From Pyrolobus fumarii 1A (lineage in GTDB: Archaea; Thermoproteota; Thermoprotei_A; Sulfolobales; Pyrodictiaceae), in NCBI RefSeq assembly GCF_000223395.1, contig NC_015931.1, positions 1,140,001 to 1,172,000 on the forward strand: a stretch of 32,000 bases of DNA, in the 5' to 3' direction. The notes under the pieces are model-generated. The model was not told where the DNA came from, ran no database searches, and worked only from the letters and a program-made list of their open reading frames with translations. The translations under genes were made by a program, and so were the position numbers. Each line of letters starts with the position of its first letter. Position 1 is the first letter of the stretch. This document shows positions 1-32,000 of this stretch, one piece after another.

Positions 1-894
1 AGGCATGACCCATTTCCCTCCGGGCCAGTCAACCTCCACGAAGTACGACCTGACTGTTAACCCCGTCTCCACGGTGAACCTCAGTACCACTTCCATCGTG
101 CCGTTCAGCACTGGTATCCGCCTCTCGGCTACCGTCTTGTCCGGGAGTAGCCTCCTATCCTGCCTGACCTTCACCACGACGTCGTGCGCGTAGCCGCTGA
201 GCCTTACCACCACGGTTACGGTCTCCCCCTCTGTTGCAGTGCCGCAGGGTACACCTCCGCAGAGCCACTCAACGCTCTCGATGTGGACTATGGGGTTGCC
301 AGAGTAGCCGGGTGCTATGCCAAGCTTCCGCTCAATACTCTCAACTACGCTCTTAACAGGCTTCATAGCCTTGGCTACAACCTCGCCAACCGGCACCCTG
401 CGCTCAAAGTAGACTACCATGCTTATGGGTAGCTTGGCACCGAGGAGGGTTAGCGGCACCACAGCCTCGCCCCTCAACACGATGTAGTTGGCCTCTTCGC
501 TCGACGAGGCCGCTAATGCCTCGAGGAGCTTGACTCCGTTGACATTCAGCCTTATCGGGAGTAGCTCCCAGCCGCCAGCCTTGACACAAGCGCCATGCTC
601 CGAGCGGAAGGTGCCAATAACCTCACCACCAAGCATGATAACACCATGCACCTCATCAATGCAGAGCATCACCGGTAGAGGCGCGCGAGGCGACACGTTA
701 AGATAGACGGTGAACTCCGCGCTGCCACCCTTCAAGAGCCCAACCAGGCCCGTAACCAGGCCCTTGACGTCAGCAACCTGGATGCCACCCTCCTCTAGGC
801 TGGAGGCAGCAACTTGCACAGCGTACCCATAGACGCCCAGGAGTATCACAGCAAGCACAACGATAGACGTTACTACCTTCGCCACCCTACCCAT
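1..894 (-). CDS. Membrane-anchored LEA14/WHy-like (LEA_2-type) protein with a C-terminal beta-rich domain. The C-terminus runs off the window. Paralog of 26671..27597.
   Basis: ATG at 894..892. I read all 298 minus-strand codons down to position 1 and found no stop. It is absent from the supplied track because no stop lies inside the window. The N-terminus MGRVAKVVTSIVVLAVILLGVYGYAV looks like a TM anchor. The C-terminal part ...VVVKVRQDRRLLPDKTVAERRIPVLNGT...SYFVEVDWPGGKWVMP aligns with ...VVVRVKQDRRLLPDKVVAEKRVPTVNGS...GYFVEVEWPEGKYVMP of 26671..27597. The fold name is from memory of the LEA_2 pattern. Confidence 0.7.
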   Translation of the reverse strand, partial: MGRVAKVVTSIVVLAVILLGVYGYAVQVAASSLEEGGIQVADVKGLVTGLVGLLKGGSAEFTVYLNVSPRAPLPVMLCIDEVHGVIMLGGEVIGTFRSEHGACVKAGGWELLPIRLNVNGVKLLEALAASSSEEANYIVLRGEAVVPLTLLGAKLPISMVVYFERRVPVGEVVAKAMKPVKSVVESIERKLGIAPGYSGNPIVHIESVEWLCGGVPCGTATEGETVTVVVRLSGYAHDVVVKVRQDRRLLPDKTVAERRIPVLNGTMEVVLRFTVETGLTVRSYFVEVDWPGGKWVMP

Positions 895-1164
895 ATCCCC
901 ACCCCACGCATATACATACACGCATAATCAACTAAAAATACCTTAACCAGACTCTATGCGCAACCTACTCGACCCAACCAACCGCCTAGAACAGGCTACG
1001 CTAGCCAATACCCCAGACAAGACAATCATATACACAGAGAGCAACAGTATAACACACGACGTGCTACTAGACGCCATTCCCTGCTACACATGGGTGGGTA
1101 GCGGAGCCTGCACTGTCAGCGGCTACCTCTGCGGTGGTAGATCCTGGAAACAAGACTAGGCGGC

Positions 1165-2619
1165 GTGTCCAATCACTTTAGTGGCTGGGGTTTCCCCATA
1201 CCCCTCTTTGGGTATGTGGTTGTGCGTGGCTGCCGTCTTATTGCGAGGAGCCTGGAAGTGCAAGGTTTCAAGAGCCTGCGTGACGTGAGGATCGAACTGA
1301 TGCCTGGGATTAACGTTGTTGTAGGTCCAAACGCATCGGGAAAGAGTAACATTGTTGATCTTTTTCTGTTCCTCCGGAAGGCTCTCTATGATGAACTCGG
1401 ACGTGTGCCTTATGCTCCTCACCTGCCTTGGGGTGACCCGAGGAACCTCACCTGGGAGACGAGCGGACTGCCGGTACGTGTCGCGATAGAGTACGAGCTG
1501 GTACTCGAGAAAGACGTGCGTCAGACTGTCATATATGAGGTCGTGTTCGGCCTTGAGGAGGGTGCGACCCTAAAGCCTATAGAGGAGTACATCCGCGTCC
1601 CGGTGCTTAATGCTGCACTGCTGCGGCGAGGTAGAAGGATAGACGTCTATCTCAGCAGGCGTTGGGGTAGAATAGAGCAGCTCGGAACCATGATGAAAAA
1701 AGCCGCTACTCTACTCGGTGCGGCGGAACTTGAGATACGGTGCGATGCACGCGGTTGCTACGCGGGCGCTACAGTCGAAAAAGAGTTCACCAGCATCTTT
1801 CAACTCGTCCCGATAACCTACGAGCCGTTGTTCGAGGCACTAAGCGACGTGATTAGAGAGTTTAGAGACCTGACTCGCCGCCTTAGTATCCGGTTTTACC
1901 GTAGCCTATCTATGGGCCTAGTCCTACCCTGGCCCCGCATCTTAAACCCGTGCTTAGAGCTAAACCGCTTACTACTGGTTATCCGCTCGTTCTTCGCCCG
2001 TATAGTGGCGTTACGCCTCATAGACTATTACCGTGCTAAGTGGCCACATAGGCCGAGCGTACGCGATAGGCTCGAGCCAGATGCTAGCAACCTAGCAGAG
2101 GTTATCTATACGCTGCTTAATGATCCGGAGAAGAGAGGCAAGCTCGAGAGTGTCGTCAGGAGTCTTTTCCCGTGGCTAAGGTTTAGTGTGGAGTTCGATG
2201 CTTACGGCAACATAGTCTTAAAGTTCTATGAGGAGAGGGGCGGACGCCTGCTAGAGTTACATCCAGCCATGGTTCCCGAGGGAGTAATAAAGCTACTCAC
2301 AGTGATGACCGGAATCCTCCTAGAACCAAGTATCCTCGTCATTGACGAGATAGAGGACAGTATGCATGCACGCATGATAGAACGATTGTTCGATGAACTC
2401 CGAGGTTTAGAGACCCCCGTCATTCTCACAACACACTCGCCAGTGATAGTCGACCTGGCAGGCCCCGAGCGCCTCATAGTATTGAGGAGAGGCAGTGATG
2501 GCGCTACAATCGCGGAGAGAGTAAGAGAGCCACAGAAGCTCCGCAAGATGCTCGAGGAGGAGGGCGTAACTCTAGGCTACTATTATCTTCACGCTCTGCC
2601 AGAGGAGGACACGGCATGA
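1165..2619 (+). CDS. ABC-type (SMC/RecF-like, AAA_15/AAA_21-type) ATPase; predicted NTPase subunit of a two-gene defence-like cassette.
   Basis: The N-terminus LEVQGFKSLRDVRIELMPGINVVVGPNASGKSNIVD contains a Walker A motif. The C-terminus has PEGVIKLLTVMTGILLEPSILVIDEIEDSMH (signature-like segment, Walker B, D-loop) and ILTTHSPVIVD (H-switch). The true start is probably an internal GTG at 1216 or 1222, because the first ~17 codons of the track ORF precede the usual N-terminal strand. Confidence 0.8.
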   Translation: MSNHFSGWGFPIPLFGYVVVRGCRLIARSLEVQGFKSLRDVRIELMPGINVVVGPNASGKSNIVDLFLFLRKALYDELGRVPYAPHLPWGDPRNLTWETSGLPVRVAIEYELVLEKDVRQTVIYEVVFGLEEGATLKPIEEYIRVPVLNAALLRRGRRIDVYLSRRWGRIEQLGTMMKKAATLLGAAELEIRCDARGCYAGATVEKEFTSIFQLVPITYEPLFEALSDVIREFRDLTRRLSIRFYRSLSMGLVLPWPRILNPCLELNRLLLVIRSFFARIVALRLIDYYRAKWPHRPSVRDRLEPDASNLAEVIYTLLNDPEKRGKLESVVRSLFPWLRFSVEFDAYGNIVLKFYEERGGRLLELHPAMVPEGVIKLLTVMTGILLEPSILVIDEIEDSMHARMIERLFDELRGLETPVILTTHSPVIVDLAGPERLIVLRRGSDGATIAERVREPQKLRKMLEEEGVTLGYYYLHALPEEDTA

Positions 2620-3224
2620 GCAAAACTATACGCATCTTTACACTAGTCGAAGATTCTAGGGGTCAACTAGCAATACACACCATCGTAAAGAGGCTAATTG
2701 ACTGTACCAGTCTAGTCTGCAACTGCAGGCTAGCACACCGCGTAGAGATGGCAAGAGCCCAGAAGTTCAAAGGCCCATGCAACCAAAGCTCCAGAATGCA
2801 AGTCAAGAGTCTAAAGGTACAAGCCAAGATGCGTGACAGAATACCATTGATACTAGTTTTCATCGACACTGATGTTTACAGGGATTACGATGAGATGGTT
2901 GAAAGGGTTTGCATGCATACCCGCGAGGAGTGTGAAAGCGGCCTGCTCTACGTTATACCCGTCGAGCATAACCTAGAGCACCTGCTATGCAGGATAATGG
3001 TTGCTACCAACACTGTAACCGGAAGCTGCAGAGACCCCGAAGGCACACTCTCAAGGCTCCTAGGCCACAAGTACGAGAAGACGTTTGCAGATAGACTAGC
3101 TCCACGCCTCGAAAGGAGCCTATCCGACTGTAAGGTAGTAGCAAGCCTCGCTAACAACATCAAGACATTACACGCCATCGCCGACGTGCTATGCAAACTA
3201 CTATGCAGCGAAAGCAACACATGA
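2616..3224 (+). CDS. Small TOPRIM-like protein (DUF4276/DUF4435-like); predicted nuclease partner of the upstream ATPase.
   Basis: Its ATG overlaps the ATPase TGA (ATGA at 2616-2619). An N-terminal acidic motif IRIFTLVEDSRG is followed by LILVFIDTDV (DxD) and VIPVEHNLEHLL. This matches the E...DxD...E layout of TOPRIM/OLD-type domains, and the 202-aa size is typical of DUF4276 as I recall it. The gene is visibly AT-richer than the ATPase gene. Confidence 0.5.
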   Translation: MSKTIRIFTLVEDSRGQLAIHTIVKRLIDCTSLVCNCRLAHRVEMARAQKFKGPCNQSSRMQVKSLKVQAKMRDRIPLILVFIDTDVYRDYDEMVERVCMHTREECESGLLYVIPVEHNLEHLLCRIMVATNTVTGSCRDPEGTLSRLLGHKYEKTFADRLAPRLERSLSDCKVVASLANNIKTLHAIADVLCKLLCSESNT

Positions 3225-3343
3225 AACAGTCGTTAAGCGGTAGTCAAAAACAATGCTAGTACAGTGCTCTTCGTCGAGAAGGGACACCCGCATCACAACG
3301 CTTCTTATTACCTCATTACTTGTAACCTCTTATCTCCTAGAGG

Positions 3344-4114
3344 GTGTTGTGCATGGAGACTGCTGCCAGTATCCTCTTATTCATTATGGGCTTGTTCCTA
3401 GTGCTCCTTGTGTTCCCGGTTGCATTTTACGCTAGCGCAGCGCTCGGCTACCTACTGGGCCTCGTCGCACTCGGGATAGGCGCCTACCTGATATTCAAAC
3501 GCGGTGGCAGAATCCTGCCAGCGGTTCTCGGCGTGATGCTCAGCGCCGCAGCGATCATAGCCTTAGGGGGTACAGCCCTGATACACATGAGCGTCTACGT
3601 AGCCAAGGAGGCTGTTGAGGAAGCTGCCGAGATGCTCCAGAACACCACTAGGACGAGAAGCCTGTCTGGCGTCGTCGGAGAGAGCCTCCAGGTGAACGAC
3701 TGGGCCATAAAAGTCGAGGAGGTGAGGGAGACAACAAGCATACTATACGACTCTACCCTGTACAAGGCGAAACCGGGCTACAAGATAGTAGTAGTGCGGC
3801 TGAGGGTAGAGAACACCGGCGGCGACGTGAAACACCTAACCGAGCTATGGGGGTATACCCTCGTCACCAACAGCAACAAGAGTTATGACAGCATATACCC
3901 GTTAGAGCTAGAACTCGTCTGGAACCTCACACCCAAGGACAAGGCAGAAGCTATAAAAGTCAAGCAAGTAAGCGGGGCAACTACACTGCCGCCAGGAGCA
4001 CACACCGAGTACGACATACTATTCCAGATACCCAGCAACGAGAACCCCCAGAAACTAGTAATCAGGATTGGGTTCGTAGGCGGGTACCTCGTTACGATAA
4101 AGCTAACGAGGTAA
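3344..4114 (+). CDS. Membrane protein with a C-terminal DUF4352-like (Ig-like, extracytoplasmic) domain.
   Basis: Three hydrophobic helices (ILLFIMGLFLVLLVFPVAFYA, LGYLLGLVALGIGAYLIF, LPAVLGVMLSAAAIIALGGTALI) precede VNDWAIKVEEVRE...GYKIVVVRLRVENTGGD...LPPGAHTEYDILFQIP, the usual DUF4352 pattern. The likely start is ATG 3353. Confidence 0.6.
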   Translation: MLCMETAASILLFIMGLFLVLLVFPVAFYASAALGYLLGLVALGIGAYLIFKRGGRILPAVLGVMLSAAAIIALGGTALIHMSVYVAKEAVEEAAEMLQNTTRTRSLSGVVGESLQVNDWAIKVEEVRETTSILYDSTLYKAKPGYKIVVVRLRVENTGGDVKHLTELWGYTLVTNSNKSYDSIYPLELELVWNLTPKDKAEAIKVKQVSGATTLPPGAHTEYDILFQIPSNENPQKLVIRIGFVGGYLVTIKLTR

Positions 4115-4196
4115 GACATGTGCAACGTGCCAGTCTTTTACTAGCTACGTGTTAGCCTCGTCATACCTGGAGCCGTTGTGAGAACCTATACGTGAT

Positions 4197-4645
4197 CTAC
4201 GGGACGGCTTTGAGTCGAGGTACTCTCTTGAAGTCCTCGTCGAAGGTGAGGATGATGTTTATGCCATAGCGTTTACACGTTAAAGCTATGATTGCGTCGC
4301 TCGGTAGGAGTCTTAGACGATTAGCAGTTTCTACCGCATCGTGTGCTCCACATTCTCTACTAAAACCTCTACCTCAAGGTCTTCCAGCAGTCCACGTATA
4401 CTGTCAACAATGAGCCTGGGGTATCCTCTATCCGCTATTAGTCTCCGTAGGCTGTAAGGGCCTCTAGCCCCCGTAACCTGGTAGTATTTCCTTGTGGCGA
4501 CGTAGAGTAGCTCGTTTACCACGGTTAGGCTCGTGTAGAACTCTATATCCTCATAGTCTTCTAGGAGCCTTCGTGCTGTTCGGGTCAAGCGGGTCTCGAA
4601 CAATATGTTGTAGAATGTGTTGGTGTCTATGAACACGCCGTTCAC
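4197..4645 (-). pseudogene. PIN-domain (VapC-like) toxin gene split by a frameshift.
   Basis: ORF 4331..4645 gives MNGVFIDTNTFYNI...LTVVNELLYV... and stops after ...ENVEHTMR. A different minus frame continues HDAVETANRLRLLPSDAIIALTCKRYGINIILTFDEDFKRVPRLKAVP* to a stop at 4197-4199. All four PIN acidic positions (FIDTN, NEL, SDAI, TFDEDF) are present but lie in two frames. Confidence 0.65.
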
Positions 4646-4843
4646 TGCGCCTGAGCCTCCTCCTCCTCGTACCTTTTCAACTCCTCGATGCTAGCTCTAC
4701 TAAACACCCCGACATACTTGTCGAGAACCTCTCACTCTACGCTTACGTATGAAGACTATCAGCTCCTCACACTCCTCCAGATCCAGCTTCTCAAGAGGCT
4801 TCAACACACCCTTCTCGTACCACACACGTACAACTTTAGACAA
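4642..4843 (-). pseudogene. DUF104/AF2212-like (VapB-type) antitoxin gene, apparently frameshifted.
   Basis: TTG at 4843 opens LSKVVRVWYEKGVLKPLEKLDLEECEELIVFIRKRR..., the typical DUF104 N-terminus, and stops at 4700-4702. A second frame (open from 4731) reads LDKYVGVFSRASIEELKRYEEEEAQAQ* and ends in a GTGA overlap with the PIN start (4645-4642), as expected of the original coupled operon. The ORF is too short for the supplied track. Confidence 0.5.
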
Positions 4844-4890
4844 CCTCCTCAACCCCGAGCATACACGAGGTTCTCAAGACCCTAGTATTT

Positions 4891-5140
4891 TTACCCATAC
4901 CTTGGATGGTTGAAAAGGAGATGTAAATTACTACGTCCCTCGAGGGATAGAAGGCGTGGCGCCGTGAGGCCCGAGTCTCTGGCTAGTATGATCCCCCAGG
5001 CTTGTCGTCATCCCGATCAGCTCTTGGTCATTGATATCCCTTACACTTATATTTTGTAGACGAACAGCATCTACGCCGTTCTTCTTTAAGAGCATCACCA
5101 GCCTCTCGGGTATATTCTCGTCGGCTAGAAGCCTCAGCAA
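4891..5140 (-). pseudogene. DUF5615 (Mut7-C/PIN-like) toxin-type gene, probably frameshifted at a homopolymer.
   Basis: MLRLLADENIPERLVMLLKKNGVDAVRLQNISVRDINDQELIG is the characteristic DUF5615 N-terminus, but the tail of the track ORF (...TTSLGDHTSQRLGPHGATPSIPRGT) is not protein-like. Removing one base from the C5 run at 4993-4997 (G5 on the coding strand) gives ...SLGIILARDSGLTAPRLLSLEGRSNLHLLFNHPRYG*, with a stop at 4891-4893. Confidence 0.45.
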
Positions 5141-5367
5141 CTACCATAACCCCTCTCAACGTCTCGTATGTGAACCTTGGGGCCTCGTAGACCGCCTCCA
5201 ACGGTATCTTAAGTTCCTTGGCAATCTCCTTAGGCTCCCAGCCAGCCTCAAGCATCTCGAGTATATCGTCAACAAACACACTTGTCTCTCACAGTAGGCT
5301 TGCCGCCACGCCGATCCGTGACCGCTTCAAGCCACTTACATCTCAGGCAAGACCCACCCTGAGGCAA
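5028..5367 (-). pseudogene. DUF433 antitoxin-type gene, frameshifted; partner of the DUF5615 gene.
   Basis: One minus frame reads ...KWLEAVTDRRGGKPTVRDKCVC* (stop 5269-5271). The next frame starts at 5279 with FVDDILEMLEAGWEPKEIAKELKIPLEAVYEA. Joined, they reproduce the DUF433 consensus (GkPvi.GTRi.V.dil.ll.aG.s.eeIa..yp.l..e.v.aAl). The 3' end is uncertain because the frame reads on into the DUF5615 gene. Confidence 0.5.
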
Positions 5368-5464
5368 TATCTCTAGACGAAAAGGTGTTACCCATAGCAA
5401 GGATAGACAAGGGTTGATTGCACTCCCACTCCAGGGTAGCGCTCTGCAGTACTCCACGGGAAGC

Positions 5465-6115
5465 CTATCTCTCACTACCGCTCCTCTCTTCCTCTCTCTG
5501 GGCGCCAGCGAGCAGCTTGTACAACTCGTCTATCCTCCTGTTAGTCTCGTCGATGCGTCTGTTCGTCTCCTCGATCTTCCTGCTAAGCTCGTCCCGCATC
5601 CTGTCCATCCTACTGCTTAGCTCGCTATACACCTCCTCGATTTTCCTACTCAGCTCGCTGCGCACCTCATCTATCTTCCTCGCGAGGCCCTCATAGACCC
5701 TGCTGATCTTCTCGCTCAGCTCGTCGTGAACCTTATCTATCCTCCTGTTCACCTCGTCTATGCGCTTGTTAAGCCCGTCGATTCTCTCGTTGATCCTCTC
5801 GTTCAACTCGTTTATCCTTTTATTCGTCTCATCTATACGCTTGTTCACCTCGTCTATCCTCTTGTTTGTCTCGTTGATCCTCCTGTTTAGCTCGTCGTGA
5901 ACCCGGTCAATCCTCCTGTTCGTCTCGTCTATACGCCTATGGACGAGCATAATCTGCTCGAGGATCTCCCTCCTAGACTCCCGGACCTCGTTGTAAACCA
6001 GGTCGAGCATCAGGAGCATGATCTCCTCGGGAGCAAGCCTCTTCCCACTCCTCACCTTCTCCAGTATAACCCTAGAAGCCTCCGCCAAGACACTAGCCAG
6101 GAGATCACTAGACAC
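5465..6115 (-). CDS. Coiled-coil protein built from heptad N(K/R)RIDE(T/V)-type repeats.
   Basis: Residues ~59-198 read RRIDETN RRIDRVH DELNRRI NETNKRIDEVNKRIDETNKRINELNERINERIDGLNKRIDEVNRRIDKVHDEL...IEETNRRIDETNRRIDELYKLL. The whole ORF is open, and the plus-strand ORFs opposite it are low-complexity shadows. Confidence 0.8.
   Translation of the reverse strand: MSSDLLASVLAEASRVILEKVRSGKRLAPEEIMLLMLDLVYNEVRESRREILEQIMLVHRRIDETNRRIDRVHDELNRRINETNKRIDEVNKRIDETNKRINELNERINERIDGLNKRIDEVNRRIDKVHDELSEKISRVYEGLARKIDEVRSELSRKIEEVYSELSSRMDRMRDELSRKIEETNRRIDETNRRIDELYKLLAGAQREEERSGSER
5522..5941 (-). repeat. In-frame, degenerate 21-nt tandem periodicity inside the coiled-coil CDS.
   Basis: Plus-strand units recur every 21 nt, for example ctcgtctatcctcctgtt / ctcgtcgatgcgtctgtt / ctcatctatacgcttgtt / ctcgtctatcctcttgtt / ctcgttgatcctcctgtt. 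This corresponds to the 7-aa protein repeat. Confidence 0.75.
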
Positions 6116-6397
6116 AGCACAACACCATAGTCAGATGCTAATCACCCACCCAAATGGGTTAAGATGCGTGAAGAGCCCCGAGTCCAAAAGCCGCCACACC
6201 TCATAGCCGATATTATAGCCGGTATTCGCAACACTACCCCCGCAAGCCACGGTTACCGCATCAACCTCTCCACCTCCCCACCGGGCTCGCCATCCGGAGG
6301 CTCAACGCCAAACCTACCCCCAGCAACCTCCCCCGAGCCGCAACGAGGACCTTCGCACATCAAGCTCCTTCAAGAGCCCATCCCATCCACGCCACGA

Positions 6398-6472
6398 GTG
6401 ATTCTCAACGCAGCGGCAATCATAGTCTTGGAGACGGTCTTGTTGCACACTAACATCTATGTAGCCAAGGGT
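6398..6472 (+). pseudogene. Short remnant homologous to the TM3 region of the DUF4352 membrane protein gene (3344..4114).
   Basis: VILNAAAIIVLE-TVLLHTNIYVAKG (6398-6472) aligns with VMLSAAAIIALGGTALIHMSVYVAKE (about 3533-3610) with a one-codon gap. The flanks show stops in all frames and no convincing continuation. Confidence 0.3.
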
Positions 6473-6957
6473 GACCCATTAACGCTGGTAGTACTGGTAG
6501 AGCAGTTGTAGCCACGCATACGATATGGTTACCCATGCATGATTGCCATTGTTTAGCTCGTGAGTAGCCTGGAGAATAGGGGTGGAGTAGGACAACTAGA
6601 GTCAACCGCACCGAAGCTAGGAGGCCTATGATATGATACACCTTGTGAGGCTGCACATGTGGACCTGAAGCGTGCCTATGTACTCATGTAGTATAGTAGT
6701 AGGTTCGTCATCCTTCCTCGTAGCTCTCTCAAACCTGTCTATCCTTCTCCCTCGAGTCTCCGCAGATTCTCCTTGTCGTCACCTCGCATAGCATAACGCT
6801 GATAGCCACTGTTCTTAGCTCTTTAGCTCTTCGGAGGCTTGCCCAGCACGGGTAGCCCGGCAAGCCTCCTCCTATTATCTCTCGATTAGCTATGGTAATG
6901 TGTGCCGCGCTTACACCAGTGCAGCTGAGGAGCCAGCTTAACGGTCGCCCCGGGGCC

Positions 6958-7302
6958 CTAGAGGAGTCTCATCCAGTACTCCATCGCATCCTGTACCACT
7001 ACACTCCTCTTCTTGGCCCTCTCGAACTCCTCCGGCGTATAGAGGAGTATTTCGAGCGACACGTCACCCGGCAACAGTTCCCGTATCATGGCATACCTCT
7101 TGCCTGGGTCGAGCCCCCTGAACCTCGGCGAGACTATGATGAGGTCTATGTCGCTATCCTCGAGCCAGTCGCCACGCGCATAGCTCCCGAAGAGGTAGAC
7201 CTGGGCCTCGCCGAGGACGGCCCTAACCCTCTCGACGATCTCCGCTAGCACCCTCCTGACCCTCTCTGGGAGCCCCGGTGAACCCGAGGAGCCTACCGAC
7301 AT
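6958..7302 (-). CDS. Minimal nucleotidyltransferase (MNT, Pol-beta superfamily), HEPN-MNT pair A.
   Basis: AQVYLFGSYARGDWLEDSDIDLIIVS carries the G[SG]...DxD motif. It overlaps the 3' end of the upstream HEPN gene. The true start may be the internal GTG giving MLAEIVERVRAVLGE.... Confidence 0.85.
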   Translation of the reverse strand: MSVGSSGSPGLPERVRRVLAEIVERVRAVLGEAQVYLFGSYARGDWLEDSDIDLIIVSPRFRGLDPGKRYAMIRELLPGDVSLEILLYTPEEFERAKKRSVVVQDAMEYWMRLL

Positions 7303-7669
7303 GCTCCACCACCCTCTCAGCTACACCCACAAGCCTCTCAGCAGTCTCCCTGGGTATACTCTCCCAGGGCCTCTCTAATCCGGCATTCGGGTACCTGGCG
7401 AGCGTATAGTAGGGGGTGAGCTCGGCGACACCCACGTAGAGCTCGCGGGGGAGCCTCAACCCGAGACCCTCGACGAGTCTAACAAGATCGTGTGTCTTAG
7501 GCGGCCTAGCCCTCTTCAATACCATGTATGCGGCTTTCAACGCCTTCTCGACAGCCTGGTGCGCGGCAAAAAGAGCCCAGTTGTACCTACCCCGCCTCAA
7601 CGCATCCCGAGCCTCATCGAGATCGACAAGAGCGCCATCAAACCAGTCTCTAGCCTCACTCCTAACCAA
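7223..7669 (-). CDS. HEPN-domain protein, pair A.
   Basis: ARDWFDGALVDLDEARDALRRGRYNWALFAAHQAVEKALKAAYMVLK...PKTHDLVRLVE...YTLARYPN is the typical PF05168-type HEPN layout. It lies immediately upstream of an MNT gene. Confidence 0.85.
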   Translation of the reverse strand: MVRSEARDWFDGALVDLDEARDALRRGRYNWALFAAHQAVEKALKAAYMVLKRARPPKTHDLVRLVEGLGLRLPRELYVGVAELTPYYTLARYPNAGLERPWESIPRETAERLVGVAERVVEHVGRLLGFTGAPREGQEGASGDRREG

Positions 7670-8182
7670 CGCTCCAACCCACTAGCACGCCACACACGCC
7701 GGGAGAAAAACGCGATGAAACCACGTTCGCAGCCACAAACCAAGAATACAAGGTCGTGGACCCGAGATACCCGCCCTAGCCGAGAGCACCTACCTCAAGC
7801 TGTCATACACGCCCGTGAGGCTCTGGCCTGAAGCGGTAACCATCTAGACTAGATTGGCACGCCGTGCACAGGTAGACCTGCGACATTTGAGATGGTCTAG
7901 GTGAGGAGAATGGAGGCTCGTGGGGACGCGAAGGACGTGGAGATGATCCTGTGCCGATGCTCGCAAGGCGTTTGCTCGATACGCGCCCGGCGAATATCTA
8001 GACATACGATGACAACGTGGCATTGCTGTTCCCGTTCGGAATGGTAGCGTGCTACCCGTAGACCGCGTGGTTTAAACTATCGGGTGGGCCTCGGGGACGC
8101 TGCCCGCGGGTTTCGCCGCTAGACCCCCAGAGCTTAAGACGGTGGAACGCTGGTTAACCGACCTTATGGGGCTTGCACGCCA

Positions 8183-8758
8183 GTGCTTGCCGAGCATCTA
8201 GACCGGCCTCTGCCCAAGCCGCGGCGCGACCCCGTGGGCTACGCCGCTGCTCGTGCGCTAGAGGCTCTGCTGGAAGCTGTGCTGGCTCTCGTGTTCCTCG
8301 AGAAGGGCTTCACCCGGAATGCTGCCGGGAAGGCGTTCCAAGCCTGGAAGGCGCTGACGGCAGCACTCCTGGCCCTAGAGAGGGATAGGATAGCTGAGGG
8401 GCTGAGGGACGAGGAGCAGAGGAGATGGCTACTCGAGAGGGGTATACCCAGAGTCCCTAGTAGCAGGCTTAAGCATCTAAGCCAGCTCCTAGAGAAGGCG
8501 GGAATCAACTACTACAGCTTCATCACCGATAAGGCCCTGAGCCTCCACGACTACCAGTACCACAGCCCAGACCCGGACCTCGAGCTTAGCAAGTACCGGA
8601 GCCGAAGCGAAGCGGTATACGATATCGTGGCTCTACTGGCGGAGCTAGCCAGGATAACCGAGGAGCTAGTGAAACCGAGGCTACGGGAAGCGAACAAGTG
8701 GGACAAGAGCCACGAGGAGGCCCTACAAGAGCTACGAGAGAAGCTAGCCAGCCGCTAG
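8183..8758 (+). CDS. Long PaREP1-like family protein, copy 1 (function unknown).
   Basis: One of four ~190-aa paralogs sharing the invariant TRNAAGKAFQAW and (H/Y)(D/E)YQYH(G/S)PDPD blocks. The helix pattern FLEKG.TRNAAGKAFQAWKAL...LSLHDYQYH parallels the EKAWGAAALAVKA...MHTCFYEG core of the classical PaREP1 gene at 15625..16137. Confidence 0.75.
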   Translation: MLAEHLDRPLPKPRRDPVGYAAARALEALLEAVLALVFLEKGFTRNAAGKAFQAWKALTAALLALERDRIAEGLRDEEQRRWLLERGIPRVPSSRLKHLSQLLEKAGINYYSFITDKALSLHDYQYHSPDPDLELSKYRSRSEAVYDIVALLAELARITEELVKPRLREANKWDKSHEEALQELREKLASR

Positions 8759-8908
8759 CAGCCACACAACCCACCCTGCGAACCCCTCCCGGCGAACACC
8801 AAGCACCCACACCAAGCCACACCGGCCGACACGGCACACACGCCGGGAGAAGCCAGACAGAACCCACACCGGGGCCCCTCCCCCTCGCCCGCGTGCCCAC
8901 TGAACGAG

Positions 8909-10066
8909 TTACACCGAGCCAATCGGAGCTATCTGGGCGACGTAGGCCCTCACAGCCCACGATGAGAGACTCTTGGGACCCAACAGCTTCTCAGTCACAC
9001 CGAGCAGCTCTTGCAGCGCTTGTATCGTGTAGGTGTGGCCTAGCGCGGTCTCGAGCCTCGCCCTTGGAGCCACGAACGTCAGCTGAGGAGCCAAGAGACT
9101 AGCCACGATAACATCCGCTAGCAGCTCGTGGGGCACCGCGAGATTAGCGGCTAACAGCCTACAAGCGTCCACGTATAGCGCGGGGCCGACCAGCAACCCT
9201 AGCCTCTCGAAGTGTCTCGACACCTCCTCTACGATAGCCCAGAGTCTGCTCGGAGCGGTCAAGTGCGGGGCTATCCTCTCCGTGTCAAGTGGTGCTAGTG
9301 GCGCCTCGAACCTGGCTACGACGTTCCTCGGTAGAAGGCTCCAGGGTTCTCTACGCACGGCCTTCGGTAGATCAGCTAGCGTGGATCTCACACTCTCGGC
9401 GCATATGTCTGTACGTCCCGGCCTGGCGGGTTCCAGGTCCTCCGGGACCTCGACAATGTGCCCTAGACTCGTTACGGGTAGCAGAGGTGCCCTACGGGCA
9501 AACGCATACCCTATCCTGTAGAGGTGCCCCATATCGAGAAGGTTCATTGTCGCTATCATTCTCCAAGCGAGGGGCATCGGCAGGCCTCTCCTAGACGCGT
9601 ACTCGGCTAGCTTCTCGGCCACCGGGTTCAAAGAGCCGCATTCCTCCCTAACGCTCTCCCGCAGAACCCTGGCTAGCTCCTCGCTAGGCCTGAGAAGCGT
9701 GAAGCGAACCCTATGGTCAACATCGAGAAGCGTGAATACCTCGCCAAGCACGACCTCGACTCTGGCCCGGTTAACCTCGTCAAAGATAAACCAAACGGGT
9801 GTCTTCCCGCATGTGTACCTGGCCCACGTGCGTATCACAGAGCGTGCCAGGGCACCCTCCTCTACATCCATGAGGTCGCTGTAGTTGAGATCCTCGCGGC
9901 CAGTCACAAACTCGTAGTCATAGCCACGCTCTTCTGCCAGGAGCACAGCTAACCGGGTCTTCCCGGAGCCTGGCGGGCCAACCAAGCAGAGCGACTTGTC
10001 AGCCCTCAAGAGATACTCGGCAGCCTCGCGGGTCGTCACCTGGTAGGCTCGCACCTTGCTATGCAC
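8909..10066 (-). CDS. mcrB: McrB-like AAA_5 NTPase lacking an N-terminal DNA-reading domain.
   Basis: Walker A LVGPPGSGKT lies at residues 28-37. FIFDEVNRARVEVVLGEVFTLLDVDHR matches the McrB-family DEiNRan...fGE...llE..R signature, and MIATMNLLDMGHLYRIGYAFARRA matches the GTMNtaD...D.AlRRRF segment. A further ~170 aa of unknown C-terminal extension follows. Confidence 0.7.
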   Translation of the reverse strand: MHSKVRAYQVTTREAAEYLLRADKSLCLVGPPGSGKTRLAVLLAEERGYDYEFVTGREDLNYSDLMDVEEGALARSVIRTWARYTCGKTPVWFIFDEVNRARVEVVLGEVFTLLDVDHRVRFTLLRPSEELARVLRESVREECGSLNPVAEKLAEYASRRGLPMPLAWRMIATMNLLDMGHLYRIGYAFARRAPLLPVTSLGHIVEVPEDLEPARPGRTDICAESVRSTLADLPKAVRREPWSLLPRNVVARFEAPLAPLDTERIAPHLTAPSRLWAIVEEVSRHFERLGLLVGPALYVDACRLLAANLAVPHELLADVIVASLLAPQLTFVAPRARLETALGHTYTIQALQELLGVTEKLLGPKSLSSWAVRAYVAQIAPIGSV

Positions 10067-10977
10067 GCTTCCACCTCCTCATCTATCTCGTTAGGCGCGA
10101 CGCCTAGCACCCTGACATCAAGGGTATAGAGGCTAGGATCTAGTAGCTCTGCGGTCATTCCAATCCTCTTAGCAGCCTCACGTAGAGCGTTCAGCGCCGA
10201 TTGTGTAGACCTGACCTGCTCGACCGCACGGCACAATAGCCGTAGCTCGGCTGTGAGCAGCTCCGCGACACGCCCTCGGGGATCACCAGTCTTCACGGGT
10301 ATCAGTGGCGCAAGCTTGCCAGCGATACGTGAGCCACGCAAGTGTTCCTGCATGTACCGGAGGGTGCCCGCCGTGCAGACATCGGCGCTAACGGTGCTAG
10401 CTATGCCGACGGCTATCGCTAGGAGGTGATACGCGGGAGTCACGCGTAGAAGCGTACCCAGCAGGAAGATGATAGACCCCACGGTGACGGCATCCAACTG
10501 CATACCATACGCTCTGACCACACTAGCGATGCTCTCGGCGAGCTCGGTTAGTAGAGCCTTGTTGTTCTTCTCCCACTCGCTACAAGCCTCATCGTCATTC
10601 TCCAGGCGAATGACATAGCCTCTACGAAGGTCGTTCACCATCGGTGGGTATACACGGATAGACCTACGCAACTTATCATCGAGATCCTCGCAGCTCAGCT
10701 CAACTATGAAACGTGCGGATTTGCCAAGCTTGGTGCTCAGCTCGCCCTTCAGCATCAGAAGCAATAGGGACTCTACAGCATCCCTCCCCCACGTTCCAGC
10801 CTTCAAGGCACCCTCAACGAGACTAGCATAACGCTCACAGCCGGAGGGCACTGCAAGAACCTCAATACCAGTAGCGTGTATCGTGAAGCCACCTAGAAGG
10901 GCTAGCGTAGTGTCCACATTCGTACGCAAATATGGCGCATCGAGTGTCTGGAAGAAGTATGGGTTGTAGCGTGCCAC
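10036..10977 (-). CDS. Hypothetical 313-aa protein, translationally coupled upstream of the McrB-like gene.
   Basis: Long open frame with a GTG start at 10977. Its 3' end overlaps the McrB-like start by 31 nt. I recognise no motif. There is a hydrophobic stretch LDAVTVGSIIFLLGTLLRVTPAYHLLAIAVGIASTV in the middle. Confidence 0.6.
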   Translation of the reverse strand: MARYNPYFFQTLDAPYLRTNVDTTLALLGGFTIHATGIEVLAVPSGCERYASLVEGALKAGTWGRDAVESLLLLMLKGELSTKLGKSARFIVELSCEDLDDKLRRSIRVYPPMVNDLRRGYVIRLENDDEACSEWEKNNKALLTELAESIASVVRAYGMQLDAVTVGSIIFLLGTLLRVTPAYHLLAIAVGIASTVSADVCTAGTLRYMQEHLRGSRIAGKLAPLIPVKTGDPRGRVAELLTAELRLLCRAVEQVRSTQSALNALREAAKRIGMTAELLDPSLYTLDVRVLGVAPNEIDEEVEACIARCEPTR

Positions 10978-11016
10978 TCCCTACATTCCCGGAGGGTATT
11001 ACGCGCATATAGGGAG
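10977..11016. promoter_or_regulatory. Compact bidirectional promoter/operator candidate between the 313-aa/McrB-like operon and the McrC-like gene.
   Basis: Only 49 nt separate the two start codons (10977 and 11027). The 7-nt inverted repeat CTCCCTA (10977-10983) / TAGGGAG (11010-11016) encloses two A/T patches, TATTA (~10997-11001) and ATATA (~11007-11011). Each patch lies ~25-32 nt from one start, as expected for leaderless archaeal genes. Confidence 0.35.
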
Positions 11017-11026
11017 GCTTAGAAGA

Positions 11027-12181
11027 ATGTACCCTGTTTTGACATTGGAGGAGGCACGCTGGTACAGCATCGAAAGGTTGTCGAGAGAAACGGGCCTCGG
11101 CATAGACGCGCTCCGTGATCTGCTAGGCCGGTTGGCTCTGCTCGAGGAGAGAGCCGTAAACGCGCTAGCCGAGACGGGGGTCAACGTCGACGAGGTAAAC
11201 CCGGTTGTGTTGAAGAACGACACCGTATACAGTGGCGACTGGGTAGGCGTCGCGACGTTCACCTTCAAGGGCTCGCTGTACACTATAGTCGTGAGGCCGA
11301 AGATCAGCTGGTTCGACGATATGGTGCAAAAGGCTCTAGGGGTATTGGCGCGCCTAGGCGCTGGGAGCGTCTACGCCAAGCTCGAAGCGGCGATAGCCTC
11401 TGCAGGCGCGATTAGGCTGCCAGGTGCGCTCCTAGCGTCAATGTTCATAGAGGAGTGGGCCAGGAGCCACCCAATAACACCGAGGAACCTCGCAACACTA
11501 GCATACATGACCTATGCGGCAACCGCATCAGTAACCAAGATGCTCGCCAAGCTGCAAGTGCCGATGGCCGTGAGAATACCGGCTTCAGCGCCGCTACTAG
11601 CTCTAGCTTCAAACCCACTGGTAGCACAGTCCCTCCATACGATGCCAACAGAAGAGCCACACTACGAGCCTGTAGAGGAGGCAGCCCTCCTAGCCCGAGC
11701 CTCGACAGTACAACTAGGAAGCCTAGCATATAACCTCACGATGCTCCTGCCAGCACCCAAGCTGTTCGAACTTGCAGTCCTCGCGGAGATCCTCGACGTG
11801 ATGCACAGGGAGAGAGGATGCAAAACCGTGAAAATCGAGGACTGGACCCTGATACTCGACTGCAGGGACACAGAGGCGAGGATATACTACAACAAGTCGC
11901 CACGCTCAAGGCTCATCGAGAGGCTAGTCGGCACGAGACTCAAGCCAGACACAGTCATAGAAACAGACGACGAGCTGCTAATCGTGGAGGCGAAATACAG
12001 GAGGTGTGACTCGCACCTAGGCATAGGCGATGCAGTTAGGATAGCCGCCTACATGTACGACCTGGATCCCAACACTCTAATCATAGTCTACCCGGAGTGT
12101 GTCAAGACCAGACATGTGAATGAAAAGGTCGTTATAGTACCGTTCAACGAGCTAAAAGAAAGACTCGAGCAATTATTGTAG
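11027..12181 (+). CDS. mcrC: McrC-like PD-(D/E)xK nuclease subunit.
   Basis: The N-terminal GDWVGVATFTFKGSLYTIVVRPKI matches the McrC nYVGvi...g..i.I.PKi signature. The C-terminal LKPDTVIETDDELLIVEAKYRR...DAVRIAAYMY matches the PD...(D/E)xK core and the following Q/aY helix of McrC-type nucleases. Confidence 0.7.
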   Translation: MYPVLTLEEARWYSIERLSRETGLGIDALRDLLGRLALLEERAVNALAETGVNVDEVNPVVLKNDTVYSGDWVGVATFTFKGSLYTIVVRPKISWFDDMVQKALGVLARLGAGSVYAKLEAAIASAGAIRLPGALLASMFIEEWARSHPITPRNLATLAYMTYAATASVTKMLAKLQVPMAVRIPASAPLLALASNPLVAQSLHTMPTEEPHYEPVEEAALLARASTVQLGSLAYNLTMLLPAPKLFELAVLAEILDVMHRERGCKTVKIEDWTLILDCRDTEARIYYNKSPRSRLIERLVGTRLKPDTVIETDDELLIVEAKYRRCDSHLGIGDAVRIAAYMYDLDPNTLIIVYPECVKTRHVNEKVVIVPFNELKERLEQLL

Positions 12182-12353
12182 CGTTCTACTTTAACTTGAC
12201 TACACGTAATCAGTTCTAGACAATCACATTATAGGTATGAAACCATGTAATGGTATAGTTTTGTTCGGCATAATTGTCTGTTTTTGTCGCATTTAGCAAC
12301 AAGTATGTTGGTGCTATTACTGTTACTATACCATGTCGTATGCAATAGTACTG

Positions 12354-12361
12354 TTTTTATA
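12354..12361 (+). promoter_or_regulatory. TATA-box-like element upstream of the TIM-barrel gene.
   Basis: TTTTTATA lies 33-40 nt upstream of the TTG at 12394, inside a 212-nt AT-rich spacer. Confidence 0.35.
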
Positions 12362-12393
12362 GGCGGCAAGACCCTTAATGTTCGGGTACAGTT

Positions 12394-13545
12394 TTGGCGT
12401 TACAGAGAGATGTGAATGCAGTACTTGTTGTACCGTCCTTCTACCATAACGTTGTTTCTATGGACTTGGGGTCTGTTCTCGAGGCTCAATATGGTGTCCG
12501 GATTGCCGGTGTATTTCTACCCGCCCAGATTTGTAGACAGGATAGAGGCAGTTATGTGTGCGATTTTGAGAGGACCGAGCTAGAAGGTAGCATACTGTAC
12601 ACGAATGTGAAGAATCAGCTCGTTAAGTTGCAGAGGGTTTCCGGTGTTCTTGAGCAGCTCGGGTATAGGATCTCCACGGTGGTTGTTCATACGGAGCTTA
12701 GGATGCCTCTATGGAGTGAAGGGTGGTTCCGGAAGCTCTATGCTAGGCTGTTATCCGTGTTGCCCAGTCTCTTGGAGGAGGCGGGCATAGACGCCAAGCA
12801 TGTCGTTGTTGAGATGCATCCTGGTTTTAACGAGCCGCAGTGCTATAGCCGTGTGCAGCTGGACCGCTCGTGTGTTGATGTTGGGCGTCACGCCGGTATG
12901 ATTGTGGACGCGATTGGAGATTTGCTAGAATCGTGCCCCAGTGGCGTCGAGTGCATGTTTACCATCGAGAATAGGTCTGGTTCGCCTACACAGGTTAGGC
13001 GTTATGGTAACATTGTCGAGATATCTGGGTTCACTTCGCGTAGACCCCAGGCACTTGCAAGTTTCTATGACGTCCTTGAGGAGATCAGGATAGTGAGCCG
13101 TGCAGCGAAGGAGACGCTGGGAGGAGTACCCGTCGGAGCTACACTGGATATACCCCAACACCTTAGGGGGCTCTACCGCCAATTACCCAAAGAGCAGAAG
13201 GGTATACTCGGCGTGGCAAAGGAGGAGCTGGACAGGCTGCTAGAGAAGCTTGCTAGCACAGCCCGCGAGCTGGGAATGCCGGTGCTACGGTCTCTGCATA
13301 TCCACTGGTTCGGGTCTAGAAGTAATGGTGTCCCTGAAACTCATGCAGCGTTGACCAATGAAGTGTTCAGAGAGATCTATGTGAAACTATCGAATTGGCT
13401 TAGAGTAGAGACACCAAGAGTCGTGCAAAAACCATTGCTTATGGTCCCTGAGGCTCTGCCGGGAAGAGGAGGGAAGAATCAAGAGATAATCGATACGATG
13501 ATTTACACTGCAAAACTAGTTAGTACCATCAACGAGGGTCGATAA
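12394..13545 (+). CDS. Divergent xylose-isomerase-like / AP-endonuclease-2 (EndoIV/UvdE-like) TIM-barrel protein (tentative).
   Basis: An ordered ladder of candidate metal-ligand motifs is present: VVHTE, VVEMHPGF, MFTIENRSG, ATLDIPQH, SLHIHWFGSRSNGVPETH. It resembles the HPG / lEN / D..H / H.H order of EndoIV and UvdE. The gene has lower GC than its neighbours and sits behind an AT-rich spacer with a TATA-like box. Confidence 0.4.
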   Translation: MALQRDVNAVLVVPSFYHNVVSMDLGSVLEAQYGVRIAGVFLPAQICRQDRGSYVCDFERTELEGSILYTNVKNQLVKLQRVSGVLEQLGYRISTVVVHTELRMPLWSEGWFRKLYARLLSVLPSLLEEAGIDAKHVVVEMHPGFNEPQCYSRVQLDRSCVDVGRHAGMIVDAIGDLLESCPSGVECMFTIENRSGSPTQVRRYGNIVEISGFTSRRPQALASFYDVLEEIRIVSRAAKETLGGVPVGATLDIPQHLRGLYRQLPKEQKGILGVAKEELDRLLEKLASTARELGMPVLRSLHIHWFGSRSNGVPETHAALTNEVFREIYVKLSNWLRVETPRVVQKPLLMVPEALPGRGGKNQEIIDTMIYTAKLVSTINEGR

Positions 13546-13588
13546 GAGAAGTTGAACGATTCACCTAGCAGTCAAGATGGACCCATGG

Positions 13589-14164
13589 CTACAATCCTAG
13601 CTTCTTTCTAACCTTTTCTAGAGTCTCTCTGAGCCGTGTGAATGCGCTCTCTACTTCACTGTCCCAGGGTATCTTGCCTCTCATTGCCTCTATGTTCTCG
13701 ATGAGCCTCTCGATCAGCATTATTGTGTCTTGTGCTGCTTCGCGCCTATCCCGGTATCTTGAGAGGGCCATGTCAGGATCGGGGCCGTGGTACTGGTAGT
13801 CGTGTAGGTCGAGGGCTAGACTCGTCCAGGCTGTTATATCGCGGTATCCGAGCCTCTCGAGAAGCTGGGATAGTGGCTTTAACCTAGTTGTTGGTAGCTT
13901 CGGTACACCCCGCTTCACGATCCACTCTCTCTCAGCCTTGCTCTCCACCACCTCGAGGAGCCTGTCTAGCTCGACTCGAAGGATTGCCGCGAGAAGAGCC
14001 CTCCAAGCCTGGAACGCTTTCCCTGCTGCGTTCCTCGTGAGGCCCTTCTCGAGGAAGTGGAGCGCGAGAAGGGCCTCTACCAGAGCCTCGAGTGTACGTG
14101 CAGATGCGTATTCCTTGCTACTCGGCCTGGATAGGGGCTTCTCAAGGGCCTCGTACACTTTCAA
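13589..14164 (-). CDS. Long PaREP1-like family protein, copy 2.
   Basis: KPLSRPSSKEYASARTLEALVEALLALHFLEKGLTRNAAGKAFQAWRALLAAIL...LDLHDYQYHGPDPDMALSRYRDRREAA aligns end to end with copies 1, 3 and 4. Confidence 0.75.
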   Translation of the reverse strand: MKVYEALEKPLSRPSSKEYASARTLEALVEALLALHFLEKGLTRNAAGKAFQAWRALLAAILRVELDRLLEVVESKAEREWIVKRGVPKLPTTRLKPLSQLLERLGYRDITAWTSLALDLHDYQYHGPDPDMALSRYRDRREAAQDTIMLIERLIENIEAMRGKIPWDSEVESAFTRLRETLEKVRKKLGL

Positions 14165-14361
14165 CCACCGTCTATCGAGCTACCCGTGTATACCCGTATG
14201 GGACGATAACCACCTCCTCTTTTCGATAAACTCCCGCTAGCGGAGCCCCGAATCGACACTGTGCATCGTGTAGCGCTTGCACTAGGGCTGGCCGTTATCG
14301 TCCGATACTCCATGTACCTAGGGTAGCACCACACCTGGTCTAGGCGGCTCTATACCAGGGT

Positions 14362-15396
14362 ATGTGTAAATACTCGCGTCGCACATGCATAGTAGTGTGT
14401 AGAGCGGGGAGTATGAAGAGGCTTGGGTATATACTGGGTTTATCGCTGATACTAGTGTCCGCGGCTGTATTGTCGCTTTACGTGACAAGCCCGAGTAGAG
14501 AAGGCGCCGTCAACAACGCTGGGCATGGTGATGCGCGGGCTGCGGTGGTGCTTGATCTGTCTCTCGTCGGGTCTAGCGGGGCACGTGTATCCAGGCCCAT
14601 CAGGTACTTCAGGCTTAGCAACGGGACGACTATAGTAGTGGAGGATCGTAATCCGTTTCCCTTCGAGATACGCCTCGAGCCTAGCGTTGCTGGTATGGAG
14701 GTTCCCGGGAGGCTAACGGTTTACAGGGTGGAGGCTTACAGGGGCGCCGACGAGGTGCTCGAGCTCCTCGAGAAGATAGGTGTAGAGGCGAAAGGCGTCA
14801 GGTACGACAATGCTACGAAGACGTTCATATACTCGGATGAAAGAGTGTACGTCGAGTATGAGACGGAGACGGGCTTCATGAGGATTGTGTTCCGTGAGCC
14901 TCTCGACCGGGAGGCTGTGGATAGTATCCTGGAGGTGCTCGGGTACAGGGAGGGTGAATGCGGTAAGCGCGTGGTAACGACGGTTGATGTTAACGGCACG
15001 CCCCTGGAGAAGGGAGTTGTGTACTACAGGATGTTCGACGGCCTACCGTCTAATATTGCTGTGCTCGTACGCTATCGTGGCGATAGGGTTGTGGCCGTTG
15101 AGGGTGTCGTGCCCAAGTCCCTGGTTGCAGTCGGGAGTTACCAGGTGACTCCGGTGGATGAGCTGCCGCGTCTCCTGGCTGAGCGTGTATCCGGCAAGGT
15201 AGATGCCCGCGACTGGATGCTCGATAACGTCGCGTTCACGAACCTCACAATCACAAAGATCCAGCTGGTATACAGGCTGACACCGAAGGGCTACATAGTG
15301 CCGGTTTACGTGCTCGAGGGCCACTACGAGCTGAGGTATGATGGTATCAACGAGGAGGGTACCGTTAAAGGAGCAATAGTCGCAGTAAAACCCTAG
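14362..15396 (+). CDS. Secreted or membrane-anchored hypothetical protein.
   Basis: An internal ATG at 14413 gives MKRLGYILGLSLILVSAAVLSLYV (signal/anchor), followed by ~310 aa of beta-rich sequence with several N-x-T sequons. I recognise no family. Confidence 0.6.
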   Translation: MCKYSRRTCIVVCRAGSMKRLGYILGLSLILVSAAVLSLYVTSPSREGAVNNAGHGDARAAVVLDLSLVGSSGARVSRPIRYFRLSNGTTIVVEDRNPFPFEIRLEPSVAGMEVPGRLTVYRVEAYRGADEVLELLEKIGVEAKGVRYDNATKTFIYSDERVYVEYETETGFMRIVFREPLDREAVDSILEVLGYREGECGKRVVTTVDVNGTPLEKGVVYYRMFDGLPSNIAVLVRYRGDRVVAVEGVVPKSLVAVGSYQVTPVDELPRLLAERVSGKVDARDWMLDNVAFTNLTITKIQLVYRLTPKGYIVPVYVLEGHYELRYDGINEEGTVKGAIVAVKP

Positions 15397-15481
15397 AGTT
15401 AGGACGCGACGGGCGAATGGAAGCACCCCACTATTTTAAACGCGTTTTCCCTCTAGCCCGGCCGGTCTCCCTCTAGGGCCC

Positions 15482-15519
15482 CTGGACACTCCCCACAATC
15501 CCGTGGGGCGCAAGTCCAG
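15482..15519. other. Nested GC-rich hairpin in the convergent intergenic region (possible terminator or small-RNA element).
   Basis: CTGGAC(15482-87) act CCCCAC(15491-96) aatccc GTGGGG(15503-08) cgcaa GTCCAG(15514-19) gives 12 Watson-Crick pairs in two stacked stems. It lies between the 3' ends of 14362..15396 (+) and 15625..16137 (-). Confidence 0.35.
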
Positions 15520-15624
15520 CCGACGCGAGCTTAGCATGCCGTGTCCCCGGTTCTCAGGGGCGTCGGTCGTCATCCGGTGTACCTGGGCTGTGATGGTAGG
15601 ATGGGATCGCTAGAGGCTAGTGGC

Positions 15625-16137
15625 CTATCCTGAGCATATTCTCCTCTCTATCTCGCTCACTAGCCTCTCTATCTTCTCAAGAGCTTTCTCCACATCTTCT
15701 CGGCTACACCATCCCTCGTAGAAGCACGTGTGCATCCCGTTTGCATACATCCATGCATCCCTAACCCAGTCTCCGAGCTCCCTAGTCACATGTCTCATGT
15801 ACTCCCATAGCTCGCCGTGGCTAGCCAGCCTCCTCCCATCCCTCCACGCCGCGTAGGCCTTGACAGCCAGCGCAGCAGCCCCCCACGCCTTCTCAGCAGC
15901 CTGCCTCACGTTACCCCTAGTCAGCTCTTCCCTCGCCTGCTCGAGGAGGCTTTTGGACGCCTCGATGTACTCCCGTGCTCTCTCGGGCGGGTCAAGATCA
16001 CGCAATACAAGCTCCACGAGATACTCTTCGGGGCTTAGGCCGAGCTTCTCAGCCTCCTCCCTCAGCCTCCTGACAACGCTAGCCGGCACGACAATAGTCT
16101 CTAGTGCCATCCAGACACCCATCACAACGTCTACCAT
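15625..16137 (-). CDS. Classical PaREP1-family protein with an N-terminal RHH-like segment.
   Basis: IVVPASVVRRLREEAEKLGLSPEEYLVELVLRDLDP precedes RAREYIEASKSLLEQAREELTRGNVRQAAEKAWGAAALAVKAYAAWRDGRRLASHGELWEY...ANGMHTCFYEGW. This matches the PaREP1/PaREP8 (PF05942) pattern as I remember it. The start could be ATG 16137, 16122 or 16110. Confidence 0.7.
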   Translation of the reverse strand: MVDVVMGVWMALETIVVPASVVRRLREEAEKLGLSPEEYLVELVLRDLDPPERAREYIEASKSLLEQAREELTRGNVRQAAEKAWGAAALAVKAYAAWRDGRRLASHGELWEYMRHVTRELGDWVRDAWMYANGMHTCFYEGWCSREDVEKALEKIERLVSEIERRICSG

Positions 16138-16705
16138 GCTAACCCCCTAAAACGCGATCCACCAGCCCTCCACAAGCTACGATACAAACACCACACGACG
16201 TGTATCGGCCGTGCTACACACCACTAGCGACATTCCTAGCGGTTTTATCCCCTCCCGTGGATGCACATCTTTCAAGCGTAACAAGCACCTATCCTAGCTT
16301 GCAACGATAGACGATTTGGGATTTTTACGTAGTAAAAATGTAGTCAGCTACACCTCAACATTTTGACATTGACCATCGTTGCTCAATCAGCAGCTTGCCA
16401 GTTAGACTACCATCACACATCAGCGCATTTCTCGCGATGCGCTTGTTATCACTGGTTATCTACAACTCAATAATCAGATCATTCAGAGCGTTAATATAAC
16501 ATGGGAACATCAACTACATAAAAGCCAAGCGCCGTGCCTCTACACAGCTTGTGAATTTCGGCAAAGAAAAATTTCGCAATTTACATTGACGCGCTCCACA
16601 CGACGAAAACACGCCACTACCGATGCAAGTCCAAATCATTATGCTCAAAACTACCATCATTAAGGGAAATGCAAGACATTTAGGAGCCGGGGTTAGTTTT
16701 GCCTT

Positions 16706-17044
16706 CTAGTTACATCTACTACACTCAAGGCGCTTAGCTGTTCTGTATCTTCTTAGGCTCTCGGGCCCAACTATATGGAAGTCTATCGGCAGGTAGAGCG
16801 GTATGCCTGCCTCCTCTAACGCCTCCAGTATCTTCTCACGTATCTGAACCGCCTCCTCGAAACTAGGCTCGTGATCCAATACTACCACGATATCAACATC
16901 GCTCATCGCCGTTAACCGGTTTTCAGCTGCACCACCCACAAGGTAGAACTCAGCCTGAAAACCCAGGTTTTCAAGCACGCATATAATCTCACAAAGCCTA
17001 TCTAGAGCCTCACGCAGCAATCGAAGCCTAGTGAACCTCACCAA
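16706..17044 (-). CDS. Minimal nucleotidyltransferase (MNT), pair B.
   Basis: EFYLVGGAAENRLTAMSDVDIVVVLD. It overlaps the upstream HEPN gene by 17 nt. Confidence 0.8.
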   Translation of the reverse strand: MVRFTRLRLLREALDRLCEIICVLENLGFQAEFYLVGGAAENRLTAMSDVDIVVVLDHEPSFEEAVQIREKILEALEEAGIPLYLPIDFHIVGPESLRRYRTAKRLECSRCN

Positions 17045-17465
17045 ACACCTCCCTCTCTATGCGGGATAAGAGTTTAATCATATCGCGAGCTATATGTAGC
17101 AGTCTCTCCGCCTGACTTCTGCTATACTCGAAGACTCCATAGACGGCTCTGGTGTGTCCCTCTTCAAGCTCAGCTAGCAGTCTCCTGTTACTGGCTACGA
17201 ATCTCCTCACCTCGTCCGCCAGTGTCTCGAAATTCTCGCCCTCCAGGGTCTCGACTAGCAAGGCTAGGAGAGCACGTATGTTATGTCCTCGATGCTCTTC
17301 ACCAGTCAGCCTATAGAGCAGCGACTTCAGGTAGAGCTGGGCAGCGTACTCAGCGTGTAAAACCGTGAGGTCATACTTGTTCTCGCGGAGTAGTCTCTCG
17401 GCTAGCTCTAGCATGGTGAGCGCTCTCTTTTTCAACAGCCTCGGATACTCCCCGCTCAAGCCCAA
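17028..17465 (-). CDS. HEPN-domain protein, pair B.
   Basis: LLKKRALTMLELAERLLRENKYDLTVLHAEYAAQLYLKSLLYRLTGEE..GHNIRALLALL... It has the same layout as the other HEPN genes in the window and sits directly upstream of an MNT gene. Confidence 0.75.
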   Translation of the reverse strand: MGLSGEYPRLLKKRALTMLELAERLLRENKYDLTVLHAEYAAQLYLKSLLYRLTGEEHRGHNIRALLALLVETLEGENFETLADEVRRFVASNRRLLAELEEGHTRAVYGVFEYSRSQAERLLHIARDMIKLLSRIEREVFGEVH

Positions 17466-17671
17466 AACCCAGCATTATAGCTGTATGGTGAGACTATGTA
17501 TGAGATCGGCCAAAAACACCCTCGATATAAGCTGTTCCACAGTGGCGTGACCCACGTCTGTACAGCGGGCGACGTGCATCTAGAACAAGTGTGCAGAACG
17601 AAAATAATAGCATTTCCCCGCCGAGCAAGGGCTACAGCAAGTTTTCACGGTTCTCACAGCCTCTGACCGCC

Positions 17672-18236
17672 TCACCTACCTAGTAGCCTCACGGTCGCGT
17701 ATAATAGGGCGATTGCAAGCAGGGCTAGTACATTAGCTAGTATATCGCGGGCTGCGCCCGGGTTAGGCTCGATGTAACGATGGTAGAAGTGGTGGAATAG
17801 TTCTCCTAGCCTCCATGAAAAGCTCGTGCAGTAGGATGAGGTTACGCCTAGCATCGCGCAACAGGAGTGTTAGGATTAGGAGTGTGTTTGTATGTAGTTT
17901 TGCGTACCGCGTGTAAGGCCTATGTGGCGGTACCTGCACTACATGCACATTGTCAAGTGCGTTGAGGAATAGTGCGATCTGCTCAGCCGGGGAGAGGCTC
18001 GTTTCTAGAGCCTTGGTGGCTAAAGCATAGGCATGAATCGTATCATAGACGATATTGCTGTCATTCACCCGCGGGGCCCACACCCTCCACGCGTTATACT
18101 CTAAGCTCTGGATGACTCTCTCAACAGGAATGTCAAGCTTCGCGGTCTTAGCCTGCAACTCGAATAGCGATATGAGACTCACTTCGATACTGCTGAGTTC
18201 GATGCTAGCCTTACCCTCGGCGATAGTCCTCAACAA
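17672..18236 (-). pseudogene. Hypothetical gene in two overlapping frames (possible frameshift) with a C-terminal TM anchor.
   Basis: ORF 17763..18236 (157 aa) ends in an implausible tail (...ARRTIPPLLPSLHRA). The overlapping frame 17672..17854 reads ...ELFHHFYHRYIEPNPGAARDILANVLALLAIALLYATVRLLGR, with a clean TM helix at the end. I recognise no family. Confidence 0.35.
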
Positions 18237-18309
18237 GTACCTGGCTGCTGGGATGCACGTAGAGGTTTAAGGGATAGCCATTGGCGTAGTCTCTGTTAGC
18301 TGAGTATGG

Positions 18310-20028
18310 TTGGGGCGAGTGGGTTTGGCGGTTAGGCTGTCAACGCTTATCGGCATGCTTCTCGTGATGTACTTGTTGTCGCTGGTTACTGGGGGTTTCG
18401 TGTTACTCGCTAATGCTGTTGTCGTCCGTGCGGTCTCCGAGCCTTACATTCCGCTAGCACTCCGCCTGGCTCTACTCGCGCTAGTCTCTGCCTGGGGTTT
18501 GCCACCCCTCGTCCGTGTGTTGCGCGTACGGCGGATGAGGTGGCACGAGTCGTTGGTCACGGGTGTCATTACGGCCTTGTATGCCGCTGCTCTCGTAGCC
18601 GCGTTCGCCTATGATGCTGTGCTGGGCCTTGTGACTGGCGCTACGCTCCTCGCGAGGGTGTCTCTCGTCGCCCAGAGGGGGGATAGGCGTAGGGCGGCGC
18701 TGGAGGCGGGCCTGTTCACGCTGCTCGCCGTAACCCTCATACTCGTGAAGCTCTATGTGCCCGTGGCGTCTGCGAGACTCCTGGAGGAGGTTAGGCTCGG
18801 GGAGCCCATCGACGTCAATGGGCTCTATCGTTTCATACCCCTGATGACAGCCTACGTCTACGCTCTCGACCGGATACAGTTGCCCACCCACACGGTGTAC
18901 GCGGAGGACAGCTACGTCTACTACATCGGCAACCATAGCGTCTACAACTGGATTATAGAGCCCGAGGGCTTCTGGAACCAGTTGACCCGGTCGCCGCGCG
19001 GCATCATCCTCGTCTATGGCGACTCGTATCCCCCGCGCGTCGAGATAGTCGAGAGGAGGCTGGAGTGGGGTCTCCGTAATGCACGGTTCAACGGCCTCTA
19101 TATCGACACGCTGATACGCCGCGTCGTGCTCGCGGCAGGGCTGGCTCTCAGGCCCATACCCGAGAATAACATGGAGGTGTATCTCGACGGCAGGGTGTAC
19201 ATCCTTATACCGCTCGAGTCGTGGATAAGAGGCCCGCTCGAGACCATACCCGTGCTGGCGGGCTACGCGGTGGTCAACGAGAAGGGTAGCATCGAGGTTC
19301 TCTCCCCGGAGGAGGTTGCAGAGCGCTTCCCGTTCATACCGCTCCTGCCCGAGGCGATAGCAAGAGCGTGGGTCGAAACCCTACGCTACAAGCCAGGCTT
19401 CCTACAGGTATACCTCTACCACAACACGTTCGAAGTGCGCGATGTGGGTACCAATCCCCAGCCCTACCTGACGCTCGACACCCGCGGCAGGCAATGGTGG
19501 GTTTTCGTGGCCGAGCCACCAGGCCGAACATACAGCGCCAAGTACATAATCTACGTGGCGGCTAACGAGACGAGCCCGAGGATACGCGTCTATGAGCTAC
19601 CGAAGCCCGTCGTAGGCGTTAGCATGGTAGAGAGCTACGTTAAGCAGGCGCACCCGGTTTTCGACTGGGAGCAGCTCAGCATAGAGGAGCCTATACCAGC
19701 TGTCATCGGGGGCAGGGTATACTGGAAGGTCACGGTAACCACGCGGGACTACCGCGGCCTCGTCTCGGTGGACATCGTAGACGCTGAGACCACGAGAGTA
19801 TACAGCCTACAACCAAGGCACCACATAGCCTACCTCGACGCCCTCAAACTCATAATGGGTGAGCTAGGCGCAAAGCAACCGACCGAGAAGAGCAGTAAGG
19901 ACATACTTGATAGGATAGGAGAGCTAGAGGAGAAGATCAAGAGGGTGAGGGAGGAGCTAGACAAGATACTAGAGGAGCTAGAGGAGATCAAGGAGACGCT
20001 GCTAAACGAGACGCTAGGTCAACGCTAG
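18310..20028 (+). CDS. Large polytopic membrane protein with an extracytoplasmic domain and a C-terminal coiled coil (hypothetical).
   Basis: About 150 aa of hydrophobic helices (LIGMLLVMYLLSLVTGGFVLLANAVV, LALLALVSAWGL, VITALYAAALVAAFAY, LFTLLAVTLILVKLYV) precede a ~370-aa W/Y-rich domain. The protein ends with ILDRIGELEEKIKRVREELDKILEELEEIKETLLNE. Confidence 0.65.
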   Translation: MGRVGLAVRLSTLIGMLLVMYLLSLVTGGFVLLANAVVVRAVSEPYIPLALRLALLALVSAWGLPPLVRVLRVRRMRWHESLVTGVITALYAAALVAAFAYDAVLGLVTGATLLARVSLVAQRGDRRRAALEAGLFTLLAVTLILVKLYVPVASARLLEEVRLGEPIDVNGLYRFIPLMTAYVYALDRIQLPTHTVYAEDSYVYYIGNHSVYNWIIEPEGFWNQLTRSPRGIILVYGDSYPPRVEIVERRLEWGLRNARFNGLYIDTLIRRVVLAAGLALRPIPENNMEVYLDGRVYILIPLESWIRGPLETIPVLAGYAVVNEKGSIEVLSPEEVAERFPFIPLLPEAIARAWVETLRYKPGFLQVYLYHNTFEVRDVGTNPQPYLTLDTRGRQWWVFVAEPPGRTYSAKYIIYVAANETSPRIRVYELPKPVVGVSMVESYVKQAHPVFDWEQLSIEEPIPAVIGGRVYWKVTVTTRDYRGLVSVDIVDAETTRVYSLQPRHHIAYLDALKLIMGELGAKQPTEKSSKDILDRIGELEEKIKRVREELDKILEELEEIKETLLNETLGQR

Positions 20029-20349
20029 ACGAGCAGTCTAAGCCGGGTAGCGCACCGGGCACACCAACTAGGACTATACCTGTACCGAGGGCTATGCATA
20101 CTCGTCACCCCGAGGCACACAAGGCGCCAGGTGGCGAAGTCAACACCTCCCCCACGGTTATCCTGACTCTCGGGGACGGTAGGCGCGTTACTCTGGTTGC
20201 TACGGCACCGCGCGCTGGACGCGAGAGAAGCTACTCACGTACGTGTCACTCGCTCGTGCTAAGAGCGCGCTAAAAACCCACATATACACGATGGGCATTT
20301 TGAAATACCAGAGTTATGGTATAAGCCCGGTGGTATAGGGTGCAGGTCT

Positions 20350-21102
20350 ATGACCCATACTGATAGCCTACCTGGCTTGCATGATAGTGGGGTGGGGCAT
20401 GGTCTCCTGGCGGATGGTTTAGAGGAGTTGAGGAGAGCTGCGTTTCTGCTCGTGATATCCACGTTGCTCGGGATTGTGGGGTTGATCGGCATCCGGGATC
20501 TCATCGTCAAGTTATACTTTGACCTCTTGGACTGGTATCGTAGCAACCTATGGCCCGCCTGGGACGGGAAGCACGTCGAGGTGGACATAGGTGTTGACGT
20601 CTTTGTCTTTCTTGCCTTGCTTCTTGCCGCTAAGGTCACGGGCTTCATGGCTGTCTGGAGGCATTTGACTCGTTCTATAGCTCTCCTCGCTGGCTTTGAG
20701 CCCGTGGCGCTCCACACGCCGGAGATGCTTGTGAGGCTCGGCTACCGCTATGGTGTCGCTCTCGACCTGGTAGCATCGCTGATTGTGGTTGCTGGTCTCG
20801 TCTCTTGGCTAGTCTGGTCGAACCTGGAGACTCTCCTAGCTCTACTCTCTGTAACCATCTCGCTACAAGTGTTGAGCAACGTACTCGTACTAGCGGGGTA
20901 TATTGGCGTCGTCATGGCTTGTTATAGGCTCGGCGGCATCCTAGGAGAGACAAGGTTCACAGTGGCAGCCGTACTCTTCGCGGTTGCGATACTCTTGTCG
21001 CTGGTGGGTCTCGGTGGCATCTTCGACCTTGCAGCGTGGCTGATGGTGTACACGGCAAGCGCGTCAGCCCTCAGCCGGCTAGATGCCATGCAGGCACGTT
21101 AG
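20350..21102 (+). CDS. Polytopic membrane protein (hypothetical).
   Basis: ATG at 20350 lies ~25-35 nt downstream of a TATA-like ttatggtataag. There are six or more hydrophobic segments, for example AFLLVISTLLGIVGLIGI, VDVFVFLALLLAAKVTGFMAV and VAAVLFAVAILLSLVGLGGIF. Confidence 0.65.
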   Translation: MTHTDSLPGLHDSGVGHGLLADGLEELRRAAFLLVISTLLGIVGLIGIRDLIVKLYFDLLDWYRSNLWPAWDGKHVEVDIGVDVFVFLALLLAAKVTGFMAVWRHLTRSIALLAGFEPVALHTPEMLVRLGYRYGVALDLVASLIVVAGLVSWLVWSNLETLLALLSVTISLQVLSNVLVLAGYIGVVMACYRLGGILGETRFTVAAVLFAVAILLSLVGLGGIFDLAAWLMVYTASASALSRLDAMQAR

Positions 21103-21174
21103 CGCCTCGTACCCAACTACACGTCGTGCAACAGCTGTCATCTTTCGCGTTCATCGACATACGGCACGGCTGGT

Positions 21175-21624
21175 ATGGAGTTGAGCCGGGTTGTAGCCGG
21201 ATATACTCGCGTCGAGCATCGTATCTGGGGTCTGAGCGTGGTTAGAGTGCCTAGCGAGTGGCTCGAGAAAGCCAAGTTCTTCTACGAGCGTGCACGGAGC
21301 GACCTCGAGCAGGGCGTCTACTGGGCTGCTTGCTTTGAGGCCCACCAGTCCGTGGAGCTTATCCTCAAGGGGCTACAAGTGGCTATCATCGGCGTCCACG
21401 AGTTTACTCATGATCTTGTGCGTTTGCTGCGCGGGTTGCAGGAGGCGGGACTAGAGGTACCAGAGGAGCTTATCGTATACGCGGATGCGCTCACCCCTCA
21501 TTATACCATGGCGCGGTATCCGGGTAGGAAACCCGTGGTTTACGACGAGGATGCGGGGAGGAGGTGCGTAGAGTATGCGAGGAGGCTGTGGGAGTGGGCG
21601 GAAAGCGTGGCCAAAGATCCTTAA
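21175..21624 (+). CDS. HEPN-domain protein, pair C.
   Basis: EWLEKAKFFYERARSDLEQGVYWAACFEAHQSVELILKGLQ...FTHDLVRLLRGL...YTMARYPG. The real start is probably an internal GTG near 21238-21247. Confidence 0.85.
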   Translation: MELSRVVAGYTRVEHRIWGLSVVRVPSEWLEKAKFFYERARSDLEQGVYWAACFEAHQSVELILKGLQVAIIGVHEFTHDLVRLLRGLQEAGLEVPEELIVYADALTPHYTMARYPGRKPVVYDEDAGRRCVEYARRLWEWAESVAKDP

Positions 21625-21991
21625 GAGTATAAAGCCGAGCGACGAGGACCTCATGTTGTTCGTCGAGAGGGTTAGGGAGCGACACCCCCGCTCGGCGATA
21701 CTACTCTTCGGTTCGAGGGCGAGAGGCGACAACCTACCATACAGCGATTATGACGTGGCGGTGATACTGGAGCGTGTAGAGGATAGGCTCCGAGAGGCTG
21801 AGGAGCTCGCGAAGCTCAAGCCGAGCAGGCTCCCACTAGACCTTGTGGTGCTGGAGCTTGATGATCTCAGGGACCCGCTCATCGCGAAGATGTTGACGCC
21901 ATGCAAGGTGCTCTACGATGGTCTTGGGCTGGGCGAGTTACCATGCACCGAGACTGTGAGCAGCGAGAAAAAGGATACCCGGACGAAGTAA
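21575..21991 (+). CDS. Minimal nucleotidyltransferase (MNT), pair C.
   Basis: SAILLFGSRARGDNLPYSDYDVAVIL. It overlaps or abuts the HEPN 3' end. The start is either ATG 21575 or the ATG of ...DLMLFVERV. Confidence 0.85.
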   Translation: MRGGCGSGRKAWPKILKSIKPSDEDLMLFVERVRERHPRSAILLFGSRARGDNLPYSDYDVAVILERVEDRLREAEELAKLKPSRLPLDLVVLELDDLRDPLIAKMLTPCKVLYDGLGLGELPCTETVSSEKKDTRTK

Positions 21992-22588
21992 TACCATCAC
22001 CACACCGCCGAATACTTGTATGTCGGGAACGTGTTGATCAAGCGGAAACAAGGCAGCATAAGGAAGTAGTAGCGTATGAGGTGTCAACACGCTAAGCTGG
22101 TATAGCACTATCCTCTTCTCTTCCAGCTACCCGCCAGAGGATATATTTTTCATTCTGTCGGTGAAGCTTGTTGGCTGGCTGCCACCTCCCCCCTCCCGAT
22201 CGAACATATTACGTACGAGGAATATTCCCCAGGCAAGAGAGGATCCTACTACCGGTATGATAGTAACGGAATTTGACAGAAACTCTGACTACGATAGGAC
22301 GGAAGGTTTACACGGTGACCATGCTGTTTCACTGTATATACACGTAGTGGATAACAGCAACATGTGAGGTCATATACACCCTTCCTCCCCCGGAGGACAC
22401 AACGACGCGGGCTTAGCATTAGAGTTTTGTAACGGAGAGACGCTAGAGAATACACATTACCGGTTTTGCTCACGACATGAACGCCCACAGTCTCCTCATC
22501 CTACTGCAATGCCGTACATTGCCTTAGGATCCACGCCCTGATCTCTTTGGGACTGTTAGCTCCTGTCTACCGACGGTGTAAAATGGTG

Positions 22589-23134
22589 TTACGTCGAGTG
22601 CCTTTGTTTCATCTTAGCCTTCTTTATTCTCAGTGTGATGCGTGCATAGCGGCTTAGGTCCCATGTGCCATACTTGTTGTGCAGTATGTGTCTCTCCTTG
22701 GACATCTCCTGGAGGAACTTGAGTATCTTGTCCTCTATGTTCGTCCTGTCTAGTAGCACTTCGTAGCCTAGTGCAAGCCCCGCTAGAAAGCTTCCGGGGG
22801 TCAGATTCTGCATGAAGCTATTCAGGTCCATGACGTGGATGTCGAACGCAAGGTCCCCAACGGCTTTACGCAGTCTTTTCGCGATCTCCAGCTCGAGCCT
22901 TAACTTCTCCCTTACCTCAACCTCCCCGTCGACCACCACGAGTATATCTATGTCTCTTCCTCGACCCATGTACACGGTGCTCCCGAACAAAACAATCCCT
23001 ACGACGCCCTCTCCCAGCACGTCCTCCACAACGCGCACAATCCTCTCATACAATTCCTCTTTCCCGGAGATAACTCTCTGCAATCCTGAGTACCCTCTCG
23101 GCTCTACCAATAGCCTCTCTAGCCGTGTCAGCAT
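22589..23134 (-). CDS. Nucleotidyltransferase (MNT-type with a C-terminal extension), pair D.
   Basis: GIVLFGSTVYMGRGRDIDILVVVD, followed by a ~100-aa helical extension. It overlaps the upstream HEPN gene. Confidence 0.8.
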   Translation of the reverse strand: MLTRLERLLVEPRGYSGLQRVISGKEELYERIVRVVEDVLGEGVVGIVLFGSTVYMGRGRDIDILVVVDGEVEVREKLRLELEIAKRLRKAVGDLAFDIHVMDLNSFMQNLTPGSFLAGLALGYEVLLDRTNIEDKILKFLQEMSKERHILHNKYGTWDLSRYARITLRIKKAKMKQRHST

Positions 23135-23549
23135 CTATAAACTCGTCCGGCGACACGACCCTGCCTCGAAGAAGAAACGGGTACCTACTCCTCGTGTAGT
23201 ACTCGGTGAACCATCCTATAGAGTCGACAACCTCCTCGAACTCCGGTCTCCACTCGTTCTCGAAAACCCTCACGAATATCGAGGCAAGCCTTGGCCCATG
23301 GTTATACACGTACTCTCTCTTAGCCTCTATCATAGCCTTGACAGCTTTCTCTGCACACTGTTGTGCGTGGAAAACAGCCTCCGGATAATCACCCTCACGA
23401 AACGCTCTACGAGCACGTTCAAGGTCCTTCACGGCCTCCCTGAAAAACATACGGGCAAACTCCTCGTAGAAACCCATGTGCGGAACCCCACAAGCTCCAT
23501 CAGTACACTGAAACACAAGTAGGCTGCGCAAAACACCAGCAACAACCAT
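23046..23549 (-). CDS. HEPN-domain protein, pair D.
   Basis: FFREAVKDLERARRAFREGDYPEAVFHAQQCAEKAVKAMI...YNHGPRLASIF...YYTRSRYP. The likely start is the ATG of MGFYEEFARMF. Confidence 0.8.
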   Translation of the reverse strand: MVVAGVLRSLLVFQCTDGACGVPHMGFYEEFARMFFREAVKDLERARRAFREGDYPEAVFHAQQCAEKAVKAMIEAKREYVYNHGPRLASIFVRVFENEWRPEFEEVVDSIGWFTEYYTRSRYPFLLRGRVVSPDEFIDADTAREAIGRAERVLRIAESYLRERGIV

Positions 23550-23737
23550 CCTGGGTCAAACCCAGCAAGAAAAGAATAGCACAAGATAGTTAGACGGCGT
23601 GTGAGCCGAGAATGTGCTTATCGAGGTTATCGACTCTGAGTCAACATATAGATCGAGTCCCAGTTTTTACACATTAGTAGCTTCCCGGCAGCCACCATAC
23701 AGACTATATCATCTCTGTCGCTATAGCAGCTTGGTTA

Positions 23738-24475
23738 TCAAGTAGGCGTCACGCACGAGACGCTGATAGAGGACAGTATTTGCCTCAGCACCTCTCTGAG
23801 TGTGTTCCTCCTGAAGCCCTGTCTACCGCCACTCCGGACGATATACTCTTCCACCGCTTTTACAAAGCTCTCCGTGCATCCTCTACAGTTCCTCAGCACA
23901 ATATCAGAGACCGTCAAACTGTTTGTCAGGCTGTTGACAATGTACGACAGTGCTAGCAGCTCTTTGAGCGTTTTTCTCAACTCGTTGCCCAGAACGAGGT
24001 ACTCGTTAACTGTTTTGGGTTCAACCGTGTTGACGAGCCCGGCCAGCCGCTTTAGCCTATCTCGGAGCAACTTCTTAGCCTCAGCGGCTACACTGCCGAC
24101 TATCCTTGCACATAGCTTCAGATGCTCATCTTGAATCCCCGACCAGTCATTCACCCCATCCACGTTAGCTTCTAGTGCATATCCGATCTCCCAATAGATG
24201 GGCGGTAGATTCGCCCACCTGCCCTCGACCACATCTATTGCGATTCTCTTCAACTCCCTGTAATGCGCTCTGTAGAATTCCTCCAGCTCCCTCGCTGAGG
24301 GCCTTACCAGGCCTATCGTCTTGCGCCATACAACTACGTACGGTATCGTCGGCTTAGAGTTAAGGCCGATGGCAACCCCATTCTCATCAACAGAGTATAC
24401 GTGGATCTCTAGCCTTCTCCCTCCCCACCCATGCTTAACGTACCTCCCTACAAGGTCTCTCACATCGAATGGCAC
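23738..24475 (-). CDS. Hypothetical 245-aa protein downstream of an atypical nucleotidyltransferase.
   Basis: Clean 245-aa ORF, 36 nt downstream of 24512..25024 on the same strand. It has lower GC than neighbouring genes, and I recognise no motif. Confidence 0.55.
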   Translation of the reverse strand: MPFDVRDLVGRYVKHGWGGRRLEIHVYSVDENGVAIGLNSKPTIPYVVVWRKTIGLVRPSARELEEFYRAHYRELKRIAIDVVEGRWANLPPIYWEIGYALEANVDGVNDWSGIQDEHLKLCARIVGSVAAEAKKLLRDRLKRLAGLVNTVEPKTVNEYLVLGNELRKTLKELLALSYIVNSLTNSLTVSDIVLRNCRGCTESFVKAVEEYIVRSGGRQGFRRNTLREVLRQILSSISVSCVTPT

Positions 24476-24511
24476 TAAATGTACGATTGAGGCGATTGCG
24501 TGTCTAAAATC

Positions 24512-25024
24512 CTAGACCCGAAGCCACCTGAACCACTCACGTATCCACCAGTCCTTGAACCCAAGTTCCCGGAGGCGGTCGTAATACTCGCTTATAATAG
24601 CGTCTATAGTTGCTCTTCCTCTGCGAGAAGAAACCTCAGTTATAATAAGCCACAGTTCCCCAAGCTTCTCGTGAAGCAAGCGCTTGAAGGACTTCCACTC
24701 GGCAACGTACTCTCTCTTAACAGAGCAGCCTAGAACCACATCAATATCTCCAACATCCTCAGCGAGCAGTGCAGAGCCGCCTAGCCCCACAAGCTCGATT
24801 GCCACCGGGAACCTGCCTGAATTGAAAGACTCAACTCTCTTCACTACATGCCTCAACGCTCTAAAGACGATCTTGCTCCGCACGATGTTCCTCAATGTAT
24901 CTTCCGGGTTGGATACAGACATAGCTAGCCTAACCCCAGGCTCGATAGGTAACACATGTATCTCGCCAAATGGATTAGAGCTTCGAAAACGGTTATACTC
25001 ACACATAATGAGTTCGATAAGCAC
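24512..25024 (-). CDS. Atypical Pol-beta-fold nucleotidyltransferase-domain protein.
   Basis: VAIELVGLGGSALLAEDVGDIDVVLGCSV fits hG[GS]x9-13DhDh. A ~75-aa N-terminal extension and a W-rich C-terminus (FKDWWIREWFRWLRV) are unlike the four MNTs in this window. Confidence 0.55.
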   Translation of the reverse strand: MLIELIMCEYNRFRSSNPFGEIHVLPIEPGVRLAMSVSNPEDTLRNIVRSKIVFRALRHVVKRVESFNSGRFPVAIELVGLGGSALLAEDVGDIDVVLGCSVKREYVAEWKSFKRLLHEKLGELWLIITEVSSRRGRATIDAIISEYYDRLRELGFKDWWIREWFRWLRV

Positions 25025-25116
25025 TCCTCGCGCCTCAGCTTCTGCAGAGGTTAGCCAGGCTTGCCGTGATACAACGGCGTTCTAGCCCTAGAGCTTTGCG
25101 AGCCTCGAAGATGTTT

Positions 25117-25698
25117 TTAGTTGTGAATCTTCTCGAGCCTTTTCCGGAGATGCTCCAACGCCTCTTTATGTTCCGACGTGTGTTTCTCACCGAGTTTGTT
25201 TCCGAGCCTCTCCACGTGCCGGACGATTACCTTAATGAGCCTTTCTATGTCCTCGACCGCTTCTGCCCTGCTACGGTATCTGCTTAACTCCATGTCTGGA
25301 TCCGGACCATGGTATTGGTACTCGTGAAGATTGAGAGCGACATGCGTGTATGCCCTGAAATGCTCGTAACCTAGCTTCTCGAGTAGAGATGCTAACGCAA
25401 GCAACCTGCTCGTGGGCGTTCGTAGGATTCCTTTCTCTTTCACCCATTTCCTCTCCCTTTCACTTTTTAACAGCGATTCGAGCCTAGGTAGCTCGAGAGC
25501 AAGGATAGCTGCTGTTAGAGCCTTCCAGGCTTGGAAGGCTTTACCCGCGGCATTTCTTGTATAACCCTTCTCGAGGAACTCGAGAGCAAGGATGGACTCT
25601 AATAGCGCTTCCAAGAGTCTTGTTGAAGCGTATCCTGCGGGATCCTTAACAAGCTTAGGTAGAGGCTTTTCAAGCGTATTCAGCTCCAGCCCGCCCAC
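25117..25698 (-). CDS. Long PaREP1-like family protein, copy 3.
   Basis: EKPLPKLVKDPAGYASTRLLEALLESILALEFLEKGYTRNAAGKAFQAWKALTAAIL...LNLHEYQYHGPDPDMELSRYRSRAEAV. Confidence 0.75.
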   Translation of the reverse strand: MGGLELNTLEKPLPKLVKDPAGYASTRLLEALLESILALEFLEKGYTRNAAGKAFQAWKALTAAILALELPRLESLLKSERERKWVKEKGILRTPTSRLLALASLLEKLGYEHFRAYTHVALNLHEYQYHGPDPDMELSRYRSRAEAVEDIERLIKVIVRHVERLGNKLGEKHTSEHKEALEHLRKRLEKIHN

Positions 25699-25897
25699 CG
25701 TCTAGCTCCATATTAGCTTGAAACAACTCATCATATACCTTGCCCTAAAGGAAGACATACATAACGCACGTAATGTCAAGGGTTTTCTGCCACCATACTC
25801 TAGCTGAGCGCGCAGAGTCGTAGCATGATTCGCAACGAGCGCCCCACACCTGGCGGCACAAATTGTATTACTCTAAGTCTCGTGGCTCATGCCACTA

Positions 25898-26539
25898 CTA
25901 GGCTCTCGATATCCTAGCTGTTAGTGTTATGCGCTTGTCCCTCATCTCCACGTTGTACGTTACGAGCCCTAGCCCGGCTATGCTCTTGGCGCCTTTAGCG
26001 CTGCCTCTGAGCGCCAGGTGGTATAGCTGCTTCAGGGTGTTCTCGAAGAGGCTCTTTAAGCGTTTATACTCGGGGTTTGTGCCCCGGAGGAGCGCGTCTA
26101 GCCTCTCCGCTTTGCTCCGCGAGTCTCTCAGCGCGAGGAGGCGTGCATACCACTCGGCGATGCTGAGGAGCCCGATTATCGCCATGATAGCGGCTAGCAC
26201 GCCGGGGACGTCGCGTATCCCTAGGCTCTTGGACAACAGGTGTATGATTAGCATGGCGAAGCCCGCTAGGCTGATGCCCCGGAAGATACGGGTCACGGTG
26301 CTAGTCTCGGTTAGGAGCGTGGCTAGGAGAGATACCCACGCCTCCCTAGCGAGGGTATCCGCGGATAGGAGTCCGGAGGTTACGTGGAGGGTGCGCCCCA
26401 GGACGGCAACACTCACATGGTTGCGCTCATCCTCGACAATGGTCATCTTGACCTGCTCTATAGTCTCGAGTAGCGACTCGAGACGCTGGACGAGGATAGC
26501 CACGCGTCTCTGTATAGCCTCGGGTGAGTCGTAGCCCAA
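25898..26539 (-). CDS. Hypothetical membrane protein (two central TM helices).
   Basis: ISLAGFAMLIIHLLSKSLGI and VLAAIMAIIGLLSIAEWYA are flanked by charged helical regions. The plus-strand ORF 25929..26534 is an S/R-rich shadow. Confidence 0.55.
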   Translation of the reverse strand: MGYDSPEAIQRRVAILVQRLESLLETIEQVKMTIVEDERNHVSVAVLGRTLHVTSGLLSADTLAREAWVSLLATLLTETSTVTRIFRGISLAGFAMLIIHLLSKSLGIRDVPGVLAAIMAIIGLLSIAEWYARLLALRDSRSKAERLDALLRGTNPEYKRLKSLFENTLKQLYHLALRGSAKGAKSIAGLGLVTYNVEMRDKRITLTARISRA

Positions 26540-26670
26540 AGCCTAGACGAGCCCGGTTGTTTACCCGCTATCAGCTCGACTATAGTCTCGTTTGGCGGCC
26601 GCCCCGTGGCAATACAATGGTGCCTGCCGTGTAGGTACCCCCGTCCTCATCGGGTGGGGCTGTTGTGCCG

Positions 26671-27597
26671 CTAGCCCTGTTTGACCGCGAGGCGTGGTGG
26701 GTAGCTGTCCGGCATCACGTACTTCCCCTCGGGCCACTCGACCTCCACGAAGTAGCCTCGGACTGTGACCCCATCCTCAGCCGTGAAGGTAACATGGACT
26801 ATGGCGCTCCCGTTCACCGTGGGGACGCGCTTCTCTGCTACCACTTTGTCCGGGAGGAGCCTCCTATCCTGCTTGACCCGGACGACCACATCCCTCGCGC
26901 TACCCACAAGGACGATTACAGCGTCCACCCGGTCGCCCGGTTTGGCCGTGGTACACTCACTGCCGTTGCACAACCAGACAACCTTCACCGCGAGGGTTAG
27001 GTTGTTGCCGCCTTGGTTGCTAGCTATTATCTTCTCTAGCTCCCGGATCACCTCCTTCACCTTGCTAGCCGCCTCCGAGATAACGTCGCTGGGCACGCCG
27101 CTCTCCTGCCCCGCGGGTATTGTGGCGGTGATGGGTATGCGCTTCTCGAATGGTATGGTGACTTTCACGGGCAGCTTGAGGCCGAAGATAGTCACCGGGG
27201 CCTCCACGTAACCCCGTATAACCAGCTCTGGCTTCTCGCCCTTAGCTAGCACAGACATGATGCTCTCGGCTATACCCCCGGCTACGGGCTCAACACGCAC
27301 CTCCATGATCTCGGTGTCGCTGGGCCCGATGCAGACACCTTCAACGCTAGCCATGCGCGCTATCGTCTCGCCCGCCAGCAGAACCTTAGCCCTAAAGCTG
27401 TCGATGCATATCACTACTGGGAGGCTGGACGGGTTGCTAATCTCCACTTGGACGTCTAGGGCGCCCGACGCGAGGCTAAACGGGTCGAAGCCCGCCATGC
27501 GCACCTCTAGGCTCTTGGCTACCGTGTAGACCATACCCGCATAGACTATCGTGGCTAGAAGCCCAAGCAGGACTAGCACAACGATAAGCTTACTCAA
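26671..27597 (-). CDS. Membrane-anchored LEA14/WHy-like (LEA_2-type) protein with a C-terminal beta-rich domain.
   Basis: MSKLIVVLVLLGLLATIVYAGMVY (anchor) is followed by LEVRMAGFDPFSLASGALDVQVEISNPSSLPVVICIDSFRAKVLLAGETIA...LVIRGYVEAPVTIFGLKLPVKVTIPF, the LEA_2-like pattern. It is a paralog of 1..894. Confidence 0.65.
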   Translation of the reverse strand: MSKLIVVLVLLGLLATIVYAGMVYTVAKSLEVRMAGFDPFSLASGALDVQVEISNPSSLPVVICIDSFRAKVLLAGETIARMASVEGVCIGPSDTEIMEVRVEPVAGGIAESIMSVLAKGEKPELVIRGYVEAPVTIFGLKLPVKVTIPFEKRIPITATIPAGQESGVPSDVISEAASKVKEVIRELEKIIASNQGGNNLTLAVKVVWLCNGSECTTAKPGDRVDAVIVLVGSARDVVVRVKQDRRLLPDKVVAEKRVPTVNGSAIVHVTFTAEDGVTVRGYFVEVEWPEGKYVMPDSYPPRLAVKQG

Positions 27598-27927
27598 ACC
27601 GAGTCACCATGCGTGTCTAGTGCATATAGACTAGTATAAGTGTGGCAGGGTGGACCGCTGTGCAGGGCTGTACACGGCGAGGCTATCCGGCTATAACTCG
27701 TGAAGCTTGCATTGTTAACAGGGTGGTAACGACGTCGGGGTGTTCACCGCGATAGTGGAGGATAGGACGCACTAAGTTGAACGCTACGCGTCTATGAGCA
27801 TTGGATGGCGAGTGTTGCATGGAGGCGGTGCTTACACTATTGTGTTGATAGCGTTCCTCTGGAGTGGTCTGTTCGGCTCTTTGCTTCTAGCCTGGAGTCG
27901 CCTAATGGCACTAGGGTGTAGCGCCTA

Positions 27928-28659
27928 GTGGCCGTGTATATGCTGGTTGGTGGTTGGAGGGCGCCTAGCCTCGTGGATATACCCGGTCGCGTCTCTTTCA
28001 CGCTATGGCTCTGCGGGTGTAACCTGAGGTGCCCCTTCTGCCACAACTGGAGGATTGCAGATGCGCGTGGGGACGTCTGCCGTCGGGCTAGTATCGAGGA
28101 GGTGCTCTCCGCGCTGAGTGGCGCGGCGCGGCTGGTGGAGTATCTCCACGTGACGGGGGGCGAGCCGCTCCTCCAGGTCGAGCCTCTCACTGTGCTCCTG
28201 AAGCGCGTGGAGGCCCTAGGGCTCGCGAGGAGTGTCGACACTAACTGTACGCTCCCCGAGAGGCTCGGGAGGCTACGCGGGCTCATCGAGCACCTGGCGG
28301 TGGACCTCAAGCCACCGTGGACTACTGGCGTGGACCCCAGCTGGTACCACAGTAGGCTCCTCGAGTGCCTCCGGGTGGCGTCGGGCCTCGGTGTGACCGT
28401 GGAGCTGCGTGTGGTTGTAGCCAGGGGCTGGGAGCCCAGCGACTACCTACGCCTCTATAGGGAGGCGGTGGAGGCGCTGCGCGGCGCAGAGCACTACGTG
28501 GTTGTGAATGAGCTTGTTGGGAGGCCGTACACGGAGCCCCGCGACCAGGAGTGGTGCGGGGAGCACTGCAATCCTGGGCGCCGCCTGGTCGAGGAGGTTG
28601 CGAGGCTACTCCGTGAGGCTGGCGCGCCGGTAAAGAGGGTTTATGCTCGCACAGTCTAA
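27928..28659 (+). CDS. Radical-SAM activating enzyme, NrdG-like (anaerobic RNR activase / PflA family).
   Basis: SLVDIPGRVSFTLWLCGCNLRCPFCHNW carries CxxxCxxC in the context typical of the TIGR02495-type activases as I recall them. A LHVTGGEPLL motif follows. Confidence 0.7.
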   Translation: MAVYMLVGGWRAPSLVDIPGRVSFTLWLCGCNLRCPFCHNWRIADARGDVCRRASIEEVLSALSGAARLVEYLHVTGGEPLLQVEPLTVLLKRVEALGLARSVDTNCTLPERLGRLRGLIEHLAVDLKPPWTTGVDPSWYHSRLLECLRVASGLGVTVELRVVVARGWEPSDYLRLYREAVEALRGAEHYVVVNELVGRPYTEPRDQEWCGEHCNPGRRLVEEVARLLREAGAPVKRVYARTV

Positions 28660-28740
28660 CCAGATTGGTTAGAACATCTAACCATCGAGTCTTGAGCAAC
28701 ATTTTAAAGTAAGTTAGGGAAGCCTAACTGTCACTCTTGG

Positions 28741-29460
28741 GTGACGCGCATGGCAGGCCGTAGCAGCCTAATGGAGGCGCTTAAACCGGCGATACGGAAT
28801 GTAGAGTTTACGCTGATAAGGAGGTTGGATGATCTGGCGAACATATGTGCAGACTCTACATGCCTTGTTGTGGTAGAGCTTGGCGACAAGGTTGCGGAGC
28901 TAATCGTCTCTAGGGGTGAGGTGGTGGCGGCCAGGATGCTCGACGGTAATGTGACCTATGGCGAGGATGTTGTGAAGCAGGTGGCGGCGAGGGTGCCCGT
29001 CGAGGCCAGGGTAGCCAAGCTACGCAGCAAGTTCTACGACTGGAACGACAATGAGTTCACTGTCTACATCCGTGGCATTGACCTGCAGCACAAGCAGCTC
29101 GTAAGGGTCCTCAACAACCTCTACCAGGCTCTGGTGGAGGGTAGGGCTGCACACGCCTACGAGGCTCTCCACTTCATGCGCGAGTACGCGGGCTTCCACT
29201 TCTCGACGGAAGAGAGGCTGTTCGACAGGTACGGGTACCCCAGGGCAGATGAGCACCGCATGCAGCACGCATGGTTCATAAAGAAGGTGGACGACCTGAA
29301 CAATGTGTTGAAGGAGGCGGGTCCCCACGCCAGCATAGAGATGATGGCGTTCCTAGCAGAGTGGGTGAAGAACCACATCCTGGGCGCAGACCGAGACTAC
29401 GGCAAGTGGCTAGTGGAGACAGGCAAGCTACCGGCAAGCACCGTCCGGAAACTAACTTAG
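28741..29460 (+). CDS. Hemerythrin-like metal-binding domain protein with an unknown ~95-aa N-terminal domain.
   Basis: FYDWNDNEFTVYIRGIDLQHKQLVRVLNNLYQAL...ALHFMREYAGFHFSTEERLFDRYGYPRADEHRMQHAWFIKKV...MMAFLAEWVKNHILGADRDYGKWL is the bacteriohemerythrin H/HxxxE/HxxxH/HxxxxD ladder. The N-terminal part (…CLVVVELGDKVAELIVSRGEVVAARMLDGNVTYGEDVV…) is loosely DUF4388/roadblock-like. Confidence 0.75.
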   Translation: MTRMAGRSSLMEALKPAIRNVEFTLIRRLDDLANICADSTCLVVVELGDKVAELIVSRGEVVAARMLDGNVTYGEDVVKQVAARVPVEARVAKLRSKFYDWNDNEFTVYIRGIDLQHKQLVRVLNNLYQALVEGRAAHAYEALHFMREYAGFHFSTEERLFDRYGYPRADEHRMQHAWFIKKVDDLNNVLKEAGPHASIEMMAFLAEWVKNHILGADRDYGKWLVETGKLPASTVRKLT

Positions 29461-29884
29461 GACCCTTGGGGACACCCGGTGCGACACCCCAATGTGTTGC
29501 GCAATACCCGGTACTCTTGACGTACCTCGGCAAACTATCACCCTCGTGTATCTTGATCCCGATCCCAGTCTCAGAACAAACACCTATAGTCGCGAACTTC
29601 TAGTTCTCCTTGTCTAACAAGTAGCTACGATTCTATCAAGCAACAACACGCGCCAAGATAACATGCTAAGATGCTATCCACACGACTGTGGATTATAGTA
29701 GCATAAGGCGTTCCCCGAGGATTGCGAGGTAGACTATGCGTATGGGCAGCGTCTAAACCCGATAGCATGGCTAGCTCACGAGGGACAACCCTACAAAGCG
29801 ATTCTGTGGATGCTACCATAAGCGCCTTAGTATACACGCCAAGAGTTCGAGGAGAAGACACAGCTCTATCCTACCTTAGCGCCT

Positions 29885-30529
29885 ATGATATTGTGCAAGC
29901 CTATAGCTGCTGGTTGTCTATTGCACATTGTTGGTGTAAGTGTGGCTAGCGGCGTGGATGCCACTAGGCTTGAGGAGCCGCTGCCTAAGCCTAGTCGCGA
30001 TCCTCTGGGTTATGCCTCGGCTCGCACTCTCGAGGCTATTCTCGAGGCTCTCCTGGCTCTCGAGTATATCCGTGAAGGGTATACGAGGAACGCTGCTGGA
30101 AAGGCTTTCCAAGCTTGGAGGGCCTTGACGGCCGCGTTGCTAGTCCTTGAGAAGAGCCGCATCACCAGCTTGTTGGAGAGCAGCGCTGAGAAGAGGTGGT
30201 TGACCGAGAGGGCTGTGCCGAGGGTACCGACGAGCAGGCTAAAGAGGCTGGCAATGCTCCTTGAGGAGGTGGGATACAGGTACTATAGCCCCTTGACGGA
30301 CAAAGCTCTAGACCTCTACGATTACCAGTACCACGGTCCCGACCCCGACCTAGAGCTCTCGAAGTACCGTAGCCGTGAAGAGGCAGTAAGCGACATCATC
30401 TACCTGCTCGAGAGGCTAGTCGAGATCATCAGTGACAGATTGAAGCCGGTGCTAGTCGAGAAGAGAGTCTGGAGTAGCATGCATGAGGAGGCGCTAGAGA
30501 CGCTGAGGGAGAGGCTGAAAGGCGTGTAA
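29885..30529 (+). CDS. Long PaREP1-like family protein, copy 4.
   Basis: EEPLPKPSRDPLGYASARTLEAILEALLALEYIREGYTRNAAGKAFQAWRALTAALL...LDLYDYQYHGPDPDLELSKYRSREEAV. By alignment with the other copies the real start is probably the in-frame GTG at 29954 (MDATRLEEPLPK). Confidence 0.75.
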   Translation: MILCKPIAAGCLLHIVGVSVASGVDATRLEEPLPKPSRDPLGYASARTLEAILEALLALEYIREGYTRNAAGKAFQAWRALTAALLVLEKSRITSLLESSAEKRWLTERAVPRVPTSRLKRLAMLLEEVGYRYYSPLTDKALDLYDYQYHGPDPDLELSKYRSREEAVSDIIYLLERLVEIISDRLKPVLVEKRVWSSMHEEALETLRERLKGV

Positions 30530-30670
30530 TGGGGCCTCGCCGCATAGTATCGCGCATCCAGGCTCGATCTCGCAGCGAGACAAGTTGCGACTTGGTTAGC
30601 CCGCCACCGGTTAATTCTAAGCGCCGCTCACCCCAGCTCTCTAGAGAGTACCCATAGCCAAGGTCAGAGA

Positions 30671-31666
30671 GTGTATCTACTTGCGAGGGTAATGGGGCAT
30701 CTCTCAGTCTGGTGTGACTGCTTGCAAGGGTTACGTATAGTTCCCGTGCTCCACGGGTCTAGTATTGCCACACTTGTGGCCGTAGGAGCATTTGCCTTCA
30801 TTCTACTCCTCTTTGTTTTTGCTTCTATTTTTGCTGCTGGTGCTCCTCTACCCGCTGTTGCTTTCATACTGGTCTTTGGCTTGCTCCTAGGCTTGATCAT
30901 TATCCACGAGCTTGTTGTGCATAGGCGCTTTGAGAGACTATACTCTCGAGCTGTCGAACTCATAGCCGGGTTTGACGGCTCTGTGTTGAGGTTCTCTAGG
31001 AGCGTCGCTGCCAGGAGGGTTCTGATCGCGTCTAGCGGCTGGTGGGTTAGCACGGGGCGCTCGAGGAGCTACCGTTTCGAGGCTCGCGTGGAGCCCCTTG
31101 GCGAGGTTACTGTTGGCGACTCGTTCCGGGTTGGCGGGTCGTGGGGTGTCGTCGTGGATAAGGATGGTTCTGGTGCTGTTGTCCTGGAGGGTGTTCTACT
31201 CGAGGAGCCCGGGCTTGATGGTGTGGTTATAGCTGTGGTGCCTGCTGTGCCCCCGGTGTTCCGCTACACGAGGCTCGATGCCGTTGACGAGGGCGATGCT
31301 GGGTTTCTGGAGGTTGCTAGTGGAGAGGGGCTACGGGGGCGTCTCGTGCTTGTCTCGAGGTCGAGGGCTAGGGGTGCGAGGGCTGAGCTTCTGGCTAGCC
31401 TCGAGGGGCGCTCCGCTAGGCTCGTGTTGTGCCGGGTGCATGGCACGGGTGAGGCTCGTTTCGAGGAGAGGCTCGCGCCCGGCGAGCACCTGGTTGTGGT
31501 GAGTATCCCTCGCCGCTTCTCCCCCATGGCGTTCGCCGAGGCTACTGGCTTGCGTGTCGGCGGGGTGCTGCCCGCGTACCGTGTGCGGCTGGTGCTCGAC
31601 ATTCCCTTCGCGAGGGACATTGTCGTCGAGAGGGAGTTGCAGGCTAGCGCGGCGAGCCGGGCTTGA
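30671..31666 (+). CDS. Hypothetical membrane protein (N-terminal TM helices and a soluble A/V/R-rich domain).
   Basis: IATLVAVGAFAFILLLFVFASIFAAGAPLPAVAFILVFGLLLGLIIIHELVV is followed by ~230 aa with no motif I recognise. An alternative start is ATG 30692. Confidence 0.55.
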   Translation: MYLLARVMGHLSVWCDCLQGLRIVPVLHGSSIATLVAVGAFAFILLLFVFASIFAAGAPLPAVAFILVFGLLLGLIIIHELVVHRRFERLYSRAVELIAGFDGSVLRFSRSVAARRVLIASSGWWVSTGRSRSYRFEARVEPLGEVTVGDSFRVGGSWGVVVDKDGSGAVVLEGVLLEEPGLDGVVIAVVPAVPPVFRYTRLDAVDEGDAGFLEVASGEGLRGRLVLVSRSRARGARAELLASLEGRSARLVLCRVHGTGEARFEERLAPGEHLVVVSIPRRFSPMAFAEATGLRVGGVLPAYRVRLVLDIPFARDIVVERELQASAASRA

Positions 31667-31741
31667 CGCGACTTTGTGTTTGTTGCCGCGCCTCGCGGGG
31701 TGTTTTAGGAGGGTTGGGCAGACGCGTCCGATGGTGGGCTG

Positions 31742-32000
31742 GTGGTGGGCGAGGAGCTCGGCAGGGCCCTGAGGGAGCTTATCGAGGCTGCCGTGAGGCT
31801 AGAGGAGGTTGCCCGGCGTGTTGGGCCACCCCCGGTGCCGGAAGACACACCGGGTTGGCTTCGCCCTGCTCTTGTGAGGCTCGTGGGGTTGGCTGCTGGG
31901 GGGTCGCCGAGGGTCTCGTTCCTGGGGCCTCGCGGGAGCTTCTCCCACGAGGCTGTCCGTGCGGTCTTTGGCGGCGCTGCCAGGGAGATGCCGGCTCATA
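31742..32000 (+). CDS. pheA: Prephenate dehydratase-like protein, N-terminal fragment (continues beyond the window).
   Basis: The frame is open from the stop at 31706-31708 to the window end, with candidate GTG starts at 31742 and 31745. ...GSPRVSFLGPRGSFSHEAVRAVFG matches the PheA N-terminal v.ylGP.GtfseeAa signature. The minus-strand ORF 31799..31999 is a shadow. Confidence 0.5.
   Translation, partial: MVGEELGRALRELIEAAVRLEEVARRVGPPPVPEDTPGWLRPALVRLVGLAAGGSPRVSFLGPRGSFSHEAVRAVFGGAAREMPAH

What the first reader, a model, noticed from the sequence alone, without database searches (positions are those of the whole stretch)
1165..3224. ABC-ATPase plus small TOPRIM-like protein operon (OLD/PARIS/Gabija-type architecture) in a hyperthermophile
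A 484-aa RecF/SMC-like ABC ATPase has an N-terminal Walker A, then ILVIDEIEDSMH and TTHSP at the C-terminus. It is translationally coupled (ATGA, 2616-2619) to a 202-aa protein with an E...DxD...E layout (LVEDSRG, FIDTDV, VEHNLEH) consistent with a TOPRIM/DUF4276-like nuclease. Split or fused ATPase+TOPRIM is the logic of OLD nucleases, Gabija GajA and PARIS AriA/AriB. I know of no characterised archaeal hyperthermophile version. The second gene is clearly AT-richer than the first and than the surrounding genes, which suggests foreign origin or modular exchange of the effector.
Basis: partly seen in the sequence, partly recalled or inferred. Interest (0 to 1): 0.65.

Follow-up and report, generated by a model that had tools for sequence, protein, structure and literature searches.

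The report
Archaeal ABC-ATPase plus DUF4276-like nuclease pair
Two overlapping genes in what is almost certainly the 106 °C archaeon Pyrolobus fumarii encode an ABC-type ATPase and a small, very divergent DUF4276-like (probable metal-dependent nuclease) partner; the pair is conserved across Archaea, resembles known but poorly characterised bacterial anti-virus modules, and has no demonstrated function.

Summary
An ABC ATPase gene (maximal ORF 1165-2619, likely start GTG 1222) overlaps by ATGA a 202-aa gene (2616-3224).

- **ATPase:** It passes the Pfam AAA_21 and AAA_15 thresholds. Its best PADLOC match is HEC-01A.
- **Small protein:** It hits no Pfam model itself. Its family does link to DUF4276, Mad4 and HEC-01B. 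The window subfamily matches a DUF4276-positive Thermococcales subfamily with 96.4% probability, and 12 of 61 members hit DUF4276, 22 of 61 Mad4 and 20 of 61 HEC-01B.
- **Conservation:** In 80 archaeal genome loci, the partner lies directly downstream in 72 to 73 of the 74 loci with room. The two proteins co-diverge (r=0.94). E12, D13, D84, D/E86, E121, Y153 and K155 are nearly invariant.

- Foldseek with a confident model (pLDDT 88) found no TOPRIM structure, only generic α/β sandwiches. "TOPRIM" therefore rests on motifs, topology and published work on DUF4276.
- The lower GC of gene 2 is not an outlier, and co-evolution argues against effector swapping.
- The context across Archaea is housekeeping-like, with no plasmid or virus copies, and HEC-01 gave no defence when tested in E. 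coli.

Verdict: a new, divergent archaeal member of the known ABC-ATPase plus DUF4276/TOPRIM-like class. A defence role is plausible but unproven.

The parts
928..1221 (.). Divergent intergenic region upstream of the ATPase gene. It presumably holds the operon's promoter, which was not identified.
   Evidence: A minus-strand gene occupies 1-927 and runs off the window start. Sequence was read. No promoter element was verified.
1222..2619 (+). ABC ATPase gene of the AAA_21/AAA_15 type, 465 aa. The maximal ORF begins at GTG 1165 (484 aa).
   Evidence: ORF. Pfam AAA_21 scores 78.9 bits (cut-off 27) and AAA_15 50.4 bits (cut-off 32.1). The best PADLOC match is HEC-01A at 2.6e-29. The start is inferred from conservation with L001.
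1324..1347 (+). Walker A / P-loop GPNASGKS
   Evidence: The G..N..GK.N residues are invariant in the 15-sequence ATPase alignment A6.
2272..2298 (+). Signature-like segment VPEGVIKLL, which aligns with ISDGFYKLL in relatives
   Evidence: G and K are invariant in A6.
2332..2367 (+). Walker B and D-loop, ILVIDEIEDSMH
   Evidence: D375, E376, E378 and H382 of the 465-aa form are invariant.
2428..2442 (+). H-loop TTHSP
   Evidence: T, H, S and P are invariant in A6.
2602..2609 (+). Purine-rich GAGGAGGA run ending 6 nt before the partner's ATG. It is a possible ribosome-binding site inside the end of the ATPase gene.
   Evidence: Read directly from the sequence. Function is inferred.
2616..2619 (+). 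ATGA start/stop overlap that couples the two genes
2616..3224 (+). Gene for a 202-aa DUF4276-like, probably TOPRIM-superfamily, partner protein
   Evidence: ORF. hhalign against the DUF4276-positive subfamily gives 96.4% probability and E=1.2e-9. The AF2 model has pLDDT 88.1, with a four-strand β-α core followed by a C-terminal helical part. A homolog lies directly downstream of the ATPase in 72-73 of 74 loci.
2649..2654 (+). E12-D13, immediately after strand β1. This is the position of the TOPRIM-type glutamate.
   Evidence: Both residues are 65/65 conserved. Strand 4-11 is seen in the model.
2865..2873 (+). D84-T-D86, a DxD motif at the end of strand β3. It is the inferred metal A site.
   Evidence: D84 is 65/65. 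Position 86 is D in 43 and E in 19 of 65. Strand 76-84 is seen in the model.
2976..2978 (+). E121, after strand β4. It is the inferred second metal ligand.
   Evidence: Conserved 64/65. Strand 111-116 and helix 120-130 are seen in the model.
3072..3080 (+). Y153-E-K155 in the C-terminal helical part. K155 is the inferred catalytic basic residue.
   Evidence: Y153 is 64/65 and K155 is 63/65. The analogy is to K562 of BpOLD, which the helical domain contributes.

Best explanation
A two-gene operon encodes an ABC-type ATPase of the AAA_15/AAA_21 group and a small partner that is a very divergent relative of DUF4276, Mad4 and HEC-01B.

**Shown**
- The two genes overlap by ATGA.
- They are almost always adjacent across Archaea.
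- They co-diverge as a unit.
- The partner keeps a nearly invariant set of residues: E12, D13, D84, D/E86, E121, Y153 and K155.
- These residues sit on a four-strand β-α core followed by a helical C-terminal part.

**Inferred**
- The partner is a TOPRIM-superfamily nuclease using two metal ions. The DxD would be metal site A, E121 site B, and K155 the basic catalytic residue.
- It forms a complex with the ATPase.
- The ATPase acts as sensor or gatekeeper and uses ATP binding or hydrolysis to release or activate the nuclease. This is how PARIS AriA/AriB works, and it matches the logic of OLD, Gabija and MADS Mad3/Mad4.
- The most likely biological role is defence against viruses or foreign nucleic acid, or abortive infection. 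The substrate (DNA or tRNA) is unknown.
For: - **ATPase identity:** Pfam AAA_21 and AAA_15 score above threshold. HEC-01A is the best PADLOC match at 2.6e-29, followed by PDC-M25A, mad3 and AriA. The closest solved relatives are OLD, PtuA, retron ATPases, GajA and AriA. Walker A, Walker B and the H-loop are invariant.
- **Partner family link:** The profile search reaches Thermococcales proteins, two of which carry PF14103. P0096 passes the DUF4276 gathering score with 32.3 against 30.2 bits. hhalign of the window subfamily against that subfamily gives 96.4% probability and E=1.2e-9, with the motifs aligned. Of 61 members, 12 hit DUF4276, 22 hit mad4, and 20 and 8 hit two HEC-01B models.
- **Catalytic-type residues** are nearly invariant in 65 sequences. 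They sit after β1, after β3 and after β4 of a confident model with pLDDT 88.1 and pTM 0.86.
- **Module conservation:** The partner lies directly downstream in 72-73 of 74 loci. Identities co-vary with r=0.94 and Mantel p=0.001. Similarity to the closest relative stops at the cassette borders.
- **Literature:** DUF4276 and RloB are assigned to the Toprim superfamily with E and DxD motifs (PMC12065111). HEC-01B is TOPRIM-like and shares a metal site with BpOLD (bioRxiv 10.1101/2024.01.29.577857). MADS3-4 and AbiL are listed as ABC ATPase plus TOPRIM systems (PMC11464382). Deleting mad3 or mad4 impairs defence.
Against: - The window protein has no Pfam, NCBIfam or PHROG hit. Its only PADLOC hit is weak and partial: HEC-01B, E=0.0027, covering 84 of 218 profile positions.
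- Family consensus sequences stay below the DUF4276 threshold, at 24 against 30.2 bits.
- Foldseek found no TOPRIM structure among the top 50 hits in PDB or BFVD, and nothing at E<=1e-3.
- A profile search of PDB sequences found nothing.
- No defence evidence exists for this family. HEC-01 gave no protection in E. coli.
- Flanking genes across Archaea are mostly housekeeping: UvrB, PTH2, TruD and tRNA synthetases.
- No copy was found on plasmids, phages or IMG/VR contigs.
Confidence: 0.6

Rival explanations
1. The pair is a vertically inherited cellular (housekeeping) ATPase-nuclease pair. It would act in DNA repair or in tRNA/rRNA processing rather than in defence.
For: - Flanking genes in 80 loci are housekeeping and lineage-specific. 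UvrB lies directly upstream on the same strand in 12 Methanoperedens-group loci. PTH2 lies upstream and TruD downstream in Thermococcus.
- No restriction, Cas, integrase or transposase family appears among the top 25 neighbour families.
- No plasmid, phage or viral-contig copies were found.
- The ATPase is also related to RecF, Rad50 and SMC.
- HEC-01 gave no defence in E. coli.
Against: - Only 264 relatives were confirmed among 185,579 species genomes, so the pair is far from universal in Archaea.
- The window cassette and its closest relative sit in unrelated flanks.
- One relative lies 1.5 kb from an integrase (L004).
- The partner is interrupted or split in about 8 loci, which suggests a dispensable or toxic gene.
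- The nearest named families (HEC-01, Mad3/4, AriA, AbiL) are all defence-associated.
- The UvrB and PTH2/TruD links each come from a single lineage, so each counts as one evolutionary event.
Confidence: 0.22
2. The pair is a toxin-antitoxin or abortive-infection addiction module of the AbiEii or AbiL kind. The small protein would be a toxin held in check by the ATPase, with no specific sensing of invaders.
For: - Pfam describes AAA_21 as 'putative AbiEii toxin, Type IV TA system'.
- AbiLi models hit the ATPase, and an AbiLii model hits one partner.
- The window neighbourhood is rich in TA genes: PIN, DUF433/DUF5615, MNT-HEPN and PaREP1.
- The partner gene is recurrently disrupted.
Against: - The AbiL hits are much weaker than the HEC-01A hits.
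- TA-rich surroundings are common in crenarchaeal hyperthermophile genomes (general knowledge).
- Stable synteny within genera is unusual for addiction modules.
Confidence: 0.1
3. The small protein is not a nuclease. It would be a Rossmann-like adaptor or regulatory subunit whose conserved acidic residues bind a ligand or metal for another purpose.
For: - The best Foldseek hits are TIR, lumazine synthase, Arf GTPases, SGNH hydrolases and the Argonaute MID domain. No TOPRIM appears.
- No canonical Toprim Pfam model is hit, even by consensus sequences.
Against: - None of those fold hits is significant (E>1e-3, TM 0.27-0.48).
- The pattern of E after β1, DxD after β3, an acidic residue after β4 and an invariant Lys matches the TOPRIM/OLD two-metal layout described.
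- The only recurrent family hits are DUF4276, mad4, HEC-01B and RloB.
Confidence: 0.08

Closest known systems
PADLOC candidate system HEC-01 (HEC-01A ABC ATPase plus HEC-01B TOPRIM-like protein; Payne et al., bioRxiv 10.1101/2024.01.29.577857)
   Same: - It has the same two-gene architecture.
- HEC-01A models are the best PADLOC hits for the ATPase at 2.6e-29.
- HEC-01B is the only PADLOC hit for the window partner. It also hits 20 of 61 and 8 of 61 family members, down to 5e-9.
   Different: - The window partner's hit is weak and partial (E=0.0027, 84 of 218 positions).
- HEC-01 was defined from genes embedded in bacterial Hma systems. Here there is no Hma context, and the family is archaeal.
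- HEC-01 itself showed no defence in the published assay.
MADS Mad3 (AAA ATPase) and Mad4 (DUF4276)
   Same: - It is an ATPase plus a DUF4276-type partner.
- The mad3 model hits the ATPase at 1.6e-21.
- The mad4 model hits 22 of 61 partners.
- mad3 and mad4 are needed for full MADS defence.
   Different: - NCBIfam MAD3 scores 71 bits against a cut-off of 420.
- The mad4 model does not hit the window protein.
- No methyltransferase or other MADS genes lie nearby.
- Here the pair stands alone.
PARIS (AriA ABC ATPase plus AriB DUF4435 TOPRIM nuclease)
   Same: - It is a split ATPase plus small-nuclease pair, and the two genes co-evolve.
- AriA models hit the ATPase at 2.5e-21.
- It is the best-understood mechanistic model. 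The ATPase scaffold holds the nuclease until a trigger releases it.
   Different: - The partner gives no DUF4435 or AriB hit.
- AriA is a weaker match than HEC-01A.
- PARIS is often carried by phages or satellites, whereas no mobile-element copies were found for this family.
OLD family nucleases and Gabija GajA
   Same: - The ABC ATPase branch is the same. OLD 6p74 is the top solved hit at 6e-13, and GajA also matches.
- The acidic E / DxD / E plus basic-residue layout is analogous to the OLD two-metal site.
   Different: - OLD and GajA fuse the ATPase and Toprim in one polypeptide. Here they are separate genes.
- No UvrD-like helicase (GajB or a class 2 partner) is adjacent. The downstream gene is a DUF4352 membrane protein.
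- No Toprim_OLD Pfam hit was found.
Pfam DUF4276 (PF14103) and RloB (PF13707)
   Same: - These are the only Pfam families recurrently touched by the partner family. DUF4276 is hit by 12 of 61 members, and one member scores above threshold. RloB gives weak hits.
- Both are small partners of AAA_21-type ATPases and have been assigned to the Toprim superfamily.
   Different: - The window protein and most members fall below threshold.
- The window subfamily is about 30 residues longer and carries a Cys-rich insertion, with 11 Cys in 202 aa.

Membership tests
ABC ATPase, Pfam AAA_21 (PF13304) / AAA_15 (PF13175) | Score above the Pfam gathering threshold | tested here: met
   AAA_21 scores 78.9 bits (cut-off 27) and AAA_15 scores 50.4 bits (cut-off 32.1).
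ABC ATPase, Pfam AAA_21 (PF13304) / AAA_15 (PF13175) | Walker A, Walker B with catalytic Glu, and H-loop all intact | tested here: met
   GPNASGKS, ILVIDEIEDSMH and TTHSP are present. They are invariant in the 15-sequence alignment.
Pfam DUF4276 (PF14103) | The window protein itself reaches the gathering threshold | tested here: not met
   There is no Pfam hit at E<=1. Family consensus sequences reach only 24 bits against 30.2.
Pfam DUF4276 (PF14103) | Remote homology at the family level | tested here: met
   P0096 scores 32.3 bits against 30.2. Twelve of 61 members hit at E<=0.01. hhalign of the window subfamily against the DUF4276-positive subfamily gives 96.4% probability and E=1.2e-9.
Toprim superfamily | Conserved Glu on the β1-α1 loop | tested here: met
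   E12 is 65/65 conserved. It directly follows strand 4-11 of the model.
Toprim superfamily | Conserved DxD after β3 | tested here: met
   D84 is 65/65. Position 86 is D or E in 62 of 65. Both lie at the end of strand 76-84.
Toprim superfamily | Three-layer α/β fold with sheet order 2-1-3-4 that superposes on a solved Toprim domain | tested here: inconclusive
   The order of secondary-structure elements, β1-α1-β2-α2-β3-α3-β4-α4, fits. Foldseek gave no Toprim in the top 50 hits and nothing at E<=1e-3.
PADLOC HEC-01 | HEC-01A hit on the ATPase | tested here: met
   Model PDLC04182 hits at 2.6e-29, and several other HEC-01A models also hit.
PADLOC HEC-01 | HEC-01B hit on the adjacent partner | tested here: inconclusive
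   The window protein hits at E=0.0027 over 84 of 218 profile positions. Relatives hit down to 5e-9.
PADLOC HEC-01 | Anti-phage activity | not testable with these tools
   The published HEC-01 representative gave no protection against the phages tested in E. coli.
PARIS (AriA/AriB) | Partner is a DUF4435/AriB TOPRIM protein | tested here: not met
   The partner gives no DUF4435 or AriB hit in Pfam or PADLOC.
OLD class 1/2 and Gabija GajA | ATPase and Toprim fused in one polypeptide; for class 2 and Gabija, an adjacent UvrD-like helicase | tested here: not met
   There are two separate ORFs. The downstream neighbour is a DUF4352 membrane protein.
MADS | Mad3 equivalog score, and presence of the mandatory MADS genes mad6-8 plus a methyltransferase | tested here: not met
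   NCBIfam MAD3 scores 71.1 bits against a cut-off of 420. The genes scanned from 3344 to 10977 are DUF4352, PIN, DUF433, DUF5615, a coiled-coil protein, MNT, HEPN, PaREP1, AAA_5 and one 313-aa ORF with no Pfam hit.

The most novel reading that the evidence does not exclude
This archaea-wide ATPase plus DUF4276-like pair may not be an antiviral system at all. It could be a vertically inherited cellular machine. It lies next to UvrB in Methanoperedens and between the tRNA-related genes pth2 and truD in Thermococcus. Its role would be DNA repair or tRNA/RNA surveillance. It could represent the ancestral cellular form from which bacterial OLD, PARIS and MADS-type defence modules were recruited.
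Probability: 0.15. Interest if true: 0.7.

Novelty: new member of a known kind. Interest (0 to 1): 0.4.

Why it matters
ABC-ATPase plus TOPRIM modules (OLD, Gabija, PARIS, Mad3/4) are a major theme in bacterial immunity, but the DUF4276/HEC-01 branch has no demonstrated activity or mechanism, and I found no paper on an archaeal version.

This analysis defines a coherent archaeal family.
- The partner lies directly downstream of the ATPase in 72-73 of the 74 loci that had room for it.
- The two proteins co-evolve.
- A putative active site of E12, D13, D84, D/E86, E121 and K155 is nearly invariant.
- One member is from an organism that grows optimally at 106 °C.

Such proteins would be attractive for structural and biochemical work on how the ATPase gates the nuclease. 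The housekeeping-like context also raises a testable question: is this branch immune at all? Standard tools miss the partner, because the window protein has no Pfam hit, so defence-system censuses of hyperthermophiles probably overlook it.

Tried and rejected
- **Single-sequence searches for the partner found almost nothing.** The word-seeded search returned only the protein itself and one 68% homolog. The exhaustive HMMER scan of 1.84 billion representatives with a two-sequence profile returned only the protein itself. The family was reached instead through synteny with ATPase homologs.
- **Pfam, NCBIfam and PHROGs on the window partner:** no hits.
- **Foldseek of the full model against PDB and BFVD:** only non-significant generic α/β folds.
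- **Core-only model (residues 1-136):** it collapsed to pLDDT 61, so its fold search is not informative.
- **Profile searches of PDB sequences with A5 and A8:** nothing.
- **Rfam and tRNA scans of the window:** nothing.
- **The ORF-free 1.1 kb upstream:** a minus-strand gene running off the window explains bases 1-927, and no repeats were found there.
- **Foreign origin or effector swapping:** rejected on GC statistics and co-evolution.
- **Membership of PARIS, OLD, Gabija or MADS:** rejected on partner type, gene fusion state and missing companion genes (see the membership table).
- **Plasmid, phage and viral-contig searches for either gene:** no match. tblastn sensitivity is limited for so divergent a family.
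Full report
**1. Observation**

The two ORFs are present as described: 1165-2619 (+, 484 aa, GTG start) and 2616-3224 (+, 202 aa, ATG start). The ATPase carries Walker A GPNASGKS (nt 1324-1347), Walker B/D-loop ILVIDEIEDSMH (2332-2367) and H-loop TTHSP (2428-2442). The small protein carries LVEDSRG, FIDTDV and VEHNLEH.

The junction reads ...ACG GCA TGA overlapping ATG AGC, so the ATGA lies at 2616-2619. A GAGGAGGA run at 2602-2609 ends 6 nt upstream of the ATG.

The real ATPase start is probably GTG 1222, giving 465 aa. Conservation with the closest homolog begins at 'VVR.CR', and both genes read GTT GTG CGT there. Databases hold both the 465-aa and the 484-aa versions.

The region upstream is not empty. 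A minus-strand gene runs from 927 off the window start, which leaves a divergent intergenic region at 928-1221.

**2. Source organism**

The longest contig carrying both proteins is 1,843,267 bp. This is exactly the published size of the Pyrolobus fumarii 1A genome, an organism with optimal growth at 106 °C (PMC3156397). This is an inference from the length match. The window's own genome was not among the loci returned by the genome scan.

**3. The ATPase**

- It passes Pfam AAA_21 (78.9 bits, cut-off 27) and AAA_15 (50.4 bits, cut-off 32.1).
- In PADLOC the best matches are HEC-01A models (2.6e-29). PDC-M25A, mad3, AriA, AbiLi and GajA follow.
- No NCBIfam equivalog threshold is reached. MAD3 scores 71 bits against a cut-off of 420.
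- A family profile matches solved OLD (6p74, 6e-13), Septu PtuA, retron ATPases, SMC, Rad50, RecF, GajA and AriA. The matches cover only the P-loop and the signature/Walker B segments.

It is therefore an ABC ATPase of the OLD/PtuA/GajA/AriA (AAA_15/21) branch, with no close solved relative.

**4. The small protein**

On its own it hits nothing in Pfam, NCBIfam or PHROGs. Its only PADLOC hit is a weak, partial match to HEC-01B (E=0.0027, residues 1-86). Direct homolog searches were nearly empty.

The family was recovered through synteny. Homologs of the ATPase at 27-68% identity each have a small same-strand gene directly downstream. These small proteins are homologous to the window protein. 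L001_B is 53% identical, L006_B matches at E=5e-10 and L004_B at 1.6e-6.

A profile of these proteins reached about 35 more proteins, mostly from Thermococcus. Two carry PF14103 (DUF4276), and UniRef names two others 'DUF4276 family protein'. One of them, P0096, passes the DUF4276 gathering score with 32.3 against 30.2 bits. Several also touch RloB.

To guard against a chained inference, I compared separate profiles. The window subfamily (A3) against the DUF4276-positive subfamily (A4) gives hhalign probability 96.4% and E=1.2e-9. The ED.G, DxD, E..E and Y.K motifs are in register.

Across 61 members scanned one by one, the only recurrent hits are:
- DUF4276 in 12 members;
- mad4 in 22 members;
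- two HEC-01B models, in 20 and 8 members.

Subgroup consensus sequences still reach only DUF4276 (24 bits, below threshold) and weakly RloB. They hit no canonical Toprim model.

The protein is therefore a peripheral, archaeal relative of DUF4276, Mad4 and HEC-01B. It is not a formal Pfam member.

**5. Conservation of the pair**

A genome scan with the ATPase alignment confirmed 264 relatives among one genome for each of 185,579 species. The 80 best loci are all archaeal. They include Desulfurococcales, Pyrodictiaceae, Vulcanisaeta, Thermococcus, Methanoperedens, Bathyarchaeota, Asgard lineages, Altiarchaeales and Archaeoglobales.

- Of the 74 loci with at least 500 nt downstream, 72 have a partner-HMM hit directly downstream on the same strand. 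The count is 73 if L051 is included, which narrowly missed my gap window. The clear exception is Pyrobaculum sp. WP30.
- Pairwise identities of ATPases and partners correlate, with r=0.94 and Mantel p=0.001 over 53 pairs. The two genes evolve as one unit.

It also argues against 'modular exchange of the effector'.

**6. Catalytic-type residues and structure**

In 65 aligned partners the following are conserved:

| Position | Conservation |
|---|---|
| E12 | 65/65 |
| D13 | 65/65 |
| D84 | 65/65 |
| 86 | D or E in 62/65 |
| E121 | 64/65 |
| Y153 | 64/65 |
| K155 | 63/65 |
| G16, C55, H101, W123, C125 | at or above 58/65 |

AlphaFold2 with a 34-sequence alignment gives a confident model, with pLDDT 88.1 and pTM 0.86. 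Its elements are β1 (4-11), α1, β2 (42-45), α2, β3 (76-84), α3, β4 (111-116) and α4, followed by four C-terminal helices.

E12 and D13 follow β1, the DxD ends β3, and E121 follows β4. This is the TOPRIM signature as defined in PMC12065111. It also resembles the OLD two-metal site: the DxD as metal A, a downstream acidic residue as metal B, and a basic residue such as BpOLD K562 from the helical domain (PMC7049728). K155 is the candidate for that basic residue, by inference.

Foldseek did not retrieve any TOPRIM structure. The best PDB and BFVD hits are non-significant generic α/β sandwiches, namely TIR, lumazine synthase, Arf GTPases, SGNH hydrolases and the Ago MID domain, with TM 0.27-0.48.

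A core-only model was poor (pLDDT 61), which indicates that the C-terminal helices pack against the core as one unit. Its fold search was equally uninformative.

The TOPRIM assignment therefore rests on three things: motif placement, element order, and published assignments for DUF4276 and HEC-01B. It does not rest on a structural match obtained here.

**7. Composition**

ORF2 has GC 0.484, ORF1 0.532 and the window 0.551. ORF2 is the lowest of 33 ORFs, but z is only -1.75 and four other ORFs sit at 0.49-0.50. Its GC3 of 0.552 is undercut by three ORFs. This is not evidence for a separate origin of the second gene.

**8. Context and function**

*In the window.* The pair is followed by a DUF4352 membrane protein and then by TA-type genes: PIN, DUF433/DUF5615, MNT-HEPN and PaREP1. 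An AAA_5 ATPase lies further on.

*Across Archaea.* The nearest flanking genes are mostly housekeeping and lineage-specific:
- UvrB lies directly upstream in 12 Methanoperedens-group loci.
- PTH2 lies upstream and TruD downstream in Thermococcus.
- AP endonuclease, rhomboid and tRNA synthetases also recur.
- No restriction, Cas, integrase or transposase family appears among the 25 most frequent.

*Mobile elements.* Neither gene has detectable relatives on plasmids, phages or IMG/VR contigs.

*Signs of a movable or dispensable cassette.*
- The window cassette and its closest relative share similarity only over 1204-3206, and their flanks are unrelated.
- One relative lies near an integrase.
- The partner is interrupted or split in about 8 loci.
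- One close homolog lacks the β4-E121 segment.

*Literature.* The published HEC-01 representative gave no phage protection in E. coli. mad3 and mad4 are needed for MADS defence. PARIS shows how an AAA_15/21 ATPase can gate a TOPRIM nuclease.

I therefore favour an ATPase-gated nuclease with an immune or abortive-infection role, at about 0.6 for the whole statement. The architecture and the nuclease inference are more secure than the defence role. A housekeeping repair or RNA-processing role is a serious rival, at about 0.2.

**9. Novelty**

The architecture is known, and PADLOC models already touch this family, so it is a new and divergent archaeal member of a known kind. I found no paper on an archaeal DUF4276-type pair. 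Full-text searches for DUF4276 and PF14103 returned only bacterial defence papers.

Interest is moderate. The family is well defined and comes from an extreme hyperthermophile. Its context also raises the open question of whether this branch is immune at all.

Noticed in passing
window 1-927 (-): A gene of at least 309 codons runs off the window start on the minus strand. Its N-terminus is hydrophobic (MGRVAKVVTSIVVLAVILLGVYGYAV...). The ORF list omits it because it is cut by the window edge.
   Followed up: partly
window 2616-3224 (+); residues C30, C35, C37, C55, C99, C106, C125, C138, C172, C193, C197: The small protein has 11 cysteines in 202 residues, against 4 in 465 for the ATPase. C55 and C125 are conserved family-wide. 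C35, C37, C138 and C197 are invariant in all four sequences of the window-subfamily alignment A3, which also carries an insertion of about 30 residues. This could be a zinc site or stabilising disulfides.
   Followed up: partly
P0002 (68% homolog, 1052-bp ENA contig), aligned to window residues 116-124: This close homolog lacks the nine residues VEHNLEHLL. That segment includes the otherwise nearly invariant E121, so this may be a degenerate copy or an assembly artefact.
   Followed up: no
L003:5340-5480; L013, L023, L030, L041, L057, L072, L078 downstream of the ATPase match: In about 8 loci the partner gene is interrupted by a stop or split into two ORFs. This could mean recurrent inactivation of a toxic effector, or frameshift errors in MAG assemblies. 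Whether the adjacent ATPase reading frames are intact was not checked.
   Followed up: partly
L037, L038, L050, L051, L052, L070, L072, L073, L074, L076, L084, L087, about 1000-2940 (+): In the Methanoperedens-group loci, a full-length UvrB gene lies directly upstream of the ATPase on the same strand, separated by tens to a few hundred bases. This is a possible link to DNA repair, but it represents a single lineage.
   Followed up: partly
L022, L029, L032, L033, L035, L036 flanks: In Thermococcus the pair sits between the peptidyl-tRNA hydrolase gene pth2 (upstream) and the tRNA pseudouridine synthase gene truD (downstream). Both are tRNA-related housekeeping genes on the same strand.
   Followed up: partly
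window 5465-6115 (-): A 216-aa protein is made almost entirely of tandem coiled-coil repeats (NKRIDEVNKRIDETNKRINELNERINERIDGLNKRIDEV...). It matches dozens of coiled-coil Pfam families non-specifically.
   Followed up: no
window 6958-7302 (-) and 7223-7669 (-): This is a HEPN (E=2.9e-28) and MNT nucleotidyltransferase (7.5e-16) toxin-antitoxin pair. The listed ORFs overlap by 80 nt, so the MNT start is probably internal.
   Followed up: no
window 4331-4645 (-), 4931-5140 (-), 5028-5279 (-): There is a short (104 aa) PIN-domain ORF, and a DUF433/DUF5615 pair whose ORFs overlap by more than 100 nt in different frames. These may be decayed TA modules.
   Followed up: no
window 8909-10066 (-) and 10036-10977 (-): An AAA_5 (dynein-related/McrB-like) ATPase gene is preceded by, and overlaps, a 313-aa ORF with no Pfam hit. 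This is another uncharacterised ATPase-plus-partner pair, a few kb from the finding.
   Followed up: no
L075 (Pyrobaculum sp. WP30, CP012158.1) 3001-4410 and downstream: This is the only locus with ample downstream sequence where the ATPase relative (24% identity) has no recognisable DUF4276-like partner. It may pair with a different effector.
   Followed up: no

Follow-up and report, generated by a model that had tools for sequence, protein, structure and literature searches.

A locus of Pyrolobus fumarii 1A, situated in a window of 32,000 nucleotides (NC_015931.1:1140001-1172000), appears on balance to encode a derived, NTP-driven three-protein nuclease system of the McrBC family, in which a McrB-like motor and a divergently encoded McrC-like protein are joined by an orphan 313-aa protein as third subunit. 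It represents a rare variant of a well-known anti-virus restriction type. The three ORFs of 385, 313 and 384 aa named in the original prediction are all present in the ORF listing of the window, and all motifs quoted for the motor and the McrC-like protein were located in the translated ORFs. The features of the locus are as follows.

8909-10066, minus strand: gene of the McrB-like AAA+ (AAA_5) motor, 385 aa (ORF call, Pfam, family profile, hhalign)
9488-9502, minus strand: motor FARRA, residues 189-193 (alignment)
9533-9547, minus strand: motor McrB signature MNxxD, here MNLLD, residues 174-178 (alignment)
9764-9790, minus strand: motor Walker B and following Asn, FIFDEVNRA, residues 93-101 (alignment)
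9956-9979, minus strand: motor Walker A, GPPGSGKT, residues 30-37 (invariant in the motor family profile, A6)
10036-10066, minus strand: overlap of the 313-aa gene's stop with the motor's GTG start, 31 nt, out of frame
10036-10977, minus strand: gene of the orphan 313-aa protein, first in a two-gene operon (ORF call)
10978-11026, strand not applicable: divergent intergenic spacer, 49 nt (promoter role presumed)
11027-12181, plus strand: divergent gene of the McrC-like putative nuclease, 384 aa (ORF call, profile homology)
11234-11305, plus strand: McrC-like N-terminal beta motif, GDWVGV (70-75)...RPKI (90-93) (alignment)
11747-11773, plus strand: LPAPKLFEL, first helix of the nuclease domain (alignment)
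11945-12004, plus strand: predicted catalytic motif PD-x12-E-A-K, with PDTVIE at 307-312 and IVEAKYRR at 319-326 (alignment)

Compared to L014, the 88%-identical relative, dN/dS amounts to 0.11 for the motor, to 0.17 for the 313-aa gene, indicating purifying selection, and to 0.35 for the McrC-like gene (first 93 codons only). These values show that the three genes are real and not chance ORFs. The predicted 31-nt overlap of the 313-aa gene with the motor start is seen in the DNA, and implies that translation of the motor would be coupled to that of the 313-aa gene; in relatives the overlaps are 31, 34, 52 and 4 nt, and the relative frame is always kept. The 49-nt spacer across which mcrC was said to diverge from mcrB is likewise real, but the gene that faces mcrC is the 313-aa gene and not mcrB itself. 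This spacer, about 90% identical to its 50-nt counterpart in L014, holds the A/T-rich stretches GGTATTACG and CATATAG and is presumably the shared promoter region of both transcription units. The McrC-like gene is divergent from the operon also in L014, L003, L007 and L001.

Homology identifies the 385-aa protein as a McrB-type AAA+ motor whose catalytic elements are all intact and which has no fused reader. It matches Pfam AAA_5 (E=1.1e-12), and a search of PDB with profile A6 ranks EcMcrB and TgMcrB (Thermococcus gammatolerans) first (6e-13 to 4e-11), the five best distinct PDB sequences all being McrB, ahead of VCP/Cdc48 and midasin. An hhalign comparison of A6 with EcMcrB (98.1% probability, E=7e-14) places Walker A, Walker B, N99, MNxxD and the RR pair in register: D96/E97/N99 are aligned to D279/E280/N282, M174-N175-L-L-D178 to M332-N333-T-A-D336, and R191 and R192 to two of the three Arg of the LRRRF motif. 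After published McrB work, we infer that the RR pair would serve as arginine finger or sensor II. The MNxxDRS signature, which replaces sensor 1, has been defined for McrB (PMC7680126, PMC11090510); its trailing RS is replaced by MG in the Pyrolobus motor, where the sister clade reads DRA, so that the NxxD core is present and the full heptad only in part.

One alternative is that the AAA_5 protein is a chaperone ATPase of the MoxR/GvpN type and that the locus is no nuclease system at all. GvpN is the best NCBIfam match (E=2.4e-7), although its score of 30.6 bits is far from the cutoff of 266.8 and the match is confined to the Walker A region, and the DExNRA that follows Walker B is typical of MoxR proteins too. 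However, McrB comes first in the profile search, no MoxR, RavA or CbbQ entry is found among the 60 matches listed there, MNxxD occupies the place of the MoxR-type sensor 1, the neighbouring gene bears a conserved PD..ExK nuclease motif and no VWA partner gene is present in the locus. This alternative is therefore largely refuted and retains a minimal probability, the PDB ranking and the hhalign comparison both upholding the assignment to McrB rather than to MoxR/CbbQ.

The absence of an N-terminal DNA- or modification-reading domain from the motor, also proposed originally, is confirmed: Walker A does lie early, its first residue being 30 rather than about 28, and the ORF cannot be extended upstream, as no other start codon separates its start from the preceding stop. 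The suggestion that the long C-terminal extension of the motor might act as target reader was in turn not sustained, because the same region spans relatives that possess an N-terminal EVE-type reader of their own; common end to end to these reader-bearing relatives, the extension characterises this McrB subfamily as a whole. According to the part of PMC7680126 drawn on here, GTP recognition by McrB involves its N-terminal domain, and this domain is missing from the Pyrolobus motor.

Homology likewise predicts the 384-aa protein to be a subunit of McrC type in which the PD...ExK nuclease site is intact. It has no direct match in Pfam (E<=1), NCBIfam, PADLOC or PDB and none to DUF2357 in the Pfam scan, and hhalign against EcMcrC alone yields just 6% probability. 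Its family (A2) aligns over 334 columns with the partners encoded co-directionally downstream of the ~30%-identical motors (A4; hhalign 98.9%, E=3.6e-17), and with the partner in L015 at 97.4%. The link to McrC is thus transitive, since a relative detectable by Pfam is reached only through the 98.9% alignment: the sister-clade partner in L009 is the only one to pass the gathering score of Pfam McrBC (PF10117; 25.8 vs 23.9 bits), while the homologue in L007 (E=1.4e-3, 18.1 bits) falls under the 23.9 threshold and homologue P0002 reaches E=0.1. By hhalign, D308/E321/K323 are aligned to D244/D257/K259 of EcMcrC; PD and K are invariant in nine McrC-like sequences, and position 321 is D or E. Invariant in the nine proteins are also G70, W72, G74 and P91 of the N-terminal beta motif, as are P242, K245 and E248 in the LPAPKLFEL helix. 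In McrC the finger domain (DUF2357) brings an Arg/Lys to the NxxD site of McrB; in the 384-aa protein, R130 and R146 are invariant within the Pyrolobus family. The AF2 model (pLDDT 41) is too poor to confirm the fold, with meaningless Foldseek results; the secondary-structure order around PD...ExK in this low-confidence model is compatible with a PD-(D/E)xK fold. The earlier identification as a McrC-type PD-(D/E)xK nuclease is corroborated by transitive profile homology and by the exact alignment of the catalytic triad, and the 385-aa and 384-aa proteins very probably form a McrB/McrC pair. Compared with the sister clades, the McrC-like protein lacks about 70-80 residues in its middle region, so that it may engage the ring differently. 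When compared by eye, LPAPKLFEL resembles ...YQKFLYEF... of EcMcrC.

The 313-aa protein has no relative in Pfam, PDB or PADLOC, and its family counts only four cluster representatives among 1.84 billion representative proteins, none seen outside a McrB/McrC-like context. It is predicted to be all-alpha, is mildly acidic (pI 5.8), shows no recognisable nucleic-acid-binding domain and carries the invariant motifs YNPYFFQTL (4-12), NDLRRGYV (115-122) and R-x-TPAYH (178-184). Its gene is the neighbour of the motor gene, of the divergent McrC-like gene or of both in every related contig found (L014, L003/4/5, L007, L006 and L001), and all three genes are present wherever the contig is long enough, so that the proposed linkage to the AAA_5-McrC pair held throughout. 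A genuine subunit or partner of the pair is what this protein probably represents. It could instead be an unrelated, lineage-specific operon neighbour of a McrB-McrC pair that works alone. The family occurs in close relatives only (Pyrolobus-like genomes and vent metagenomes); shared ancestry could account for part of the synteny, and in L009 no co-directional gene lies immediately upstream of the domain-less McrB-McrC pair. This two-gene arrangement suggests that a partner is not obligatory in the wider family. Nevertheless, relatives with as little as 41-45% protein identity retain both the linkage and the overlapping frame despite flanking genes that differ in L014 and L006 from those of the window, the family keeps to this one context, and a sister clade independently retains a partner gene at the same position. 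A mere neighbour is therefore improbable.

If the 313-aa protein is a partner, it may regulate the pair instead of reading targets. It could then act as inhibitor or safety catch, as antitoxin-like immunity factor or as assembly chaperone, by which a bare McrB-McrC nuclease would be held inactive until triggered, loosely like the modulation of McrBC by E. coli McrB-S (PMC3874153). The tight translational coupling agrees equally well with stoichiometric control and with a specificity subunit, the protein is acidic and without a DNA-binding signature, and L009 suggests that the bare pair can exist without it. On the other hand, the protein resembles no known antitoxin or regulator, 313 aa is large for an antitoxin, and a bare McrB-McrC without reader would still need a means to find its target; a regulator is thus rather unlikely. 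Less likely again is a protein associated with the membrane through its hydrophobic helices, which would tether or activate the motor and nuclease there in an infection-sensing or abortive-infection-type system. The "central hydrophobic segment" noted originally does exist as hydrophobicity, but consists of two adjacent, moderately hydrophobic helices (about 161-179 and 185-203) whose Kyte-Doolittle 19-residue score of 1.8 is borderline for a membrane span, and between which the invariant R-x-TPAYH loop is placed. A score of 1.89 is reached in the soluble motor itself, such values being common in protein cores of hyperthermophiles; moreover, Arg, His and Tyr residues between the helices are invariant, there is no evident signal peptide, and the AF2 model packs the helices inside a helical bundle, at low confidence. 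The AF2 models (pLDDT 41 and 50) are too poor for any fold and their Foldseek output is meaningless. Target recognition by the 313-aa protein, the role proposed originally, is plausible, but that it is the specificity subunit is less likely than not, and clearly more doubtful than its being a partner.

Among the wider homologues of the motor, N-terminal EVE domains occur in P0045 (E=6e-9) and, subthreshold, in P0021, while homologue P0034 (locus L015) is extended at its N-terminus by about 200 residues with no domain assigned, and its gene is followed by a co-directional mcrC-like gene. As relatives of the motor carry EVE readers and a normal downstream mcrC, the Pyrolobus locus is best seen as a derived McrBC, the motor of which has either lost its fused reader or never had one. 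In the sister-clade loci L008, L010, L011, L025 and L026 a conserved gene of about 365 aa, here termed X, lies directly upstream of a domain-less motor. Between X and the 313-aa family hhalign finds no significant similarity (E=0.12-0.13); the sister clade thus keeps its own unrelated partner at the motor-upstream position, as the 313-aa gene does. These metagenomic X-McrB-McrC operons, apparently undescribed, resemble the Pyrolobus locus in their domain-less motors (~30% identical over full length) and in a McrC-like partner homologous to the 384-aa protein (98.9%), and differ from it in that all genes are co-directional and the McrC-like proteins longer.

Canonical McrBC (E. coli EcoKMcrBC, T. 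gammatolerans) shares with the Pyrolobus locus the Walker A/B, MNxxD and RR elements of the motor, the PD-x12-(D/E)-x-K site, which in Pyrolobus aligns with D244/D257/K259 of EcMcrC, and a setting rich in defence genes. Unlike the Pyrolobus motor, the canonical motor has a fused reader of DNA or modified bases and the signature MNxxDRS (MNLLDMG in Pyrolobus); canonical mcrC is co-directional and downstream, whereas a co-directional mcrC directly downstream of the motor is not the arrangement at the P. fumarii locus, where the gene is divergent; and canonical McrC is detected by Pfam McrBC, whereas the 384-aa protein is not directly detected and has a shorter middle region. The extra orphan gene coupled to the motor is likewise not part of canonical McrBC. 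Closer in composition are LlaI and BsuMI, described in the part of bioRxiv 10.64898/2026.08.31.748284 drawn on here as three-gene McrBC-like systems of a DNA-binding module (R1), an AAA+ motor (R2) and a McrC-like protein (R3), the LlaI operon being cited as ref 26 in the corresponding part of PMC7680126. As there described, they share with Pyrolobus three components, a motor without fused reader and a separate protein encoded immediately upstream. In these accounts, however, R1 is a DNA-binding module, while the 313-aa protein has no detectable PDB or Pfam similarity; LlaI forms an operon that includes its methyltransferase (PMC7680126 ref 26), while the nuclease gene of Pyrolobus is divergent and the scanned loci of its type contain no methyltransferase. 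The claim of an "undescribed" archaeal variant is therefore to be tempered: going by the same partial sources, McrBC systems of three genes in which DNA is bound by a subunit of its own are already known. EVE-McrB fusions and other reader-McrB type IV systems (Bell et al. 2020, 2024) differ from Pyrolobus by their fused reader, which the Pyrolobus motor lacks; an EVE fusion is found also in the distant homologues P0045 and P0021 of its subfamily.

In the preferred three-protein reading, and following the McrBC paradigm (Niu 2020, PMC7680126), the motor would assemble into a hexameric ring, the McrC-like protein would insert its middle region into this ring and stimulate hydrolysis, and the nuclease domain would then cut nucleic acid, probably invading DNA. 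Gene linkage and overlap suggest that the 313-aa protein and the motor would be made from one transcript via their overlapping frames, and because the spacer of about 50 nt is shared, the two transcription units are probably co-regulated, with the dosage of motor and nuclease free to differ. As third subunit the 313-aa protein would give the bare motor its missing function, most likely target recognition or recruitment, in a role analogous to the separate R1 DNA-binding subunit of LlaI/BsuMI, or alternatively an activating signal. More speculatively, and with considerable reserve, the 313-aa protein and, independently of it, the unrelated X of about 365 aa may represent a new class of detachable alpha-helical McrB adaptors that replace the fused reader. 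If so, the adaptors would decide the target of the nuclease, e.g. a particular modification of viral DNA, some structure of the DNA or a sign of infection other than DNA, and hyperthermophilic Crenarchaeota would repeatedly have made McrBC modular and three-part, with folds unseen elsewhere.

The surroundings of the locus are rich in defence and toxin-antitoxin genes, among them a HEC-01A-like ATPase, HEPN-MNT pairs and PaREP1 genes. Neither the scanned flanking ORFs of the window nor the genes called in L003, L004, L006, L007 and L014 gave a match to a methyltransferase domain. The defining traits of CoCoNuT systems, which are nearly absent from archaea, are an NxD signature, fused coiled coils and nucleases in tandem (PMC11090510). 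Like the Pyrolobus locus they are McrBC derivatives with additional components and HEPN genes nearby, but membership is ruled out by the NxxD motif (NLLD) of Pyrolobus and by the lack of a coiled-coil fusion on either the motor or the McrC-like protein. A HEPN-MNT pair, absent in L014, the closest relative, lies downstream of the motor in the window and in L003, L004 and L007.

Three genes make up the McrBC-like locus, and the ORF listing places them exactly where the original prediction had put them:

8909-10066 (-), motor gene, encoding the 385-aa McrB-like AAA+ protein
10036-10977 (-), gene of the 313-aa orphan protein (Pyrfu_1240)
11027-12181 (+), McrC-like gene, encoding a 384-aa protein

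The motifs quoted in that prediction, the 31-nt overlap of the first two genes and the 49-nt spacer before the divergent third were likewise all found in the sequence, and database entries from the P. fumarii 1A genome are 100% identical to all three proteins. All three are real genes and evolve under purifying selection, as judged by dN/dS values of 0.11 (motor), 0.17 (313-aa gene) and 0.35 (N-terminus of the McrC-like protein) in comparison to the 88%-identical relative at locus L014. The divergent spacer (10978-11026) shares about 90% identity with that of L014. Between its short complementary ends (TCCCTA...TAGGGA) lie A/T-rich, TATA-like tracts, possibly a promoter or operator serving both directions.

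The motor matches Pfam AAA_5 (E=1.1e-12). When a profile of the motor and nine homologues was compared to the PDB, the best five distinct sequences were all McrB proteins, of either E. coli or Thermococcus gammatolerans (6e-13 to 4e-11), Cdc48/VCP and midasin ranked below these, and the 60 matches listed included no MoxR, RavA or CbbQ entries. An hhalign comparison to E. coli McrB (98.1% probability, E=7e-14) brings Walker A into register, as well as the Walker B residues D96/E97 and N99 (on D279/E280/N282), the signature M174-N175-x-x-D178 (on N333/D336) and R191/R192 (on the LRRRF motif). These are the same elements that define McrB according to Niu et al. (PMC7680126) and Bell et al. (PMC11090510), and by homology the 385-aa protein is thus classed as McrB-type, as had been predicted. 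A GvpN assignment (NCBIfam) was rejected, the match scoring 30 bits where the cutoff is 267 and covering the Walker A region alone. As Walker A begins at residue 30 and the ORF is not extendable, the motor is without a fused reader domain, which also agrees with the original prediction. The same prediction had offered a C-terminal extension of the motor as one possible seat of target recognition. The C-terminal half aligns end-to-end with relatives of 418-443 aa, and longer relatives with N-terminal domains of their own cover 83-92% of the motor query, this half included; among these, P0045 carries a bona fide N-terminal EVE domain (E=6e-9) and P0021 a subthreshold one. Judged from these alignments, the region is no special extension, and since it is common to relatives carrying their own N-terminal domains, the idea that it reads targets is unsupported.

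The 384-aa protein by itself matched nothing in Pfam, NCBIfam, PADLOC or the PDB, and only four relatives are known (42-45% identity). The relative in L007 matches the nuclease part of Pfam McrBC (PF10117, E=1.4e-3). Motors with 30% identity (P0011-P0019) are followed by co-directional proteins of roughly 450-490 aa, of which that in L009 clears the PF10117 gathering score (25.8 versus 23.9). A profile of these partners aligns to that of the Pyrolobus-type family with 98.9% probability (hhalign, E=3.6e-17) over 334 columns, spanning both the N-terminal and the nuclease regions. In addition, the partner in L015, encoded downstream of a longer motor with an N-terminal extension, gives a 97.4% match. 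Alignment to E. coli McrC alone has a low probability (6%), and in it D308/E321/K323 fall exactly on D244/D257/K259, the residues defined experimentally by Pieper and Pingoud (2002), as cited in PMC3874153. Sixteen positions are invariant in nine McrC-like sequences (G70, W72, G74, P91, P242, K245, E248, N289, P307, D308, K323, Y324, D335, R338, Y342 and D345), and position 321 is D or E in all nine. In its middle region the protein has about 70-80 fewer residues than its sister-clade counterparts. The AlphaFold2 model, built from a 3-sequence alignment, has a pLDDT of 41, and Foldseek searches of the PDB with the models of the 384-aa and 313-aa proteins returned noise (best E 0.5-0.7, TM <0.2). 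This evidence, indirect but consistent, points to a McrC-like protein, and the predicted McrC identity is upheld to that extent. An N-terminal HTH, suggested by eye for residues 7-48, was discarded as it lacks Pfam support even at E<=10.

The 313-aa protein resembles no known family. Searches of Pfam with all six members, and of NCBIfam, PADLOC, PDB sequences and profiles, phage genomes (tblastn) and viral contigs, yielded nothing real; the sole profile matches are designed helical repeat proteins. When 1.84 billion representatives were searched exhaustively with its HMMER profile, four proteins were retrieved, all close relatives, and scans of JGI metagenomes and of viral contigs yielded no further ones. 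With the McrC-like profile, a GTDB genome scan recovered just the Pyrolobus sp. MAG already among the relatives, and a metagenome scan with the motor profile gave generic AAA+ matches only. The family is tiny and confined to Pyrolobus-like hyperthermophiles. A low-confidence AlphaFold2 model from a 3-sequence alignment (pLDDT 50) is built of alpha-helices only, about 18 in number, and an invariant R-x-TPAYH loop lies between two moderately hydrophobic helices (residues 161-179 and 185-203). The possibility that the protein is an N-terminal domain split off from the longer McrB homologues was rejected (best hmmsearch E=0.16 in a 52-sequence database of fetched proteins). There is no evidence of a programmed frameshift fusing it to the motor: no slippery heptamer was seen on reading the 31-nt overlap, and the length of the overlap varies among relatives.

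Related loci retaining the three-gene arrangement (motor identity to P. fumarii, genes present, overlap of the 313-aa and motor genes, divergent spacer)
L014: motor 88%; 313-aa gene, motor and McrC-like N-terminus (contig end); overlap 31 nt; spacer 50 nt
L003/L004/L005 (Pyrolobus sp. MAG and others): motor 67%; all three genes; overlap 34 nt
L007: motor 65%; all three genes; overlap 52 nt; spacer 15 nt
L006: motor 56%; 313-aa gene and motor only, the contig beginning inside the 313-aa gene; overlap 4 nt
L001: 313-aa gene and divergent McrC-like gene (contig end); spacer 99 nt as called

Every relative with genomic context has the same gene arrangement, so that the co-occurrence of the 313-aa gene with the motor/McrC pair, proposed as a check of the original prediction, is borne out, and the relative reading frame of the overlapping ORFs is identical in every locus. 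At 41-45% identity, the 313-aa protein and the McrC-like protein have diverged to a similar degree, both more quickly than the motor (56-67%). The flanks vary, with DUF58 and DUF4129 genes in L014, DUF2283 in L006 and a HEPN-MNT pair in L003, L004 and L007, and it is therefore the three-gene module that is the conserved unit. On these sequence comparisons, the 313-aa protein is a true orphan, tightly linked to the module.

In the wider motor subfamily three kinds of arrangement are found. The first comprises the EVE-fused P0045 and also P0034 of L015, which is extended at its N-terminus and accompanied by an mcrC-like gene in the same direction. The second is a two-gene pair with a domain-less motor (L009). 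In the third, a sister clade combines domain-less motors with a conserved upstream protein of about 365 aa (X), all genes being co-directional (L010, L025, L008, L011 and L026). Comparison of X to the 313-aa family revealed no detectable relationship (hhalign E=0.12-0.13), and homology of the 313-aa protein to X or to the 308-aa ORF upstream in L015 is not supported (E=0.12-0.5, with a single local match of 25 residues). What Pyrolobus has is therefore a derived McrBC, in which the motor is bare, the mcrC-like gene is inverted and the gene of a lineage-specific partner occupies the position where another clade keeps a different one. X is intact in L010 and L025 and split into two ORFs in L008 (4843-5941) and L026 (2970-3798), both independent metagenomic contigs, which may reflect pseudogenisation or assembly errors. 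Large conserved genes precede the sister-clade operon (L008 1-4401; L010 1-4388; L026 1-2408), encoding proteins of 931 aa (faint UPF0020 methylase match), 925 aa and about 250 aa, and may be part of a larger restriction or BREX-like island.

McrBC is a classic NTP-driven, modification-dependent restriction enzyme in which target choice normally resides in a domain fused to the motor, whereas here a bare motor is coupled to an orphan protein. Homology shows the locus to encode a McrB-type motor whose catalytic elements are all present, and a McrC-type nuclease whose predicted active site is intact. Following the McrBC paradigm, the motor would assemble as a hexamer into which the McrC-like protein inserts, and NTP-dependent activation would lead to cleavage. 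The gene overlap and strict co-occurrence suggest that motor and 313-aa protein would be stoichiometric partners. Most economically, the 313-aa protein would supply targeting, comparable to the separate DNA-binding subunit R1 of the three-gene systems LlaI and BsuMI, as these are described in an abstract. Its acidic pI (5.8), the absence of a known binding domain and the existence of the two-gene pair in L009 keep alive the alternatives that it is a regulator, a membrane anchor or a hitch-hiker. No methyltransferase is associated with the module in the window flanks and related loci scanned, unlike in LlaI-like restriction-modification, and a type IV-like or otherwise modification-independent logic fits better.

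The locus had been predicted to be an undescribed variant. We found no paper describing it. Going by the same abstract, LlaI/BsuMI are an established case of a three-gene McrBC whose binding subunit is detachable. What is new is the family of the orphan partner, the conserved divergent orientation of the nuclease gene and the existence, in parallel, of an unrelated partner in the sister clade. If the partners are specificity or sensor subunits, they would extend the known ways of targeting McrB motors and offer entry points to defence in organisms growing above 100 C, a field with, to our knowledge, hardly any experimental tests. If regulators only, they would be a modest addition to a catalogue of McrBC variants that is already very large (Bell et al. 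2024, PMC11090510).

The surroundings of the module are rich in defence and toxin-antitoxin genes, including a HEC-01A-like ATPase, several HEPN/HEPN-MNT genes and three PaREP1 genes within 8 kb:

1165-2619 (+), ABC/OLD-type ATPase, 484 aa (PADLOC HEC-01A, E=2.6e-29; Pfam AAA_21/AAA_15)
2616-3224 (+), 202-aa gene downstream of and overlapping the ATPase gene (weak HEC-01B match, E=0.0027)
5465-6115 (-), 216-aa coiled-coil protein
6958-7302 (-), MNT nucleotidyltransferase gene (E=7.5e-16)
7223-7669 (-), HEPN gene (E=3e-28)
8183-8758 (+), PaREP1-family gene
12394-13545 (+), 383-aa orphan ORF just downstream of the McrC-like gene
13589-14164 (-), PaREP1-family gene
15625-16137 (-), PaREP1-family gene
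17028-17465 (-), further HEPN gene

About 6 kb away from the McrBC-like locus, the HEC-01A-like and HEC-01B-like genes may together form a second defence system. The HEPN-MNT pair lies downstream of the motor gene with a PaREP1 gene between them; it is directly downstream of the motor in the three related loci that carry it and absent from L006 and from the closest relative, L014, and its association with the motor is thus recurrent, not obligatory. PaREP1 copies on opposite strands bracket the module, and one of the three scores as HEPN too. The 383-aa ORF, which has no match in Pfam, NCBIfam or PADLOC, lies in a stretch of low GC (0.47 versus 0.56-0.60 in neighbouring stretches). In L003 a thioredoxin gene is found at its position, and as the ORF is not conserved there, it is probably outside the module. 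The coiled-coil protein consists of repeated NRRIDETNKRIDE-like heptad units and gives many weak coiled-coil Pfam matches.
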